Part shown: one piece after another, positions 1-64,000 of the stretch
How positions within the stretch are numbered: the stretch's first letter is position 1
Layout: each line of letters begins with the position of its first letter
The notes under the pieces: model-generated
Database searches by the model: none
What the model was told of the DNA's origin: nothing
What the model saw: the letters and a program-made list of their open reading frames with translations, nothing else
IMG/VR virus record: IMGVR_UViG_3300010371_000030
Coordinates: 41,833-105,832 of that record
DNA: 64,000 bases
Direction: 5' to 3' (one strand)
Source of the DNA: a virus
Translations under genes and position numbers: made by a program

Positions 1-1503
1 CGAGTCCGGATCCAGCTTGGAAGTGATCGGGTTGTATCTGTCAGTCCATCCAACGATGTTCTTGACGTATACCAGCAGTTGATCGGGCACGGCGTCCAGA
101 TTCCAGATGTTCGGGATCTCCAACGCCAGCTGCGTAGTCTGCTCCCACATCTGCTGCGGACCGCCGAACAAACGCTGAATGAACTGCCCTCCATTCGCTT
201 GATCCTCGTCACGGATGCTCTGAAGGATGAAGCGATACATGTCCAGAACTTGCGCCGGAGCCGGGAGCGGCGACGCCGTGAATCCGAGCATGGCCACCAT
301 ATACGGCTGTGCGAGCAAGTTGCCCACCAGATCACGGATCGTCGCGCCGTTGATCGTCAGCTGATACAGCTCGCCCTCGGTCTGGTCGGACGTTGAGAGG
401 ATGATCGTGTCCGACTCCACTTGCATGATCTTGGTGGTCGTCAGTCCGTTGTCCCACGTGAAGTTGGACACGTCCAGGGACAACAGCTTGGAGTCGGTCG
501 CGATGGGCTCGCTGAAGTAGATGGAGACCGTGTTCGCATCGGTCGCGATGACCATCTTGACGAACGGCTTGACCCCCACGCCATAGAACGCGGCCGCATC
601 CTTTGACACCGGGTTGCCAAAGGAAGTGATCAGGGAGCCCGAGGATGAACCGTACCCAAAGACGGGCTGCGCAATCACCTCCGTCCACCAGCCCTCGGCC
701 GTCCCGGCAGGGTCGTACACGATGAACTCGAACCACCCCGGACCTTCGGGCAGGTAGAACAACGCCGTGTTGCCGTTGCTAGGCAATACATCGTTCCAAG
801 TCCCGGGAGCAGGGGGCGAGCTATCCTGCCAGATGACTACGGGCGGACCGCCTACCGGCCTGTACTGGACGATGAAGTTGGGCGCGAACGCGTTCTGGTA
901 CTTGGCCTGGATTTGATAGCACTGCCCGTATCCGGCATTGTACTGCTGGAAGATGCCGCCCTGTTTGCCCGATACAGTCGTCTGTGCCTGGATGTAGTTG
1001 AACGTCCCATCGAAGCCGGTCAGGAGCGTGGCGAAGCCCGCAATGGACCAGTACGTGCCAATCGTGCCCACCTGGGACATGTCGCTGTCCAGGAACGCGT
1101 CGGCGCCGATGAGAAGCTGCTCGCTGTTCACCGTGAGCAGATACGCCGCGCTGTCGAGCATCGGAGACACGATCACGATCACGTACTTGGTCGTGGTGCC
1201 AGCCGAGGAAGGAACCTCCACGGCCAGCACGGCAGGCGTCGACAACTCCGCATCGTTGAACCCGTACATGTTCCAGTTGTCCGGGTTGACGAGCGCCGCA
1301 TTGTTATCGACGGGCGCAGTGAAGTCGACGCGAATGCGCGTGTTCGACGTGGGCTTGGCTCGCTTGATCCGAGTGATCTTCTGTAGATCGCCCGTCATCG
1401 TCAGCGACAGCGCCATCGTCTCGGACGATGACATATGTTCGGTGCCTTCGCCGAACAGCTTCAGCTTGAGCGCGACGGTCGCCGATGACGAGATGAAGGC
1501 CAT
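1..1503 (-). CDS. Baseplate wedge/tail protein (P2 gpI-like region preceded by beta-rich domains), 3' end runs off the window
   Basis: Not in the ORF track. Manual translation from ATG 1503 (MAFISSSATVALKL...LDMYRFILQSIRDED...LDAVPDQLLVYVKNIVGW) appears open to base 1; lies downstream of baseplate J. Confidence 0.65.
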   Translation of the reverse strand, partial: MAFISSSATVALKLKLFGEGTEHMSSSETMALSLTMTGDLQKITRIKRAKPTSNTRIRVDFTAPVDNNAALVNPDNWNMYGFNDAELSTPAVLAVEVPSSAGTTTKYVIVIVSPMLDSAAYLLTVNSEQLLIGADAFLDSDMSQVGTIGTYWSIAGFATLLTGFDGTFNYIQAQTTVSGKQGGIFQQYNAGYGQCYQIQAKYQNAFAPNFIVQYRPVGGPPVVIWQDSSPPAPGTWNDVLPSNGNTALFYLPEGPGWFEFIVYDPAGTAEGWWTEVIAQPVFGYGSSSGSLITSFGNPVSKDAAAFYGVGVKPFVKMVIATDANTVSIYFSEPIATDSKLLSLDVSNFTWDNGLTTTKIMQVESDTIILSTSDQTEGELYQLTINGATIRDLVGNLLAQPYMVAMLGFTASPLPAPAQVLDMYRFILQSIRDEDQANGGQFIQRLFGGPQQMWEQTTQLALEIPNIWNLDAVPDQLLVYVKNIVGWTDRYNPITSKLDPDS

Positions 1504-1516
1504 GTCAGACTCGCGA

Positions 1517-1933
1517 TCAGATGGTGATGGTCAGCGGAGTGACGCCGGCCTGGAACCTGTACACGTCCGTATCCAGCACGGTCCGAGGATTGGCCAGCGG
1601 GTCGGCCGTCAGCAGGTTGCCACCCGATGGCGCATCGAAGATGCCCACCCAGGTAATCAGCCCCCACGGACCGCCCGAGGCGGCAGGGAACACGATGTCA
1701 GCCGCGTGAGACTTGGCTCGCCCGGCTGCGGCGGGCCAATGCCCTGCATCGTTCGTCACGGCCACACGCGCGTAGTTGTTCCCGGACGGCTCGACAACGC
1801 CTGTGCCATCGCTGTTGGGAGCGGCGGTCATGAGACCCACGTACACGGTCGCCGGGAAGATGCTCGTGGAGCCGAGGAGCGAGTCCAGCACCTCGTTTGC
1901 GTACAGATCGATCAGCCCATTCGCAATAGCCAT
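1517..1933 (-). CDS. Phage tail/baseplate-associated structural protein
   Basis: TVYVGLMTAAP...EPSGNNYARVAV...WGLITWVGIFDAPSGGNLL pattern common in phage tail proteins; synteny. Confidence 0.7.
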   Translation of the reverse strand: MAIANGLIDLYANEVLDSLLGSTSIFPATVYVGLMTAAPNSDGTGVVEPSGNNYARVAVTNDAGHWPAAAGRAKSHAADIVFPAASGGPWGLITWVGIFDAPSGGNLLTADPLANPRTVLDTDVYRFQAGVTPLTITI

Positions 1934-1940
1934 GACGCGC

Positions 1941-4109
1941 TCAGCTGTGGATGGTGATGGTGAAGTTTCCCGCCGTCGGAAGCTGGCGCGAAGTCAGGGT
2001 GATATCTGCCCATCCGTTCAGAACCACCTTGGTAATCGTCGGATCCACGGAGTGGATCTGGAAGTCGATGAAGCTGAGAGCAATCACGCCCCCGAAAGAC
2101 CACAGGAACGTCACGCCGTCCGGCCCCAGCGCTTCCGGTTGGAGGACCGCCGCCAACTGGTTGATGATCATCTGGCTGGTCACCTCCACAGGCGCCCAGA
2201 CGTCGGCATTGATGTTCACGGCCAACGGGCTGTAGTTGGTCGCGACCACCTGCTGATTCGCGACAAGGCGCTTGCGGACCGGCGGCACCACGGTCTTGTC
2301 GCCATTGAAGTAGGTGGACAGGTTTCCGAGCTGAAGTGCCGTCGCGAGCCCTCCGCCCTTCGCCACACAGATGAGCTCAACCGTCTTGGGTCCGAATCCC
2401 TCTTCCACCGAGAAAGCGCGGCTGAACGGACTAGCGCCGGTGGAGTCGACGTAGTTGAGCGTCATGTCCGCGAGGTCATCCGGACCCAGCGCCACGTCAC
2501 GATCACGGAGCGACGCGGGCCCTTCCTGCTTCGCTTGGGCGAGGCTCGCCGCGCTAGCGCTCTGCGCTTCTGCCCACCCGCTGGCCACGCGCGGATTCCA
2601 GAACTTGTTGATGAACGTCATTCCGGTCTTGTCGACCGAGATGGCCAGCGCGCCGACGTTTCCGTTGTCGTCGGCGCCATAGCGATAGTTGACCTGGATA
2701 TTGCCCTGCCCGATGTCCGGGATGGCGCCGTTTTTGCCATCTCCGAACACGAACTGCGCCACGTTATCCGGTCCGAGCTGGACGCGGTACACCAGGTCTG
2801 CTCCGGCCGACGTCAGTAGCTGTAGAACATTCGTCCACGGTACGGCGTCGACCGTCAGCGCGTCGCTATTGAGGATGAAGCCAGTCTGCGATGACGTAAA
2901 CATCTGTCCGGGCGCACCCGTGGAGCTGCCCAACGTCTCGCCCAGCACCGACTTGCCCTGTACCACCTGCCCAATGACGTACTGCTTGCCTTGGTCGATG
3001 CGGATACGGCCGAACGTTCGGCCAGGCGTGGGCGAGCCCGAGACCGACACGACGCGAATGCGAAGCCAGAACGCCTTGATACCATTCACCGTGAATGGAT
3101 TCCAGTCGTGCGTCAGGTCCTGAGGGAGCGTGTACCCCCACTGCGTCTCGGACTGCGAGACGGTGAACGGCAACTCGCGCCAATCGGTCCCAATACCATA
3201 GTCAGATACATTGGTCGACGGCACCGACTGCCCGAGGAGTCCCGTGGTGACGATGTTGGTAGTGCCGTTCCAAGTGCTGACCACATCCTGATACGACGCG
3301 TTGGTCTGGAGCTGAACACGCACAGTCGCGCCGGCTCGGTTGTTCGGACCGAGGAGCGACGTGACATCGAACTGGAGCTGGCCACCGCCGATGTTGGTAA
3401 CGGAAGTGGGCTGCGCGTTCTGGAAGTCTCCATCGTAATACTCCAGGATCTCAATGGAGACAGCAGGTCCTGTAGTAACGCTGCCCGTTCCGGCCACGAG
3501 ATTGACCTGGTCCCACATGACCGTGCTATGGCCGATGTAGAGCATGTCGCCAGCCTTCTCGGTGCCAATCCAGTTCCAGTTGGCACCGCCGATGGCGTTG
3601 GCGTTCGTAGTATTGTCTGTATACGTGAGCGCCGTTCCATCGAACGTGAGCACGCTCGTAAGCTGATCGGAACGGTCGATGGTGATGCCGGCCAAGCACT
3701 CGTATGGAACGGCCGGAGTGGTGCCCGACTGCTGCGTGGCGACTTGAGCGAGCTGCGGCACGACGGTCGTGGAAGTGTTGAACGGACGCGTGAGCTGGAA
3801 CACGACGTCGGCCTGCGCCGGTGTCGCCGGGCGCATCTCGTAACCGATCAGCCGCAGCATGTTGCGGATGGTCTCGGGCAGCTGCGCGGTCGGCAGCGTG
3901 CACTCGTTGGCGATCATGTCGATCAGCGTGTTGTTCAGATGCCCGACGAGTGCGGCCGCGCGCAGGAACTGGATGAAGGGTTCAAAGTCGGATTCGTCGG
4001 TCAGCTCCGGCAGGTTCTCCCTCTTGTAGAGGATGAGCGCCTCCAGAATCTCACCATAGTAGAACACCGACCAGTTGAACGACGGGACCTTGATCACATT
4101 GGCAGCCAT
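1941..4109 (-). CDS. Baseplate J-like wedge protein
   Basis: 722 aa; N-terminal LPELTDESDFEP/IGYEMRPATPA, FGDGKNGAIP and YRYG motifs; follows gp25-like gene. Confidence 0.85.
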   Translation of the reverse strand: MAANVIKVPSFNWSVFYYGEILEALILYKRENLPELTDESDFEPFIQFLRAAALVGHLNNTLIDMIANECTLPTAQLPETIRNMLRLIGYEMRPATPAQADVVFQLTRPFNTSTTVVPQLAQVATQQSGTTPAVPYECLAGITIDRSDQLTSVLTFDGTALTYTDNTTNANAIGGANWNWIGTEKAGDMLYIGHSTVMWDQVNLVAGTGSVTTGPAVSIEILEYYDGDFQNAQPTSVTNIGGGQLQFDVTSLLGPNNRAGATVRVQLQTNASYQDVVSTWNGTTNIVTTGLLGQSVPSTNVSDYGIGTDWRELPFTVSQSETQWGYTLPQDLTHDWNPFTVNGIKAFWLRIRVVSVSGSPTPGRTFGRIRIDQGKQYVIGQVVQGKSVLGETLGSSTGAPGQMFTSSQTGFILNSDALTVDAVPWTNVLQLLTSAGADLVYRVQLGPDNVAQFVFGDGKNGAIPDIGQGNIQVNYRYGADDNGNVGALAISVDKTGMTFINKFWNPRVASGWAEAQSASAASLAQAKQEGPASLRDRDVALGPDDLADMTLNYVDSTGASPFSRAFSVEEGFGPKTVELICVAKGGGLATALQLGNLSTYFNGDKTVVPPVRKRLVANQQVVATNYSPLAVNINADVWAPVEVTSQMIINQLAAVLQPEALGPDGVTFLWSFGGVIALSFIDFQIHSVDPTITKVVLNGWADITLTSRQLPTAGNFTITIHS

Positions 4110-4110
4110 G

Positions 4111-4515
4111 TCACACCGTCCCAGTCGTCGTCGTGGTCGAGATGGTTTGTGGGAAGCTCATCTCAAAGTCCCGTTCGTTATCAGACTCCATGTTCCAGTA
4201 CACGAACGAAAGCACCAGTTCGCCCGCGGTAGTCGTCGCCCAGTTCACGGAGCCTTGGACGAGCTTGTATCGCTTCTGCGCCTCAAAGCTCTGGAAGATG
4301 GTCACCAGCCTCGACATGATCCTGGACTTCGACACGGTGTCTGAGATGGTGAAGATTGGAGTCAATCCCAAGCCTGGATTCTGCTGGAAGGCGTTGTCGT
4401 TACTATCGTCCAGCATGGCCGTGCGAATGATCTTCCGGTCGTTGTCATCGCCAGAAACCATCGCGGCCCCGCCACCGGGACCGACGCCAACAGGGATTGC
4501 CAATCCAGTCGCCAT
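4111..4515 (-). CDS. gp25/gpW-like baseplate wedge (sheath initiator)
   Basis: 134 aa between spike and baseplate J; GLAIPV...PGLG pattern. Confidence 0.7.
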   Translation of the reverse strand: MATGLAIPVGVGPGGGAAMVSGDDNDRKIIRTAMLDDSNDNAFQQNPGLGLTPIFTISDTVSKSRIMSRLVTIFQSFEAQKRYKLVQGSVNWATTTAGELVLSFVYWNMESDNERDFEMSFPQTISTTTTTGTV

Positions 4516-4518
4516 GTA

Positions 4519-4935
4519 TCACCGAGGCAGGCCAGGGTTGGAGCCGCCCGAGCCGGGGATGGAGCCCATGGACGAGCGATGCGGGCCGGTCGCCTCCACG
4601 TCAGAGCAGCGGCACATATCCAGGCCACGAGGCTTCTCGTCCTGCTCGCCGAACCATCCGCCGCACTCCTCGCACAGGAGCACTTGCGGCGCGAGCCGTC
4701 GGAGCGCGCGACGGATACGAACCAGCTGGCCAGGGATGGTATCCACCACAGTATTGGTTTCTTGGTGGATACGCATCGCGTCCTGTAGGATGGGCAGAAG
4801 CTGTCTTGTGATGGAAGCCTGCTCTTCCAGAGTCTGTACGTGCTTGTTCGTGATGACCTTGATCGCCCACACGATGGCAGCGGCGACGGTCATGATCGCA
4901 CTGGCGGCGGCGGCATCGGGGAATGTAATCGTCAT
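4519..4935 (-). CDS. Small membrane protein (N-terminal TM helix, coiled coil, CxxC); possible holin-like protein
   Basis: Hydrophobic AAAASAIMTVAAAIVWAI; LCEECGG...MCRC; fits tightly between neighbours. Confidence 0.45.
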   Translation of the reverse strand: MTITFPDAAAASAIMTVAAAIVWAIKVITNKHVQTLEEQASITRQLLPILQDAMRIHQETNTVVDTIPGQLVRIRRALRRLAPQVLLCEECGGWFGEQDEKPRGLDMCRCSDVEATGPHRSSMGSIPGSGGSNPGLPR

Positions 4936-4956
4936 GGTGCTTCCTATCCTACGATG

Positions 4957-5856
4957 TCACCCGCATTTCACCACGGTCGACTCCAGCCCGGAAGGCGGAG
5001 TGATTGGCGGCCCCGTAGGCGAGCCCGGACCCGAGGTGGAGTGGGTATGGTTGGTGAGGTAATTGGTGATCTCATCGCCAAGTCCTACGCCGTGCGCGTT
5101 GCCTCCCAGGTCCACCTCGTCGGCATTCACGACGCATTTGGCGCCGCTGGCGACGTTGACCGTGACTCCGCTGCTATCCAGCGTGACGGTGTTTCCGTTC
5201 TTGTCGGTAACGGTGATGCCGTTCTCATCGAGCTTGATGGAGTTTTGGTTCTGATCGGTGACCGTGATAGCAGGCGTGCTATCCATCACGATGCTGTTCT
5301 GGTTTTCGTCGGACACCGTCAGCTGCTTTTGATCGGCATCCATGGTGACTGTCGCCCCGTTCTTGTTCGTGAGCGACACGGAACCATTCTGGTCCACCTG
5401 AAGGCTCGCCTGGTCGCCGCCTTTGTTCTGCCACTGAACGGTGAGCGCCTCTTGCCCCTCGGTGTCATCGAACCAAATGATATGGCCTACGGGCGTGGCG
5501 AAGCCACGTCGCTTGCCGTAGTTGGTCAGGAACGGCGACGGAACAGGGGTTGGCGTGTCGCCGTCGGTATTGCCCCATAGACGCGTACCGCGCCACCGAA
5601 GGTTCATGCTCACGATGGAGACGGTGCCGGGCTGCTCGTCGTCGCTCGCCCCGGTCACGGCGACAATCTCCACCAGCTCGCCCACATCCGGTACCACAAA
5701 CCATCCCCACGGAAGGTACGGCTTGATCCATTGGGGCAGGTCCTGGTCCTCGCCATCGAGTAGCGCCTGGCACGCTACCCTGATCTGCCCGAGCTGATCA
5801 GGGTCCTCATTGGCAGTAACGACGGCCAGATGGCACTCTTCAACAACTACAGACAT
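4957..5856 (-). CDS. Baseplate spike (gpV/gp5-like)
   Basis: DPDQLGQIRV OB-fold start, VPDVGELVEI, beta-helix repeats, C-terminal HTH metal-binding tip (NHTHSTSGPGSPTGPP). Confidence 0.85.
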   Translation of the reverse strand: MSVVVEECHLAVVTANEDPDQLGQIRVACQALLDGEDQDLPQWIKPYLPWGWFVVPDVGELVEIVAVTGASDDEQPGTVSIVSMNLRWRGTRLWGNTDGDTPTPVPSPFLTNYGKRRGFATPVGHIIWFDDTEGQEALTVQWQNKGGDQASLQVDQNGSVSLTNKNGATVTMDADQKQLTVSDENQNSIVMDSTPAITVTDQNQNSIKLDENGITVTDKNGNTVTLDSSGVTVNVASGAKCVVNADEVDLGGNAHGVGLGDEITNYLTNHTHSTSGPGSPTGPPITPPSGLESTVVKCG

Positions 5857-5858
5857 GG

Positions 5859-7196
5859 CTAGCTGGTCTCCCCAAACACGCTGTTCGCAGGCGATTGAAC
5901 CTGAGTCGCCGACACATCCGGGAGCGAGGGGACCACACGCCGTGCGCTGAAGTCCAGCTCATATCCGCTCCCTGGATTCATGATGTGGCGAACGCGGGTG
6001 AAGTAGTACGACCCATCGAACAAGGTTCCAAGGCCGTGCAGATTGTGAGTCTGGCGCGCCATGATATCCTCGATGCCGATGATTCGCCCGTTGCCGATGA
6101 TGAACAGCTCCCGATAGCGCCTGAACCAGTTGTTCGCCCAGAGGGCGAGCGCTTGCGGGCTGTCGAAAAAGCGGTTGGTCTTGACCTCAAAGCTGTACTC
6201 TTCCAAGAACAGCTTGACGGTTGAGCCGGAGCCGGCCGCCGTGAGAATCTCGTTGCCTTGTGGCACGAGGGTGGCAGGCGCCGACTTGTTCGCAGACGGA
6301 TTGGGAGTCGTCGGATCCACGAACACGTCGGGGGAATCGTCGTTTTCCTCTTCCAAGACGGCCGTGATCAGCTTTCCAGTCTTCCAGTCCTTGGTCTCAG
6401 CCTTCATCTTGGTGACGGCGTGCTGGATGGCCAGCTCGGCGTCGAAGGACATGAGCGTGCTGTAGTCCTGCTGGTTGTACTCGAATGTATACACCTTGTC
6501 TTGGACGTCGGACTGCTGGAGCTTGTCTGGGTCCTTGAAATGGAGCGTCCAGTTGCCTTGGTCGTCGCCGTCTACCCAGAACAGGAAGCCACACAGATTG
6601 GCGAGCCCGCGCACAAAGTCATAGTCCTTCATGTGCGCCTTCTGGATGAAGTCGCTGGGCGGGTCTGGCGTCTGGTCGATGTCGAGGATGAAGCCATAGT
6701 CGGCTGCGCGAGCAGACACAGCGTCGCTGTACGTGAACTGCTTGAACCGACGTCCAGCCTTGGACTTGACCACCTTGAGCTTTGGATTCTTCTTTCCGAC
6801 CACCTTCTGGTCCTTCAGATTCTCCGGCGCGGTATCGGACATCATCGAGTCCTTGGTGTACGCGATGACTTCCATCGACGGAAGCGCGTTGGCCGGGAAG
6901 CTGGGCCGGATGCGGCGGATGATCGCCCGTCCGATGTGGTTCAGCATCGGTCCGTAACCCAGCCAGAGGTCCAGCTCGTTGCCAGGTACGAACAACTTGC
7001 TGTCCCGGACAAGGAGCCGGCCAGTGCTGTCCGTCTGCGGGTCAGAAACTGTCAGCTTGAGCTGATCGTGCATTCCATCTGCGGATTCGTACTCCAGCGA
7101 CTGAATACACGCCCTGATACCGTCTGCGATTCGGTTGCCGTTGACAGCCAAATCGAAGTTGGGGGCATTGACTCCGAGGTCAGAAGGGCCCGGCAT
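5859..7196 (-). CDS. Baseplate hub, gpD/late control D-like
   Basis: LWLGYG, DYDFVRGLANLCGF, GLGTLFDGSYYFTRVRH motifs; synteny. Confidence 0.8.
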   Translation of the reverse strand: MPGPSDLGVNAPNFDLAVNGNRIADGIRACIQSLEYESADGMHDQLKLTVSDPQTDSTGRLLVRDSKLFVPGNELDLWLGYGPMLNHIGRAIIRRIRPSFPANALPSMEVIAYTKDSMMSDTAPENLKDQKVVGKKNPKLKVVKSKAGRRFKQFTYSDAVSARAADYGFILDIDQTPDPPSDFIQKAHMKDYDFVRGLANLCGFLFWVDGDDQGNWTLHFKDPDKLQQSDVQDKVYTFEYNQQDYSTLMSFDAELAIQHAVTKMKAETKDWKTGKLITAVLEEENDDSPDVFVDPTTPNPSANKSAPATLVPQGNEILTAAGSGSTVKLFLEEYSFEVKTNRFFDSPQALALWANNWFRRYRELFIIGNGRIIGIEDIMARQTHNLHGLGTLFDGSYYFTRVRHIMNPGSGYELDFSARRVVPSLPDVSATQVQSPANSVFGETS

Positions 7197-7199
7197 GGT

Positions 7200-8027
7200 T
7201 CACTCGCCGCTCCGAGGAGTGATGTTGACCACGAAGGATGTATATGGCGTGCTACGAAGCTTGAACCAGGCAATGCGATGGTCTCGCGTGTCGCTCTGCT
7301 TCCGGCCGAAGGCTCCCGCGAGCTGGATGGACTGCTGCTGTGGCACCGACGTTCGGATGCCCTCGATGGAGGGCAGCACGACGATGTCACCGGTACCAAT
7401 CAGCGGCACGTTGATACTCCGCTGCCGGAGTACCACACCCAGCATTGGGTTGCCATACTCTTGCTGCGCGAGCAGCTCATAGTAGTCGCCCTCTTTCGCT
7501 CGGGCGTAGCGCGTGTCCGTGTTCTGCGTATCATCGACGCTGAACGGCACATACACGATCATGTTCATCGTGAACGTGACGTGCCGGACGTCGCCCAGGA
7601 ACGTTGGCTGGTTGTATTCGATGTCGGTGACGGACTCGATGATCACCTGCTTGGTCAGGCTGCTCGACGTTCCAAGCATGAACAAGCACACGGGCGGCCG
7701 ACGCACGATGCTATCGAGCTGGGACCAACTCACCAGCTTGTCGACCTTCGCGGCCGGGTCCGACGACGTGATGTCGCGCATGTAAAAGCGCGACTTGAGC
7801 GACAGCGTCTCTTCCTTGCCGTTCAGGAACTGGAGGATGGGATTCTGGCGATTGAGCGACGTAGTGCGCGAGATGTTGCTGCCAGTGTTCCGGGTGAAGC
7901 CGTCGTGCGGGAAGTCACCGATGAACACCTCGCCAGTTTCGGTGTTGGTGATCGTCCACGTCGCCGTCTTGAGCAACGCCTCCAGAACGGTTGCGCCGAC
8001 GCCAATTGCTGCCGCTGCGACTCCCAT
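7200..8027 (-). CDS. Tail tube initiator (gpU-like plus LysM/gpX-like C-terminus)
   Basis: PILQFLNGKEETLSL; C-terminal KEGDYYELLAQQEYGNP; start reassigned to ATG 8027 just after the TMP stop. Confidence 0.7.
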   Translation of the reverse strand: MGVAAAAIGVGATVLEALLKTATWTITNTETGEVFIGDFPHDGFTRNTGSNISRTTSLNRQNPILQFLNGKEETLSLKSRFYMRDITSSDPAAKVDKLVSWSQLDSIVRRPPVCLFMLGTSSSLTKQVIIESVTDIEYNQPTFLGDVRHVTFTMNMIVYVPFSVDDTQNTDTRYARAKEGDYYELLAQQEYGNPMLGVVLRQRSINVPLIGTGDIVVLPSIEGIRTSVPQQQSIQLAGAFGRKQSDTRDHRIAWFKLRSTPYTSFVVNITPRSGE

Positions 8028-8029
8028 GG

Positions 8030-10510
8030 CTACATCGTCCCCAATCCACCGACCGGGACAGCTCCCTGCTCGGCAATCGCGCGCCGCTGCCACGGCGTCG
8101 TTTTGAAGCCATTACGCTCGTGGATCTCTTGGGTGTGCTTGGCGCTGGCCAGAGCCACCTCGCGCCCGTCGATCTTGGTACAAGCGTTGACATCGATCTT
8201 GCGCTTGTCTTCCAAGTTGACCTTCACATCGACGTTGGGCGTCTTGTTCTTGTCCGCCTCCTTGTCGGCGAACGCCTGCTGGATCTTGTCGAGGAAGCTG
8301 CCCTTGTCGTCCTTGGCAACCGAAGGCTGCTTGCCCAGAGCGTTGAAGTCGGCGCTCGCCACCTGGTCTTGGATGCTGAAGCTCCCTTGTGCGGCGAATT
8401 CTCGGAAGCCCTTTGGCACCCAATCGCTCTTGCCCACGGCATCGGCGAGCATCACCATCGCTTTCACCGTCTCGTGGATGTTGTTCACCACGTTTTCGAT
8501 GATCCATAGAGCGATGGACTTGATCAGACGAAACACCGGAGTCAGCGCGTCCAGCAGCATATCGAAGGCGACGATGGCCTTGGATACGAACCAACCAACG
8601 ATGGAGCCCAGTACGCTGAACAGACCCTTCATGAAGGGTGTGAGGAAGCGGAACGCCTCGATGACTCCGCCGATGGCCTGTGCGGCAATCTCTCGGAACG
8701 TAGTCATGAACGTCTTGAGTTTCTCCCACGCATACATGGCATAGGGCAGCACGTAGTCGATGAAGGACTTGGCGAACGGCTGGATGGCCGTATCATATAC
8801 CCAGTTGATCAAGTCGCCGATGGCGTTGAAGATGCGCTTGAACGTGTCCCAGACGCTCTCTCCCTGGTTCCGGAAAAGCAGGAAGACCGCCACGGCGATC
8901 AGCCCCCATCCGGTCATCGCGGTGGCGATGAACTCGATAACAGTAGCGATGGCGCTAACGGCCGGGATGACGACCGAGGTTACGAACGCGGCGACGCCCG
9001 CGAAGGCGATGAGAATGGGCGCGATGAGCCCGCCGACGAGCACGAGGATGGTCACGACCTTGGCGATGGAACGAACAATCTCCGGGCTGGCCGTGCCCGC
9101 CACCTGCTGCATGAAGGCCATGAACTCCGCCTTCACTTCGCCGATGGTCGTGATCACCCAGTCGAATCCATCCTTGATCCCGACGGCGACGTTGAACGTC
9201 GTGGCACCATACTTCTTGATGAGCGCTTCGTCAGTCTCCGTCTTGGAGTTGAGCGCTTGCATCACGAGGATGACGTTGTTGAGCGCGTCGGTGATGATGT
9301 CGAACGTGCCCGACATCGGCTTGAGGAAGGCACCAAACGCCTCGATGAAGAACACCTGGACCGACGACGCAAGGAGCGTCATACGCCCGGCCAGGTTGTC
9401 GAGGCGCCGTTTGGCCATCTGGTCGGCCGTCCCCTCCGCGTGGGACAGCTGGTCAAACAGCTTGTCGATCTTGCCGGACTCGATGCCCGCCTGGAAGGCG
9501 TTGAACGCCTTCATGCCACGGTCGCCGAACAGCTCTTGTGCCAGAGCGGCTTTCTTGACCACGTCCGTCTCGCCGGACATGGCCTTGTCGATCTGCTTGA
9601 CGACATTGATGATGTCCAGACCGCCATCCGCGGTCTTGGCCATCTCGATGTTGTGCGCCTTGAGCCAGTGAGTTGCCTCCTGCGACGGCTTGGCCAGCTT
9701 CTTGAGCATGGCGGCAAACGAAGTACCGCCCACAGAGCCTCGGTTGCCCGCGTCGGCGGCAAGACCGAGCATGGTCGCCGTGGTCGCCAGATCAATCTTC
9801 ATGATCCGAGCGTTGGCGGAGGCGTATTTGAACGCCTCGCCCAGGGAGACCATGTCCGTGTTGGTCTTGGTGCTGGTCATCGCGAGCACGTCAGACACAG
9901 AGCTGGCTTCCTTGAAGTCCATGCCCATGCCACGGATGACCTTAGAAACGATGTCCGCCGACGTCGCCAGGTCGATGGAGCCGGCCGCCGCCGCGTCGAG
10001 CACGCCCTTGATGCCAGACATGGTCTCCGGGACCGTCGCGCCCGCTCGGGCCATATTCTCCATGGCCTGGCCGACCGACGTGGCAGAGAACACAGTCTCG
10101 ACACCGAGCTGCTTGGCTTTGTTCGTCAGCGTCGTCATGTCGGTGGCAGAGGCAAGCGAGACGGCGCCCACGGCGCTCATCTGCTTCTCAAAGTCCATTG
10201 CGTCTTTGATGCCAAGACCAAAGCCCGCGGACAGCGGAGCGAGCGCCATGCCGAGGGAGCCCGCGATGCCACCTACCTTGCTCACGGCGTTGCTGATCGA
10301 CGCGGTGGCGCTCTCGGTCTGCCGCCCGGCTGCGGCAGCTTTCTTGCCAAGAGCGTCCACCGCGTCACCAGCCTGCTGCGCCTTCGGGGGAAGCTGTTCA
10401 GTCGCCTGGCTCAGGAACTGCGACGCTTGACCGGCCTGTCCCATCCCCTGGACGGCCTGATTGACGTCCATCGTCATCACCGCACCCAGGCCCATCTTGT
10501 CAAGCGCCAT
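8030..10510 (-). CDS. Tape measure protein (TP901-type core)
   Basis: 826 aa; DFEKQMSAVGAVS, TVFSATSVGQAMENMARAG, TNTDMVSLGEAFKY; hydrophobic central segment. Confidence 0.92.
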   Translation of the reverse strand: MALDKMGLGAVMTMDVNQAVQGMGQAGQASQFLSQATEQLPPKAQQAGDAVDALGKKAAAAGRQTESATASISNAVSKVGGIAGSLGMALAPLSAGFGLGIKDAMDFEKQMSAVGAVSLASATDMTTLTNKAKQLGVETVFSATSVGQAMENMARAGATVPETMSGIKGVLDAAAAGSIDLATSADIVSKVIRGMGMDFKEASSVSDVLAMTSTKTNTDMVSLGEAFKYASANARIMKIDLATTATMLGLAADAGNRGSVGGTSFAAMLKKLAKPSQEATHWLKAHNIEMAKTADGGLDIINVVKQIDKAMSGETDVVKKAALAQELFGDRGMKAFNAFQAGIESGKIDKLFDQLSHAEGTADQMAKRRLDNLAGRMTLLASSVQVFFIEAFGAFLKPMSGTFDIITDALNNVILVMQALNSKTETDEALIKKYGATTFNVAVGIKDGFDWVITTIGEVKAEFMAFMQQVAGTASPEIVRSIAKVVTILVLVGGLIAPILIAFAGVAAFVTSVVIPAVSAIATVIEFIATAMTGWGLIAVAVFLLFRNQGESVWDTFKRIFNAIGDLINWVYDTAIQPFAKSFIDYVLPYAMYAWEKLKTFMTTFREIAAQAIGGVIEAFRFLTPFMKGLFSVLGSIVGWFVSKAIVAFDMLLDALTPVFRLIKSIALWIIENVVNNIHETVKAMVMLADAVGKSDWVPKGFREFAAQGSFSIQDQVASADFNALGKQPSVAKDDKGSFLDKIQQAFADKEADKNKTPNVDVKVNLEDKRKIDVNACTKIDGREVALASAKHTQEIHERNGFKTTPWQRRAIAEQGAVPVGGLGTM

Positions 10511-10516
10511 GACCGT

Positions 10517-10735
10517 TCACCTTCTCTTGCGCCGGGCGCGCTCGTTGGCGGCTTTCTCCGCCTTCTGTTCCTTCTCCAGCTGTTGCCCGAGACGTTGGAT
10601 GTACCACGCTCGCTCAGCCGAGTCCATGTTCATGACGTCCGTCCAGTTGAATGCTCCCTTCGAACAGTACGTCAGGGTGAAGATGTCTTCCCGCAGCTCC
10701 TTGAGGTCTGCTAGCGGGAAGAATTGGAGAAAAAA
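10517..10735 (-). CDS. -1 frameshift extension of the tail/hub chaperone (gpGT or T4 gp51-like segment)
   Basis: Open -1 frame FFLQFFPLADLKELREDIFTLTYCSKGAFNWTDVMNMDSAERAWYIQRL...RR* fills the gap to the TMP; slippery T TTT TTC at 10735-10729. Confidence 0.75.
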   Translation of the reverse strand, partial: FFLQFFPLADLKELREDIFTLTYCSKGAFNWTDVMNMDSAERAWYIQRLGQQLEKEQKAEKAANERARRKRR

Positions 10736-11718
10736 GCGTCATATCTCCAATCGATGGGCTGGAGAGATTCCTTCTCACACCGCTCGCACGTCAGCTCCAG
10801 CGCCATCTTCGGGCCCACGTTCATGTCGTCCACCGCGGACACGAGCCCCTCCAGGTCGCGCTTGTGGATGTAGTCCATATCAGCCTCGGTCATGGCGGTG
10901 TTCTGCGGGTTGTCGACGAAGCCGACGATGGCCCCGCGAAGGACAGCCAGCTTGGACGTCGCGTCGGTGATCACGCCGGTGGCAGCCATCTCGACGGAGT
11001 GCCACGGGGTCGGCCCCATCCGGAAGCCGGTGACCTTCTTGCCCCGGATGTCGACGGGGCGCTGGAGCGTGTACGTCCAGTACAGAGCATCGGGATGCTC
11101 GACGGTGATCACCTCCAGCGTGTCCAGGTCGGCCGGGAAGAGCCACTTGTGCTGGCAGAACGGGCACTGGACGTTCATCTTGATGATGTTGCCCATAGCC
11201 TCGCGACGCAGGTAGCAGTAGGCGTAAAGCACGTCGCCCATCGACATCTGAGCGAGCTGGACGCGCCGCTCGGTGACGTCGCTCTGCTTCGCCGGCATGT
11301 CCGGCCACGTGAGCGCACCGAATTCCGAACACATGCACGCGACCACGAGCGTGACGTGCTGGGCCATGTTGTCGCCCTTTTTCTTGAACTTGGCGATGGC
11401 CTTCTCCTCCAGCGTACGCCAGGGCCGCGCGTCGATGCGCTTGACCAACGGCTCGCCCGACGTCGCGACGATACCGCCGACGGTCGTGGTGCCTCCGGCG
11501 TGGACGATGGAGCCGACCGGAAGGCGCGGCCCCAGCTGCCCGAGGGTGGTCTTGCCGCGCGTCTTCTTGGTGTCTTCGGCCGGCTTGTCGCCGTCGCCCT
11601 CGGGCTTGGCCGGAGGGGCGAAGACAGCGCGCCCCGGAAGCGGGGCGGCGGTCGTGGTCGGAGCGTCTTTCTTGGTATCGGTCTTGTCGGTCGGCATGAT
11701 GTTTTCGGTCGCCTCCAA
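10711..11718 (-). CDS. Tail assembly chaperone / T4 gp26-like baseplate hub assembly protein
   Basis: Between tube and TMP; two CxxC motifs (CPFC, CERC); ends DAFF before the slippery site; start may be ATG 11697. Confidence 0.7.
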   Translation of the reverse strand: MEATENIMPTDKTDTKKDAPTTTAAPLPGRAVFAPPAKPEGDGDKPAEDTKKTRGKTTLGQLGPRLPVGSIVHAGGTTTVGGIVATSGEPLVKRIDARPWRTLEEKAIAKFKKKGDNMAQHVTLVVACMCSEFGALTWPDMPAKQSDVTERRVQLAQMSMGDVLYAYCYLRREAMGNIIKMNVQCPFCQHKWLFPADLDTLEVITVEHPDALYWTYTLQRPVDIRGKKVTGFRMGPTPWHSVEMAATGVITDATSKLAVLRGAIVGFVDNPQNTAMTEADMDYIHKRDLEGLVSAVDDMNVGPKMALELTCERCEKESLQPIDWRYDAFFSNSSR

Positions 11719-11761
11719 TTGGCTTTCGCCTTGTTAGGCCCACCTGGTGGATTGGTGTCGA

Positions 11762-12199
11762 TCAGAGCGGGATGATGTCGTCGATGGAGATGGGGAACGT
11801 GATCACCTGCATGTTGCCTTCGTCGCCCATCTTCATGCCGGGGATGCCGCGGCCGGTGACCCAGACGCCCACGAGCGTGTAGGAGCGGCCTGCCGCGCCG
11901 GAGAGCCGCGGCATGACGAGGGTGCAGGGAATCTTGTACGTCGGCAGCACGGGGTCCTGCCCCGACTTGTACCACAGCTCCATCGCGATGATGTCGGCAT
12001 CGTGGTGTGCGGGGATGCTGATCTCCGTGGTCGTCGGGGGACGGACGCCGCCAGTGGCCGCCGTACGGTCGGGCAGCTCGATGCGAGTGAGCTCTTCTTT
12101 CAGCTCGCCAATCTCGACGGCAGTGATGGGCGCGATGCCCACCGGCAGGAACTGGAACTGGTTGTCTGCGATGTGGTCGGGTTGGATCGCGCCCTTCAT
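11762..12199 (-). CDS. Tail tube protein
   Basis: 145 aa beta-rich protein downstream of the sheath; GGAGAGG RBS. Confidence 0.75.
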   Translation of the reverse strand: MKGAIQPDHIADNQFQFLPVGIAPITAVEIGELKEELTRIELPDRTAATGGVRPPTTTEISIPAHHDADIIAMELWYKSGQDPVLPTYKIPCTLVMPRLSGAAGRSYTLVGVWVTGRGIPGMKMGDEGNMQVITFPISIDDIIPL

Positions 12200-12317
12200 G
12201 GCCTCTCCTCCATCCTTCTGGCTTGATGCGAGATGCTGGCCCCTGCGTGCCGCCGGAAGGGCGACGAGCTAGGGGCCAGCACGGGACGCATCGGTCATTC
12301 CTCGTGTCAGCGGCGTG

Positions 12318-13022
12318 TCAGGGCGCCGTGGGCTTCACCTTCGTGTAGAAGAACAGGAGCGAGTTCACCAGCGCGTCGTCGGTGCCCAGCGTCCCGTTGT
12401 GGGGCTGCAGCGACACGGTGGCGGTGGCGGGGCCGCCGTTGGTGGGCAGGGCGAACGTTCCGCCCTCCACCGACACCAAGACGTCCTGGATCGTGTTGGC
12501 GGTGGCGGTGGCGTTGAAGGCATTGGTCGTGCCCGAGAACGTGGGGCCGGCGCCGTCGGCGTCGCCCGGCAGCTGCTCCCACACCGAGATGTCGAAGGTG
12601 GTCGCGTCGCCCATCGTGGCGCCGGTCTTGGATCCGCGCACGAGGAAGCCGGCCGGCTGCGTGACGTCCATGTCGGCGGGAAGCAGCAGATCCATGAAGA
12701 TGGCCGTCTGGGTGGCGGCATCGTTCCACCTGACGGCCATGTTCTTGCCGCCGTTCACCACCAGACCGGGGCTGCTCGTCGCCTGGTCGGTGAACTTGGC
12801 GAGCGGGGTGCCGTCCGCCAGGAGCGCTCCGCGGAGCCCGACCTTGAGCAGCGAGCCCGACAGATACAGCGCATCGATTGCCTCCACGACTGCGCCCAGA
12901 AACTCCTTGAGCGGCGATTCGCCCGTGTGGCTGTAGTCGTTGCCGGCGCCCGCCTCGCCGATGTCGTCCGGAACCTGGAGCCCGGAGGTGCCCGCGATGT
13001 TCGTCTCACCCTGATCCAGCAT
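12318..13022 (-). CDS. Putative virion structural protein
   Basis: 234 aa G/T/A-rich beta protein between sheath and tube. Confidence 0.55.
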   Translation of the reverse strand: MLDQGETNIAGTSGLQVPDDIGEAGAGNDYSHTGESPLKEFLGAVVEAIDALYLSGSLLKVGLRGALLADGTPLAKFTDQATSSPGLVVNGGKNMAVRWNDAATQTAIFMDLLLPADMDVTQPAGFLVRGSKTGATMGDATTFDISVWEQLPGDADGAGPTFSGTTNAFNATATANTIQDVLVSVEGGTFALPTNGGPATATVSLQPHNGTLGTDDALVNSLLFFYTKVKPTAP

Positions 13023-13081
13023 GTCTCTTCCACCCTGTCGAGGCGCCTATGGCGCGTTGAATGCCGATGTTCCCTTGGCGC

Positions 13082-15418
13082 TCACGAAGCCGGCGCCGTG
13101 AAGATGCCCTGCTTGCCGATGCGGATGATGAGGCGCTCGGTGGTGTCGGCCAGCCACAGCGTCACCGAAGCGATCTTGTTCCCCGCGGCGCGCACGGCAG
13201 GCGTGTTGAGCTCGCTGTCGACCTTGATCACGGCAGCGTCGGTGAACTTGGTCCCCTGGAGAGCCCGCTTGTTCCACTCCGGGAGAAAGAAGTTGTTGAG
13301 CGCCGTCTTGACGGAGTTGTCCGACTGGCTGTCGTTGATGGCGAACACGATCCAGTCGAAGTTCTCCAGGAACACGTGTTCGTAGTACGACATCTGCTCA
13401 CGCTGATGCTTCCACGTCCACGTCGTGTCGATGCAGATGGTACGGTCACCCCAGAGCACGTAGTTGCCGGCGGACTTCTTGATGATGCCGATGCCGACCG
13501 GGTTCAGGTCTTCCTCGTCCAGCTTCCGCGTGCCGGTGGGGAGCCTCAGAAGCCGGGGCAACGTCGCGTCCTGGCCCGCCTCTGCCTTGTGGTAGCCCTG
13601 CCAGTTGGCGGCCATCGACGCCTCGCGACCGTGGATCATGCCGGTGAGCGAGATGAGCTTCATCTTGCCTGCGTTGGCAGCGATGGGGTCCGGATCGGGC
13701 ACGTAACCATACGACGGGTGCGTCACCACGCCCATGTCGCTACGCCCGAGCGTATCGTTGATGTACTCGATGACCTGGAAGTCGTCGTTCACGCCGATGT
13801 TGGACGGCACCTCGACTCTGTACTGGTAATTCTTGGCCTCGCAGTACGCCTTGCCCGCGTTCTGCACGGTGGTCGAGGTGATGCCCGGCGTGGCCATCTT
13901 CACGAGACCCAGATTCAGCCCGATCAGGTCGTTGTAGGGCGAAGCGTTGGTGTCCCACGGCACGGAGGTGTACGCCGCGTCGGAGATGTCCGCGTTGCCG
14001 TCGCGACCGCCGGTGAACTCCTGCGGCGCGACCACCATGAACTCGGTCGCCTCCGAGCCGGCGTTGCCGGTCATGGTCATGTCGTTGCCGCCCGCGATGG
14101 TGATGGTGTTGTGATCGTTGGCGACGATGCGGAATTTGGTGCGCTTGGCGTTCACCTTGTCGGGGTACAGGTAGCCGCCCACGAGAGTGTTCGCCATGAG
14201 CGGCTTGAACACGATGGTGATCGTGTCGTTGGCGGCGAGCGCCGTGCCTCCGGCGGTGAGCGTGAACGGAGGCGCCCACGCGACATCCGGAGTGAAGAGT
14301 GTGCCCAGGTGGAGCGTTCCGGTGAAGGATCCATAGCGGTCGGACTTGACCGTGCCCTGGGTGGCGCTGGTCATCGTCACCGTGATGATCTGCGGCAGGT
14401 GGGCATCGGTGACGGTGCCGAGCGCGAAGGTGGGATCACCGCCGCCGACGCTGTTGACGCTGAACTCGTTGATGACCGCCGTGAGCACCGTCGGCTGCGA
14501 CAGCGCGGCGGTCGTCATGCCGTACACGTTCGCCGGACGGACCGACGGCGTGTAAGCACCAGTCCACTCGTCGGTGACCGTGATCTCGTCGTTGCCCTGG
14601 TCGTTGTTGATGACGTTGACCCAGTAGTTGGGGGACGATGGATCGCAGTTCAGGTTGTCGTAGTTGTCCACGAGAGAACCATCGACGTACACCTGGAAGC
14701 TGAACTCTCCATCGCTGTCGTTCTGCCCATCTGCGATTGCGAGCGACAGCGCCTTGCTTCCGGTGAAGTTGGCCGCTTGCCCGTCGGTGTTATCCAACGT
14801 CAGGTAGTACCGCAGATCGGTCTGGGTGGCCATCGCAGTGGCCATCGTCGAATCGGCGGACACCGTGATGACGCCTGCCGAAGTGTTGCCCACGATGGCG
14901 AACTTGGCGTTGGGGAGCGCATCGAAGATGAGCCAACCGCCCTTCCACTCGTCGGTCTTCCACGCGTTGGTGAGGTTGGTCGTGAGCGTGGTCTGTGCCA
15001 CCTGGGAGAGATTGCTGATCTTGGCGGTCCAGCGCTTCCACTTGCCACCCCATCGGCCGCCGTTCGCGGCTTGCACGAGGCCCATCACGGTCTGCGTACC
15101 GGCGATGCGCGCGTACAGCACCATCTGTGCCGGCACCTCGTTGCCGTCCGTGACACGAACGGTGGCGATGCCGCCCGCTCCGTTGGCCAGGTTGTAGAAG
15201 TCCTGCGCGGCGTCGGGCAGCAGCGACTCCGGGATGATCCCGCCATGTCGCTTCGCCCACAGCGTGCTCGTCGCGCAGATGGACAGCTTGTTGACGGGGC
15301 CCTTCTCCAGCAGGCCGGTGTAGCCGACCCAACCGAGCGCGGCCGGCGTGATGCCGGCGCCGTCGCTCTGTTCCTCCACCCGGACGCCTGCGGCACGGAC
15401 TGCTCCAAACGTTCTCAT
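13082..15418 (-). CDS. Tail sheath protein
   Basis: GVRVEE, GLLEKGPVN, FTGGRDG, LNPVGI, LWGDRT and C-terminal sheath motifs. Confidence 0.93.
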   Translation of the reverse strand: MRTFGAVRAAGVRVEEQSDGAGITPAALGWVGYTGLLEKGPVNKLSICATSTLWAKRHGGIIPESLLPDAAQDFYNLANGAGGIATVRVTDGNEVPAQMVLYARIAGTQTVMGLVQAANGGRWGGKWKRWTAKISNLSQVAQTTLTTNLTNAWKTDEWKGGWLIFDALPNAKFAIVGNTSAGVITVSADSTMATAMATQTDLRYYLTLDNTDGQAANFTGSKALSLAIADGQNDSDGEFSFQVYVDGSLVDNYDNLNCDPSSPNYWVNVINNDQGNDEITVTDEWTGAYTPSVRPANVYGMTTAALSQPTVLTAVINEFSVNSVGGGDPTFALGTVTDAHLPQIITVTMTSATQGTVKSDRYGSFTGTLHLGTLFTPDVAWAPPFTLTAGGTALAANDTITIVFKPLMANTLVGGYLYPDKVNAKRTKFRIVANDHNTITIAGGNDMTMTGNAGSEATEFMVVAPQEFTGGRDGNADISDAAYTSVPWDTNASPYNDLIGLNLGLVKMATPGITSTTVQNAGKAYCEAKNYQYRVEVPSNIGVNDDFQVIEYINDTLGRSDMGVVTHPSYGYVPDPDPIAANAGKMKLISLTGMIHGREASMAANWQGYHKAEAGQDATLPRLLRLPTGTRKLDEEDLNPVGIGIIKKSAGNYVLWGDRTICIDTTWTWKHQREQMSYYEHVFLENFDWIVFAINDSQSDNSVKTALNNFFLPEWNKRALQGTKFTDAAVIKVDSELNTPAVRAAGNKIASVTLWLADTTERLIIRIGKQGIFTAPAS

Positions 15419-15436
15419 GGCCTGTTAACTCCTCTG

Positions 15437-16705
15437 TCAGCCTGGAATCTTGAGGTTGCCCGAGCCACCGAATTGAAGTGGGTTGATCGTGGCGAACACC
15501 TGCTCAGCTTCTACCAAGTAGAATACTGCGTTGGTGATTCGGACAGCGACCCGCGCACCATGAAGACCAGCGGCGCTCGGGACAGTTTTCTGCTCGACGT
15601 CTCGATCAACGATCATGGTGAACTCTTCATCGAGACCCACGACCGTCAGAAGCGTGTTGTTCCAGAAGAATGAAGTGAATGCCTCCGCCATCCGCTGTGC
15701 ATCCTTCTCCTTGTCCGTGATCATGCGGATGTCCATCGCCAAATCGACTTGGGTGCCCAACGGCAACTTCCAGCCCGCCCCCGTCGCCCGATTGAAGCAC
15801 GTGTCCGAACCAAGAATGTAACGCATGTTTTCTTGGTTGACGTTCTCAATGTTGAGCGCCGGGAGCCGCGCGACCTGGCTGAACTCTTGGTCCGTCGTCA
15901 GCGACACGACAGGACTGTAGATGAACCTCACATGGAGACGGTCGCCCACGCTTCCTGGCGTCGTCAGAGCGACCGTCATCGTGGTCGGATTCCACGCGCC
16001 CGAGATGTCCGTGAGCATCGTCGGGTCCGTGGTCAGGTTATACACGGAATCGATGCCAGTAATGACGTACTTCGTGGGCGTTTTGATGGTTACTTGGCCA
16101 AGATTGTCACTCTGCTGGAGCGCGTAGGTGTAGTCAGCGATAGGCTGGACTCCGGCCTGGAGCGCAGGCATGAAGGACCTGACCACATAGCTCTCGATGT
16201 ATTCGATGTCAGAGAGCCACAGGACCTTGATCCAGAACACCTGCGGGGTGTACGCCGGATTGGTCGTGGACAGATTGATGACCACTTGGATGCCGCCGTT
16301 GGCCATCGGAAACGAGGCGATGTTGTTCGCCACGTCCGCCTCGGTGTTCCACTCGCCCGTATTCGCCGCGCGCCAGCTCGCTCCGTCCCAATAGAGTTCA
16401 TCGGTGCCATCGGTAGACAGCCTGAACTTAGCGAATGTAACCTGTGCCTTGTTCACCGTGAACTGATTGTCATTGAGCTCAAATCCAATACACTGCTTCA
16501 TCGTCGTGGGACGCACGAGACGCGTCTTCACATACAAGCCGGAGGTGGTCGGGAACACCCCGGGCGCCGTCGGGACCAGCTCCAGGCGCGGCTGCGACAG
16601 CGGATCATCGGCGTTCAACCGAGTATTCGGCCCCAGCGTGAGCTTGGGCAAGCTGTTCGGATTGAACGTGTGGGTGGTGATCAGCTTCTTGAGTCGCCTG
16701 CTCAT
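15437..16705 (-). CDS. Putative tail completion/terminator protein with N-terminal extension
   Basis: Directly upstream of the sheath; C-terminal RLPALNIE...DLAMDIRMIT. Confidence 0.55.
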   Translation of the reverse strand: MSRRLKKLITTHTFNPNSLPKLTLGPNTRLNADDPLSQPRLELVPTAPGVFPTTSGLYVKTRLVRPTTMKQCIGFELNDNQFTVNKAQVTFAKFRLSTDGTDELYWDGASWRAANTGEWNTEADVANNIASFPMANGGIQVVINLSTTNPAYTPQVFWIKVLWLSDIEYIESYVVRSFMPALQAGVQPIADYTYALQQSDNLGQVTIKTPTKYVITGIDSVYNLTTDPTMLTDISGAWNPTTMTVALTTPGSVGDRLHVRFIYSPVVSLTTDQEFSQVARLPALNIENVNQENMRYILGSDTCFNRATGAGWKLPLGTQVDLAMDIRMITDKEKDAQRMAEAFTSFFWNNTLLTVVGLDEEFTMIVDRDVEQKTVPSAAGLHGARVAVRITNAVFYLVEAEQVFATINPLQFGGSGNLKIPG

Positions 16706-17568
16706 TTGAACGCCTTGCGGATGGAACGATTGACCACCTTAGTCACGCGACGACCGACCTTCTTGCCCGTACGCGTGACGGTCCTGTTGGCTCTCTTGCC
16801 GAACTTTGCCACCGACTTGCCCGCCTTCTTGGCGCGCCTGGCTAGAGTCCTGCGGAGACCGCGCGTGCTGCGCTCTAGGCGCTTCGCCGTCTTGGCTGCC
16901 TTCTTGGCGGCCTTGATCGCTTTGCCAACGATGGTCTTGTCGGCGGCTCTACCGGCCAGCTCGGCAAACACGGCTTCGATGGCCTGCTCCCAATTGAGCA
17001 TGATCTTAGCCTTGAAACTGGCATCGTTGAGTGTAATTGACACCCAAGGACGGCCAGGAGTGGTGATAACGGTCGTGCCATCTTCCAGCGGATACCAACC
17101 GCCGGGGCGACGATTCCACAACTCCGCGGCTCGCCCGGTCAGCTGGTCCGGGCGAATGGCCCCCGTGCTCGCCTTCCAGAGGTAGAAGAACATGCCGCGC
17201 ATCGCAGGCGTGACCTTTGTTTGGAATCCATCGTGGAGCGCCTGTGCGAGATTGAAGCCTTCCTCGTCTTGCTTGAGGACTCCGGCAAACACCGTGTACT
17301 CGTCAACCACTTCGTACGTCTGGCTACCGTACAGATCGGCGAAGTCCACGAGCGGCTTGCTGGAGCCCTTGATAAACACCGTCAATGCCGCGTTCGCGGC
17401 CATCCCCCTGCTCGTCGCGATGGTCTCTCGGAGCGCCTTGGCCGCGGTCATTCCATTGAGCTCGGTGGCTTTGGCCATGTGCCTCTTGAGCACACGCTCG
17501 AATCGCCGCGGATCGCACGCTGCTTGGTACTCCTTGAACCCAAACTTCACCACCCGAGCGGGCATCAC
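16702..17568 (-). CDS. Neck/virion morphogenesis protein with very basic C-terminus
   Basis: NAALTVFIKGSSKPLVDFADL...TPGRPW motif; K/R-rich tail. Confidence 0.65.
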   Translation of the reverse strand: MMPARVVKFGFKEYQAACDPRRFERVLKRHMAKATELNGMTAAKALRETIATSRGMAANAALTVFIKGSSKPLVDFADLYGSQTYEVVDEYTVFAGVLKQDEEGFNLAQALHDGFQTKVTPAMRGMFFYLWKASTGAIRPDQLTGRAAELWNRRPGGWYPLEDGTTVITTPGRPWVSITLNDASFKAKIMLNWEQAIEAVFAELAGRAADKTIVGKAIKAAKKAAKTAKRLERSTRGLRRTLARRAKKAGKSVAKFGKRANRTVTRTGKKVGRRVTKVVNRSIRKAFK

Positions 17569-17978
17569 GTGCCTCGGACGGGTTGGCGATCCTTGAAGAA
17601 TGCCTTGACCATGGCCGCTCCGAACGCACTGGGATAGTGCGCCATCGGCTCCAGCCGGGCGATGTACACCTCGCGCGTCACCATGTTGGGCCCATCCCCG
17701 AAGGTGACAAAACGATCGTCAATGTGTAGGGTGATGTTCAGGAAGCGCAGATCCAGCGTACGAAAGACCACATAGCCGTCGGAATCGTCCTGCGTACCAA
17801 TACGAGTGATGTCCAGACCGGCTTCCGTTCCCCAGAACACCTGTCCTTGGCAGTAGACCGTGTCGCCGAACGTCCCGCCCTGGACGGGCTCCCGATAGCC
17901 AGGATCTTCCTCGGCCACGCCCCTCTGAAAGGACTGGATGCCAATTCGGACGGGGTGCTGAAGGTTGGGCGAGGTCAT
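17565..17978 (-). CDS. Head closure / head-tail adaptor
   Basis: Synteny; DPGYREPV motif; start reassigned to ATG 17978 (ATGA overlap). Confidence 0.6.
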   Translation of the reverse strand: MTSPNLQHPVRIGIQSFQRGVAEEDPGYREPVQGGTFGDTVYCQGQVFWGTEAGLDITRIGTQDDSDGYVVFRTLDLRFLNITLHIDDRFVTFGDGPNMVTREVYIARLEPMAHYPSAFGAAMVKAFFKDRQPVRGT

Positions 17979-18772
17979 CGGATGTAACTGACGTTGGCTG
18001 GCGCGGCCATCGCGATGGGCGAACGGTAAGCCTTCATCGTGAGGAGCACCTCTGGATTGTTCGTCCACCCGGCCCATGCCGACGGCCGGACAGTCTTGGT
18101 GTTCCCACCGGCGAGCACATACTTGATGTAGTGCCCATCGGTCCCTTCCTCCTGGATGTTCCCGAGCACCGGAGGAAGGGGCGGAGCGGGGCTGGCCGGA
18201 TTCACGTACACCGGGGTGAGCAGTTTCTCCAGCGTCAGAAGCAGCATCGCACGCTTGATGGGCTCGGGCACAGAGCCGTCCGGCTCTGTGTAGCCGAAGG
18301 TGCCATTGACCACCTGGTTCTGACGCCCTTTGCGGAACAGCATCCGACCAATCTGCATCGGCGCGACATAGATGTCCATGTCGCCGTGCCTATTGTCGAG
18401 CAGCTTGATCCGCGGGTTGTCCCGGTCTGCAGGGTTGTTGTACACTCGATAGTACATGCGATCCAGCGGGCATTCGCCCGGCACGTCCCACATCGAGTTG
18501 AGCCAGAGTTGGTCGACAGAGATGATCGCGACGGGCAGATGAAGCGCGTCGCTGTCAGTCCCATCGAACACCATCTGAAGTCGCTGTGGATAGAACCACT
18601 GGCGAGTCGCGCGCTCGATGTACGCCTGCGCCAGGCGAATGGCGCCCACGATCTGTAGGTCGGTGACCGTGTCCGGAATGCCCACCGCCCGTACATCCGA
18701 CACATCGATGTACGGGAGCGGCGGAAACGGCGCCGGAGCGGGCGGAGGGAACGGAGGCACGGACCCGCTCAT
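17975..18772 (-). CDS. Head-tail connector (gp6/gp15-like)
   Basis: YIDVSDVR...AQAYIERATRQWF...GTFGY...VPEPIKRAMLLL. Confidence 0.75.
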   Translation of the reverse strand: MSGSVPPFPPPAPAPFPPLPYIDVSDVRAVGIPDTVTDLQIVGAIRLAQAYIERATRQWFYPQRLQMVFDGTDSDALHLPVAIISVDQLWLNSMWDVPGECPLDRMYYRVYNNPADRDNPRIKLLDNRHGDMDIYVAPMQIGRMLFRKGRQNQVVNGTFGYTEPDGSVPEPIKRAMLLLTLEKLLTPVYVNPASPAPPLPPVLGNIQEEGTDGHYIKYVLAGGNTKTVRPSAWAGWTNNPEVLLTMKAYRSPIAMAAPANVSYIR

Positions 18773-18775
18773 GGC

Positions 18776-19246
18776 TCAGAGCACTCCGGACCAGAGCGCC
18801 TTGTTCACCGGCGCCCAACCATCGGCGCCCTGCCCCGGGATGGGCTCCGCGTGCTCCACGGGGCCGCCTTTGCCCTTGTACGTCTTGACGACCGTCTTGG
18901 GCTTGTAAGTGGTGACGCGCTGAACTTCGGACAGGTTGCTGAAGGTGAACACGCCCGTTTCGGCGTCGCGTTCGTACGTAGCGGCGCTGTACATGTACTT
19001 GCCGCGCTTGTCCTCGCTCTTGCTGTAGATGTTGACGCTGAGGACGACCACCGAGGAATACACGTCCACCACGTACGCGTAATCCTGCTTGGGGTCCATC
19101 TTCAGCTGATCCATCACCCACTTGCGCGCGGCGTCGCTCATCGCCTGGGTGAAGTCCTGAACGGACTCCCCTGTCACGAGCGGGATGTTGGCCTTGTGGA
19201 CCACCGTCTCGTGCGTTACCTGCTTCTGTTCACCTTGGTCGCTCAT
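18776..19246 (-). CDS. Hypothetical protein in head module
   Basis: 156 aa, phage-like codon use, AAGGGAAG RBS. Confidence 0.65.
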   Translation of the reverse strand: MSDQGEQKQVTHETVVHKANIPLVTGESVQDFTQAMSDAARKWVMDQLKMDPKQDYAYVVDVYSSVVVLSVNIYSKSEDKRGKYMYSAATYERDAETGVFTFSNLSEVQRVTTYKPKTVVKTYKGKGGPVEHAEPIPGQGADGWAPVNKALWSGVL

Positions 19247-19319
19247 GGTCGCTTCCCTTCGCTTGTCGATTGTCGCCTAAACAGTGGCGACGGACAAGCC
19301 GCGGAGCGCCGGGAGCGAG

Positions 19320-19658
19320 CTAGCGCGGGCGACCTACACGAGACATGGCGATGCGCATGGACGCGCAATTCTTGTGAGACATGACTACCAACTTGACGCC
19401 ATTGGCAACGATGGTCAATCGTTCGCCGCCGTTCTGCCCGACGTCAGGCGCTACACACTCCATCCGAATAGACGGGTGATCGAAGCCAACGGGGCGAATG
19501 ATGCTGGCTTGGTATCCGTGTGGTGACACCATCGTTACGGCCGTCAACGACAGCTGTACTTCAGAACGCGCGAGCTTTGGAAGCCACTCGCGCGCCTGAT
19601 CCTCGCTGGCTAGGTCGACCGCTACGGTGCGGCCATCGTCGTGGTGGAGCTTGAACAT
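19320..19658 (-). CDS. Hypothetical protein
   Basis: 112 aa ORF filling the gap. Confidence 0.55.
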   Translation of the reverse strand: MFKLHHDDGRTVAVDLASEDQAREWLPKLARSEVQLSLTAVTMVSPHGYQASIIRPVGFDHPSIRMECVAPDVGQNGGERLTIVANGVKLVVMSHKNCASMRIAMSRVGRPR

Positions 19659-19683
19659 CGCGCAACCGGATGCGCGCGGCGAG

Positions 19684-20241
19684 TCACTTCTTGTGGAACG
19701 GGTTGCCGTCCGACTTGGCCTCCGGCGCAGTCGGCGAAGCGGCGACCGGGGCAGGCGTCGAGACGGCCGGAGCGGGCTCGGGCTGCGCCGGAGGCGTGGC
19801 GGGAGCGACTGCGGTGGACTCGGGCTTGGCCGCGGCGGCCGGACCGCCGGACTGCGCCGGAGGCGTGGCGGGACGCACGATGTCGAGGATCACGACCTGC
19901 TTGGCCATGCCCGGCGCCTTCTGGAGCAGGTTCAGCTCGTCCTTGGTCACGGTGCGCGTGGAGTTGGGCTGAACGTGAAAGGCGCCAGTCCGCCCCTCCG
20001 CCCGCTTGATCTTCGCCGGCATCTCCACCTGGATCACCGGCGCCGTCGGGCGGAACTGGATGTGATACAGCTGGTCGGGCGTGTGGTCCGCGGCCACGCG
20101 CGACACGCGCTCCATCACCGGCCTGTGACGACCGCCGCCGCCGCTCATCGTGTAGGTTCCACCACCGCTCTCCTGTACGACGTCGACACCATCGACGCAC
20201 AGGACCGCACCCACCGCCACGCTGTTCACGTTCGCCGACAT
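19684..20241 (-). CDS. Hypothetical protein with P/A-rich tail
   Basis: GAGGGG RBS; tiles the operon. Confidence 0.6.
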   Translation of the reverse strand: MSANVNSVAVGAVLCVDGVDVVQESGGGTYTMSGGGGRHRPVMERVSRVAADHTPDQLYHIQFRPTAPVIQVEMPAKIKRAEGRTGAFHVQPNSTRTVTKDELNLLQKAPGMAKQVVILDIVRPATPPAQSGGPAAAAKPESTAVAPATPPAQPEPAPAVSTPAPVAASPTAPEAKSDGNPFHKK

Positions 20242-20247
20242 GGCCCC

Positions 20248-20781
20248 TCACTCCTCGGCCGGAGTCACCGCCGCCATCATGGCGTCGATGATGGCCGTCT
20301 TGGTCATGCTGAGGTTGATCTTGACGCCCATGGCGGGCAACCCGTCCGCCTGGGCTCGCTGGATGAGTTGGCTCTTGTTGAGCACTTCCAGCTCCGCGCG
20401 AGCGTACGACGGCAGCGCCGTGGGCTCGCCCTCCGTGGTCTCCTCGGCCGGCTCCTCGCCCTCGGACGCCTCGGGCTCTCCCTCGGCCGGCTCCTCGGAC
20501 TCGTCTGCTGCCTCGGTGCCACCCTCCTGCTCCTCGGAATCGGGCGCGGCTTCGTCGGCCTGCTCGACAGGCTCGGGCGCCTTCGTGCTGGCAGCGCGCG
20601 CGTCGAGGGAGCCCGACAGGATCGTGATCTCCACGCACCCACAGGACATGTAATGCCTGATCTCGGCGGGGTTGGCGGAGATGATGGACGAGCCCTTGAG
20701 GAGGGTGCGCCCATTGCTGGTGAACGACTGCGGGCCCGTCTCCTTGATCTGGATACGGGCGCTGAGAGGTGCATGTGCCAT
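20248..20781 (-). CDS. Head-module protein with acidic linker and C-terminal Rho-N/HeH-like motif
   Basis: LEVLNKSQLIQRAQADGL...MTKTAIIDAM; typical position right after the MCP. Confidence 0.6.
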   Translation of the reverse strand: MAHAPLSARIQIKETGPQSFTSNGRTLLKGSSIISANPAEIRHYMSCGCVEITILSGSLDARAASTKAPEPVEQADEAAPDSEEQEGGTEAADESEEPAEGEPEASEGEEPAEETTEGEPTALPSYARAELEVLNKSQLIQRAQADGLPAMGVKINLSMTKTAIIDAMMAAVTPAEE

Positions 20782-20853
20782 GGCTGATCTCCCGGGGCGC
20801 TCGGGCGACGCCCCGCCATTACGTCAGCGGGGCGCCGTCGCGAGCAGCGGAGG

Positions 20854-22059
20854 CTACAGGTTGAGACCGATGTTGTGCCCGTAGGCCACGGCGTCGACTT
20901 CCTCCAGCTGGACGTCGACCTTGGTGGTGATGGCGTACTGGTTCACGCCCTTGAAGATGTCGCGATCCTTCTCGATGCGGACGTCGCGACCGATGCCGAT
21001 GATCATGTTGTCCTTGTGGGTCAGCATGATCGTCGGGTTGGACTGGTAGGTGACCTTGACGGTCGCCCCGCTGCTGATGCCGCCGCCGACGCGCGTGATG
21101 CCGCCGCCGCTGTAGTCCACCGTGTAGTCGGTGTTCTCCACGTACGGCGTGACGGGCGTGTTCCCGAGCGTCACGGGGGTGACGACCACGTTGGTCACGG
21201 GCCCGTGGAGGAGCGACGTCTTGGTGGTGCCGGTGAGGACGATGTGCTCCACGACGATGGGCTGGAGCGCCCAGAGCGGGACGGGCACCGCCTTGATCCC
21301 GAACGGGCCCTGGAGCTGATCGGGCGTCTGGGTGGCCGCGTCGTCACCGAGCTTGCCGATGCGCGTGGCCATCTTCTCCTGGAACATCTGCCACAGGTCC
21401 GGGCTGAGGAACCAGCGCAGGTCCTGGAGGCGCCGACGGAACTTGATCGGCAGAGCGCGCATGATCTTGCCGAACACGCTCAGACCGATGTTCTGCCCCT
21501 GGAGGTCCACGACGTGGCCGGTCATGCCCAGCTTCTGCCAACCGTCGACCAGCGCCACGAAGGTGTCCTTGATGTAGCGCGTGCTGTCGCCGCCGTCGAT
21601 GAGGTCGGACTCCAGGCGAGCGGGACCGAGCTTGTTGCCGGTGATGTACTGCTCCTCCAGGTCGTTGCCCGTCTGGGTCGCCATGAGGCGCACGATGGTG
21701 TCTTCGACATCGCGCCCCTCGATGTTGATCTCCGCGAAGATGTCGCTGATCTCGAAAGGCGTCATGACCTCGTGCGGCTGGAGGGTCACCTTGGAGGTGG
21801 TGACGCCGCGACGGCGGCGCGGATCGGTCGCCTCCGACTTGGCCATGGCCGCGCGCTTCCCGACGCCGATCTTGTCGATCTCCAACGTCTCGTTGGTGAA
21901 GCGCACCACGCGAGCGTTGTTGCGAAGGATGGTGATGTCGATGACGTAATCGATGAACTTGTTCGACTGCGCCGGGTTGAGCTTGCCTGCCGTGGCCAGC
22001 GCGTCGGTGGTGACCACCGCCTTGTTGACCAACTCTTCGTTCGTGACGCCCGTGCTCAT
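20854..22059 (-). CDS. Major capsid protein (HK97 fold, XkdG/P2-like)
   Basis: GKLNPAQSNKFID, EIDKIG, NIEGRDVEDTI, DVQLEEVDAVA; AGGAGAG RBS. Confidence 0.9.
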   Translation of the reverse strand: MSTGVTNEELVNKAVVTTDALATAGKLNPAQSNKFIDYVIDITILRNNARVVRFTNETLEIDKIGVGKRAAMAKSEATDPRRRRGVTTSKVTLQPHEVMTPFEISDIFAEINIEGRDVEDTIVRLMATQTGNDLEEQYITGNKLGPARLESDLIDGGDSTRYIKDTFVALVDGWQKLGMTGHVVDLQGQNIGLSVFGKIMRALPIKFRRRLQDLRWFLSPDLWQMFQEKMATRIGKLGDDAATQTPDQLQGPFGIKAVPVPLWALQPIVVEHIVLTGTTKTSLLHGPVTNVVVTPVTLGNTPVTPYVENTDYTVDYSGGGITRVGGGISSGATVKVTYQSNPTIMLTHKDNMIIGIGRDVRIEKDRDIFKGVNQYAITTKVDVQLEEVDAVAYGHNIGLNL

Positions 22060-22114
22060 GATCGGTCTCTCCTCTTGGTCTATCGTCCTGTGTCCGCTGC
22101 CCCTGGTCGCCTGG

Positions 22115-23074
22115 TTACAGGACGCCGTTCCAGAGGGACTTCTTCACCGGCGTGGCGCCGCCCTCGCCTCCGCCCTCGGAGTTGCCGGCGGGGCGCGCCT
22201 TCTTGACGTCGGCCACCTCGCCTTCGATCTTGGCGAAGCGCGGCTCCAGCCCCTTGGCGACCGCCGCGGCGATGTCCTCGACGGTGAGGCTCTTGGACAC
22301 CTCCATGCCGCCCGGAGCCGGCTTGATCTCGCTGGGGGTCGACACCGAGGTGGCATTGGGCAAGTTCTTGCCCGGACCGCCCGCGATGGGGTGGTCGCTG
22401 TCCGGGGCGACGTCGCCCACCAGCTCGTCCAGGAGCCCCTTGAGCGCCTTGAGCTTGCCCACGCGCTCGGGCGTCATGTGCTTGGCCTTGACGATGAGCG
22501 CAGCGAGACCATCCATGGTGAGCGGCGCGTCGCCCTCGTCGCCCTTCTTGGTCTTGGCCTCTTTGGTGTCCTTGTTCTTGGCGCCGTCCACGTCGGTCGC
22601 CGCGCCGCCCGGCCCGGAGCCCGCGTTGGGCTTCTTGTTCGGCTTGGGCGCGGTCTCCTCGTCCGTCTCGTTGGGCGACACGAGCTTCATCGTGAGGTCC
22701 ACGCCGGACTTCTTGGCCTTCTCCTCCATGTCCTTCATCTGCTCGTCGGACATGCCCGCGGCCTTGAGGAACGCCTTGAGCGTCGTGCCCTTGGACTTGT
22801 CGACGTTGACCGTGTCCGGAGGCGAGACGCCGGCCAGCGCCGCGACGTTGGCGACGATGGCGGTGACCTCCTTGAGGATGTCGACCGTTGCATCGCCACC
22901 GCCTGCCGCCTTGACCACGACCTTCTCCGTGCCCTGTTCCTGGGTGCCCATCTCTGCCTCCGTCTGGCCCTTGTCTTTGGTGACGAGCCATTCCTGTTCA
23001 TTGGCTGGCTCGCCAACCAGGCTCACCTCGCCCACCGCGAGCTTCAAGAATCGCCTGGCTGCTTTCTCGCTCAT
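22115..23074 (-). CDS. Scaffold-like protein carrying an N-terminal protease strand motif
   Basis: N-terminal EVSLVGEPAN; charged low-complexity body; C-terminal KSLWNGVL; directly upstream of the MCP. Confidence 0.7.
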   Translation of the reverse strand: MSEKAARRFLKLAVGEVSLVGEPANEQEWLVTKDKGQTEAEMGTQEQGTEKVVVKAAGGGDATVDILKEVTAIVANVAALAGVSPPDTVNVDKSKGTTLKAFLKAAGMSDEQMKDMEEKAKKSGVDLTMKLVSPNETDEETAPKPNKKPNAGSGPGGAATDVDGAKNKDTKEAKTKKGDEGDAPLTMDGLAALIVKAKHMTPERVGKLKALKGLLDELVGDVAPDSDHPIAGGPGKNLPNATSVSTPSEIKPAPGGMEVSKSLTVEDIAAAVAKGLEPRFAKIEGEVADVKKARPAGNSEGGGEGGATPVKKSLWNGVL

Positions 23075-23901
23075 AGAAGTTGCGTCCCGTTGGTGCCCGC
23101 GTTGGATGCATCGGCGGGCAGCTTCTTGACCGTCGCCTTACCACCGATGCTGAAGCCCTTGATCTTGCCAGCCTTGACCAGTTTCCACACCGCGGCGTCG
23201 AGCACCTTGACCGTCATGATCCAGGAGCCAGCCTTGATCTGTGTCGTTCCGATGGTCAGGTCCAGAGGTGCGATCCAACTCTCCACGAGCGCGAATCGCC
23301 CCTGCCAATTCTTGAAGTCCTTGTGCTGGAAGCCGAGTTTGGTGACGACGTTGTAGCCCGCCACGAAGGCATGGGCCGCCTCCTGGATGACATCCGCGTC
23401 ATAGATGTCAGCTTGGGCGTCGGTTTTCTCCGGGGCGAGGACCAGCCCCGTGACCAGCTGTTTTTCGTCGTTGGACTTGATGATACTGACGTCCAGAACG
23501 ACATCCACGCTCTTAGTTGTGGCAGCCTCGCTCTCCCGGATGGCGTTCTCCTGGTCGATGGCGCCTTGTTTGGAGTCGTGCTTGCCGAGCACGCGCGAAC
23601 CGTCTTGGGTGTACAGCACCCACTTGTCGCCTTCGTGCTTGATGTGCTTGGTCACCGCGTCGGCGCCGTCGTCGGCCGGCTCGCCCCATGGCTCGTCGCA
23701 CTTACACGTCCCCGCATCGGACTTGGCACAGTCGCACTTCTTGGTCGGCGGGTTGACCCCGGAGGCGCCCATGCCCTGCTTGGGCAGCAGCTTGCCAGCC
23801 TCGGCCAGCGAATCCGACGTGGCTCCACCGCCCTTCGTGATATCCACGATGCGTAGGAGTCCGCCGACGATGTTCTGGTACAGGGTTTCCGCCGTCTCCA
23901 C
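23071..23901 (-). CDS. XkdF-like prohead serine protease
   Basis: KQLVTGLVLAP, DAQAD, FQH, VESWIAP, GSW, VKAGKIKGFSIGG. Confidence 0.85.
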   Translation of the reverse strand: METAETLYQNIVGGLLRIVDITKGGGATSDSLAEAGKLLPKQGMGASGVNPPTKKCDCAKSDAGTCKCDEPWGEPADDGADAVTKHIKHEGDKWVLYTQDGSRVLGKHDSKQGAIDQENAIRESEAATTKSVDVVLDVSIIKSNDEKQLVTGLVLAPEKTDAQADIYDADVIQEAAHAFVAGYNVVTKLGFQHKDFKNWQGRFALVESWIAPLDLTIGTTQIKAGSWIMTVKVLDAAVWKLVKAGKIKGFSIGGKATVKKLPADASNAGTNGTQLL

Positions 23902-23935
23902 GAGATGGAGGATACGGCGATGTGGTAGCAGACAC

Positions 23936-25015
23936 CTAGTCGTCGGCCAGATCTGCGTACGTCGTATCAGAGGCGATGTCCACGGTCGACCGGCAGCGGA
24001 AGTGGTACGGTGGAAGTGCCAACCCTTTGTCCGCCAACGCCTTGGACCCGCCCTTGGCCCGGATGGCGCTCATCTTCGCGCTTGATACCCACGGATGGGC
24101 GGCGCGTACTTCGTCGGGCGTCTTGGCCGCTCGGAGCGCCGCCATCTGATTCACACCATCCTGGACGGCGAACGTCGTGCCATTCATGTCCTCACAGAAT
24201 GGCGTCGTGCGACTGTCCATTGGGTTGACAATCTCATACGTCGTCACCTTGATACGTGCGAACGATTCCAGCTGCCCCTGAACACGAGCGTTCGTAACAG
24301 AGTTGGCCGCCAACCCCTCAAAGTAATCCTCGTCTGTACCGCGCCAGCCACCGGGAGCGAAGACACCCTTGAGCTTCTGCTCCACGATGTCTTGAACCAG
24401 CTTACCGGCCGCCTGCCTTCCAAGTCCTTCCAGGAGGGCTTCGCCCACGCCTTCCTTGATGGCCGCGGCGACGTTCTCACCGTAATGCTCGCCAATCCAG
24501 AGCATCTCCTGATTCTGTAGAGCCTCGATGGCGCGCTTGTCTTGGAGATCAAACGACATCTCCAGATTGGCGTCCGGCAACGGCTTCTTGGCCGCTTTAG
24601 CCACCTTGGTCTCGGGCAGAACGTACTGGAGGGAGGCGGACGTCTTGCCCGTGGCCTTCTTGAATCCGGCGATGCGGGCAAGTCTGTACGTCTTGGCGAG
24701 CGACTGTACGTACACCTCCTGTACGTCGCGCGGCCACTTGTCCATCACGGCGTTCACCCGTGACGATGCTTGCGCCCGGGAGCCTCCGCCGATGATGACA
24801 GACTTCGCGGCCAGCGCGGCTTCCTTGGAACGGATTCGCCACTTGGCGAGCAGATACTCACGAAGGCGTTGTTCACCACGAGCGATTCGGGCCACCTCCG
24901 AGATGGCCAGCGCCTTGGCGACCAGCTCGTCTGATCGCTCCACATAGGCGTGTACGATGTCGATGTGCTTGGAACCGCACTCGCACACCAAACGTTCGCG
25001 CACATCCATGGTCAT
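23936..25015 (-). CDS. Mu gpF / SPP1 gp7-like minor head protein
   Basis: DSRTTPFCEDMNG and PPYHFRCRS motifs; follows the portal. Confidence 0.88.
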   Translation of the reverse strand: MTMDVRERLVCECGSKHIDIVHAYVERSDELVAKALAISEVARIARGEQRLREYLLAKWRIRSKEAALAAKSVIIGGGSRAQASSRVNAVMDKWPRDVQEVYVQSLAKTYRLARIAGFKKATGKTSASLQYVLPETKVAKAAKKPLPDANLEMSFDLQDKRAIEALQNQEMLWIGEHYGENVAAAIKEGVGEALLEGLGRQAAGKLVQDIVEQKLKGVFAPGGWRGTDEDYFEGLAANSVTNARVQGQLESFARIKVTTYEIVNPMDSRTTPFCEDMNGTTFAVQDGVNQMAALRAAKTPDEVRAAHPWVSSAKMSAIRAKGGSKALADKGLALPPYHFRCRSTVDIASDTTYADLADD

Positions 25016-26931
25016 GCCGCCTTGGCTTGCCTACGAAACAGATCTTCCACCACGCCCTGGAGCGTCAGAAGCTTCTTGGCAACAGACACGTTGTCTTCGT
25101 CGTCGCCGATGACCAACGACAGATCGTCGCCCAGAATCCCCAGCGCCTTCAGCGCGGTGACTTGTTGCCCAGGCTCTGAAGGATCAGCTTCGTTCTTGAC
25201 CGCCTGTGCCATAGTGAGACTGAACGGAACATCGGCCGGGAAGGCATCCGGGAACGGCGGAAGGTCCTGCCCCAGAATCTCTTCCAGCGCCTGACGGGCG
25301 ATACGGGGCGTCATGCCGCCGGTCTTCTCGGCGCCAGCCACGATCTTCACGAGCGCCATGTTGTCGGTCGTGTTGGGCGTGTTCGACTTGAACTGATGGA
25401 AGACCACGCCCATCTCCGGGAAGATGTCCCGGTTCATCATGTCGTCGATGAGCGCGCGCTCCGGCGAGAACACCTGCTCATCGCCCAGCGAGCGCGACGC
25501 CTGGATGGTCGCATAGCTGTAGTCCTGGCTCACGCCGATGAACGCCGGAGGGAGCCGGAACGCCCGGCGAACGCGCTCCGCGTTCTTTTCACGGTACGTG
25601 GTGAATAGCTCATCCGTGCGTTGCGTCTTGACCAGTTCTTTGGCGTCGATCTTCACCTGCCCACCGTCCACGCCGGTGTCCGTCTCGAATGGCTCGCCCT
25701 CCATGATGATGAACTTGGAGTAATTGTCGCTGCCCTGGATGTTCGAGTCGGTGAACGACATCAGGCGATCGATGGTGCCCTGTGTCAGCACGCCGTTGGA
25801 CACCATGATGAGCATCGACGGGATGTTGTTGTTCCTGAACGTGACGTAATTGATCTCCTCGGCCGCCCGGTCGCCAAAGATGGAGAGCAGGTTGCCGATG
25901 TATCGAGGGAGACCATACGGTGTACGGGCGCTGTACAACTTCAGATGGATGATCTCGGTGGCGGGCTTGCGCCCCGCCGGCAGCGGAGGGTACTTGTCGC
26001 CCTTCGGGTCCATGGTTCCATCGGGCCATTTGGCAAACTCGCCCGTCTCACGGTCCATGTTCCTCGGATCCAGGTGCTCCTTGAACCACCTGATCCGGTA
26101 TCCCATCGTCGTGAAGCGCAGGTTAGACGCGGGCCAGACGGCGCGCGTCTGCACGAACGGCCGAAAGCGCCGCCACTCCTTGCGCTTCTTTGCCACCACG
26201 CTGCCATCGAGCTGCAGCTCCAACACAGGACGGTCCACCAGCATCTCATCGAGGTCCAGAATGCCCATCCTCATCTGATACGACGGGATGTGTACGAATC
26301 CGACGATGTTGCCATCAACGTCCCGCAGAACTTCGATGTAGGCGTTGCCCGTCGCTTCCAAGTCGCGCCGGACGCGGCGGCGAAACGCGGTGAATGACTC
26401 CCGCGTGGCGTACGTGAAGAAGTTGGTGAGCATGACGCGCTCGGCATCCGCCTGCTTGCCCAGGTCGCCCGCGCCTTCCGCGTTGCCTTTCGCGTCCATC
26501 TTCAGACGCGACACGTAGCGATGCCCCGTCGCTTCGCAGTTGACCTCCATCGCCTCGATACACTGTCCCAGCTCGGAGTTGTGCTCCACGAGCATAGTCA
26601 GCGTCAGCATGTCAAACGGAGGCTCGATGATCTTGCCGTTGAGAGCCAGTCCGCTCCAAGGATCTTCGGGCAGCACGTTGGACGGCTCCGGGGTGGCCGC
26701 CTTGGTGACGCTCGTCTCCTCCACCATCGAGCGCTCGGCATCGGAGCCCGCCCCGCCCGGCTTACGCTTGACGACATCGATGATCCGAACGCGCACTTGG
26801 CGCACCGCGTCCTGATTGGTCGCGTTGGCCCGAAGAGTTGGACCGCTCGTTTGACCCGGCACCTCCAGGTCAATCGTTTTGTCCTTGATGACCGTAGTCT
26901 CGCTGGCGCCCTTGCTCTTGTCGTCGCTCAT
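25012..26931 (-). CDS. Portal protein (PBSX/XkdE-like)
   Basis: DLEATGNAYIEV, EIIH, YGLPRY, FRNNNIP, AFRLPP motifs; follows TerL. Confidence 0.92.
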   Translation of the reverse strand: MSDDKSKGASETTVIKDKTIDLEVPGQTSGPTLRANATNQDAVRQVRVRIIDVVKRKPGGAGSDAERSMVEETSVTKAATPEPSNVLPEDPWSGLALNGKIIEPPFDMLTLTMLVEHNSELGQCIEAMEVNCEATGHRYVSRLKMDAKGNAEGAGDLGKQADAERVMLTNFFTYATRESFTAFRRRVRRDLEATGNAYIEVLRDVDGNIVGFVHIPSYQMRMGILDLDEMLVDRPVLELQLDGSVVAKKRKEWRRFRPFVQTRAVWPASNLRFTTMGYRIRWFKEHLDPRNMDRETGEFAKWPDGTMDPKGDKYPPLPAGRKPATEIIHLKLYSARTPYGLPRYIGNLLSIFGDRAAEEINYVTFRNNNIPSMLIMVSNGVLTQGTIDRLMSFTDSNIQGSDNYSKFIIMEGEPFETDTGVDGGQVKIDAKELVKTQRTDELFTTYREKNAERVRRAFRLPPAFIGVSQDYSYATIQASRSLGDEQVFSPERALIDDMMNRDIFPEMGVVFHQFKSNTPNTTDNMALVKIVAGAEKTGGMTPRIARQALEEILGQDLPPFPDAFPADVPFSLTMAQAVKNEADPSEPGQQVTALKALGILGDDLSLVIGDDEDNVSVAKKLLTLQGVVEDLFRRQAKAA

Positions 26932-28412
26932 CAGATCAACCCCGGCTCTTTGTCCCTTGTTCGACGTCGCTTGCCGAGCTTACTAGCCAGCACGGCCAAG
27001 TCAAAAGCGTCGAACAGATCATCGTGTTGATGATTTGGGAAGAGCACGAGGTGTTCGATCAGGAGCAACTGTGACTCCCTGAAAAACATCTTCTTTTCCT
27101 CGAACAGCGAGGACAGCTTCCAAGCCCGAGTCACCTTGTCCTTGTCGGTGATAACCGGGCGAAGCCTGATGTCTGGGTCGGTGTCCTTGAGCGTTTGGTA
27201 TTGGGCCGCTTGATACGCGTTGGTCTCAATCGCGATACGGATTGGGTCCCAACGCTTCGCATACTCCTTGATCTTGGCCGTTTGGGCGCCGAACCTCAGT
27301 TGGTCCTCGTAATGGTCCAAGACATAGAACGCAGTGCGGTCCTTGTTGACGCCAATCACCACGATGGCGAACTTGTCGTTGGTTTCATCTTCTCCAATCG
27401 CCAAGTCGACGCCCATGAACACCTGAAGTCCCTGGGCGTCAGGCCATTCCGTGTCGGGAACGCGCTGGCAATCGTCGTACTGGAAGATTTCACCCTTCAT
27501 GGCGTCAGTATCATTCTGATACTGGGCGTTGAAGATGATCAGGCCGCTCTTCTCTCGCTTCGCCGTGAACCACTTGGGCGGATACTTCTCGGGCCACGGC
27601 GACCGACCGAGTTCATCCAGCGCCTTGATGATATGCACGTGGTTCTTGAGCTCGTGAGAGATCAAGTGCCCATAGTAGTCCAGGTGGTGATAACGCGTCC
27701 CAAGCCGATGACGCTCACCGCGGTGCGGCACCTTCGGGTCAGGCGGCTCCAGCGTCGGGTCCAGCGTGGTATACGCCCAAGACACCAGCTTGTCGCGCTG
27801 GTGCTGCGTACGGCTGTTCTCCTCATCGACAATGTCATCCTCGATGATGACATCGTAATGCTTGGACACGATGGTTCCGTCAGCCCCGACGCACGTGATG
27901 GAAGCCTCCTTGTTAGGGCTCCGCCGGGGCAGGACCTCAATCTCACGATTGTCCCACTTGGTGACCTTGCGAGCATCGTAGTACTGGCCGAACACCTCGG
28001 CCAGACGTTCGTTCTGCTCAAAGTGTTTCTTGATACCACGCAAGAATCCCTCCGCGTTCTGCGCCGTCTTGGAGGCGATCAGGATACGCAGGTTTGGATC
28101 CTTGAGAAGTAGATGAATACACTTCGTTTCCGTACAGAGCGTGGACTTGCCCGCTCCTCGGAAGATCAGCTGTAGGTTGTCGGGGTGGGCGAACTGCCAC
28201 TTGAGCATGGCCACGTGGAACGGCATCACCGTCAGGCCAAGCACCGCCGCCGCCAGGATATCAATGCGATTGTTCTGGATGACTTGCCGTCGAATCCACT
28301 CGTTGTTCATCGAGCGGCAACGGCGGTAATACTCCACCAGTTCGCCGTGGTCGGCTACTGCCAGCGCGCTGGCAGATAGCATGCCCGGCGAGGCGGCCTT
28401 GGCCGGGACCAT
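26931..28412 (-). CDS. terL: Terminase large subunit
   Basis: Walker A RGAGKST, Walker B IIEDD, GTRYH, nuclease GVDLA, HDDLFDA. Confidence 0.95.
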   Translation of the reverse strand: MVPAKAASPGMLSASALAVADHGELVEYYRRCRSMNNEWIRRQVIQNNRIDILAAAVLGLTVMPFHVAMLKWQFAHPDNLQLIFRGAGKSTLCTETKCIHLLLKDPNLRILIASKTAQNAEGFLRGIKKHFEQNERLAEVFGQYYDARKVTKWDNREIEVLPRRSPNKEASITCVGADGTIVSKHYDVIIEDDIVDEENSRTQHQRDKLVSWAYTTLDPTLEPPDPKVPHRGERHRLGTRYHHLDYYGHLISHELKNHVHIIKALDELGRSPWPEKYPPKWFTAKREKSGLIIFNAQYQNDTDAMKGEIFQYDDCQRVPDTEWPDAQGLQVFMGVDLAIGEDETNDKFAIVVIGVNKDRTAFYVLDHYEDQLRFGAQTAKIKEYAKRWDPIRIAIETNAYQAAQYQTLKDTDPDIRLRPVITDKDKVTRAWKLSSLFEEKKMFFRESQLLLIEHLVLFPNHQHDDLFDAFDLAVLASKLGKRRRTRDKEPGLI

Positions 28413-28421
28413 GGCCGACGC

Positions 28422-28853
28422 TCAGGCCGTCTCGACGGCGTGGGAAGCGCTGACGAAGAAAGCCACGCCCTGACCGGACGAAGGCGCGTTCTTGAGCAGG
28501 ACGATGAAAGGCATCTCGTCCATCTCCACGTTGATCTGGAAAGCCTTGCCGGCCCCCGCGCCCGGATCGCCCTGCGCGTCCCAGCTGCTGTTCAGCACGT
28601 ACAGCTTGGCGTACGGATTCCAGACGTAGATGTCGAAGGCGCCATCGCTGTTTCCGAGCCCGACTGGAACGCTCGGCCAGTCGGACGGATCGGGCGGCGG
28701 ATCGTCGGTGTTGATCGGGATGGCTTGGATGGTGGCGTAACGGAAGCCCACCATGTTGACGGCCAGCGTGTTGTCCGTGAAGGTGGTGGGATCATCCGCG
28801 GCGGTCGCCACGCGATGAAGGGACAGCGTGCCTTTGGTTGCCGGACTCTGCAT
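28422..28853 (-). CDS. Hypothetical beta-rich protein, possibly structural
   Basis: 143 aa, GAGGG RBS. Confidence 0.6.
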   Translation of the reverse strand: MQSPATKGTLSLHRVATAADDPTTFTDNTLAVNMVGFRYATIQAIPINTDDPPPDPSDWPSVPVGLGNSDGAFDIYVWNPYAKLYVLNSSWDAQGDPGAGAGKAFQINVEMDEMPFIVLLKNAPSSGQGVAFFVSASHAVETA

Positions 28854-28915
28854 GGTTCCCTCGCGTCCAGAGGAGTCGGGCGCTGGCCCGTCGCCAGCGC
28901 CCTACCAGCCGCCGC

Positions 28916-29251
28916 TCACTCCTCGGCCCACCAGTAGACGACGTGGTTGGAGCCCGGGTTGAGGTCGCTGTCGGTGCCGACCACGAACTGATCGTTGACG
29001 CCGGGCGACGGCGACGCGCTCTGGCTCGCCGACACCGTGATGCCGGAAGCACCCGTGATGACCGAGCCCGTGCCGCCCGCGGTGCGCTTGAAGGTGGTGT
29101 TGGTGGACGACATCGCGTCCTGGTATTCGCCCTCCGCTCCGGTGTCGACCTTCAGCGTGACCCTGGTCGCCGGGAAGCCCAGCTGGACCGTTCGCGCCGT
29201 CCCGTCGCTCTGGAAAGACCCCGACAGTGCCTGCCTGTATCCGCTCGCCAT
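28916..29251 (-). CDS. Small beta-rich putative virion (decoration/fibre-like) protein
   Basis: GSFQSDGTARTVQLGF pattern; GGAG RBS. Confidence 0.55.
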   Translation of the reverse strand: MASGYRQALSGSFQSDGTARTVQLGFPATRVTLKVDTGAEGEYQDAMSSTNTTFKRTAGGTGSVITGASGITVSASQSASPSPGVNDQFVVGTDSDLNPGSNHVVYWWAEE

Positions 29252-29325
29252 GTGCGCTCTCCGTTGTCGATGCGGCCTTGCCGCTGCTTTCGACTTCAGA
29301 GCCTACGCCGGAGCGGCCGGGGTGC

Positions 29326-30054
29326 CTAGCGCGCTGGCTTGACGGGCGGCTTGGGCGCCGGCTTGGCTGGCATAGCCGTCGCCTTCTTGCGCACGACGAT
29401 TGGCGCCTTGGCGACGGGCGGAGGGGGCGGCGCGGGCTCGGGCTCCTCCACGGCCAGAAGGGCTTCGTCATCCTCTTCCACGGCGTCGATCAAGCCAGGG
29501 CCGCGGTGGAGCGGTCCAGTCTCGACTCTGGACATGTCCACGTCACCGAACTTGGACATCAGTTCCGCTGTACTGCCGGTCATCTCGGCAATCTCTTTGC
29601 GCAGCTCATCGTCGGTCAGGCCTGCCACGCCTTTGGTTCCAACGGTAGTATCGGTTGGAGCGGAGCCTTGCTGTGTCTTGCGGAAGATACCCAGGTCAAA
29701 ACCACGCTCCAGCACGCGGTCCGTAATGTCCACACGAAGTCGAATGGCACCAACGAAAGCGTTGTAGTGCGCTTTGCCGCTACCGCCCGAGCTGGCCGGA
29801 TCCAGCTTGGTAAGCAGATTGTCCACCAACCTCAGGTTGTGCTTCTGATCGAGCAGGTACTCCACATACACGTGCTCGCGCGACTTGCCACGGAAGTCGG
29901 CCGCCTTGGCCTCCAGCATGAAGCGTTTAGCTTCCGCAAACGCTTCGGCATCCAGTCCCAGCGTCGCCATGATAACGTCGTCGGACTCGCCCGCGATCCA
30001 AGCCTCGATGATGGTAGCAGCCAGCTCCACCTTCTCTGCTTTGCTGAGCGCCAT
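29326..30054 (-). CDS. Putative terminase small subunit
   Basis: N-terminal HTH-like segment, helical core, LTDDELRKEI, position upstream of terL. Confidence 0.5.
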   Translation of the reverse strand: MALSKAEKVELAATIIEAWIAGESDDVIMATLGLDAEAFAEAKRFMLEAKAADFRGKSREHVYVEYLLDQKHNLRLVDNLLTKLDPASSGGSGKAHYNAFVGAIRLRVDITDRVLERGFDLGIFRKTQQGSAPTDTTVGTKGVAGLTDDELRKEIAEMTGSTAELMSKFGDVDMSRVETGPLHRGPGLIDAVEEDDEALLAVEEPEPAPPPPPVAKAPIVVRKKATAMPAKPAPKPPVKPAR

Positions 30055-30055
30055 T

Positions 30056-30550
30056 TCAATCCTCGGCCGCCTCGATGGCGAGATGTGGCGGAAGCGTCTG
30101 TGCGTCTGCCAAAGCCAAAAGCTGGTCCAACTCCGCGGGCTTCAGCTTGTATTGTTTGGCGGCCATCAGATTGCTCCCCGAAGTCAGAAGCATACGCTGA
30201 ACCCGTGCGGCCATCAGCGCCCGGCCATCCCGAATCGCTCGGGCCACCATCGACTCCGACAGTCCCAGATCATTAGCAATCTTCAGATTGGACTTGTCGG
30301 GATGCGCGCGTTTGACGGCATACACCTTGTCCCGAAGCGCCCGGGTGTACTTGGTCTCTCGCTGTGGTAGCACACGCCCTTTGGAAGCTAGAACATGTTT
30401 CCAAGTCAACCCGGCCGCTACCTTGTAGACCAGGTTGTATGGCTTTCGTAGCTCACGCGCCAAGTCGGCGGGCGTCCTGCCTTGCAAGACCGCCTGCTTG
30501 ATGTACTTGGCTTCGCGCTCGGTGATGTCGGCTTGAACTGGCGAAGGCAT
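30056..30550 (-). CDS. Multi-HTH DNA-binding protein
   Basis: TPADLARELRKPYNLVYKVAAGLTWKHV and SNLKIANDLGLSESMVARAI. Confidence 0.65.
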   Translation of the reverse strand: MPSPVQADITEREAKYIKQAVLQGRTPADLARELRKPYNLVYKVAAGLTWKHVLASKGRVLPQRETKYTRALRDKVYAVKRAHPDKSNLKIANDLGLSESMVARAIRDGRALMAARVQRMLLTSGSNLMAAKQYKLKPAELDQLLALADAQTLPPHLAIEAAED

Positions 30551-30566
30551 GACCCGTCCCGGAGCG

Positions 30567-31010
30567 TTACCGCCCCGCGGGCTCGGGCGATGGCTTGATC
30601 GAACGCTTGGCCGCGCGCACATGAGCACGTGCGGCGCGCTCCACGGAAACGACAGCCATCCGAAGGTCACCACGCTTGCGCTTCAGCTTGAAGCACGCAT
30701 CATAGATGAACAACGTGGCAGTCCACCGACGCTGCCCGACGGTACGGCACACCAGAAGCCGAAAGATGCCCCGTTGTGCGGCGTATTCCACGCCGGTGTC
30801 GTACACTCGCTCCTGGACCGGAGCGCCCAGGAACAAGAGCGGAGCGACTTGGTAGACCACGGACATGCCGCGGTAGCGCGGCATCCGAGACGCCATGTTC
30901 TTGGCTGCTCGCGCCGTAGACATCGTCACGTAGTACCCCGCCGCGTTCGCCGTGACGTCGAGCACCGCCCTGTTCCGCTTCAGCAACGCTCTCAGATCAT
31001 CGCCCAGCAT
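30567..31010 (-). CDS. Hypothetical protein
   Basis: 147 aa, GAGGG RBS. Confidence 0.55.
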   Translation of the reverse strand: MLGDDLRALLKRNRAVLDVTANAAGYYVTMSTARAAKNMASRMPRYRGMSVVYQVAPLLFLGAPVQERVYDTGVEYAAQRGIFRLLVCRTVGQRRWTATLFIYDACFKLKRKRGDLRMAVVSVERAARAHVRAAKRSIKPSPEPAGR

Positions 31011-31127
31011 GTTATGCCCTCGCCTGCCCCCGTTGATCGTACGTGGCAGAGACGCTCGCCCTGGACCGTCGCTTGGACAGCGGAACGCGAGCAGCTTCCT
31101 GCCTGGGCCCGGTGTGAAGAAAGTGGA

Positions 31128-31163
31128 ACGGCTTCGCCCCCATCCGGTGAAGGGCGAAGCCGT
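31128..31163 (-). terminator. Hairpin, probable intrinsic terminator
   Basis: 12-bp inverted repeat ACGGCTTCGCCC/GGGCGAAGCCGT followed on the minus strand by TCCACTTTCTT. Confidence 0.65.
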
Positions 31164-31190
31164 CCAAGGTACATCGAGGTGGCGGTGTGA

Positions 31191-31991
31191 TCAGCGCCGC
31201 GCGGCGGCGGCCGGGGTGGCGGCCGGGGCGCCGGCACCAGGATCGGTGTCGAGCTGCTGGGCGAGGGCGACGAGCGCCTGGATGTCCGTGTCGAGCTTGG
31301 CGTGCGCGGCCACCAGGGCGTCGTGGGCCTGCTGCGCGGCGGTGGAGGCGGCGGTGTAGGCGGCCATCTTGCTGGTGGCGTCGGACCAGTCGGCCTGGAC
31401 GGTGGTGGCCAGGTCGGACAGCGACGGCGTGCTGGAAGCGGGCGGAGCGGCCGGGGTGTCTGCCGCGGGTGGTGCCTGGGTCGGGTCGGTCGTGCTCATG
31501 GGCGAATCTCCTTTGGTCTGGCTTCCCTGTTCGGGCGAAGCGCAAGGATACCCTACCACAGGCGCGCCAAATGGGCTGAGCTCGATGCAGAGTCGGCGCG
31601 CCAACTCCGACACGCGGCTGTCGGGCCGATAGCTCTCACCGAACACCACGCGCTTGATGCCCACGTTGACGATTGCCTTGAAGCACTGCCAACAGGGCAT
31701 AGCAGTCACATAGATGTCGGCACCATCGACTCTGACGCCGTTCCGAGCGGCCAGGATGATCGCATTCCACTCCGCGTGATTGACACGGACGCAATGCCCA
31801 TCCTCCATCATGTGTCCGTGTTCGTCACAGTGTAGGTCGCCCCGAACGGCGCCGTTGTATCCAGTCGACAGGATGGCCTTGTCGCGAACGATGACCGCCC
31901 CCACGTGCTTCCGGTCGCACGTCGCTCGGGTGGAAGCCGCGACGGCCATGTACATGAAGTATTGGTCCCAGCCAGAACGCGCCACGACCAC
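31191..31991 (-). CDS. dCMP deaminase (ComEB-like), in frame with a C-terminal Ala-rich coiled-coil ORF that has its own start at 31499
   Basis: WDQYFM, RATCDRKHVGAVIV, GYNG, HAE and PCWQC zinc motifs. Confidence 0.9.
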   Translation of the reverse strand: MVVARSGWDQYFMYMAVAASTRATCDRKHVGAVIVRDKAILSTGYNGAVRGDLHCDEHGHMMEDGHCVRVNHAEWNAIILAARNGVRVDGADIYVTAMPCWQCFKAIVNVGIKRVVFGESYRPDSRVSELARRLCIELSPFGAPVVGYPCASPEQGSQTKGDSPMSTTDPTQAPPAADTPAAPPASSTPSLSDLATTVQADWSDATSKMAAYTAASTAAQQAHDALVAAHAKLDTDIQALVALAQQLDTDPGAGAPAATPAAAARR

Positions 31992-31994
31992 GCC

Positions 31995-32168
31995 TCACTT
32001 CTTGGAAAGCTTGGAGATGTTGGTGTGAACTTCACGACCGTCACGAAGCACGTGGACGTTGCCGCCCTTGTCCGGCTCGGTGAGCACCTTGACATCGACA
32101 GCCTTGCCGGCTCCGAGGTCCATCCTGACGATCTTGTCTTTGTGGTCGATGACTTGCTGTCTTCGCAT
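31995..32168 (-). CDS. Small hypothetical protein (57 aa)
   Basis: Manual translation MRRQQVIDHKDKIVRMDLG...KLSKK; fills the gap. Confidence 0.5.
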   Translation of the reverse strand: MRRQQVIDHKDKIVRMDLGAGKAVDVKVLTEPDKGGNVHVLRDGREVHTNISKLSKK

Positions 32169-32206
32169 GATTGGCTCGCTACAGCGACCGGGCGAGCCTA
32201 CGCTGA

Positions 32207-32530
32207 TCAGTGCTTCTGGTCATCGGGCGGCATGGGCTCGCCTTCGGCCGCCGCCTCGTTGGCGACTTCACCGATGTCTCTGGCCATGCGCGCGGCGGCC
32301 GACTTCCACTTGGCTTGCTCTTGGAGGCTCATGATGAGCCACACATTCATGATGATCTCGCGATCAGCCGCCGTCGTCGCGCCGCTGGCGATGATCAGCG
32401 CCTCCACGCGATTCACGACCGCATCGATCCACTCCGCCGTCGTGCGCTTCTCTTCACGCGTCGACAGCGCCATCTGCGCCTCCTGAATCATCGTCCAAAT
32501 GTTGGCCGCGTCATCCATGTTCAGCTTCAT
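32207..32530 (-). CDS. Hypothetical protein
   Basis: 107 aa, GAGGAG RBS. Confidence 0.6.
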   Translation of the reverse strand: MKLNMDDAANIWTMIQEAQMALSTREEKRTTAEWIDAVVNRVEALIIASGATTAADREIIMNVWLIMSLQEQAKWKSAAARMARDIGEVANEAAAEGEPMPPDDQKH

Positions 32531-33240
32531 CAGATCTGCTCCTCTCGTACACGTCTCATCCAGCGTTCTCTATCGTCATCGTCATACTCTGGATACATCT
32601 TCAGCAGTCGGCAAAGACACACGCCGCGCGCCTCCAGGTCGCGCCTCATCGGACCGTTGTTCCACGCCAAGATACAGATGTTGCGCACCATCTCAGTCGC
32701 GCCTTGAGGAGTGATCATGTTCCTGGACATGGCGTAGTCGACCAGTCGATGGTGCGGTGGTCCGTGGTTCGTTCGTACCGTGATGTGCTCCATCGAGCGC
32801 CCGTGCTCCAGATAGCGATGTGGCGTCGTCGTGCCCCAAGTCCATTTGATGTCGTCGTGGACGAAGCCAAACTCCAGCAGACGAGTCCTGACGTACTCCC
32901 TGAATCCACGCACCATCAACACTGCATCCCAAAGCTGAAGCGGCGCCGCTCTCAGGCTAGTCTCGATGGCATCCAGTTGCTCGCCACGCACCCTGATCTC
33001 TTTGTCGACCGAACGCACCAACCCATCGACAGTTCGATTGACAATCTCCAACGTGCGTGACGTCGCCGGTCGGCAATCCGGGGCGAGCCCGAGTGCGCGT
33101 CTGACCTTGGTCATCTTGACGTTGGCAGTCTGCGAGATGAGCTTGAGATCCCGCATGACACGGGCTCGTGCCTCCATCGACGGCTCACGCGACTTGTAAG
33201 GCTTCGCCCGCTCGAAAGTACGAATGAGATCAGTTGCCAT
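32530..33240 (-). CDS. Hypothetical protein
   Basis: Start reassigned to ATG 33240 (GAGGA RBS). Confidence 0.6.
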   Translation of the reverse strand: MATDLIRTFERAKPYKSREPSMEARARVMRDLKLISQTANVKMTKVRRALGLAPDCRPATSRTLEIVNRTVDGLVRSVDKEIRVRGEQLDAIETSLRAAPLQLWDAVLMVRGFREYVRTRLLEFGFVHDDIKWTWGTTTPHRYLEHGRSMEHITVRTNHGPPHHRLVDYAMSRNMITPQGATEMVRNICILAWNNGPMRRDLEARGVCLCRLLKMYPEYDDDDRERWMRRVREEQI

Positions 33241-33448
33241 TATCGTCCTCACGAAGGTCGAATGGTCGCTGTGGGTTAGTTTCAGGGTCGAACAATCCAT
33301 CGTAGTCGCCTCTGTCGATGTCGATGAACTTGTCCTCCCATCCGGAGCGAAGGCGCAACGCGTACTGCTGGGTGGAGCAGCTCCAGGTGATGGTAATCAC
33401 CGCCCACTTCCTGCCTTCGTACTCAATCACCGGGAAACCAACCCACAT
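33230..33448 (-). CDS. Hypothetical protein
   Basis: 72 aa, GGAGG RBS. Confidence 0.55.
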   Translation of the reverse strand: MWVGFPVIEYEGRKWAVITITWSCSTQQYALRLRSGWEDKFIDIDRGDYDGLFDPETNPQRPFDLREDDNGN

Positions 33449-33801
33449 CGGCGTACGCCTCCGGCCGTTGGATACCGGGGCGCGCCTCGGCTAGCTGGCG
33501 CTTGGATCGCTCTTGCCTTGCCGACATGCCGGCGCCGACTCGCTACGCTCGTCTGGAGTAGAGACTTCGTTACTTTGTAAGATCCCCTATAAGTGCGCAC
33601 CATATGCCTTGTCTGGACGGCAAGCGTGCCAGAATCTTCCAAGGCAGGTCGCGTCTGCTGCCCCGTAGGGGCAGCACCCCTTTTGCCGTTGTGCCCTTTC
33701 GGCGTCGCCCGGCCTGTCAGATCCAGCACGTATGTAATGCTACAGGGAATTCCACTTTGTGCCCGTCGGACGTCAAAACCACAAACGGACATGTGGAGCG
33801 G

Positions 33802-33889
33802 CTGGGAAAGTCCGACTGGACCCCTGGGAAAGTCCGAATCCTGGCCTGGGAAAGTCCGAATCCTGGCCTGGGAAAGTCCGACTGACACA
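33802..33889. repeat. Four tandem 22-bp iteron-like repeats, invariant core CTGGGAAAGTCCGA
   Basis: Core starts at 33802, 33824, 33846 and 33868. Confidence 0.95.
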
Positions 33890-33914
33890 ACTTTCGTGTC
33901 GCGGAACGATGTGT

Positions 33915-34139
33915 CTACGCCTTGAGGCGAGGCGGCCGCAGCCCGGACAGGGAGGCGAGCTTGAACGGCCGGATGGCGCCAGGGCCGGGGCGGCGGCCAT
34001 TGGGGTTGATCTCTCGGAGCGTCCGAGCCGTGGCCGCAGCGGCTGCCGACTGTTGGAAGTGTCCGTGGGCGTGGTGACGGCGTGCTTCCTGTTCCATCGT
34101 CTCGGCCAAGTCCAGATGGATAGGGATCTGTTTGTCCAC
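33915..34139 (-). CDS. Hypothetical protein
   Basis: 74 aa, GGAGG RBS, GTG start. Confidence 0.45.
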   Translation of the reverse strand: MDKQIPIHLDLAETMEQEARRHHAHGHFQQSAAAAATARTLREINPNGRRPGPGAIRPFKLASLSGLRPPRLKA

Positions 34140-34148
34140 GTTCGCCTC

Positions 34149-35033
34149 CTACGCGGTCGGAGCTGCCGGGATCAGCCCGAGGAGCAGCGAGACGTTCACC
34201 TTGTTCCGAGCGGTCCACGCGACGTTTCCGCGTGCGGGGATGACACACTCCGTCGCAGCGGTAGCCCAATCCCTCGCCCGGACGGCGGTGGTGAACTTCG
34301 GCCACGTGCGCGGGAAGCCCGCGCCGAGAGCCCAAGCCATGGACATGATCGCGCGTTGCGCCGCCTCCGGCAAGCTCGCCAGGTCCGGGAAGAATCCCAG
34401 GAGCACCTCTGCGTCCTGATCGAAGCGCTTGAGGCACTCATTGTCGATGTCGCGATCATCGAGGTACAGCGCGCCCGGCACGTGGTAGTACGTCGCCAGC
34501 TCGCCCTTCTTCATCGAATGGACGCGATTCCACTCGATGGTGATCTGTTCGTCGGTCGCCAACCCTTGATCGGTCGGCCGACGCCAGTTGTAGGACATCG
34601 CCGCCTGTGCCGTGAGCAGAAGGAAGCCGATGCCCGTGGTGACGTACCCTTCGACATCCAGGTACATCTCGTGCTCGCGCCCTTCCCACTTTGCGTTCCA
34701 GTCCAGCCAGTCGTTACGGACCGCGGGGCACGGGTTGGAAGCGGGCTTGATCGCCAACGCGCGCTCGATGGCGGGGCGAACGTCGATGGCCGGGCGGCCG
34801 GGCGCGAGGCGTTCCATCGCCCTCTTCAGCTCTTCGCAGCGTTCGATGGCCTCATCGCGCTGCGCCGTACGCTCGCCCACGCGCTCTGCGAGGGCCAAGT
34901 TGGACCTGACCGCCGCCGCTCGGTCGCTCTCCAGAGTCCTGACCTCTCGTCTCAGCTCCACCACCAGCTCGGACTCGGCCGGCCGAGGCGAGCGCCTGAG
35001 GAAGTCGTGTAGAAAGTTGCGCATGGCTCCCAT
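34149..35033 (-). CDS. Lysozyme (GH24/T4-like) with N-terminal coiled coil; putative endolysin
   Basis: EGREHEMYLDVEGYVTTGIG catalytic E-x8-D-x5-T pattern; WPKF...DWATAATEC...RN. Confidence 0.8.
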   Translation of the reverse strand: MGAMRNFLHDFLRRSPRPAESELVVELRREVRTLESDRAAAVRSNLALAERVGERTAQRDEAIERCEELKRAMERLAPGRPAIDVRPAIERALAIKPASNPCPAVRNDWLDWNAKWEGREHEMYLDVEGYVTTGIGFLLLTAQAAMSYNWRRPTDQGLATDEQITIEWNRVHSMKKGELATYYHVPGALYLDDRDIDNECLKRFDQDAEVLLGFFPDLASLPEAAQRAIMSMAWALGAGFPRTWPKFTTAVRARDWATAATECVIPARGNVAWTARNKVNVSLLLGLIPAAPTA

Positions 35034-35048
35034 TGGTTTGCCCTCCGA

Positions 35049-35663
35049 CTATCGGGTGGTGCGGACGATCAGGAGCAGGTTCAAGAGCGCTGCCGCCTCG
35101 GTCGCCGCCTCGATGTAGTCCTTGTTGCTCTTGCCCGCCGCTCTGTCGAGCCTGTCCAGAGCCTTGCGGGCGTCTCGACGCATCGTCTGGGTGTTGAGCA
35201 CGGTGTTGTAGCGCACCATCAGCGTCGCCATCATCGGCCCGATCAACGCGCTGGCGACATAGTGCGCGTCGATGGTGATGCTCGCGTCGATGTTGCGCTT
35301 GGCCTTGACGGCGCTCTCCATCGCCCTCGGGTTGTCCTTGATCGCTTCGTCCGCCTCCGCCCGGATGGTAGCCCACTGTTCGCACGTGAGCCCTTCCGGA
35401 GCGCCGCACCCCTCGCAGATGCCCGTCTGGACGGAGCGCGTGTGTGCCACCGGCTTGTCCGGAACGGCGCTCCACTCGCCCGGTTGCTCCATCAGCCCCG
35501 GGGCGCACGGGACGCGTTGGACGATGGAAGGGATGGGCGACCAGCAGGACATCATCTGTCCCTCCGCCTCATTCCACTCCACGTATACTTGAGCGTGGAA
35601 GTCCTCACGACGGACCTTCTGCCCCGTCGCCATCGCGTGCATCTGTGCTTCCATTCCGTTCAT
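35049..35663 (-). CDS. Hypothetical protein
   Basis: AAGGGAG RBS before ATG 35663; AMATGQKVRR motif. Confidence 0.55.
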   Translation of the reverse strand: MNGMEAQMHAMATGQKVRREDFHAQVYVEWNEAEGQMMSCWSPIPSIVQRVPCAPGLMEQPGEWSAVPDKPVAHTRSVQTGICEGCGAPEGLTCEQWATIRAEADEAIKDNPRAMESAVKAKRNIDASITIDAHYVASALIGPMMATLMVRYNTVLNTQTMRRDARKALDRLDRAAGKSNKDYIEAATEAAALLNLLLIVRTTR

Positions 35664-35878
35664 CGTCCCATCTCCCTTCGGGCACTTCATCCATGTGCCC
35701 ATACCATCTCGGTTGATCATACCAAGGGCCATCCAGCAGCGTTGGAGCGCAGCGCCGAAAGCCCACGAGCGGTTGGACGCCGATGCCCATAGGCGTACCG
35801 ACCCACCATCCAGGCGAGCACTCTCGCAACCAGCGAACACTCACCATCGGCCCGAAGCATCGAGCCGGGCGGGCCCCG

Positions 35879-36592
35879 TCAGGGTCGCACTGTAGCAACA
35901 CGCTTGTGCTTCTCCTTGTAGTCGAGGTGCCCGACCTTCCGGCGCAGAACAGGATCCCAGAAACCCCAACTGTTCTTGTACACGCCGGTTGCGAGGAGAC
36001 TCCAGCACGCGCCCGACTCCAGCTTGTCGATGCGATGGAACTGCCCCGCTTCCATCCTGTATACGTCACCGGGACGGCGCGTGATCGGGTTGGGGATGGT
36101 CTTGTAGGCGGGGCCCCAATCGTGGTGGTTATCCTTGTCGTCGCCCGCGCCACAGTACTTCTGCCTAGGCATCTGGTCTCCGAATCGGCCGCACTTGCCG
36201 CATCGAGTCCCGCTCTCCACGACGTCGTACTGCCAGTCCACGTATGTGTTGACGAGACGAAGCACCGTACAGTCCCATGGATGATCGTGCGGGTCGTCAT
36301 CGACGTCGGCCCGATGGATGTGATCGAGGTAGATGTGTCCACCGCCGTGTGGAGCGCCGCGACACTCGATGAGCGTGTAGCGCGTCATGTACACGGAGTT
36401 GTCCGAGCCCGTGAACGTGGTCGACCGCAGACCGCCGTCGTACACGCCAACGATGTACGACAGGAACGCGTTGATGTCGCGCTCCTCCCTGTTCTGGCCG
36501 AGCCAATGAACGTCCGAGAAGGCTCCGTCCAAGATGGTCGACAGCAACGGAACGTTCACCAGCTCATCCAACGTGGGATCAACAATCACCAT
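35879..36592 (-). CDS. Phage cupin-fold protein with inserted Zn-ribbon-like segment
   Basis: HIHRAD...PHDHPW...FHRI metal-binding motif; CGKC...C insertion. Confidence 0.7.
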   Translation of the reverse strand: MVIVDPTLDELVNVPLLSTILDGAFSDVHWLGQNREERDINAFLSYIVGVYDGGLRSTTFTGSDNSVYMTRYTLIECRGAPHGGGHIYLDHIHRADVDDDPHDHPWDCTVLRLVNTYVDWQYDVVESGTRCGKCGRFGDQMPRQKYCGAGDDKDNHHDWGPAYKTIPNPITRRPGDVYRMEAGQFHRIDKLESGACWSLLATGVYKNSWGFWDPVLRRKVGHLDYKEKHKRVATVRP

Positions 36593-36593
36593 C

Positions 36594-36788
36594 TCATCCT
36601 CCATCCGGGCAACCGACGCCCGCGTCAGGGCAGTACCACTCGCCATCGGGCGACCGGCACGCCGTCGCGTCACCGCACCCATCCAACTCGGGCTCGCCGC
36701 CGCTACACGTGGCGCAGACGATGGCGGCGGCGAGCGTCGCCAACGCCACGATCAACGCGAACCAGTTCTCAATCGGGGTCCATCGCAT
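36594..36788 (-). CDS. Small Cys-rich secreted/lipoprotein-like peptide
   Basis: Signal-like WFALIVALATLAAAIVCATC; CPDAGVGCPDGG. Confidence 0.5.
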   Translation of the reverse strand: MRWTPIENWFALIVALATLAAAIVCATCSGGEPELDGCGDATACRSPDGEWYCPDAGVGCPDGG

Positions 36789-36792
36789 CTCA

Positions 36793-37029
36793 TCACCCTC
36801 CCTCGCCGCACCATCCCGTGAAGTGGAACTCAGCGCTTGCCTGTTCCATGTACGCCTGCGCTTCGTCGTCGGGCACGGACATGGCATGGCGTTCGCTTCC
36901 CCGGGCCAACGTCAGCTCGGTGAAGCCCTCGTATCCATCGGAGGGCGCCGTGGCGATGACGGCCCACAGTTGTCCTTCGATGTCTACAGCCTTGAAGTGT
37001 ACGGTGAATCCGACGGTCGATGCGCTCAT
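36793..37029 (-). CDS. Hypothetical protein
   Basis: 78 aa, tiles the operon. Confidence 0.55.
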   Translation of the reverse strand: MSASTVGFTVHFKAVDIEGQLWAVIATAPSDGYEGFTELTLARGSERHAMSVPDDEAQAYMEQASAEFHFTGWCGEGG

Positions 37030-37065
37030 GTCGGCCCTTACTGTAGAGCCGGAGCGCAGCGATGG

Positions 37066-37635
37066 TTAGCGCTTTGGGCGCGCTTCGTACGTGGTCTCGC
37101 AGTTCAGACGGTTGGCCTTCCGTCTCGCGTCCATCTCGGACATGCCGCTGTCGTACCAATGCCCGCCGTCTTTGCCGGCGCACCATACGCCCCATCCGCC
37201 ACGTTCCAGCAGCGGGAACGATTCAGACGGGGCGAACATCGACCAGCAGCGGACGGCGTTCAACGCCTCTGCCAGCTCGTGCTGCCCGGCGGAGTCGGAC
37301 GTGTCCCGGGCTGCCCGAGCGTAGATGCCGAGCGCCTTTGCCAGCGCCGTCACCGCCGTGGACACCTCGCGTCGGACGTCGGCCGCCTCGGTCTCCGTGA
37401 GCGGAACGGGCGGCCCAGGCGGCGACTTCGGGCAGCCATCGAAGTGCCCGAGATGCGGCGAAGCCAGATGTCGCAGCAGCCACTCCATCGCCGCTTCCAG
37501 ATCCTCACGTGAAGCCGGAGTCATGGTAATGTACGGCTTGCGTTCGTGTCGCATACTTTGGAGCATGCTACGAAGGGCTACCAACGTTTGGATGTGCTGA
37601 CGAATGGCCCGAGGGAAGCGTGTAGTGGCCTTCAT
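37066..37635 (-). CDS. Hypothetical protein
   Basis: 189 aa, GGAGG RBS. Confidence 0.55.
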   Translation of the reverse strand: MKATTRFPRAIRQHIQTLVALRSMLQSMRHERKPYITMTPASREDLEAAMEWLLRHLASPHLGHFDGCPKSPPGPPVPLTETEAADVRREVSTAVTALAKALGIYARAARDTSDSAGQHELAEALNAVRCWSMFAPSESFPLLERGGWGVWCAGKDGGHWYDSGMSEMDARRKANRLNCETTYEARPKR

Positions 37636-38000
37636 CGGTCGCCTCCTTCATCGAAACGACGGCGGCCAGCGCGGCCAGGCGGCAGCTTGGATTCATCTAC
37701 CACGATGACACTCGGCCGCAGCCAGCCGTCGCTCTTGCCTCGCGTTCGGATGGAAGCGACACCGTTGGTCGGCACATCCGCCGGGCGCCAGATCATGCCG
37801 CACCCGTGGCACTGGTGAGAGCGGTGCGGAGGGTTGGTCCACCCGTTCGCGGGCTCCGGCGCGTCCACGTGCGGAAGGAAGCAGCGCGGGCACTGGAGCA
37901 AGATGTCGATGGGACGGCCATACATGTAGACCGTCCGAGCGAGGCAGAGCAGCCCGAGCAGGAGCCCGAACAGGGCGATGGCGACATGAGGGAAGTTCAC
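37632..38000 (-). CDS. Membrane-anchored Zn-finger-like phage protein
   Basis: TM segment then CPRC...H...WTNPPHRSHQCHGC. Confidence 0.6.
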   Translation of the reverse strand: MNFPHVAIALFGLLLGLLCLARTVYMYGRPIDILLQCPRCFLPHVDAPEPANGWTNPPHRSHQCHGCGMIWRPADVPTNGVASIRTRGKSDGWLRPSVIVVDESKLPPGRAGRRRFDEGGDR

Positions 38001-38413
38001 GGCTTCGTTCCCTTCGGACGCGTCTCCACGACCTTGCCGACGCTGGAGACGACGTAGCCACCCGGCAGCTGCCACGAGGCGTGATGGAGCGTGTGCCCGA
38101 CGTCGGTGGTGTCTTCATCCTCGGGCACCTCCAAGTTCAGTACCACCGCCACGCGCTTCGTCGGGCCCGCGGGCGTCGCCTTCGGCCCCTTGGCGATGGC
38201 GGGCGGAGCGTCGATGGCGCCCTTGATGTCGGGGTCCACCTGCCGGTTGTGATGCGCGAGGAGCGCGGCCGTGGTCGCGCGGAAGCTGGCGTTGCCGTCC
38301 ACCTTCGCCAGCTCCGTCAGGAACGTCGTCAGACGCGTCCACGCGATGTACGGCAGAAGCTTCGTACCGATGAGGTTGTAAACGTCGATCACCGTCTTGT
38401 TCGATGCTGCCAT
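37997..38413 (-). CDS. Hypothetical protein
   Basis: AAGGAG RBS before MAASNKTV. Confidence 0.6.
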   Translation of the reverse strand: MAASNKTVIDVYNLIGTKLLPYIAWTRLTTFLTELAKVDGNASFRATTAALLAHHNRQVDPDIKGAIDAPPAIAKGPKATPAGPTKRVAVVLNLEVPEDEDTTDVGHTLHHASWQLPGGYVVSSVGKVVETRPKGTKP

Positions 38414-38424
38414 GGCTGATCTCC

Positions 38425-38958
38425 TTACTGTAGAGCCTGAAGCGAGTCCAAGAGCGACGACATGACCGCCTCCACAGCGGGCTCGATGTCGATGCGAGCG
38501 TTGCCCGCGATGTTGATCACCAGCGGACGCTTCAGCAAGTGTCGATAACGCACGATGTCGAACACGGCTGCGCCGATGTGGCCTTCCAGCGCGACATACA
38601 GACGGTCCGCGTCGTGACGATACAACGGGATGTCGACCATCCGACGCTTCGTGGAACGGCACGCCGTCGCCGTCAGGCGCTCGCCCGGCGAGTTGTAGTC
38701 CACGGCGATGCGGATGGTCATGTCGCTGTCGCGAACGTTCGCCCAAGTGCGCGGAGGGTAATTGGGCGAATGGGACTCGGCCAGACCAAACTCCTCGGCC
38801 CAATCGGGGCGAGGGCCGTCTTTGGTCCTGAATCCCTTCGGCATCGTGCCGCCAGTCGGATACCCTCGACGGGCAACGGCCCGGAGCGCGGCGATGTCGG
38901 CGCCTACTTGAGCACCGCTGATGAACTTGTCGATGAAGTAGCGGCTCATGGAGTCCAC
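38425..38958 (-). CDS. SLOG-superfamily 'putative molybdenum carrier'-like protein
   Basis: ISGAQVGADIAAL, GGTMPKG, YPPRTWANVRDSD, INIAGN. Confidence 0.8.
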   Translation of the reverse strand: MDSMSRYFIDKFISGAQVGADIAALRAVARRGYPTGGTMPKGFRTKDGPRPDWAEEFGLAESHSPNYPPRTWANVRDSDMTIRIAVDYNSPGERLTATACRSTKRRMVDIPLYRHDADRLYVALEGHIGAAVFDIVRYRHLLKRPLVINIAGNARIDIEPAVEAVMSSLLDSLQALQ

Positions 38959-39152
38959 TCCAACGTAGCTACGCCGTCACGTACGTGCAGAGACATTCCA
39001 ACTCCCCACTTCTCGTTCAGGATCCAATCCTTGATCGTTTGGGCGAGCACCTCATTACCTTCGCGCTTCCCCTCCGCGCACAAACGAAGGTGCTCACAAG
39101 CCAGTTCCATAACTTCGCTCTGCCGTTCGTACCTGTAGATGTACCAAGCCAT
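38946..39152 (-). CDS. Hypothetical protein
   Basis: Tiles the operon. Confidence 0.45.
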   Translation of the reverse strand: MAWYIYRYERQSEVMELACEHLRLCAEGKREGNEVLAQTIKDWILNEKWGVGMSLHVRDGVATLEWTP

Positions 39153-39153
39153 G

Positions 39154-39396
39154 CTACACCAGTTGGCAGAGGATGGACTTGATCGTCGACATACGCGGGT
39201 CACACGACATCCCGCTCACACCCATCAGGACCGGCAGCGGCTCCAGCCTGAGAGCGGCACGACAACCGGGACACGTGACGCGCGCGTTGTCTTCGTACTG
39301 CCCCAGGATGATGTCGCGACCGTATGCGTTCAAGTCGTCGCACGCCGGTCTACAGTTCCAATTGATCGCGCCGTACTTGTGGACATCGCCGCTCAT
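39154..39396 (-). CDS. Small Zn-finger-like protein
   Basis: H...C...VTCPGC; GGAG RBS. Confidence 0.5.
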   Translation of the reverse strand: MSGDVHKYGAINWNCRPACDDLNAYGRDIILGQYEDNARVTCPGCRAALRLEPLPVLMGVSGMSCDPRMSTIKSILCQLV

Positions 39397-39583
39397 CGTC
39401 GTCTCCGTGGGTGTGTGCCCTAAAAGCAACCGGGGTAGCGCACCTGTCTCGACGGCTACCCCGGTTGGGCGTCCCTGTCTTACATTCCTGCCTCGCCGCG
39501 TTGGGCCTCCGCCACTACCACCGAGACGCCTGGACGGCGGCCTGTCCTCCCCTCCCTACGCGCGGCGCGGCCAACCGGCTGGG

Positions 39584-40153
39584 CTACGCTCCGCCAGCCC
39601 CGCTGACGCTGGACGTCGCCACGCCGATGCCCGTGGAGTCGACGCCTGTCCCGAAGTTGCCGCCCAGCCCTGTGCCCGACGACGCACCGCCGAATCCGCT
39701 CGTGGAGGAGCCTCCGCCCGCTCCGAGTCCGCCACCGACACCGCCGACTTCGGAGCACAGGTTGTTCCCACCGCCCGAGCCCGTCAGGCCCTGCGGCAGC
39801 GGACCCATCGAGCACGCGTTGGAGCACAGCGTCGAGGTACACGAGGAAGGATCCACGTACACGCTGTTGGGCTGGTACTTGTACTTGGACGGACTGACCG
39901 CGCTCGGGCTCGGTGTCTTCCGCACGATGGAGCCGATGAGGATGACCGCAGTCGATTCGTTCGCCGCAGGGATGGAGTACGTGCCCCGCTCCACCGTGGC
40001 GCCAACCACCGTCGTGGCCTGCCACTTACACGTATACCACAGCTGTTCGTACGGTGTACACGCCGTCCAGAGCGCTCCGACAGCCCCGAAGATCAGCGGC
40101 GTCAGGATACACGCCAGAGCCGCCCGAAGCACCTTCTTGTCTCTTGATCGCAT
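39584..40153 (-). CDS. Putative lipoprotein with Cys domain and G/S-rich tail
   Basis: Signal peptide ending WTAC; CTSTLCSNAC; GGVGGGLGAGGGSSTSG. Confidence 0.6.
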   Translation of the reverse strand: MRSRDKKVLRAALACILTPLIFGAVGALWTACTPYEQLWYTCKWQATTVVGATVERGTYSIPAANESTAVILIGSIVRKTPSPSAVSPSKYKYQPNSVYVDPSSCTSTLCSNACSMGPLPQGLTGSGGGNNLCSEVGGVGGGLGAGGGSSTSGFGGASSGTGLGGNFGTGVDSTGIGVATSSVSGAGGA

Positions 40154-40237
40154 CGTCTCGTTTCCGTTCTCCCCCAGTCCACTCGTTCGGTAAGGGCGCC
40201 GACGTCGTGGGGCTGACGATGCGTAGGGCGAATGTGA

Positions 40238-40741
40238 CTATGCGGTGGTGATCAGATGCCACTGGTACTTCGGCCGGGAGAGGCGGAGCGCTCCGCAGGC
40301 CCGGTCCAGACACTGTCTAGCACCCACCACGGCGTCCGCCATCATCTCGTTTGGAGACACATCGTTGGGGCTAGGGTCGCGCAGTCTCACGCTCCACGCG
40401 GGCTTCTCTGCTACCAAGAGCCAGTAGCCTTCGGGCCCCTGCCGAACCAGTCGGCATCCCGCCCTACGTACCAAGTCTACATCGAACATTGCCGCCGCCG
40501 CCGTCTCTCCGACGACCACGAAGCCATAGACCAGCTCGGCGCTCGGCTCCTCGCCGGTCGCCAACGGCACGCCCAGCTTCCGCAGAAGGTCCCGGGCGGC
40601 ATCTTCCGGGGTGGCGCCCTCGCCGGTCTCCGTGAACTGCGGCGTGTCTACGAAGGCGATGGCCCACCAGCGCTTCTCGGACACGTGGAGGAGCATATGG
40701 AAGTTGGAGAGACGAAGCGCCTGGTTGAGTGCGGTGTTCAT
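40238..40741 (-). CDS. Hypothetical protein
   Basis: 167 aa; GEGATPEDAA motif. Confidence 0.55.
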   Translation of the reverse strand: MNTALNQALRLSNFHMLLHVSEKRWWAIAFVDTPQFTETGEGATPEDAARDLLRKLGVPLATGEEPSAELVYGFVVVGETAAAAMFDVDLVRRAGCRLVRQGPEGYWLLVAEKPAWSVRLRDPSPNDVSPNEMMADAVVGARQCLDRACGALRLSRPKYQWHLITTA

Positions 40742-41789
40742 GCGTTGGACGTACGGGGCGACGGACCCGTGGGGCTGACCGACCGACGGGCGAATGGACC
40801 TGCTGTGATGTCGAGCATCTGAATGACGGGTGGATGTGGCGACGTGCCGACGGACCTATGCGGTGTGATGTGCACCCAACCATAGCCAGCAGGCAGTGGG
40901 GGCGAAGACATTACACACACAGTGGGGCCCCTGGGGTGGCGCCCTTTGGCTGGCAGCCAATCGTGCTATGGTGTCGACGGATTCCATAGCACCCCACATC
41001 CATCGACCAATGTTCTGGCGACGACATACGCGCGACACTGATTGATGTAGTATCGATGAACGCGCTTCCATAGGGCGACGTATGTATATGTAAGCATTGG
41101 ATAGGTCCAACACTACATAGCACTATGGATTGGTATGCTGTCTGGTGTGCTCACGACTGTATGGCTGCTGTGGTGGTGTGTGCCATGCGTGTGTGCGGGG
41201 TTGGTCACACAACACAAACACATCGGTCTCTACTCCATTGGGCAAGACCGGGAAGCTAGCTAACATGGTGTACCAATAACATATCGTTCCCTAAGTATTC
41301 CATACCCATCGTATACGCGAGATGTTCCCCCTTTATTACGTACGGGGGAAGAATTCTGGGCCCAGGTATTAGGACACACCGGGCGCCTCGGTCTCTATAG
41401 GGGGCGCTACTAGGGCTCTGGCTCGTATGGTTCGGGCGGGGGATGTGGTTTGGCACGGTGTGGGTTCGCCGAATGGTGTTGGGAAGCGAACAACGAGGAT
41501 TGGCCACTTACATAGGCTCGGTGGCTCCATCCCGGAGATGTAATCTGCCAAGCCGTATTGGACACAGCCGGAGCGCGCTCGGAACACTGTCTGAGCTTGT
41601 CGGCTTACGTCGTCGCGAGTGGATACGCGGCAAGACGCGGATTGTGGCCATAGGCGGATGCCGAATTTGGCATGCTCCGCGGGCTGGCTCCGGAGGGGCG
41701 CGCTACGGGGCGTTGGCTACGCTTTCGTGGTCGGAGCTGTTCGTGTCAGCTGTGGGTCGAAAGCGTCGTGGGTTTTGGCGACTGGCCCC

Positions 41790-41818
41790 TTTACTTGTGC
41801 CAGGGGACAGGTTAGACT
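41790..41818 (+). promoter_or_regulatory. Sigma70-like promoter of the phage early-promoter family
   Basis: TTTACT-N17-TAGACT with the family motif GGACAGGT immediately 5' of the -10. Confidence 0.65.
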
Positions 41819-41849
41819 ATCCGAGCTGGTCCGAAGGGCCAGCGGAAGG

Positions 41850-42059
41850 ATGACGACGATGAACATCGAGCCGGGCGTGGTGGTGATCAAGCTCTCGGAG
41901 CACGGCCCCATCTGGGAGGCGACCTGGTGGCACACGAAGTTCCACCTGGAGTCGACGGCGGAGAACCTGGAGAAGCCGCTGCTGCTGGCGGACTTGCGCC
42001 GGAGGGACCCAGGGCTGACCCACTACAGGGACATCAACGGGACGTTGAAGAAGCTGTAG
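41850..42059 (+). CDS. Small hypothetical protein, the only credible plus-strand gene
   Basis: Own promoter, GGAAGG RBS (start 41850 or 41859), high-GC3 codons, terminator downstream. Confidence 0.7.
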   Translation: MTTMNIEPGVVVIKLSEHGPIWEATWWHTKFHLESTAENLEKPLLLADLRRRDPGLTHYRDINGTLKKL

Positions 42060-42084
42060 CGCGACGTCCGAACGGAGCGCGCGG

Positions 42085-42122
42085 AGGGCCGACCGCCTCG
42101 ATGGGGGTCGGCCCTTTCTTTT
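42085..42122 (+). terminator. Intrinsic terminator between convergent genes
   Basis: AGGGCCGACC/GGTCGGCCCT stem followed by TTCTTTT. Confidence 0.85.
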
Positions 42123-42123
42123 G

Positions 42124-42678
42124 TCACCGAGGCAGCGGCAGGACGCGGTAGCGCAGCCACTTGCCGAGCGGCGCGGCCACCTGGATGATGAGGCCAGCGT
42201 CGGACAGCTCGTGGAGACACGCGGCGAGTCCGGAGAGGCGGTCCGTACGCGTGGAGAACTTCGACAGGTGGTACAGACGACCCACAGGATGCTCGCCGGA
42301 AGGCTCCGTCAGCCGCTCGTACATCTGCTCCACGTCCAGATCCTGGGTTGACTTGAGCGTGGACAGCGTCTGAACGATGGCGTCCCGAAGCAGCTTCTTG
42401 CCCTTGTCGACGTCCTTGAACAGCTCGTCTTCCCACGCGTGGAGATCCACGAATTCGGTGCGCTCCTCCACGGGAAGCACCGAGCGACCGGCGCGTGCGC
42501 GCAGGTCCTGAAGGCGGAGCGCCTTCACGCCGTGGCTGGCGTTGGCTTGTCGCGACGCCCACACGAGCCACTCTTCCATGTGTCCGAGCAGCCGCGCGTC
42601 GCGGAGGGTGAGGGCGACGTCTTGCTGGTGCCCTCGCAACATCAACAGCATCGACAAACGGATGACTTCATCGTTCAT
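42124..42678 (-). CDS. Hypothetical protein with probable C-terminal winged helix
   Basis: CLHELSDAGLI...RYRV; AGGAG RBS. Confidence 0.55.
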   Translation of the reverse strand: MNDEVIRLSMLLMLRGHQQDVALTLRDARLLGHMEEWLVWASRQANASHGVKALRLQDLRARAGRSVLPVEERTEFVDLHAWEDELFKDVDKGKKLLRDAIVQTLSTLKSTQDLDVEQMYERLTEPSGEHPVGRLYHLSKFSTRTDRLSGLAACLHELSDAGLIIQVAAPLGKWLRYRVLPLPR

Positions 42679-43118
42679 GGCTGGTCTCTCCTGGCGCCGG
42701 GTTGGCGCGTCGGGAGCTTATGCTGCCCCGGGTGAGCGGTCGCTGCTTACGCTTGAGGGGTGGAAAGGATGGACGCCAGGAGACGCGGCGTGACGTCTGC
42801 GAGGAAGTGATCCTGACAGCAGTAGAACGTCGTCCAGCGTTGGATGAGCCGCGCTCCGCACGTAGGGCACAAGCCGGCTCCGATGGCACTGTCGATGAGC
42901 AGGCAATGGGCTTCCCACGGAGGCTCGCGCGGCGGGTCGACTACCTCTAGTGCCATCTGTCGCCCGACAGGAGCTTGAGGAAGTGGAACGCCTCGCTTCC
43001 AGCGTAGCGTGCTCGTCGCGCTTGCTTGTCGATCCAGCACCGCACCAACCATCGCCTCCGCTTCCACGGAGACCAGGCCGAAGTAGGCGTGTCGTTGCGA
43101 GGCGTCACAGGCATGACG

Positions 43119-43367
43119 TCAACGACGTCCATGCACACCTCCGGCCGGCAGGGGCTCGGGCGAGGGCAGGCACGCGTACAGCGTCGTGAGCGCCGCTGCC
43201 ACCGAGATGAGCACGCCGGCCGTCACGCGGCGTCTAGCTCGTCGGGCCTGGATCAGGGCGAGGCTCGCCCGTTTCCGGCGCATGATCTCCGGATCATTGG
43301 GCGCCACGGGCAGGTTGTAGAAGTCGTCAGGGTGAAACTTGAGGCTGGTCGTCGGCTGAACTCCCAT
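43119..43367 (-). CDS. Small membrane protein
   Basis: TM segment VTAGVLISVAAALTTLYAC. Confidence 0.5.
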   Translation of the reverse strand: MGVQPTTSLKFHPDDFYNLPVAPNDPEIMRRKRASLALIQARRARRRVTAGVLISVAAALTTLYACLPSPEPLPAGGVHGRR

Positions 43368-43432
43368 GCCCCCTTACATAGAGCTGGCAGCCGAGGCGCC
43401 GCAAGCGGGCGAACAGAGAATCCGGGGCTGCC

Positions 43433-43864
43433 CTACTCGTCTTGGCCGGGGATGGGCTCGGGCTTGTCGTCGCTGAACAGGCGCTCGACATCGGTGCCGT
43501 TGATCGTCGTCAGGGGCGCGTCGGACATGGACAGGAGCGCGATCAGCTTCTGGATCTCGCGGATGACCGCATCGTTCGGATACATCGGAGGCTCCGGCGC
43601 GCCCTTGAAGAACTCGATGGTGCCGAAGCGCATTCGGTGCCCGCGCTCGTGCTCGTATCGCGGCTGGTAGCGGCGCAGCTCGTTGATGTTGATGTTCACG
43701 AGACGTTGGTTGACGTGCGCACGGACCCATCGTTCCATGTCCGTCTTCCACACGGAGACATCGTGCTTGTATCTGGCGATGTCCTTCTCGCGACGCTTCT
43801 TGAGGACGGCCAAACGCTTCTTGAGCTTGACGATGTATGCCTTGGTCTTGATCTTCGTCTCCAT
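43433..43864 (-). CDS. Hypothetical protein
   Basis: GAGG RBS before METKIKTK. Confidence 0.6.
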   Translation of the reverse strand: METKIKTKAYIVKLKKRLAVLKKRREKDIARYKHDVSVWKTDMERWVRAHVNQRLVNININELRRYQPRYEHERGHRMRFGTIEFFKGAPEPPMYPNDAVIREIQKLIALLSMSDAPLTTINGTDVERLFSDDKPEPIPGQDE

Positions 43865-43878
43865 GGTCGTTTGCCTCT

Positions 43879-44394
43879 CTACGGCCTGATGGCGTGGGTG
43901 TGGGCCGTGCCATCTTCGCACAGCGGGCAGTCGACGCCCTGGACGCGCCGGGACTCGACCGGGACCGCGCGAAGATGCTCGATGCCCTTGTAGCAGGCTT
44001 CCAGCTGGACGCGAGCCTCGTTGAGCGCCAGCTGCTCCTCGGCCATCTTGGCGGCTCGATTGGCCAGAACCTCTTCCAGAGTCCTGATGTTGGCCTTGAT
44101 GTGGTTCGCCTCGATGGACAGCGTGTCGATGGCCTTGGAGAACGGATGGTGCCCCTCCATCCACGCGACCTTCGCGCGAGCGGCCTTGTCGGCGTCGTTC
44201 AGGCCCTCTTCATAGCTGTGCGCGCCTCGATTCTTGAAGCCATCGTGTGCGGCGGCGAGCACCTGCTTGGCGTCCGCCTCGGTGAAATGCTTGCCGTCGA
44301 TGGCGGCACGAACGATGTTGTCGATGTCGGCGTTGTACGCGTCGCGGGTGCGATGGCTGCGCGGCGCGTGTACCTCGTCCATTCCACTTCCCAT
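43879..44394 (-). CDS. Coiled-coil hypothetical protein
   Basis: AGGAG RBS; C-terminal CPLC...HTH. Confidence 0.6.
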   Translation of the reverse strand: MGSGMDEVHAPRSHRTRDAYNADIDNIVRAAIDGKHFTEADAKQVLAAAHDGFKNRGAHSYEEGLNDADKAARAKVAWMEGHHPFSKAIDTLSIEANHIKANIRTLEEVLANRAAKMAEEQLALNEARVQLEACYKGIEHLRAVPVESRRVQGVDCPLCEDGTAHTHAIRP

Positions 44395-44705
44395 GGCTGT
44401 CTCTCCTGTTCTACTGCTGAGCGTGGCGCGCCTTCGGAGGCATCGTTTGGCACCAGCAATACATCTCATACTCGAATGCCGCGGCGTCACGTCCGACTGG
44501 ATCCACGTGCCGAAGCATCCACGCGGCGGACGCTGCCCGGAAGCCGCGCCGCGCCGACTCCTGCCGCTTCTCTTGCTTGGCCTCCTCCTTCACTGATACA
44601 CCACGAGCCCGAAGATGAGCAGGATGGCCCAGAGGATCATCGCCGCCAGGATCAGCGTATCCGAGATGACCCACGAGCGCATACGCTTGCTAAGCGTCGC
44701 CACGG

Positions 44706-45191
44706 CTACAGCTTCCGACCGTGCTTGATCGGTCGCGTCTCGTTGTACGCCATCTTCTCCCTGAACACTCGCTCGATGTCGATGTGGTGCTTGCCGCAGA
44801 AGTGGAGAACACGGATGAGCTCATCGGCCATCTCGCTCGGCACGCCGCACGGCTTGTACGGGTGATTGACGTCCCATCCGCCGCCCGGCAGCTTCGGATA
44901 TGGATGGTCATGGCGGATGGTTCGCCACATCGGTTTGCCATCCATCACCACCTGCCTGTCGGGCTGCCCTTCGCCCATGAACATGATGTCCGAAACCATC
45001 AACGGCACCTTCTCTTCGTACCAGACGGCCGTCAAGTCGACGCCATCGCGGATGTCCTCCATTGCCTCGCTCAGCTCGGTGTGCATGAGCGCAACGTCTT
45101 CCCCGGGCGTGGCGTCGGTGAACTGGTGTGCGACCGCGATGGACAAGCACTCGTCGCGCAGCTCGTTGAGGCTCTTGCTCCCGTATCCCAT
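44706..45191 (-). CDS. MazG-like nucleotide pyrophosphohydrolase
   Basis: ALMHTELSEAME...GVPSEMADELIRVL...KMAYNETRPIKHG. Confidence 0.85.
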   Translation of the reverse strand: MGYGSKSLNELRDECLSIAVAHQFTDATPGEDVALMHTELSEAMEDIRDGVDLTAVWYEEKVPLMVSDIMFMGEGQPDRQVVMDGKPMWRTIRHDHPYPKLPGGGWDVNHPYKPCGVPSEMADELIRVLHFCGKHHIDIERVFREKMAYNETRPIKHGRKL

Positions 45192-45192
45192 G

Positions 45193-45801
45193 TCACTTCT
45201 CTCCTTGTTCCTTCCACACCAAGTCTTCCCAGGCGTGGGGAGCCTTCTTGGCCCGCTCGATGTAACGATACAGCTCCTGTGAACGAATGACAGCCATGCG
45301 ATACTGACAGCCGCCGCCAGCATACACGGCATACTGGTCTTCCTTCGGCCGAAGGCGACACTCATGAAGCGAGCGAACAACGATGCCCATGGCCGCTCTC
45401 ACGGCTTCATAGCGGCTGTTGTCGAAGCGCGCCCCGTCGCCCGGCTCCATCGGGTGTACTTGCCAGATGGAATGTGCGTTACCGCTGTCGCAGCGGAGGC
45501 TCTTGCCGTCCTTGCCTCGATAGCACTTCCCGGCATCGACATCCGGGGCAAAGTCGCTCTCGTGGTGCGCGATGGCGAGTGCTACGTTGATGTACCACCT
45601 GGCGCAGACGCGCGGCTTGGCATGCTTCTGGCACGCGTCCAACGCCGCTCGGGCGACATCGTACGCGATGAGGTTGTACCGCGACAGGCGCTCGCCAGGC
45701 GTTTCGGCCCATCCCGGTACCGCCTCGTGACGCCAAGTGACCGGCGACAAGTAGGTGATCACCGAGAGTGCGAACGCGAACAGATACTGTGAGAGAGTCA
45801 T
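45193..45801 (-). CDS. Secreted lytic-transglycosylase (SLT)-like protein
   Basis: Signal/TM N-terminus; AIAHHESDF catalytic Glu motif; SIWQV. Confidence 0.6.
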   Translation of the reverse strand: MTLSQYLFAFALSVITYLSPVTWRHEAVPGWAETPGERLSRYNLIAYDVARAALDACQKHAKPRVCARWYINVALAIAHHESDFAPDVDAGKCYRGKDGKSLRCDSGNAHSIWQVHPMEPGDGARFDNSRYEAVRAAMGIVVRSLHECRLRPKEDQYAVYAGGGCQYRMAVIRSQELYRYIERAKKAPHAWEDLVWKEQGEK

Positions 45802-45847
45802 CGCGGCCCGAAGATACCGCCGCGGCGTGGGCGAGCGCTGGCTTGCG

Positions 45848-46435
45848 TCAGGCCTCTTGGCCTTGGTTGTAGTAGGCGTACATGCGCTGCGTGTCGACGA
45901 TGCCAGCCACGAGACGGCCGGTGTCCATCTCCATCCAGTAGACGCCGTGGCGGATCATCGCGTGCGCCTTCCTCAGCACCGTCTCGCGACCGGGCGGAGG
46001 ATTGGAAGCGTCGGTGCGCTGGCCGCCGTCGATGCGGATGCCATCGCCGATGATGGTGCCGATGTGCTCGACGTGATCGCCGTTGGGAGCGAGGTGGATC
46101 TGGTTGCCGCGCACCAGGAGCGTGGCATAGTCCGGATGCGACGGCTCGATGTACGCAGCTGCCTGCTTTGCTGCGTCGATCAGGTTGGTGATGGCGGCGC
46201 CGTACTTGTACTTGCCGCGTGGAGGGAGCGCGATGCCTCCACCCTCCTGAATCGCCCACCCCACCAACGCGCATCCCGACGCGTTGTCGATGGCCGTGAT
46301 GTCGGCGGCATCGTCGTTGGCCACCTCCCATTCGGCCACCAAGCAGCTGTAGCGCTCGTCGGGCGCGCTTACATTCTCGATGCTCTCTGCGTACTCTGCC
46401 ACCGCTTCGCGCGGATCATCGTCGATGAGTGCCAT
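45848..46435 (-). CDS. Hypothetical protein (possible amidase/peptidase-like fold)
   Basis: GGAGG RBS; SGCALV...EHIG...IDGGQ. Confidence 0.55.
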   Translation of the reverse strand: MALIDDDPREAVAEYAESIENVSAPDERYSCLVAEWEVANDDAADITAIDNASGCALVGWAIQEGGGIALPPRGKYKYGAAITNLIDAAKQAAAYIEPSHPDYATLLVRGNQIHLAPNGDHVEHIGTIIGDGIRIDGGQRTDASNPPPGRETVLRKAHAMIRHGVYWMEMDTGRLVAGIVDTQRMYAYYNQGQEA

Positions 46436-46473
46436 GTATCGCCTCCAATCGGGCGATCCTACGGCGGTGGCTG

Positions 46474-46878
46474 CTAACCACCATAGCTGACGTGGCAGAT
46501 GGCTTCGGCCGTGAGCACGAGAGAGAGCGACACCGGGCCGACCGCCGTGCCAGGGAGCCACAGGCGAATCTCGCCGCCCGGCGGAATGGAGACCGACGAC
46601 GTTTGGCTTGCTTGGTCGGTCCACTCGGCGCGTACCGGGCTGGCCGCTCCGGTGCTGTTGAGTGCATCCACGGCGATGCGCATGTACTGGGCGCCAGCGG
46701 GCGGCAGCTCGGACAGGTCCACGACCTTCGTGCCGGCTTCCAGGATCATGCGCCCGTTGGGCTGGAAGACGCTCACCTGGATGGACGGCGGCCGGAACGT
46801 GTCTTGCTCGGGCTCGCCATCCTCCTTGTTCGTGAAGGTCGAATGTACGACGGCCAGCGATTGAGTCGGAGTGGTCAT
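46474..46878 (-). CDS. Hypothetical beta-rich protein
   Basis: GGAGG RBS. Confidence 0.55.
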   Translation of the reverse strand: MTTPTQSLAVVHSTFTNKEDGEPEQDTFRPPSIQVSVFQPNGRMILEAGTKVVDLSELPPAGAQYMRIAVDALNSTGAASPVRAEWTDQASQTSSVSIPPGGEIRLWLPGTAVGPVSLSLVLTAEAICHVSYGG

Positions 46879-47324
46879 GCCTCCGAGTCTAGCGGATTGC
46901 CTGACACGTCTGTGTATCCCTTGACGAACACGGCGATGTCGACGTCGTACCTGGGACGCCAAGTCTGGCTACCGATAGACTCCATTCCCAGCTTCCTACC
47001 TGCCATGCTTACCACGCGCACGTTACGTCTGGTGAGCTTGTCGACGAACACGGAGCCTGGATGGACCACGAGCGTTCCGACGCGCTCCCAAGCGTCATCG
47101 ATTCGTACGTGTATGCCGCCATACGCTGTGGTGATTGAGCCGTCGCCAACCACGGTGTCCTCGAACAGCACGAGGTATGCCGGGTTGGCGGGGTCGCACC
47201 ACGGCGCGCCTCGCCGGATCACCGTCCCCTTCGGCCATCGGTCTTGCGACAGACGCGTTCGGAGCGCTTCCAGCCTCACGTCGGGCACCGAAGCGTACAG
47301 AAGCATCGGCCCGTCAGTCCGCAC
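46875..47324 (-). CDS. Hypothetical protein
   Basis: 149 aa, ATGA overlap with the next gene. Confidence 0.5.
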   Translation of the reverse strand: MRTDGPMLLYASVPDVRLEALRTRLSQDRWPKGTVIRRGAPWCDPANPAYLVLFEDTVVGDGSITTAYGGIHVRIDDAWERVGTLVVHPGSVFVDKLTRRNVRVVSMAGRKLGMESIGSQTWRPRYDVDIAVFVKGYTDVSGNPLDSEA

Positions 47325-47635
47325 CTAGGCTGGCACAAGTCACACGAGACGATGACGTTGCCGTGGTTACAGATGTTAGCGGCGAGCGCCTTCTGTACGT
47401 CGCCTTCGGCCGCTTGTTCGCTGGCATTCGGACCGGAAGGCGGAGCCGGGCGAGGCGGCCCCGCCGCTGCTGGATCGGCATCGAGCGCCTTGTCGCGGGC
47501 GTCTTCCTCACCCGGCTGTACGCCGTGTGCCTCCGGCACGCCATCTGTCGACATCGTGGGCTTGCCCGTGATCTGGAAGTCGCCCGCCGCGATGCCCTGT
47601 TCGACCGTTTTGACGATGTCTCCAATGTCACCCAT
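47276..47635 (-). CDS. Hypothetical protein with Cys-rich C-terminus
   Basis: GAGGA RBS; CNHG...CDLC. Confidence 0.5.
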   Translation of the reverse strand: MGDIGDIVKTVEQGIAAGDFQITGKPTMSTDGVPEAHGVQPGEEDARDKALDADPAAAGPPRPAPPSGPNASEQAAEGDVQKALAANICNHGNVIVSCDLCQPRCGLTGRCFCTLRCPT

Positions 47636-48194
47636 GGTATCCTCGCGCACATCCATCCACCGTCAGGGACGTAGGATTGTGTTCACAGTAGATGGCGACA
47701 TTCTCGTACACGACACCAGGCCCATACACGAAATGTCGATACAGACGAAACTGACGATGTCGTTCAAACATGTGGAACTTCGCTTGATCGTCGGCCCAAT
47801 CCAGGCTTCGACGATTCGAGCGGCCATCGGGCAGCGCCATCATTTCACCATAGTATCCACAACGCTCGATGTGCCCATCGAATTCGATGAAGCACGGGAT
47901 TCCGCTCGGCTCGGGCGTGACCGCCGGGAAGCGCCGTCCCGGCAGCTCGTGAGGGAGGAATACGATGCTGACGCCCGGTGGAACCACGAATGCGTTGCTG
48001 TAAGTTTCTGTGTATGCCCGATGTACCTTGTGGATGTAGTCCGTGTCTTCAAAACTCTGCGAACCACTGAGCACGAACGCAGGCAGCGGTCTGTTAATGT
48101 CGATGCGAGCATCGTTCGGACCGACGGGGTTGTCATCCTCGTCATCGGTCTGCGCTGCCGCGGCAGCGCGTCGGCGGAGCTCATCGAGGTCCAT
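47628..48194 (-). CDS. Hypothetical protein
   Basis: 188 aa ORF. Confidence 0.55.
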   Translation of the reverse strand: MDLDELRRRAAAAAQTDDEDDNPVGPNDARIDINRPLPAFVLSGSQSFEDTDYIHKVHRAYTETYSNAFVVPPGVSIVFLPHELPGRRFPAVTPEPSGIPCFIEFDGHIERCGYYGEMMALPDGRSNRRSLDWADDQAKFHMFERHRQFRLYRHFVYGPGVVYENVAIYCEHNPTSLTVDGCARGYHG

Positions 48195-48306
48195 CGATCA
48201 CGAGGCCATAGCGGCGGTGTCGGGTTGACAGCAGGAGGGGCGCGGGCCCATCGGGCGCTCCCTACGCGTGGAGCGCTCGGGAGGCTGTCACGGCGGTGTC
48301 ACGCCG

Positions 48307-48816
48307 TCAGAAGGATGTACAGATGCGCAGAACGTTGGCGCACGGCGGCGGCCAGATGTCGGGGCCCCAGCATTCCACCCCGCCGCCACCGCCCATCGGG
48401 CAGCACTGGCCACATTCCATGCCGAGAACACAATCGCAGGCCGACGTACACGTGTTGGCGTTCATCGTCGGCCTGGCGCAAGCGTCGGGCGATTCGTCGA
48501 TGCTCGCATCGCCTGCGTCCATCGGGTCGCCCGCGTCACTTCCGCCATCCGCCTCATCAGCGGCATCGCTGGAGGCATCGACAGCGGAGGCATCCGACTC
48601 TTCCATTCCAGCGTCGCCCGCGTCGGCGCTCGCCTTCCCGGCATCGACCACAGGAGCGGCATCCACCTCGGGCTCGCCGCCGTCGTTGTGCTCGTGTACG
48701 CCCGCGCCGTGCGTTGTGCTTGGCGGAGCAAACAGAGCGTCGATGTCGCCAGACAGCCCGCAGCCGACCAACGACATCGTGAGGAGCAGCGAGAGTGCGA
48801 ATGGCTTGTGGTTCAT
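48307..48816 (-). CDS. Lipoprotein with DAG/DAS-rich linker and Cys-rich C-terminal domain
   Basis: Lipobox LVGC; VDAGKASADAGDAG...; about ten Cys at the C-terminus. Confidence 0.75.
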   Translation of the reverse strand: MNHKPFALSLLLTMSLVGCGLSGDIDALFAPPSTTHGAGVHEHNDGGEPEVDAAPVVDAGKASADAGDAGMEESDASAVDASSDAADEADGGSDAGDPMDAGDASIDESPDACARPTMNANTCTSACDCVLGMECGQCCPMGGGGGVECWGPDIWPPPCANVLRICTSF

Positions 48817-48857
48817 ACGCGTCCCCTACGGCCAATTGGGACGCGTCGCTGAGTGTG

Positions 48858-49094
48858 TCAGCTTTTACGTTCGCGACGTACGCTCAACGGAACCACGTTT
48901 GGTGGCGGAGCGCGCATCTCTGCCGACTCGGAATCGAGCCCGCGTTGTAGATACTGTCTGGCCAAGACAGCCACGGTTACGCCGCGGCGTGCGGCCACTC
49001 GCATGAGCAGCCGATCCATGTCTTCTGTGAGGCAGATCGTTCGCGCTTCGGGATAGCGCTCGGGCGACGCCTTGGCCAGCCCGGGGCGCCTCAT
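48858..49094 (-). CDS. Ribbon-helix-helix (CopG/Arc-like) DNA-binding protein
   Basis: RTICLTEDMDRLLMRVAARRGVTVAVLARQYLQRGL. Confidence 0.65.
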   Translation of the reverse strand: MRRPGLAKASPERYPEARTICLTEDMDRLLMRVAARRGVTVAVLARQYLQRGLDSESAEMRAPPPNVVPLSVRRERKS

Positions 49095-49252
49095 CCCCAG
49101 TGCCCGTATCCGTGGACGCGCATCACCTGGATGCCAGCGATGAGCACGGCGACGAACAGGCACATGTACATCACGATGGTTACAGGAAGGAACCACCGAT
49201 TGCCGCGCCATCGCACCCAAGTAGTCACTGCTCGCAGTCTCAGCTCCAGCAT
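49091..49252 (-). CDS. Small membrane protein (53 aa)
   Basis: Manual translation; AAAGGAG RBS; one TM helix. Confidence 0.5.
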   Translation of the reverse strand: MLELRLRAVTTWVRWRGNRWFLPVTIVMYMCLFVAVLIAGIQVMRVHGYGHWG

Positions 49253-49307
49253 AGCCCCCATCTCCTTTGGTTGGACTGATAGGGCCGTCCGGGGCGGCTC
49301 GCTGTGG

Positions 49308-50453
49308 CTACTCCGCGCCGCAGTTCAAGCGCATGGAGCCGACCCAAATGACGGTGTCGTACGTGTACGTGCCGGCGGTAAGCCCGAACACGGACAGCGA
49401 AGTGGAAGAGCTGATGACGAGGCTGCCGCCGGTCAGCGTGCTATCCGTCAGCACGATCTTGTTCCCGCCCGAGCCTCCGACGGCGGCAGTCATCGACGGC
49501 CACGTGGACTCGATGGCAGCCAATACTGCTGGCCCGTTGGCGGACGTCGTGCTGCCATTGAACGTCAGCGTAGTGCTGCCACCGCCATTGACGTTCATCG
49601 TGAGCGCCTTACCATCGAGCGTTCCGCCCATTCCGAACAGCGAGCCAGACGTGACGTCGTTGGTCCCGGTCGTGCCGATCTTCGGACCCTGGATGGCCGC
49701 GACGAAGTATCCACCGCCATAGGTGATAGCAGCTCCAGCGCCGTATCCGATGTTGTTGATGAGCGTCGGACTTGCGACGGATCCATACGCCGTCATCGAT
49801 CCACCGTCCGATGGATTGATGTCGAAGTATCCATCCGGAGTAGCCAGCGAGATGGCGCCTCCAGTCGACGTATCGACAGCCACCACATCCACACGAGCGG
49901 AGCAGAAGTCACCGCTTGTAGACACGGGCAGGACCATCACGGACTGATTGCTCGCATCCATGGTCGTGACGCGCCCCGACGTACGCCGCTCGGTGCCGTC
50001 GACCAGCGACGCCAGGCCTTCTGTCGGCACCGGGAGCACGAGCTGCTGGGTGATCTCCATCACGCCGGGAACGCCCGCGTCCAGCTCCGTGACGCCCTGG
50101 ATGGACATGGTAGCGTTGGATTGGTCCCAGAGCAGCGGCGCGACTGCCGAGGTAGGCAGACTGTAGTAGCCAGGCGGAAGCGTTCGCGTGGACATGCCGA
50201 TGGGCCGAGGTGACGGCGCTCCGGCATCGGCAGGCTCGGACGGGCACGAGCACGCAGGGCACGACGTCGGCGCCGCAGAGGTGACAGGCGAGGCGGAGGC
50301 GACCGTCAGTTGCGGCGTGCCGTAGCGCGTGTGGAGGATGTTCGAGACGATCGCCAGGATCAGCGCGATGACCGTGCCGACCACGTGGATGAACTGGCGA
50401 CGGCGGGCGATGTCTTCGGGCGAGGGCTTGTTGTCTTCGGGCTTCGTGTCCAT
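49308..50453 (-). CDS. Membrane-anchored beta-rich protein
   Basis: TM VVGTVIALILAIVS; G/S/T-rich ectodomain; AAGGAG RBS. Confidence 0.65.
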   Translation of the reverse strand: MDTKPEDNKPSPEDIARRRQFIHVVGTVIALILAIVSNILHTRYGTPQLTVASASPVTSAAPTSCPACSCPSEPADAGAPSPRPIGMSTRTLPPGYYSLPTSAVAPLLWDQSNATMSIQGVTELDAGVPGVMEITQQLVLPVPTEGLASLVDGTERRTSGRVTTMDASNQSVMVLPVSTSGDFCSARVDVVAVDTSTGGAISLATPDGYFDINPSDGGSMTAYGSVASPTLINNIGYGAGAAITYGGGYFVAAIQGPKIGTTGTNDVTSGSLFGMGGTLDGKALTMNVNGGGSTTLTFNGSTTSANGPAVLAAIESTWPSMTAAVGGSGGNKIVLTDSTLTGGSLVISSSTSLSVFGLTAGTYTYDTVIWVGSMRLNCGAE

Positions 50454-50466
50454 CGTACTCTCCTTG

Positions 50467-50955
50467 TCAGCTCAGCGAAGGCGTCTGTGCGATGTTGATC
50501 TCCACGCGCATCGACCAGTTGATGTTCCGACTGGCCATGCCCGTGATCTCAATCTCCAGGGAGCTTTCGCCGTCGCGATTGTAGTACATGTTCGTGACGC
50601 CGGCCGGGACGCTGTCGCCGGTGAACGTGGAAGCCTTCAGCGGCGCTCCGCCCGCTCCCGGGTTGAACGTGCCACCGAACGTGTCGAATGGTCCATAGCT
50701 GTAGTTGGAAAAGCTATGGCTACCATCGTTGCCAGCCAAGTCGATTGCGATCGACCCGCACGCGGAAGCGGGGATGGGAAACTTGGCCATGATGATCGGC
50801 GTAGCATCCGGCGTGCTTGCCTTGGCGATGATCCGGGAAGGGACCGCCGGAATGTCAGCGATGTCGCCGCCATCGCCGAACACGATGTTGCCGAGCGCAT
50901 CGACCCAGACGATGATCTTGCTGCTCCATTGGAGCAGGACGGTAGGAGAGCCCAT
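50467..50955 (-). CDS. Hypothetical beta-rich protein
   Basis: 162 aa, GGAG RBS. Confidence 0.55.
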   Translation of the reverse strand: MGSPTVLLQWSSKIIVWVDALGNIVFGDGGDIADIPAVPSRIIAKASTPDATPIIMAKFPIPASACGSIAIDLAGNDGSHSFSNYSYGPFDTFGGTFNPGAGGAPLKASTFTGDSVPAGVTNMYYNRDGESSLEIEITGMASRNINWSMRVEINIAQTPSLS

Positions 50956-50988
50956 GACTCCAAGCGTACTTGCCGTGCTCGGAGCGTG

Positions 50989-51852
50989 CTAGCGTCGATG
51001 TAATAAAGGCTCGGAGCGACGCTTGCGATGGAACTCACGCTTGATATGGTGACGTTTCCACGGACGACGCGAGGCAGGGCTGCCCGGGCGAGGCGGCACA
51101 CTAGGACGTCGCCACTTGGCGCGCTCCTCATTCCGAAGCAAGACGAGGTAGCCAAAGTGGAAGTCATCGAACGTCGCATCCATCTCGGTCGCCATCGACA
51201 TCAGCGCTTCGCGCGTCATCGTCGACAGATCCAGCGTCGCCGCCTTGGCCGCCTCCGCCAATCGTAGAAGCATCCTGTCAATCTCTTCCTTGAGATTGTC
51301 GGGCATGCCAATGTCGTGGAGCGCCTTGGCCCACTCATGAATCCATCCAGGCACAGGCATGCCGTACCTATCCAGCTTGCCTACTTCGATGTCACGAGCG
51401 AGCTTGGCATAGGCTTCGGTGATCTCCTTGGAAAGCTCGCTCGTGGTAGTGTATCCACCCGAGTGGATGGCGCCTCGGAGTGCTTCCGTGCGGCCTGAGC
51501 GACGGCTGCCTACACTAACGCTGATAGGCGCCGCATCCCTGATCTTCGCCAGCGTCTCGTCATCGATGTCGAATCTATCCACGATGACGAACGTTCCAGG
51601 GCGTTCGCCCTTGCGTACCATCACAGCCACGGACTTGTCGCTGCTACCAGGCTTGGCGAGATCCACCGCAATCGCGTCCACGGCGCCTTCGGGCCAAACC
51701 ATCCCGTCCCTGGCAACGCGCGCCTTCAGCAACTCTTCCTGCCACGGAAGGAACTGCGGCAGAACGTCGGCCGGAGCCGGGCGCCGCTCGGGCTCCTCGG
51801 CCGCTCCCGGCAAGCCCTCCGATGCCGCCGCTCTGAGCGCTTCCAGCTTCAT
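50989..51852 (-). CDS. Hypothetical protein
   Basis: Start MKLEALR with ATGA overlap. Confidence 0.55.
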   Translation of the reverse strand: MKLEALRAAASEGLPGAAEEPERRPAPADVLPQFLPWQEELLKARVARDGMVWPEGAVDAIAVDLAKPGSSDKSVAVMVRKGERPGTFVIVDRFDIDDETLAKIRDAAPISVSVGSRRSGRTEALRGAIHSGGYTTTSELSKEITEAYAKLARDIEVGKLDRYGMPVPGWIHEWAKALHDIGMPDNLKEEIDRMLLRLAEAAKAATLDLSTMTREALMSMATEMDATFDDFHFGYLVLLRNEERAKWRRPSVPPRPGSPASRRPWKRHHIKREFHRKRRSEPLLHRR

Positions 51853-52259
51853 CGCTTCCTGCCCGCTCCCGCCAAACGGAAGCCTGACGCCGGTCCGCTC
51901 GCTTCGTCGTCGGGAGCGGGCGTTGGCCGCGTTGGCGCCGTCGCCGCCCACGCCATCGCTTGCCGTACGTTCTCTGCGGCTCCAAGGAAGATGGAGAACA
52001 GGTAGTGCTGATCGCCCGCTCCGGAGCGACGGGAACACGGAGCGACCAGAATCGCGTCGTGCTGGTACTGGTACCAGCCAGGCCCTTTGAAGACAAACGG
52101 TCGCCCGTCTGGATGCAGCGTTTCCTGGGCGTGCGCGATGGTCATCTCTGCCGCCGCGTGCGCCTCCACCAGGAGCGCGGCGACGTCCACGACGATGCGC
52201 CCGCCGTCGGGCCCGTCGATGGTAGCGTCTTGCCACTCGTTGTCACGTTCGTGTGCCAT
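51849..52259 (-). CDS. Hypothetical protein with KGPGWY motif
   Basis: FVFKGPGWY shared with 53156..55075. Confidence 0.55.
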   Translation of the reverse strand: MAHERDNEWQDATIDGPDGGRIVVDVAALLVEAHAAAEMTIAHAQETLHPDGRPFVFKGPGWYQYQHDAILVAPCSRRSGAGDQHYLFSIFLGAAENVRQAMAWAATAPTRPTPAPDDEASGPASGFRLAGAGRKR

Positions 52260-52275
52260 GGCGTCGTGAAGCGAG

Positions 52276-52602
52276 CTAGCGGCCGGGCGGAGAGCCCGCT
52301 GGCTTCGTCGGAAAGGCGGGCGCCGTGAACGACACCGAGACGTCGATGCCCGTCGTGGGGTCCAGCGGGATGGGCTCCGCTCCTCTGTCGGCGTTGAGCG
52401 TGATGTACGTCTCGCCCACGTCCGTGACGCGCGTCTGGATGGCGCCAAGCCGCCCGAAGCGCCCGTTGATCGTGATCTCGGGCTTCACCCCGAACATCCC
52501 CTGGAAGGCGCGGGACACTTGAGCGATCTGGGCCGCCGTCGGGGCGTCGAGCATGACGGCTCCGGCGAGCCTCGGGTGTTTCGTCTTCATTCGTCTAGAC
52601 AT
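52276..52602 (-). CDS. Hypothetical protein
   Basis: 108 aa. Confidence 0.55.
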   Translation of the reverse strand: MSRRMKTKHPRLAGAVMLDAPTAAQIAQVSRAFQGMFGVKPEITINGRFGRLGAIQTRVTDVGETYITLNADRGAEPIPLDPTTGIDVSVSFTAPAFPTKPAGSPPGR

Positions 52603-53155
52603 TCCCTTCCACCCCCAATCGTTACATCAGATGTTTACATACGGCGCGTGGCCTTTGGAGGACATAGCGGCGATGGACGCGTGTTCGTCAGGACGGCGGA
52701 TGCTGATACATCTGAAAACCATGTTCCCGTCCGTCCGCACATCCACAATGCGCCACCTATCGCCGCCAAGAGGGTGGCGGAACACCCGCTCAAGTCGATT
52801 ACCTTGTCGGGCACCCAGCCATCGCACTTCCGAACAGTCGCCCGTTCGCCTCGGGCCATCCACACATGTACTTCGGTATCATCAGATACAAGCGTGGTGT
52901 CTTGTCGCACGAGAGCCAGCCGGTTGCCCTCTTGGTTCCGCATGTTCCACAGGAACGTTCCTGCCTTCCAAACGGCCGGAGGGGGCGGAGGCGGAGGGGC
53001 GAACCTGGACCTGAACGCATCAAGCTTCACAGAATCACCTTCCTGGAACGGCTTGCCATCATCCTGCTTGGTTTCCGCCCACGACCACCCCGACCTATGA
53101 CGGACGGGGCGCGCGTTGGCAGGGGACGCCGCGCTGTCACGGCGTCCCGCCTAGC

Positions 53156-55075
53156 TCACTTCCTGCGGCCGTCGCCCTTCGGGGCGCGCCTCGGAGGCGG
53201 AGGGGGCTTGTCGCTGCGCAGGTAGGTGCTGATCATCGCCAGCGGTTCCTGCGGAGCCACGAGCTCCCTTCCTCGCACATAGTCGTCGACGCTGAGTCCC
53301 GACCAAGCGGCGATCGCCGCGAGGCTGTCGACGTCGGGCCGCTTTCCCTGCGCCATGCGTGTGAGCGTCGACGCGCTGATCCCTGCCTCCTGGGCGAGCT
53401 GCTTCCAGTTCTTCCCCCTGGCGATGCGGACCGCGTCGAGAGCCGAGAAGAACGCATCGGCGTCGAACGCCCCCGCACGGATGGCAGGCGGCTCAGTTGC
53501 AGGCGAGGACGCCGGCGGGCGAGGGGGCGCCGAGGGATGCCCCGACCCGGTGGATTTGACTCTTGCAATTCGGTTCGCCATGTGCAATTTGACTCTAGCA
53601 ACTGGCCGCTGCGGCAGCAAGCGCCCAGTGAGGAGGGGCGAAGCGGGGCGGTGGCGCAACGCCTCGATGTCCTCAAGCGTCGCTCGGGCCATGTCCGTCG
53701 CGACGGTCGGGTTGGCCAGCAGCCACTCCTCCAGGTGCGCGAGCATCGGGATGTCGCCGTACACGATGGTGCCGTCCGCCTTCTTGGCACGCAGCTCCTG
53801 GAGCAGGATGACCTTGTCCGACAGCGTAGCGCGCGCCTCGGCCGCCCCGGTGGCCGCGTGGAACGGGTTTGGCGTCCGAGCCGGAGCGAGACGCCACGAG
53901 CCGACCTTGGCGTGTCCCACAGTCTTGATGTCGAAGTCCAGCACGCCTGCGTCGCCCATCTTCGTCAGGAGCGCGGCCAGGACGGTGATCTGCTGGCTCC
54001 GCTCCGGGGCGAGTGTGAGCGCCCCCAGACGGTCCGCTCGTGACAGCGCCTCGTGGATCTCCGCCGCGGAGTAACGCTGTGAACCCTTCGACATCTCCGC
54101 CAACGTCACGCGGATGTTGTTACGCATCCCCTCGGTGTCGATGGACGTCTGGCGCTGGTAGCGGCGCGGTCGGATGTCGATGCTCTCCAGGACGGCGCGA
54201 CCATCCTCCACGAGAACCGTGAGCGCCTCCGTCACCAGGACGATGCCGCTGGCACCCAACGCAGCGGCGGTCTCCGCCACGAGTCCGACATCGCGGTGCC
54301 GCATACGGTCGTGGATCTGCTCGGCCGTGGCGTATCCCTCCGCGGGAAGCATCGCCAGCACGGCATCCCGGAAGCGCGCGGTGATCTCCTCGCCCTCGGG
54401 CGTCGCCGGGCGCATCTCTTCCTTCACGGAATCCAGCCCCGTCGTGTCGCGGTGGAAGTCTTCCACGTACAGCGGCCCCTCCCTGCCCATGACGTTGCCG
54501 GGAAGGTCCGTCGAGATGACCAGACGCCCGTCCCCCTTCCAGTCGTACATGACATCGAAGGCGCCATCGCTGTCGGCGGTGATGAGACGGAGGCGAGTGC
54601 CCGGCTGGATGTGGACCTCGATGGGCTTGCCGCCCTCGACATCATCGAGCGAGCGCGACGCGATGACCTCGACGGCGCGACGCTCGCCCGGCTCGTGGAA
54701 CGGAAGCGAAGCGATGTAGGCGAACGTGTCGACGGGCGACGGCCATCCGGGCGCCTCGCCGATGGGGTCGAAGGCAAAGAACCAGAACAGCTGGTCGTTG
54801 TCCTTTGCGTCCGTCCCGTGGAGGCGCGTGGTCCAAGGCACGAGCTCAACGCCAGGCCCCTCCGCCTTGTCCACCTGGATGGCCGGCAACACCAGGAGCA
54901 GGTAGTCTGGATGCGGGTACCACCCCGGCCCCTTGTACATGAAGTCCTTGTAGTTGGCCTCCGCCTGCGCGACGGTGATCCGCTCGTGGCTGTTGGGCCG
55001 GAAGATTCCCGGGTCCACGGACTTGTACCCGAGCATGGTGAAGATGGCCGGAACGATGGAGCTGTGAGGTTTCAT
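53156..55075 (-). CDS. Mosaic multidomain protein: KGPGWY domain, two winged-helix-like segments, C-terminal XRE-family HTH
   Basis: NWKQLAQEAGISASTLTRMAQGKRPDVDSL HTH; ATAEQIHD and YSAAEIHE wHTH-like starts; GAGGAG RBS. Confidence 0.75.
   Translation of the reverse strand: MKPHSSIVPAIFTMLGYKSVDPGIFRPNSHERITVAQAEANYKDFMYKGPGWYPHPDYLLLVLPAIQVDKAEGPGVELVPWTTRLHGTDAKDNDQLFWFFAFDPIGEAPGWPSPVDTFAYIASLPFHEPGERRAVEVIASRSLDDVEGGKPIEVHIQPGTRLRLITADSDGAFDVMYDWKGDGRLVISTDLPGNVMGREGPLYVEDFHRDTTGLDSVKEEMRPATPEGEEITARFRDAVLAMLPAEGYATAEQIHDRMRHRDVGLVAETAAALGASGIVLVTEALTVLVEDGRAVLESIDIRPRRYQRQTSIDTEGMRNNIRVTLAEMSKGSQRYSAAEIHEALSRADRLGALTLAPERSQQITVLAALLTKMGDAGVLDFDIKTVGHAKVGSWRLAPARTPNPFHAATGAAEARATLSDKVILLQELRAKKADGTIVYGDIPMLAHLEEWLLANPTVATDMARATLEDIEALRHRPASPLLTGRLLPQRPVARVKLHMANRIARVKSTGSGHPSAPPRPPASSPATEPPAIRAGAFDADAFFSALDAVRIARGKNWKQLAQEAGISASTLTRMAQGKRPDVDSLAAIAAWSGLSVDDYVRGRELVAPQEPLAMISTYLRSDKPPPPPRRAPKGDGRRK
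53554..53601. promoter_or_regulatory. Pair of operator-like boxes ATTTGACTCT(T/A)GCAA
   Basis: Copies at 53554-53568 and 53587-53601 flanking an in-frame ATG (53581) upstream of the HTH domain. Confidence 0.6.
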
Positions 55076-55171
55076 GGCTGATCTCCTCGGGCGCCTTCGG
55101 GCGCCTCTGACGCCGAATGCCGGCGAGCCCGAAGGCTGCCGGCACGCGCGCGTATGGCTGAGACGGCCCAG

Positions 55172-55564
55172 CTAGTCGTGTTCGCCTTCCTCGGCCAGCA
55201 TCGCGGCCGGTCCGTCGAGATTGGACAGGCTGACCACATTCGCCTCCACGAAGCGGTAGCCGTCGGTGGGACGCCCGATGGAGCGGTACATGAACGCGCG
55301 GCGCGGCGCGGCCATCGCCAGCAGCGTAGGAACGGGGTGGATGAGGTCGCCCCAGTTGACGGAGCCGCTGTTCGCGGCCCATCGGCTGTACAGCCGGGCG
55401 AGCCTCGTCATCTCATCCACCCCCATCGGCGCCTTGACGTCGGCCGGGAGCAGGCCGGGCACCGGGGAAGGGACGAGGATGACGCCCGTGTCGAGGTGTT
55501 CTTGGGCGTCGACCAGCCCCACGAGCTTGCCGGTGATGTCTAGAAGCTGCGCTCTCACCTTCAT
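55172..55564 (-). CDS. Hypothetical protein
   Basis: 130 aa. Confidence 0.55.
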   Translation of the reverse strand: MKVRAQLLDITGKLVGLVDAQEHLDTGVILVPSPVPGLLPADVKAPMGVDEMTRLARLYSRWAANSGSVNWGDLIHPVPTLLAMAAPRRAFMYRSIGRPTDGYRFVEANVVSLSNLDGPAAMLAEEGEHD

Positions 55565-55568
55565 GGCG

Positions 55569-56192
55569 TTATCTCATGTCGTGCTTGATGATGTAGTCGT
55601 AAGCATCGTCGAACAGCGCCCGGATGGGATCGGCCGCGCTCCGCCCGACGGTCGCGATGCGCGTCCAGGCGGAGTCCTTGCCCATCTCGGAGTCGATGGC
55701 AACTCCGTTGTCGATGGTGTAGAACTTGACCCGACGGTTGAGACCGACCGAGACCACGAAGCGCGCGATGGAGTGCTCCGCCTCGGGCGAGATGTTCACG
55801 TGGCCGAGGCCCACGCACATGATCGCCATCGTCCCGTGCCCCCGAACAGGCGACTGCCGAGGCTCGGACGTCGGCGCGGGCTCCGGGGTGCCGTCGAGGT
55901 CCAAGCCGTCGGAGCGCCGCATCACCTGGACGCTCCGAGAATCGCCGCGCCGGAAGCCGCCCGGTGGAAGCGTCCCAGGCGGGGTGTCCGTTCGGAGGGC
56001 CATGTACTTACGCCAGGCGATGGCCTCATCCTCCGCGCCCGGACCGCCGTGGGGGCCGGACACGCCGGTGCCCTTGTAGTGGTATCCGTGCGCCTCGCTG
56101 GGCTTCTTGGTCCACTCGCCACGAGGGTGCTTCAGATACCACTGCTGGATCTTGATGATCCACTGGTTCCCACGCTGTCTCTCGGTCGCCAT
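55569..56192 (-). CDS. Hypothetical protein
   Basis: GGAGG RBS before MATERQRG. Confidence 0.6.
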   Translation of the reverse strand: MATERQRGNQWIIKIQQWYLKHPRGEWTKKPSEAHGYHYKGTGVSGPHGGPGAEDEAIAWRKYMALRTDTPPGTLPPGGFRRGDSRSVQVMRRSDGLDLDGTPEPAPTSEPRQSPVRGHGTMAIMCVGLGHVNISPEAEHSIARFVVSVGLNRRVKFYTIDNGVAIDSEMGKDSAWTRIATVGRSAADPIRALFDDAYDYIIKHDMR

Positions 56193-56325
56193 CAGCGCGC
56201 CTCCATCTTGGAACGAACGACATCCGCCAACTTGGCCTTGGCGTGGGCGTACATCGAAACGAAGTAGCAGAGCCGGCAGAAGCACACCAGGGCGGCGAGC
56301 TTTGCCAGGCAGTAGACCGTCTCCA

Positions 56326-56793
56326 TCAGCCGTTCTCCCGGCCGGGCGTCTCCAGGACGCTCGGCACGGTCCCGGGCGTGTAGCCGAAGGTGGACGCTGC
56401 GGGCTTCCTCCGCTGGTACGCCGGCCGCTTGGCCAGCGGGATGGTGCCCTTGTCGGCGTACGCGCGGATGGCGGCATCCCGCGTCGCCTCGGTCCGCTTC
56501 TTGAGGAGGGCCGTCACCGCCTCCACCGGCACCGAGCGCGCGCCCTTCCGGCCGTAACCCGTCCCGCACCGGGCGAGCCTTCGGCGCAGGCACCTCGGGC
56601 TCGCCTCCATGTTCGGGATGACGCCCTGGTGGAAGGCCTGGCGCGTCGTCGCCCACCGGCAGCTGACGCCGTCGGCCAGCGCGAAGGGCGCCTGGTGGAT
56701 CTCCTGGGTGATGTCCGTGAGGGAGCGGAAGGGCTCGTGGCGGTTGGCGAGGAGCATACGAGGCAGGGAATCGATGTCGCGGTCCTGGTTCAT
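56326..56793 (-). CDS. Hypothetical basic protein
   Basis: AAGGAG RBS before MNQDRD. Confidence 0.55.
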   Translation of the reverse strand: MNQDRDIDSLPRMLLANRHEPFRSLTDITQEIHQAPFALADGVSCRWATTRQAFHQGVIPNMEASPRCLRRRLARCGTGYGRKGARSVPVEAVTALLKKRTEATRDAAIRAYADKGTIPLAKRPAYQRRKPAASTFGYTPGTVPSVLETPGRENG

Positions 56794-56896
56794 GGCAGTT
56801 CTCCTTGTCGGTTCTTGTCGCAGTCGGCGCTCGCCCCGGATAGGCTCCGAGGCGCGCGGCGGCTGGGGAGCGTTTCGAGCGCGCTCCCGTCGCCCG

Positions 56897-57160
56897 CTAG
56901 CCCTCGCCTCCGCCTTCGGTGATACGGAGCCACGAGACGATGGCGCGGTGTTCGACGCTCGCCCGATCGATGGAGCCCGCGGCGCAGGCGCCGTAGATGA
57001 TGACGTTGGGGTACACGACCTCACCATCGTGGATGTCGTAGATGTTCGCAGGGACGTCCGGATTGTCGACCAACTCGGGCGGGTCCGTGTGGTCGCCGCG
57101 GAGGCGCATCACCTTCCCGTCGGACACGTGGAGCACATACTTGAAGCCGTGGTTGCTCAC
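56897..57160 (-). CDS. Hypothetical protein
   Basis: GGGAG RBS, GTG start. Confidence 0.5.
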   Translation of the reverse strand: MSNHGFKYVLHVSDGKVMRLRGDHTDPPELVDNPDVPANIYDIHDGEVVYPNVIIYGACAAGSIDRASVEHRAIVSWLRITEGGGEG

Positions 57161-58152
57161 TTGGACGCTCCCTTTGCGGCGAGGGCGCGACGCTCGTTGG
57201 CGAGGCGGAGCCACGGCCGCTTGCCGTAGTTGTCAGTCTTGGGCGCTTCGGGTGCCTTCTTGGTGGAAGCGAGCGTGGCTGCGTTTTCCGCGGCCATAGC
57301 GCCCTGGATTACCTCGCCCGCGTACGCCGGAGCGTTCTTGGCCACCTTCGGCTCCAGCACCTTGTGGATCTTGGTGGCCCGAACGCCATACACCACCTGC
57401 CCGGTGCTACGGCGGATGTCGTACTTGGGCGGAAGCTGCCGAGCGTCCGTGGGCCGGGCGGGCGTTTCGTGGCGCTCGATGATGGTCCCGTCGAGGAAGC
57501 CGCTGTTGGAGTTGTTCCAATACTGGACGCGCGTGCCAGGGGTGAGCTGGTCGAAGTCCTTGCCCGGAGGTGTGCCGATGGCCGGCCCGATGGGCGGAGG
57601 CTCGGGCGTAGCGACGGGCGCGGGCTTCGCGCGGTCCCAGGCCTCGTTGATGAGACGGACCACCTTCGCGGGCGTCTTGGCCATCGGGAGCGGCTGGTTG
57701 CCAGGAACGGTCGACCAGTAGAAGCCGCCCACCCGCTCGTCCCGAAAGCCGAAGATGTGGATGCCGCTGCCGCCGTCGTTGGAGCCGTGGACCTTGTAGT
57801 GGGCGTCCGTGAGCGCCGTCCGTACGGCGTCGCGCTGGGGCTGGTCCGCGGCGGCCGGGATGCCCCGGGGCGCCTCCGCCTTGGGAGCGGACGGCGGAGC
57901 CGGAGGCGGGGCGACGGGAGCGGGCGGAGGCTCGGGCGCCTTCGTGGCGGGTGCTTCCGTGGCGACGTTGTCGATGAGCGTGGTGAGCTTGACATAATCG
58001 CCCACGCGCGAGAGGCGCACGAGCGTCCCCTGGAAGCCCAGAACCTTGTATTGGTCGCCCGCCTTGTGGTTGACGCCGCTCGTGGCGGCGCCCGTGCGAA
58101 GGTCAACCTTGAGCCACACCTTGTCGTTCCGCTTCATCGTCTCGATGTCCAT
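57157..58152 (-). CDS. Multidomain early protein with SH3/Tudor-like segments and P/A linkers; probably leaderless
   Basis: MKRNDKVWLK...GDQYKV and LTPGTRVQYW...GTIIE; ATG lies 7 nt after a -10 hexamer. Confidence 0.65.
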   Translation of the reverse strand: MDIETMKRNDKVWLKVDLRTGAATSGVNHKAGDQYKVLGFQGTLVRLSRVGDYVKLTTLIDNVATEAPATKAPEPPPAPVAPPPAPPSAPKAEAPRGIPAAADQPQRDAVRTALTDAHYKVHGSNDGGSGIHIFGFRDERVGGFYWSTVPGNQPLPMAKTPAKVVRLINEAWDRAKPAPVATPEPPPIGPAIGTPPGKDFDQLTPGTRVQYWNNSNSGFLDGTIIERHETPARPTDARQLPPKYDIRRSTGQVVYGVRATKIHKVLEPKVAKNAPAYAGEVIQGAMAAENAATLASTKKAPEAPKTDNYGKRPWLRLANERRALAAKGASK

Positions 58153-58200
58153 GTTCCCGAAGCTAACGCCTTCCCATCCACCCGTCGAGAAAAAAGCGAC
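58153..58200 (-). promoter_or_regulatory. Early promoter, leaderless
   Basis: GTCGCTTTTTT-C-TCGACG-N17-TAGCTT-N7-ATG. Confidence 0.65.
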
Positions 58201-58530
58201 CAGCCATCCGTTTTTTCTTCTGAGATGGAAGCGCTCGGGCGGCCTGGCCCGCCGTCCGAGGCGCGTTACAACCCGCCGTGGTGCCACGCTGACACAGGGT
58301 GCCACCGTCCTGCAACCGAGCCCACCTGCCCAGGCCGGAGTCCATCAGGCGTGACAATCGTTGTGCCTGCTGACACAGCATCGGGCGACACAGCCTACCT
58401 GGCACGAGCGCTTCGCCGCCGTTCGCCGGGCGAGCGTTCCGGCGGCAGGTAGGAGGATGGGCGTGGAGGTAGGATAGCGCGACGCGTCGGCGCTTGATAA
58501 CAGGCGCCAAGGTAGGAGCCCGAAACGACA

Positions 58531-58563
58531 CGAGGCGCCTCCGGCCGGAGCCGGGGCGCCTCG
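58531..58563 (-). terminator. GC-rich hairpin after the 58587..59099 gene
   Basis: CGAGGCGCC...GGCGCCTCG stem with CGGA loop; same family as 61744-61776. Confidence 0.55.
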
Positions 58564-58586
58564 GAGGGCGGAGCGAGCCGAGCGAG

Positions 58587-59099
58587 CTAGGGGTTGGGGT
58601 CCCAGCCCGCCTTCGCCTCCGCTTCCTCCACCTCCGCAGCCAGGGCGGCGCGGGCGTTGATCTCTTCCACCAGCGCGTCGAGGGCGGGCTTGGCTTTCGC
58701 GGGAACGTCGATGAGGACATAGCCAGGCATCGCGGGCTCCTCGGACGTCGCGGGCAGGATCTCCATCTTCGACACAGCTTCCATCATCCCGGTGTCCGTG
58801 TCATCCGCATCGCGCGCCGTCTGCTCCATGTTTTCCTGGAGATTCGCGGCCATCTCCGGGACGAGGGAAAGCAGCTCCGTCCAGCGCGCCCACACGGCGG
58901 GCAGCTTCCGCGTGAGGCCGAACTTCGCCACGCCGTTGAGGCTCCACCACAAATCGTGGGCGGACTGGTCCTGGAAGCGACGGGCAACGGGCCCGTCCGC
59001 CCGGCCATCGTAGAACGCGAGAATGATGGAGCCGTCCTTGTCCGTCGCGCTGCTGTACTCGCCGCGCCCGATCGTGGTCTTGGTGGTCGTCATTACCAT
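58587..59099 (-). CDS. Hypothetical early protein
   Basis: AGGAG RBS. Confidence 0.65.
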   Translation of the reverse strand: MVMTTTKTTIGRGEYSSATDKDGSIILAFYDGRADGPVARRFQDQSAHDLWWSLNGVAKFGLTRKLPAVWARWTELLSLVPEMAANLQENMEQTARDADDTDTGMMEAVSKMEILPATSEEPAMPGYVLIDVPAKAKPALDALVEEINARAALAAEVEEAEAKAGWDPNP

Positions 59100-59188
59100 C
59101 TCTCCTGTTAGAACCTTGGAACCTTCTGACGGCGCGTGCCAGCTCGCCCTTTCGGGCGGCCGGCTCGGAGGCTCGGGAGCGTCGTGTG

Positions 59189-59362
59189 TCAGGCGGGGAT
59201 GTCGACGTCAGCCATCTCATCGGAGAGCTCACGAGCCCAGGCGGCGAGGATGGCGGCATCGATGGGGCCGATCCAGCCATCGCTACGGCGGCGGCTGGCC
59301 TCCTCACGAAGGGCGCGGAGGGCATTGAGGTCGTCGCAAACGATGTCGATGTGGCGGGCCAT
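59189..59362 (-). CDS. Small hypothetical early protein
   Basis: AAAGGA RBS downstream of a promoter repeat. Confidence 0.55.
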   Translation of the reverse strand: MARHIDIVCDDLNALRALREEASRRRSDGWIGPIDAAILAAWARELSDEMADVDIPA

Positions 59363-59396
59363 CGGGGCGTCCTTTCCGGCGCTCTCTTGCGCCGTC

Positions 59397-59491
59397 GAGG
59401 GAGAACCTAACCTGTACCTGGATCCATAGCTACCAAAAAGCGACCCATCCCCAAAAAAGTTCAGAAGACACAGAATCGATGGACGGCATGT
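59397..59491 (-). promoter_or_regulatory. Early promoter repeat
   Basis: T-tracts, TAGCTA-N17-TAGGTT; near-identical to 63510-63605. Confidence 0.85.
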
Positions 59492-59662
59492 ATGTGCGGA
59501 ACGGAGTGCCACCGTCCTGGTGGCATGCGGCCTGTGATGGGCCCGACGTATGGCCGAGGGCTCGGGAGCGTCAGGGCGGTGGCAAGCCGGCAGGCAGCCA
59601 CGCCGTCCGAGCCTCCGTGGGTCGGAGGCTTAGCGCCGCCTCGGAGCGGAGGCGAGCGCCCG

Positions 59663-59702
59663 AAAAGCACAACGCCCCGCTCCCTCGTGGGGGAGCGGGG
59701 CG
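59663..59702 (-). terminator. Intrinsic terminator after the histone-like gene
   Basis: CGCCCCGCTCCC/GGGAGCGGGGCG stem followed by TTGTGCTTTT. Confidence 0.8.
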
Positions 59703-59727
59703 CCGATGGGCCTGGACGAATCCGAGG

Positions 59728-61029
59728 CTACTTCGCCGCCGCGACGGCGGGCTTGGCCGCGGGCTTCGCGGCCACGGCCGGCTTGGCGGCCGGGGTGGCG
59801 GGCTTCGCCGCCGCCGCCGCGCCGGTGGCCTTCGGGGCGGGCGTCGCCGCCGCCGCGGGCTTCGCCGCCGCGACGGCCGGCTTGGCGGCCGGGGTGGCGG
59901 GCTTCGCGGCCACGGCCGGCTTCGCCGCCGCCGCGGGCTTCGCGGCGGGCGTCGCCTTCGGAGCGGCGGCCGGTGCCGCCGCCTCGGCTGCCGCCTTCTT
60001 GGCGGCGCGTGCCGCGTTCGCCGCCGCCAGGTTGGCGGAGCGGTCCACGGGCGGCTTGGCCGCCTTGGCCGCCGCCTTGGCTGCGGCGTCCGACTTGGCC
60101 ATGCCCTCCAGGTGCTCCTTGCCGCGCGTCAGCTCCGCGATGGCCTTGGTCACGGCGTCCGAGCCGAAGCCCTCCATGATCGGCGCGTACTCCGTGAGCT
60201 TGCCGATGACGCCATCGATGGTCCGCTGCGCGTTGACGCGCTTGAGCCAGGGGAACGCCTCCGCGCCCTTCTTGGCGGCGGGCGTCGCCTTCGCGGCCGG
60301 GGCGGGCGTCGCCTCGGGCTCCGCGGCGGTCTCCTCGCCCTCGGTGGCCTCCGCGGTCTCCTCGGCCGGCTCCTCGCCCTCGGCCGCCGCCTCGCCCTCG
60401 GTCGCCTCGGGCTCCGCCTCGGCCGTCTCCTCGGCCGCCTCGGTGGCCTCCGCGGTCTCCTCGCCCTCGGTCGCCTCGGGCTCCGCCTCGGCCGTCTCCT
60501 CGGCCGCCTCGGGCTCCGCGACGGTCTCCTCGGGCTCCGGCTCGGGCGCCGGGGCGGGCTTCGGCGCCACCGCCTTCTTGGCGGCCGGAGCGGCGGCGGC
60601 CGGCTTGGCCGGCGCTGCGGCTGCGGGCTTCGCCGCCGCGGGCTTCGCGGCGGGGGTGGCGGTGGTCTTGGCGGCGGCGACGGGCCTCTTGGTGTCGGTC
60701 ATGGTCGTGTTCTCCTTGGTCTCGGTCGAAACGCTGGCGGCCGGCTTGGCCGTGGTGGTCTTCTTGGTGGCGGGGGTGGTGCTCTTGCGCGCCTCCGCCT
60801 TGTGGGCGATGGTGGCCTCCGCCCTCGCCTTGAACGTCTTGCCCTCCGGCCCCATCGAGCCGAGGAAGGCGAGCGCCTGCGCGGAGCCCGTGAGCCCGTA
60901 CGCCTCCGGCTTCGTGTCGCACACCGCCACTTCGTACAGGCGGTCCAGGATCGTCGTGTAGTCGGCCTGGTTGTTGTCGGTGAGCTTGGAGGGGAGGGGA
61001 GTGGACTTGGGCGCGGCGGCGGTGTTCAT
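59728..61029 (-). CDS. Histone H1/AlgP-like protein with KPAA repeats and an acidic central block
   Basis: Many AAKPAAA/AKPATPA repeats; EETAEAEPEATEGE repeats. Confidence 0.8.
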   Translation of the reverse strand: MNTAAAPKSTPLPSKLTDNNQADYTTILDRLYEVAVCDTKPEAYGLTGSAQALAFLGSMGPEGKTFKARAEATIAHKAEARKSTTPATKKTTTAKPAASVSTETKENTTMTDTKRPVAAAKTTATPAAKPAAAKPAAAAPAKPAAAAPAAKKAVAPKPAPAPEPEPEETVAEPEAAEETAEAEPEATEGEETAEATEAAEETAEAEPEATEGEAAAEGEEPAEETAEATEGEETAAEPEATPAPAAKATPAAKKGAEAFPWLKRVNAQRTIDGVIGKLTEYAPIMEGFGSDAVTKAIAELTRGKEHLEGMAKSDAAAKAAAKAAKPPVDRSANLAAANAARAAKKAAAEAAAPAAAPKATPAAKPAAAAKPAVAAKPATPAAKPAVAAAKPAAAATPAPKATGAAAAAKPATPAAKPAVAAKPAAKPAVAAAK

Positions 61030-61132
61030 GGGTTGGCTGATCTCCGTGGTATCTGTCGTTTTTGTCTACGGCGCTGAGCCCGTCCGCCCTGCGCCGTTCC
61101 CCCGCTCGGTCCGTCGATGGACCTGGGAGCGG

Positions 61133-61190
61133 AGTCTAAGGCTGTGTCTACAGAAAGGAAAGCGAAAAAGAGTCCATCGCCAAAAAAAGT
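61133..61190 (-). promoter_or_regulatory. Divergent copy of the early promoter upstream of the histone-like gene
   Basis: TTTTTTTGGCGATGGACTCTTTTT...TAGACT. Confidence 0.6.
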
Positions 61191-61201
61191 GATCTCGTGC
61201 T

Positions 61202-61654
61202 TTACTTCGTGGTGCGGAGCGCCAGGAGGCGACGCCCCTCCGCCCGGTCCAGGGGCATCCGGACGGTCTTGCGGATGCGGCGCGCGATGAGGCTGGTGTC
61301 CACGCCGCGGCGACGGAGCGCCCGGAACCACTCGCGGATGCCCTGGCTGCTCTTCCGGACGTTACAGTACATGCAGAGGGTGATGAGGTTGGCGTCGGAG
61401 TTGTCGCCACCGAGCTCAACAGCCAGGAGGTGGTCGACGGTAAGCTGAACGCCTTCCTCCGCACCCTTGCCACAGCAGACGCAGGCGAAACCGTTCCGGT
61501 GGTAGATGGAGAGACGCTTGGAAGGGCGGAGCCACTTCCCACCGGAAGCAGCCGGATGACGCTTGGCGCCGGACTTCTTGGCGGCCTTGCGCGCCTTCGC
61601 GGCCCACGAGGTGATCTTGTTCGTCTTCCGGCCCTGCTTCGTCGCGTCGCTCAT
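61202..61654 (-). CDS. HNH endonuclease, probably leaderless
   Basis: RNGFACVCCG, LTVDH, GGDNSDANLITLCMYCN. Confidence 0.9.
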   Translation of the reverse strand: MSDATKQGRKTNKITSWAAKARKAAKKSGAKRHPAASGGKWLRPSKRLSIYHRNGFACVCCGKGAEEGVQLTVDHLLAVELGGDNSDANLITLCMYCNVRKSSQGIREWFRALRRRGVDTSLIARRIRKTVRMPLDRAEGRRLLALRTTK

Positions 61655-61725
61655 GAGAAGGAACCTAACCTGTCCCTGTCGACAGCGCTAGGAAAAAGTT
61701 GACCATCCCCAAAAAAAGTTCCAGA
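61655..61725 (-). promoter_or_regulatory. Early promoter repeat, leaderless
   Basis: TAGCGC-N17-TAGGTT-N7-ATG. Confidence 0.85.
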
Positions 61726-61743
61726 CGACATCTAATCGTGGAC

Positions 61744-61776
61744 AGAAAGAAGGCGCCCGGCCGGAGCGGGGCGCCT
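61744..61776 (-). terminator. Intrinsic terminator
   Basis: AGGCGCCC/GGGCGCCT stem followed by TCTTTCT. Confidence 0.7.
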
Positions 61777-61797
61777 CGTGGAACGCTCGGGCGGAGG

Positions 61798-62226
61798 CTA
61801 GCGCCGGGGCGTCTGGCGGCGCCAAGGTTTCCCCGGCGCCGCGCGCTTCCAGATGTCGTCACCCTCGTCATCGAACTGGACCGTGAGGATGTCGCCGTCG
61901 TATCTGATGGCGTAAACGTGGTCGCCCCTGCCCCTGCTCACGTAGTACGCGGACACGCGCATCGGCAGCTCATCGATGGCCTTCCGGGGCGCCTCTCTGC
62001 CGGCATCGTCCGAGGAAGGCGAACGCCCGCGGCTGGGGTTGGGCGTAGGCTCGGGCTCGCCCATCGCTGCGGCTTCGTCCCTCTTTCGCTTGGCGAAGCC
62101 AGCCAACTGTGCGGCCTGCAACCGGATGGTGTCCCAATCCTTCGCGCTTCGCTCGTGGTCGCCTTCCAGCCGCGCCGCCAGGACGTTGACGATCGCACGC
62201 GCGTTGGTCATGGATTTGCTCGACAT
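61798..62226 (-). CDS. Hypothetical early protein
   Basis: AAGGGAG RBS. Confidence 0.6.
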   Translation of the reverse strand: MSSKSMTNARAIVNVLAARLEGDHERSAKDWDTIRLQAAQLAGFAKRKRDEAAAMGEPEPTPNPSRGRSPSSDDAGREAPRKAIDELPMRVSAYYVSRGRGDHVYAIRYDGDILTVQFDDEGDDIWKRAAPGKPWRRQTPRR

Positions 62227-62302
62227 CTTCGTGCTCCCTTCTGGCGCCGCGTGCCGGCGAGCCGCTAGGGCTGGCCGGCCGGGCGCCTCCGCGAGGCGTG
62301 GG

Positions 62303-62575
62303 CTAGAGGCTGCTGACGAAGGCCTGGACCTCGCCTTTGGCGCGCGCCTTGGCGAGCGCGGCCTGCTGCTGGAGAGTGTTGGGGAAGCCGTGGTGGGCGA
62401 GCGCGGCGTCCACGCTCTTGTGGATGAAGTCGCCCTGCTCCGGCTTCCAATCATTGTATACGTCGCGACGGAAGCGAGCGTGTGCGGCGTAGAAACGCCC
62501 CCGGCACCAGATGTCGACGGCCATACCGTCATGGGTGATGGTCTGGACGAAGCGGTGGTTGGTGTTCTTAAACAT
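62303..62575 (-). CDS. Hypothetical early protein
   Basis: GGAGGG RBS. Confidence 0.65.
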   Translation of the reverse strand: MFKNTNHRFVQTITHDGMAVDIWCRGRFYAAHARFRRDVYNDWKPEQGDFIHKSVDAALAHHGFPNTLQQQAALAKARAKGEVQAFVSSL

Positions 62576-62592
62576 GGCTTTCCCTCCTGTTT

Positions 62593-62775
62593 TCAGTTGA
62601 CGCCGGTGTGCCACTCATCCGTAACGTCCACGCCGTATTGCTCCGAAGCGCTTTCGATACGCTCGATGAGCTGCGCCTTGGATCCCTTGCCCGAGACGTC
62701 AAACTCCAACGCGAGCTTGCGGAGCCGAGCGAGGCTGAGACCGTCGAGGTAGGCGCGGCGTTGTTCGTTGTTCAC
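62593..62775 (-). CDS. SAP-motif small DNA-binding protein, leaderless GTG start
   Basis: LSLARLRKLALEFDVSGKGSKAQLIERI resembles the SAP helix-loop-helix consensus. Confidence 0.65.
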   Translation of the reverse strand: MNNEQRRAYLDGLSLARLRKLALEFDVSGKGSKAQLIERIESASEQYGVDVTDEWHTGVN

Positions 62776-62845
62776 GAGGGAGAACATAACCTGTCCCTGT
62801 CTACAGGGCTAGGGGAAAGTTGACCAAGGACAAAAAAAGTCCAGA
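62776..62845 (-). promoter_or_regulatory. Early promoter repeat, leaderless
   Basis: TAGCCC-N17-TATGTT-N7-GTG. Confidence 0.85.
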
Positions 62846-62862
62846 GAGCCATCGGGCGATGG

Positions 62863-63156
62863 CTACTCGGTGAGCGCCGTACGCTCGCCCGTGGTGTTGT
62901 CGATGAGCTCGGGCTCCCAGAGGTGGGAAGCGGCGCCCGGGATGGCGATGCCCCCGCCACGCGTGTAGCGCGGGTGGTGGACGAGGGTGGTGAGCGGCTT
63001 CGCGGAGCGGTCCACATCCAGCCGAGCTGGAACGGCGCCACAGATGTCGCTGACGTAGTTGGCCACGATGTGCTCGGCCGTGTCCCGGTCGAAGTCTCCA
63101 AGGTTTACGTTGTCCGCGAAGACAGCGAAGAGACGGCCGGAGGGCCGGATGGTCAT
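62863..63156 (-). CDS. Hypothetical early protein
   Basis: Start MTIRPSG; tiles the cassette. Confidence 0.55.
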   Translation of the reverse strand: MTIRPSGRLFAVFADNVNLGDFDRDTAEHIVANYVSDICGAVPARLDVDRSAKPLTTLVHHPRYTRGGGIAIPGAASHLWEPELIDNTTGERTALTE

Positions 63157-63172
63157 AACGGGCACGGTAGCC

Positions 63173-63307
63173 TCACTTGGTCCAGGGGTTGGGCTTCTTG
63201 GGCGCCTTCGGGGCGGCCGGCTGCTGCCCGAGCGGGCGGATCCACGCGGTCGTGTTCGGCGCGTTCGCCTTGACGGGCTTCGGGTTGGGATTGGGCAGGA
63301 AGGCCAT
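63173..63307 (-). CDS. Small P/K-rich peptide
   Basis: GAGGA RBS. Confidence 0.5.
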   Translation of the reverse strand: MAFLPNPNPKPVKANAPNTTAWIRPLGQQPAAPKAPKKPNPWTK

Positions 63308-63314
63308 GTTTTCC

Positions 63315-63509
63315 TCAGCGCGCCGCGTAGGCGACCTGGTTGCCAACGAACGTCGTGGAGAGCGAGCCGGCCCGGAGAAGGGCCAGGACGCCCGCGCGCG
63401 CCACCTTGATGTTGATCTCCAGCTCGCAGGCCACAAAGTCGACCGTGGTGAGGCGGCGCTCGGAGGTGCGCTTGGAGATCAGCGTCGCGATGTCGTTCGT
63501 GTTGTTCAC
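63315..63509 (-). CDS. Small winged-helix-like protein, leaderless GTG start
   Basis: TTVDFVACELEINIKVARAGVLALLRAGSL. Confidence 0.55.
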   Translation of the reverse strand: MNNTNDIATLISKRTSERRLTTVDFVACELEINIKVARAGVLALLRAGSLSTTFVGNQVAYAAR

Positions 63510-63605
63510 GAGGGAGAACATAACCTGTCCATGGATCCAGCGCTAGGAAAAAGCGACCCATCCCCAAAAAAAGTTCAGAAGACACAGAATCGATGGACGG
63601 CATGT
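63510..63605 (-). promoter_or_regulatory. Early promoter repeat, leaderless
   Basis: TAGCGC-N17-TATGTT-N7-GTG; near-identical to 59397-59491. Confidence 0.85.
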
Positions 63606-63908
63606 CTGCGGGTGGAAGCGCTCGGGCTCGCCCGCGGCCGGCTCTCCTTATAGGCAGGCGACACACGCATCGACGCGGCGCGTCGTGAAAAAAGTTGCTA
63701 CTGTAGGCATCTTTCCGCTTTACTTCCTGCCACAGCAGAACATTTGGGCAGCATGCCATCGTCCTGCACACACCTCCACGCGTCCATGCATCGGCCCATC
63801 AGGCCTGACAAGCGTTGGCAGACGCAAGCCTGGGTCACGCGGCATGGCCATACGTGGGACGGCGCACCCGGGAGCGCTCGCCCTCGGCCGCACAGGTAGG
63901 ATAACGCG

Positions 63909-63963
63909 CCCCCGCCCCCCCCCCGTCCCCCCCCCCCTCCGCCCCCGTCCCACCCCCCCTCCC
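63909..63963. repeat. Poly-C-rich tract (G-runs on the minus strand)
   Basis: Several C-runs of 3 to about 11 nt in 55 bp. Confidence 0.8.
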
Positions 63964-64000
63964 GCTTCTGCCCCGCGTTGTGTTGCGCATCTTAAGCCCC

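Follow-up and report, generated by a model that had tools for sequence, protein, structure and literature searches.

Why does a phage carry, in the tail of one of its own proteins, the DNA-binding part of a bacterial repressor together with what look like that repressor's operators? The question is raised by a 639-aa ORF in the window, by which we mean the whole stretch of 64,000 nucleotides that was analyzed. The phage is known from an uncultured, metagenome-derived contig from soil of 106 kb (105.8-kb genome) and appears to be a lytic phage of the myovirus type. The initial annotation had read the end of this ORF, from an in-frame ATG at 53581 (residue 499), as a host-type XRE repressor fragment that was taken with its operator boxes but without its peptidase, was truncated at its C terminus and was fused into a phage protein. 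The ORF and the ATG are present, and each part of that reading was borne out by the comparisons described below; the function then proposed for the fragment requires more caution. The features of the locus are collected in Table 1.

Table 1. Features of the carrier gene and of the captured segment (positions in the window)
Feature	Position	Strand	Basis or remark
Carrier gene, 639-aa phage protein	53156..55075	minus	ORF call
Foreign segment of bacterial origin, ~424 bp	53208..53631	minus	Absent from L081; blastn bacterial homology
Left flanking direct repeat GCCCCTCC	53632..53639	minus	L081 comparison
Box 1, operator-type site with extended -10-like element TGCTAGAGT	53587..53601	minus	Hexamer 53592-53597; -10-like by comparison with bacterial loci
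Internal in-frame ATG	53579..53581	minus	Start codon of closest bacterial homologues
Box 2, operator-type site, encodes IARVKS	53554..53568	minus	Within first codons past internal ATG
XRE helix-turn-helix domain, residues 539-599	53279..53461	minus	Pfam HTH_3/HTH_26; AF2 pLDDT >90
Retained first C-terminal-domain helix, EPLAMISTYLRSD motif, residues 610-622	53210..53248	minus	Family alignment
Right flanking direct repeat GCCCCCTCC	53199..53207	minus	Native carrier sequence restarts here
Native Pro-rich basic carrier tail, residues 624-639	53159..53206	minus	Aligns with P0002/L081 tail

A piece of a capH-like locus in the carrier tail

An AlphaFold2 model of the carrier protein shows an N-terminal β-rich domain, a helical middle and a Pro-rich basic C-terminal tail that holds the insert. 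The carrier ATG is preceded by a GGAG ribosome-binding site at a spacing of 7 nt. The sole close homologue of the carrier, P0002, is 519 aa long with 64% identity over residues 1-476, and a β core of ~60 aa is common to the carrier and its remote homologues. Apart from the HTH, the carrier matched no Pfam or PHROG family; no Pfam matches were obtained for its homologues and neighboring ORFs, and none of the ten ORFs around it matched PHROGs, which places the gene within a block of minus-strand ORFs lacking PHROG matches. A tblastn search of the carrier ORF against 50,697 GenBank phage records gave zero matches, a scan of IMG/VR returned no carrier relatives and the ESM Atlas gave no usable match.

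The only known relative of the phage, L081, is syntenic at 76-85% nucleotide identity and lacks the segment, its carrier tail running uninterrupted across the site. Counted with one flanking repeat, the insert comprises 432 bp (~53208-53639), equal to 144 codons and in frame. The sequence of the flanking repeat is single-copy in L081, as GCCCCCTCC, and blastn homology to bacterial capH-like loci stops at 53207, the junction. The disordered tail of the carrier contains, in frame, 432 bp of a bacterial capH-like repressor locus, with the promoter/operator boxes and codons 1 to ~125 of ~150, the first four-fifths of the repressor gene. Either the phage gained this segment, or it retained what its relative has lost.

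Following the YLRSDK motif, the sequence changes to PPPPPRRAPK. This had been noted as an abrupt turn, and the switch is real; what follows it is not a random read-out, however, but the carrier's own tail, resumed in frame and standing in place of the repressor's last helix. We ruled out that a frameshift in the XRE gene had produced this tail, which aligns with the native tail of L081. A transposon origin was likewise rejected, the insert ends showing no terminal inverted repeats and no transposase, just the 8-9-bp flanking repeat. A second, unrelated insert of 408 bp lies ~180 bp from the XRE insert and showed no similarity to the bacterial capH-like loci.

Donor family, truncation and operator-like boxes

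The HTH of the phage protein matched Pfam HTH_3 at residues 548-589 (E 2e-6) and was modeled by AlphaFold2 as a confident five-helix domain. Foldseek identified ClgR, DdrO and the N-terminal domain of CapH as its best structural matches; a profile of the XRE family gave no match against PDB sequences. The family itself is bacterial, large and very conserved, with 2,054 homologues at 60-81% identity, and its recognition helix is invariant throughout, so that a single domain could suit many hosts. No relatives were found in other phages of IMG/VR or of the GenBank phage set, and the present protein is a single case: a search of 5.8 billion proteins gave no other long fusion.

In bacterial genomes the XRE gene is followed downstream by an M78/IrrE (CapP-like) peptidase gene in 71 of 80 loci, and in most loci it stands divergent from a Multi_ubiq/ThiF-E1 (Bub/6E-type) operon, with a ThiF/E1 gene upstream in 53 of the 80. 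Multi_ubiq, a middle protein of ~130 aa with no Pfam match (DUF6527 included) and ThiF occur together in 53 loci; 10 further loci contain Multi_ubiq with the canonical DUF6791-ThiF and DUF6527. PADLOC models for capH, capP and E1-E2 matched the bacterial loci, those for capH and capP weakly. The donor family is the repressor half of a CapH/CapP-like repressor/M78-peptidase switch, which sits divergently upstream of ubiquitin-like (Bub/6E-type), putative defence operons in many bacterial phyla; the intact repressor normally holds such an operon off. Both the pairing with a peptidase and the defence-type neighborhoods had been anticipated in the initial annotation. In the phage, a search for the M78/IrrE peptidase (PF06114) across the 105.8-kb genome gave no match, and genes for Ubl (Multi_ubiq), E1 (ThiF) and DUF6527 were not found. 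Rather than being placed divergently upstream of a regulated operon, the phage fragment lies inside a co-directional ORF.

All full-length members of the family run ~25 residues beyond the end of the phage copy and add one helix. The family profile covers the phage copy at positions 6-98 of 122 only, and a bacterial model shows a helix at 98-108, a loop, and then a helix at 114-133, the latter missing in the phage. The copy breaks off 3 residues past a conserved Leu-Arg, in the loop preceding this last helix, with the loss of all five conserved positions beyond the cut. A complete two-helix C-terminal oligomerization domain is accordingly absent. The best-conserved stretch of the family, EPLAMISTYLRSD, is wholly kept, and Leu619-Arg620 within it forms, by analogy with CapH and DdrO, a putative peptidase cleavage site. 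Over the retained part the phage copy differs at 1 of the 47 positions that are ≥95% conserved, which is inside the bacterial range, and judged by this alignment the retained repressor part shows no decay.

The two boxes read TTGC(T/A)AGAGTCAAAT on the coding strand, are identical at 14 of 15 positions and flank the ATG at a start-to-start distance of 33 bp, as first described. Box 2 has one mismatch to the bacterial consensus ATTGCAAGAGTCGAAT, and the upstream box of the bacterial homologues, like box 1, reads TTGC-TAnAnT. Counted at ≤2 mismatches across the 80 loci of the bacterial homologues, the motif has a density of 1.28 per kb in their promoter zones vs 0.0045 per kb elsewhere, a ~280-fold enrichment, and the boxes that the initial annotation suggested looking for upstream of host homologues are thus present there. 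The captured piece would therefore resemble CapH-like repressor loci in having candidate operators within its own promoter. No further copies (≤3 mismatches) were detected in the window or in the 105.8-kb phage genome. An immunity repressor of the phage itself was rejected, since the phage genome contains the boxes at no other place and the family context is bacterial.

The closest bacterial homologues begin MxxxIA(R/T)V(K/E)S at the position of the internal ATG. This ATG stands 10 nt past the -10-like hexamer of box 1 and has no Shine-Dalgarno sequence, so that any transcript starting from box 1 would be nearly leaderless. A generic sigma-70 scan of 52500-55700 found no two-hexamer promoter.

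Comparison with known repressor switches

The bacterial relatives resemble CapH/CapP in being small XRE repressors whose HTH is N-terminal and whose C-terminal domain has two helices, in having an M78 peptidase gene directly after the XRE gene with the pair divergent from the regulated operon, and in a conserved hydrophobic-Arg pair that lies within the first C-terminal helix or follows it; among the best structural matches is also the N-terminal domain of CapH. However, they are only remotely related to E. coli CapH in sequence (E ~2e-3), and the bacterial peptidase has ~188 aa as compared to the 242-aa capP model, the alignment spanning its peptidase part and no GAF domain. The phage copy differs further in lacking the last helix, the peptidase and a regulated operon, and in being embedded in another protein. 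CapH of E. coli MS115-1 is cut at F82|R83; its isolated HTH is a monomer that fails to bind DNA, and repression is lost in CapH(1-82) (10.1101/2022.04.27.489752). The last helix of CapH has been modeled to dock on CapP (10.64898/2026.05.16.725639).

DdrO of the Deinococcus DdrO/IrrE pair is likewise an XRE repressor dimerizing via its C-terminal domain; it is cleaved at Leu106|Arg107, before its last helix, which inactivates it, and DdrO(1-106) is monomeric (PMC6868357). Full-length DdrO structurally matches the bacterial family model, and the phage fragment stops 3 residues past the equivalent Leu-Arg. DdrO differs in having three C-terminal helices and in controlling DNA-repair genes and not a ubiquitin-like operon. 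We know of no phage-borne truncated DdrO.

CapH and CapP occur together in 31% of Bub operons, which have been characterized biochemically; phage protection could not be demonstrated, and their biological role was left open (PMC11601596). The donor neighborhoods, with a Multi_ubiq Ubl, a ThiF-type E1 and, in the 10 loci, DUF6791-ThiF and DUF6527, fit Type II Bub. They differ in that the commonest neighborhood (53 of 80 loci) contains the ~130-aa middle gene in which Pfam does not detect DUF6527, and the phage itself carries no Bub genes. The ImmR/ImmA systems of ICEBs1 and phage phi105 also combine an HTH repressor with a metallopeptidase anti-repressor on mobile elements (10.1101/2022.04.27.489752). 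However, ICEBs1 and phi105 carry the full pair for their own induction, whereas the phage described here carries a repressor fragment only.

In the case of phage GIL01, gp7 locks the host LexA onto DNA and prevents its cleavage. The functional idea is shared, in that a phage holds a cleavable host repressor system off, but gp7, a small LexA-binding co-repressor, is not a captured piece of a repressor, and it serves lysogeny control and not counter-defence.

Possible roles of the captured fragment

We consider repressor mimicry to be the best explanation at a confidence somewhat short of even: judging from the sequence comparisons, the captured HTH may occupy the operator of a host Bub-type operon and keep that operon shut. 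The DNA-binding domain would be produced early in infection, either within the 639-aa protein or as a separate 141-aa product expressed from the captured promoter, and would occupy the highly conserved operator of the host operon. The host peptidase would fail to recognize and remove it, since the missing last helix is the one modeled in CapH to dock on the peptidase, and the operon would stay shut even when the host's own repressor is cleaved in response to infection or DNA damage. The helix that is missing also serves in dimerization, so that pairing would have to come from elsewhere, and it could be supplied by the carrier protein, by a mixed dimer with the host repressor via the retained first helix, or by two adjacent sites. 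Taken as a complete chain, a stolen, peptidase-blind repressor domain on an early, pairing-supplying protein that shuts a host Bub-type immune operon is rather unlikely, and we put it forward tentatively.

The possibly uncleavable repressor that the initial annotation proposed, with a decoy as its alternative, is doubtful as a stand-alone protein unless the carrier supplies the pairing. It is weakened by the behavior of CapH and DdrO, which without the last helix are monomeric and inactive, and the phage fragment resembles this already cleaved form of both. Any function of the fragment would need the carrier's help, or function may be absent. It is also conceivable that the operators, multiplied as the phage DNA replicates, would instead titrate the host repressor.

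A neutral or nearly neutral passenger is a serious rival, which we regard as a distinct possibility well below an even chance. The fragment would have been captured accidentally by illegitimate recombination in a tolerant disordered tail, with an HTH that is useless to the phage, and would persist only because the carrier frame and the basic tail happen to be kept. Its likeness to the inactive form of CapH and DdrO fits such an origin, as do the truncation of the fragment on either side as compared to the bacterial locus, the 8-9-bp flanking repeat typical of microhomology joins and its singleton status in the searches. The unrelated 408-bp insert nearby suggests that the region accepts junk or morons. 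The in-frame state, with a chance of ~1 in 9, can be explained by selection on the carrier tail alone, which is conserved and basic. Against a passenger stand the single alteration among 47 conserved positions, the two boxes that are intact and near consensus, and a break that falls in an inter-helix loop and not inside a fold element. However, the argument is weak either way, depending as it does on the age of the insert.

In a cis-acting capture, the promoter/operator and not the protein would matter: host repressor bound to the phage boxes would gate the internal promoter or block read-through, and downstream phage genes would switch on at the very moment at which the host peptidase removes the repressor and the defence operon is induced. 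The boxes are intact, fit the bacterial operator consensus, overlap the -10-like element and lie in an operon-like run of minus-strand genes with more ORFs downstream. We nevertheless consider this improbable, as it leaves the retention of more than 90 intact HTH codons unexplained, L081 has the same downstream genes without the boxes, and titration by extra operators could derepress the host operon. We give similarly little credence to a peptidase decoy or inhibitor, or a poison repressor subunit, in which the exposed first C-terminal helix with its Leu-Arg would engage the M78 peptidase or a host repressor monomer. The full retention of EPLAMISTYLRSD, the most conserved part of the family, would suit such a role, and IrrE reportedly favors a monomeric substrate with an exposed site (PMC6868357); however, docking on CapP has been modeled for the last helix, the one that is absent here (10.64898/2026.05.16.725639), and a poison subunit would derepress the operon, with no gain for the phage if the operon is antiviral. 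An assembly chimera or sequencing artefact, conceivable for an uncultured, metagenome-derived contig, is hardly credible, as the phage sequence is collinear with L081 on both sides of the insert where a chimera would usually break collinearity at one point only, and the insert is in frame, its junctions falling cleanly at a short repeat.

Many immune operons of bacteria, CBASS, DISARM and Bub among them, are under the control of CapH/CapP-type switches. The literature searched described no phage-borne mimics of CapH/BrxR-like repressors, a negative that does not prove their absence, and no phage countermeasure aimed at the CapH/CapP-type switch itself. If true, repressor mimicry against such switches would be a new class of counter-defence and would provide the first phage-side evidence for antiviral Bub operons. 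Going by its sequence, the fragment may be a tool for tampering with the switch of a Bub-type operon, and phage capture of the DNA-binding part of a Bub regulator together with its operator gives circumstantial, phage-side grounds for a role of the operon in infection. The locus further documents, in a clean natural case, how capture of a host gene can insert a domain into a disordered tail; the empty site is still present in a relative. It offers a cheap and concrete test system made up of a single protein, a 15-bp operator and a reporter.

Insertion of a repressor gene segment into the carrier

The carrier protein lies in a 105,832-bp virus record (completeness 100%, CheckV) that encodes a myovirus-type structural module with terminase, portal, sheath, tape measure, and baseplate; the final 64 kb of the record make up the window. 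Among 5.8 billion proteins, the carrier has one relative, P0002 (519 aa), which is 64% identical to carrier residues 1-476 and ends about 20 residues further on in a Pro-rich basic tail. Its 3.8-kb contig from a JGI metagenome (L081) shows synteny with the window, with nucleotide identities of 76-85%, and its DNA is uninterrupted across one GCCCCCTCC stretch. The flanking repeats in the window lie 432 bp apart from start to start, that is, 144 codons in frame. The fusion is an insertion whose empty site is preserved in L081. The 8-9-bp flanking repeat could reflect a microhomology join or, alternatively, a precise deletion that came later, in the lineage of L081; neither terminal inverted repeats nor a transposase were present at the insert. 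In the initial annotation, the XRE HTH turns abruptly into PPPPPRRAPK. Because L081 is continuous at the site and the repeat spacing is in frame, this stretch is the carrier's native tail, in agreement with P0002, and does not come from random translation past a disrupted XRE gene.

Features of the carrier region
Feature	Position	Strand	Details
Carrier ORF	53156..55075	-	639 aa; GGAG ribosome-binding site
Left flanking repeat GCCCCTCC	53632-53639	-	window vs L081 alignment
Right flanking repeat GCCCCCTCC	53199-53207	-	window vs L081 alignment
15-mers TTGC(T/A)AGAGTCAAAT	53587-53601 and 53554-53568	-	coding strand; 14/15 identical; 33 bp apart
ORF in second segment	52635..53030	-	131 aa; GTG start; Pro-rich N-terminus

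The carrier is β-rich in its N-terminal part, followed by a helical region, and no family or structure match assigned it a function. Pfam places HTH_3 at residues 548-589, and PHROGs matches are to generic "transcriptional repressor" families only. A β-rich core of about 60 residues (residues ~150-210, window 54450-54630) with conserved motifs G..D-G-F..D..G..G..Y-E-F recurs in 13 database proteins, several of them stand-alone at 69-114 aa, and constitutes an uncharacterized small domain family without a Pfam model. Just past the stop codon, at 53123-53148, the two arms of a GC-rich 9-bp stem (GGGACGCCG ... CGGCGTCCC) pair perfectly around an 8-nt loop, and no T-run is present. This hairpin may act as a factor-independent, high-GC-type terminator or as an element for RNA stability. 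The spacer directly downstream of the carrier holds a second segment of ~408 bp (52618-53025), unrelated to the XRE insert and also missing from L081. Its ORF has a GC3 of 64% versus 88% in the carrier, showed no match in Pfam, PHROG, or the bacterial loci; the segment is either a moron or non-coding filler.

Bacterial relatives, neighborhoods, and truncation

Querying 125 aa of the insert protein gave 2,054 matches at E ≤ 1e-3, the best 120 of which are 105-158 aa long and 59-81% identical. Genome loci of the family occur in Actinomycetota, Chloroflexota, Nitrospirota, Eremiobacterota, Acidobacteriota, Proteobacteria, Desulfobacterota, and even Saccharimonadales. In 80 loci (L001-L080) the repressor keeps 60-80% identity over at least eight phyla, one Saccharimonadales (CPR) genome among them; this cross-phylum conservation points to horizontal transfer and suggests that the family has spread widely.

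ORFs around the XRE gene were extracted in the 80 loci and clustered. A Peptidase_M78/IrrE gene (~188 aa, Pfam E 1e-16) lies immediately downstream on the same strand in 71/80, in support of the pairing with an IrrE-type peptidase stated in the initial annotation. A divergent upstream set of ~85-aa Multi_ubiq, a ~130-aa protein, and ~480-aa ThiF/E1 is present in 53 loci. The middle gene of this commonest neighborhood is conserved (L004, L011, L008, L030; about -770..-390 from the XRE gene); its product matches neither Pfam nor DUF6527 and may serve a variant operon related to Bub as an uncharacterized E2-like or peptidase component. Ten additional loci carry Multi_ubiq, a DUF6791-ThiF fusion, and DUF6527, the combination published for Type II Bub operons (PMC11601596). 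The loci were matched by the PADLOC models capH (weak, full length), capP, and E1-E2. Lau et al. described CapH/CapP-like pairs adjoining "6e" ubiquitin-like operons (10.1101/2022.04.27.489752), and Ye et al. found CapH+CapP at 31% of 544 Bub operons (PMC11601596). The phage genome contains no M78 peptidase, Multi_ubiq, ThiF, or second XRE copy, in agreement with the initial proposal that the repressor was taken without its peptidase.

Every full-length family member continues for ~25 residues beyond the YLRSDK motif. For the family member closest to the insert that has a name (Sorangium sp., 75% identity), AlphaFold2 places a linker after the five helices of the HTH and then helix 98-108, which a short loop separates from helix 114-133; this bears out the suggestion that the phage copy lacks a further helix. 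[quoted passage not shown] At alignment columns with ≥95% conservation in 120 bacterial sequences, it deviates at one of 47 before the cut (Leu to Ile; bacterial average 0.7) and has lost all five past it. In the AlphaFold2 model of the 639-aa protein, confidence is high for the HTH (539-599), the 475-528 stretch that spans the junction, the boxes, and the Pro-rich linker is disordered, and a short helix (614-620) precedes the carrier tail; the HTH thus sits on a ~55-residue flexible tether. The first C-terminal helix (EPLAMISTYLRSD) is conserved more strongly than the DNA-binding helix in the 80 loci, which suggests strong dual constraint from pairing and peptidase recognition.

Conserved boxes around the internal start codon

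ORF and motif scans recovered the in-frame ATG (53581, residue 499) and the paired boxes of the initial annotation, one box on each side of the ATG. The check proposed in the initial annotation, a search for the same boxes upstream of bacterial homologs, was positive: in the 80 loci, their rate in the promoter zone (-150..+60 of the XRE gene) was 1.28 per kb versus 0.0045 per kb elsewhere at ≤2 mismatches, and 2.8 versus 0.035 at ≤3. The consensus derived from the bacterial sites is RATTGC(T/A)AGAGT(C/G)(G/C)AAT, and many loci have arms of the ATTGC/GCAAT type; two sites often occur 32-50 bp apart, the upstream one usually TTGC-TAnAnT, an extended -10-like element. The boxes are the putative operator and promoter of the XRE family. 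Both sites are kept in the phage, with TGCTAGAGT within box 1, and no further copy with ≤3 mismatches occurs in the window or the whole phage genome. The ATG follows the box 1 hexamer by 10 nt without a Shine-Dalgarno sequence, and a transcript from the putative promoter would be nearly leaderless. Box 2 translated gives the N-terminus of the closest homologs, MxxxIA(R/T)V(K/E)S. A generic two-hexamer scan called no promoter at the boxes, so promoter activity in the phage is an inference.

Possible function and relation to CapH/CapP

ssDNA-activated CapP cuts CapH at F82/R83, within the helix that opens the C-terminal domain; by itself, the HTH of CapH is monomeric with undetectable DNA binding, and CapH(1-82) does not repress (10.1101/2022.04.27.489752). 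IrrE cuts DdrO at L106|R107, ahead of the last helix, leaving monomeric DdrO(1-106) (PMC6868357), and an AF3 model holds the last CapH helix on a hydrophobic surface of CapP (10.64898/2026.05.16.725639). The phage fragment resembles a cleaved form because it ends three residues past the family's conserved Leu-Arg; by analogy, it should be invisible to the peptidase, yet unable to pair on its own.

The reading we tentatively prefer is that the HTH pairs via the carrier or the retained first helix and occupies the conserved operator of a host Bub-type operon. Host peptidase could not remove it, and we propose that the operon would therefore stay off during infection. Since the recognition helix is invariant and the operator is conserved from phylum to phylum, such a tool would be of broad use. 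The main alternative, slightly less probable, treats the insert as an accident that the phage tolerates: if selection acted only to keep the conserved basic tail of the carrier, it would already filter for in-frame inserts, and the region took another insert nearby. We give less weight to three further explanations, in which the operators act in cis, the fragment serves as a peptidase decoy or poison subunit, or the insert is an assembly artifact.

The bacterial donors on Bub/6E operons are remote members of the CapH/CapP (DdrO/IrrE, ImmR/ImmA) class, working alike. Of the features that define this class, the phage element lacks three: the full C-terminal domain, a neighboring peptidase, and a divergent operon under its control. 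It should be classed as a fragment of a CapH/CapP module, not as such a module. The phage protein is the only long fusion of the XRE domain in the protein database, and our literature search turned up no published phage that carries a CapH-like fragment or a repressor mimic directed against such switches. The element joins two known kinds, phage host-gene capture and a CapH-type regulator. Although the single occurrence and inferred function temper its weight, the capture is of interest because it allows one to test directly for phage counter-measures against Bub operons.
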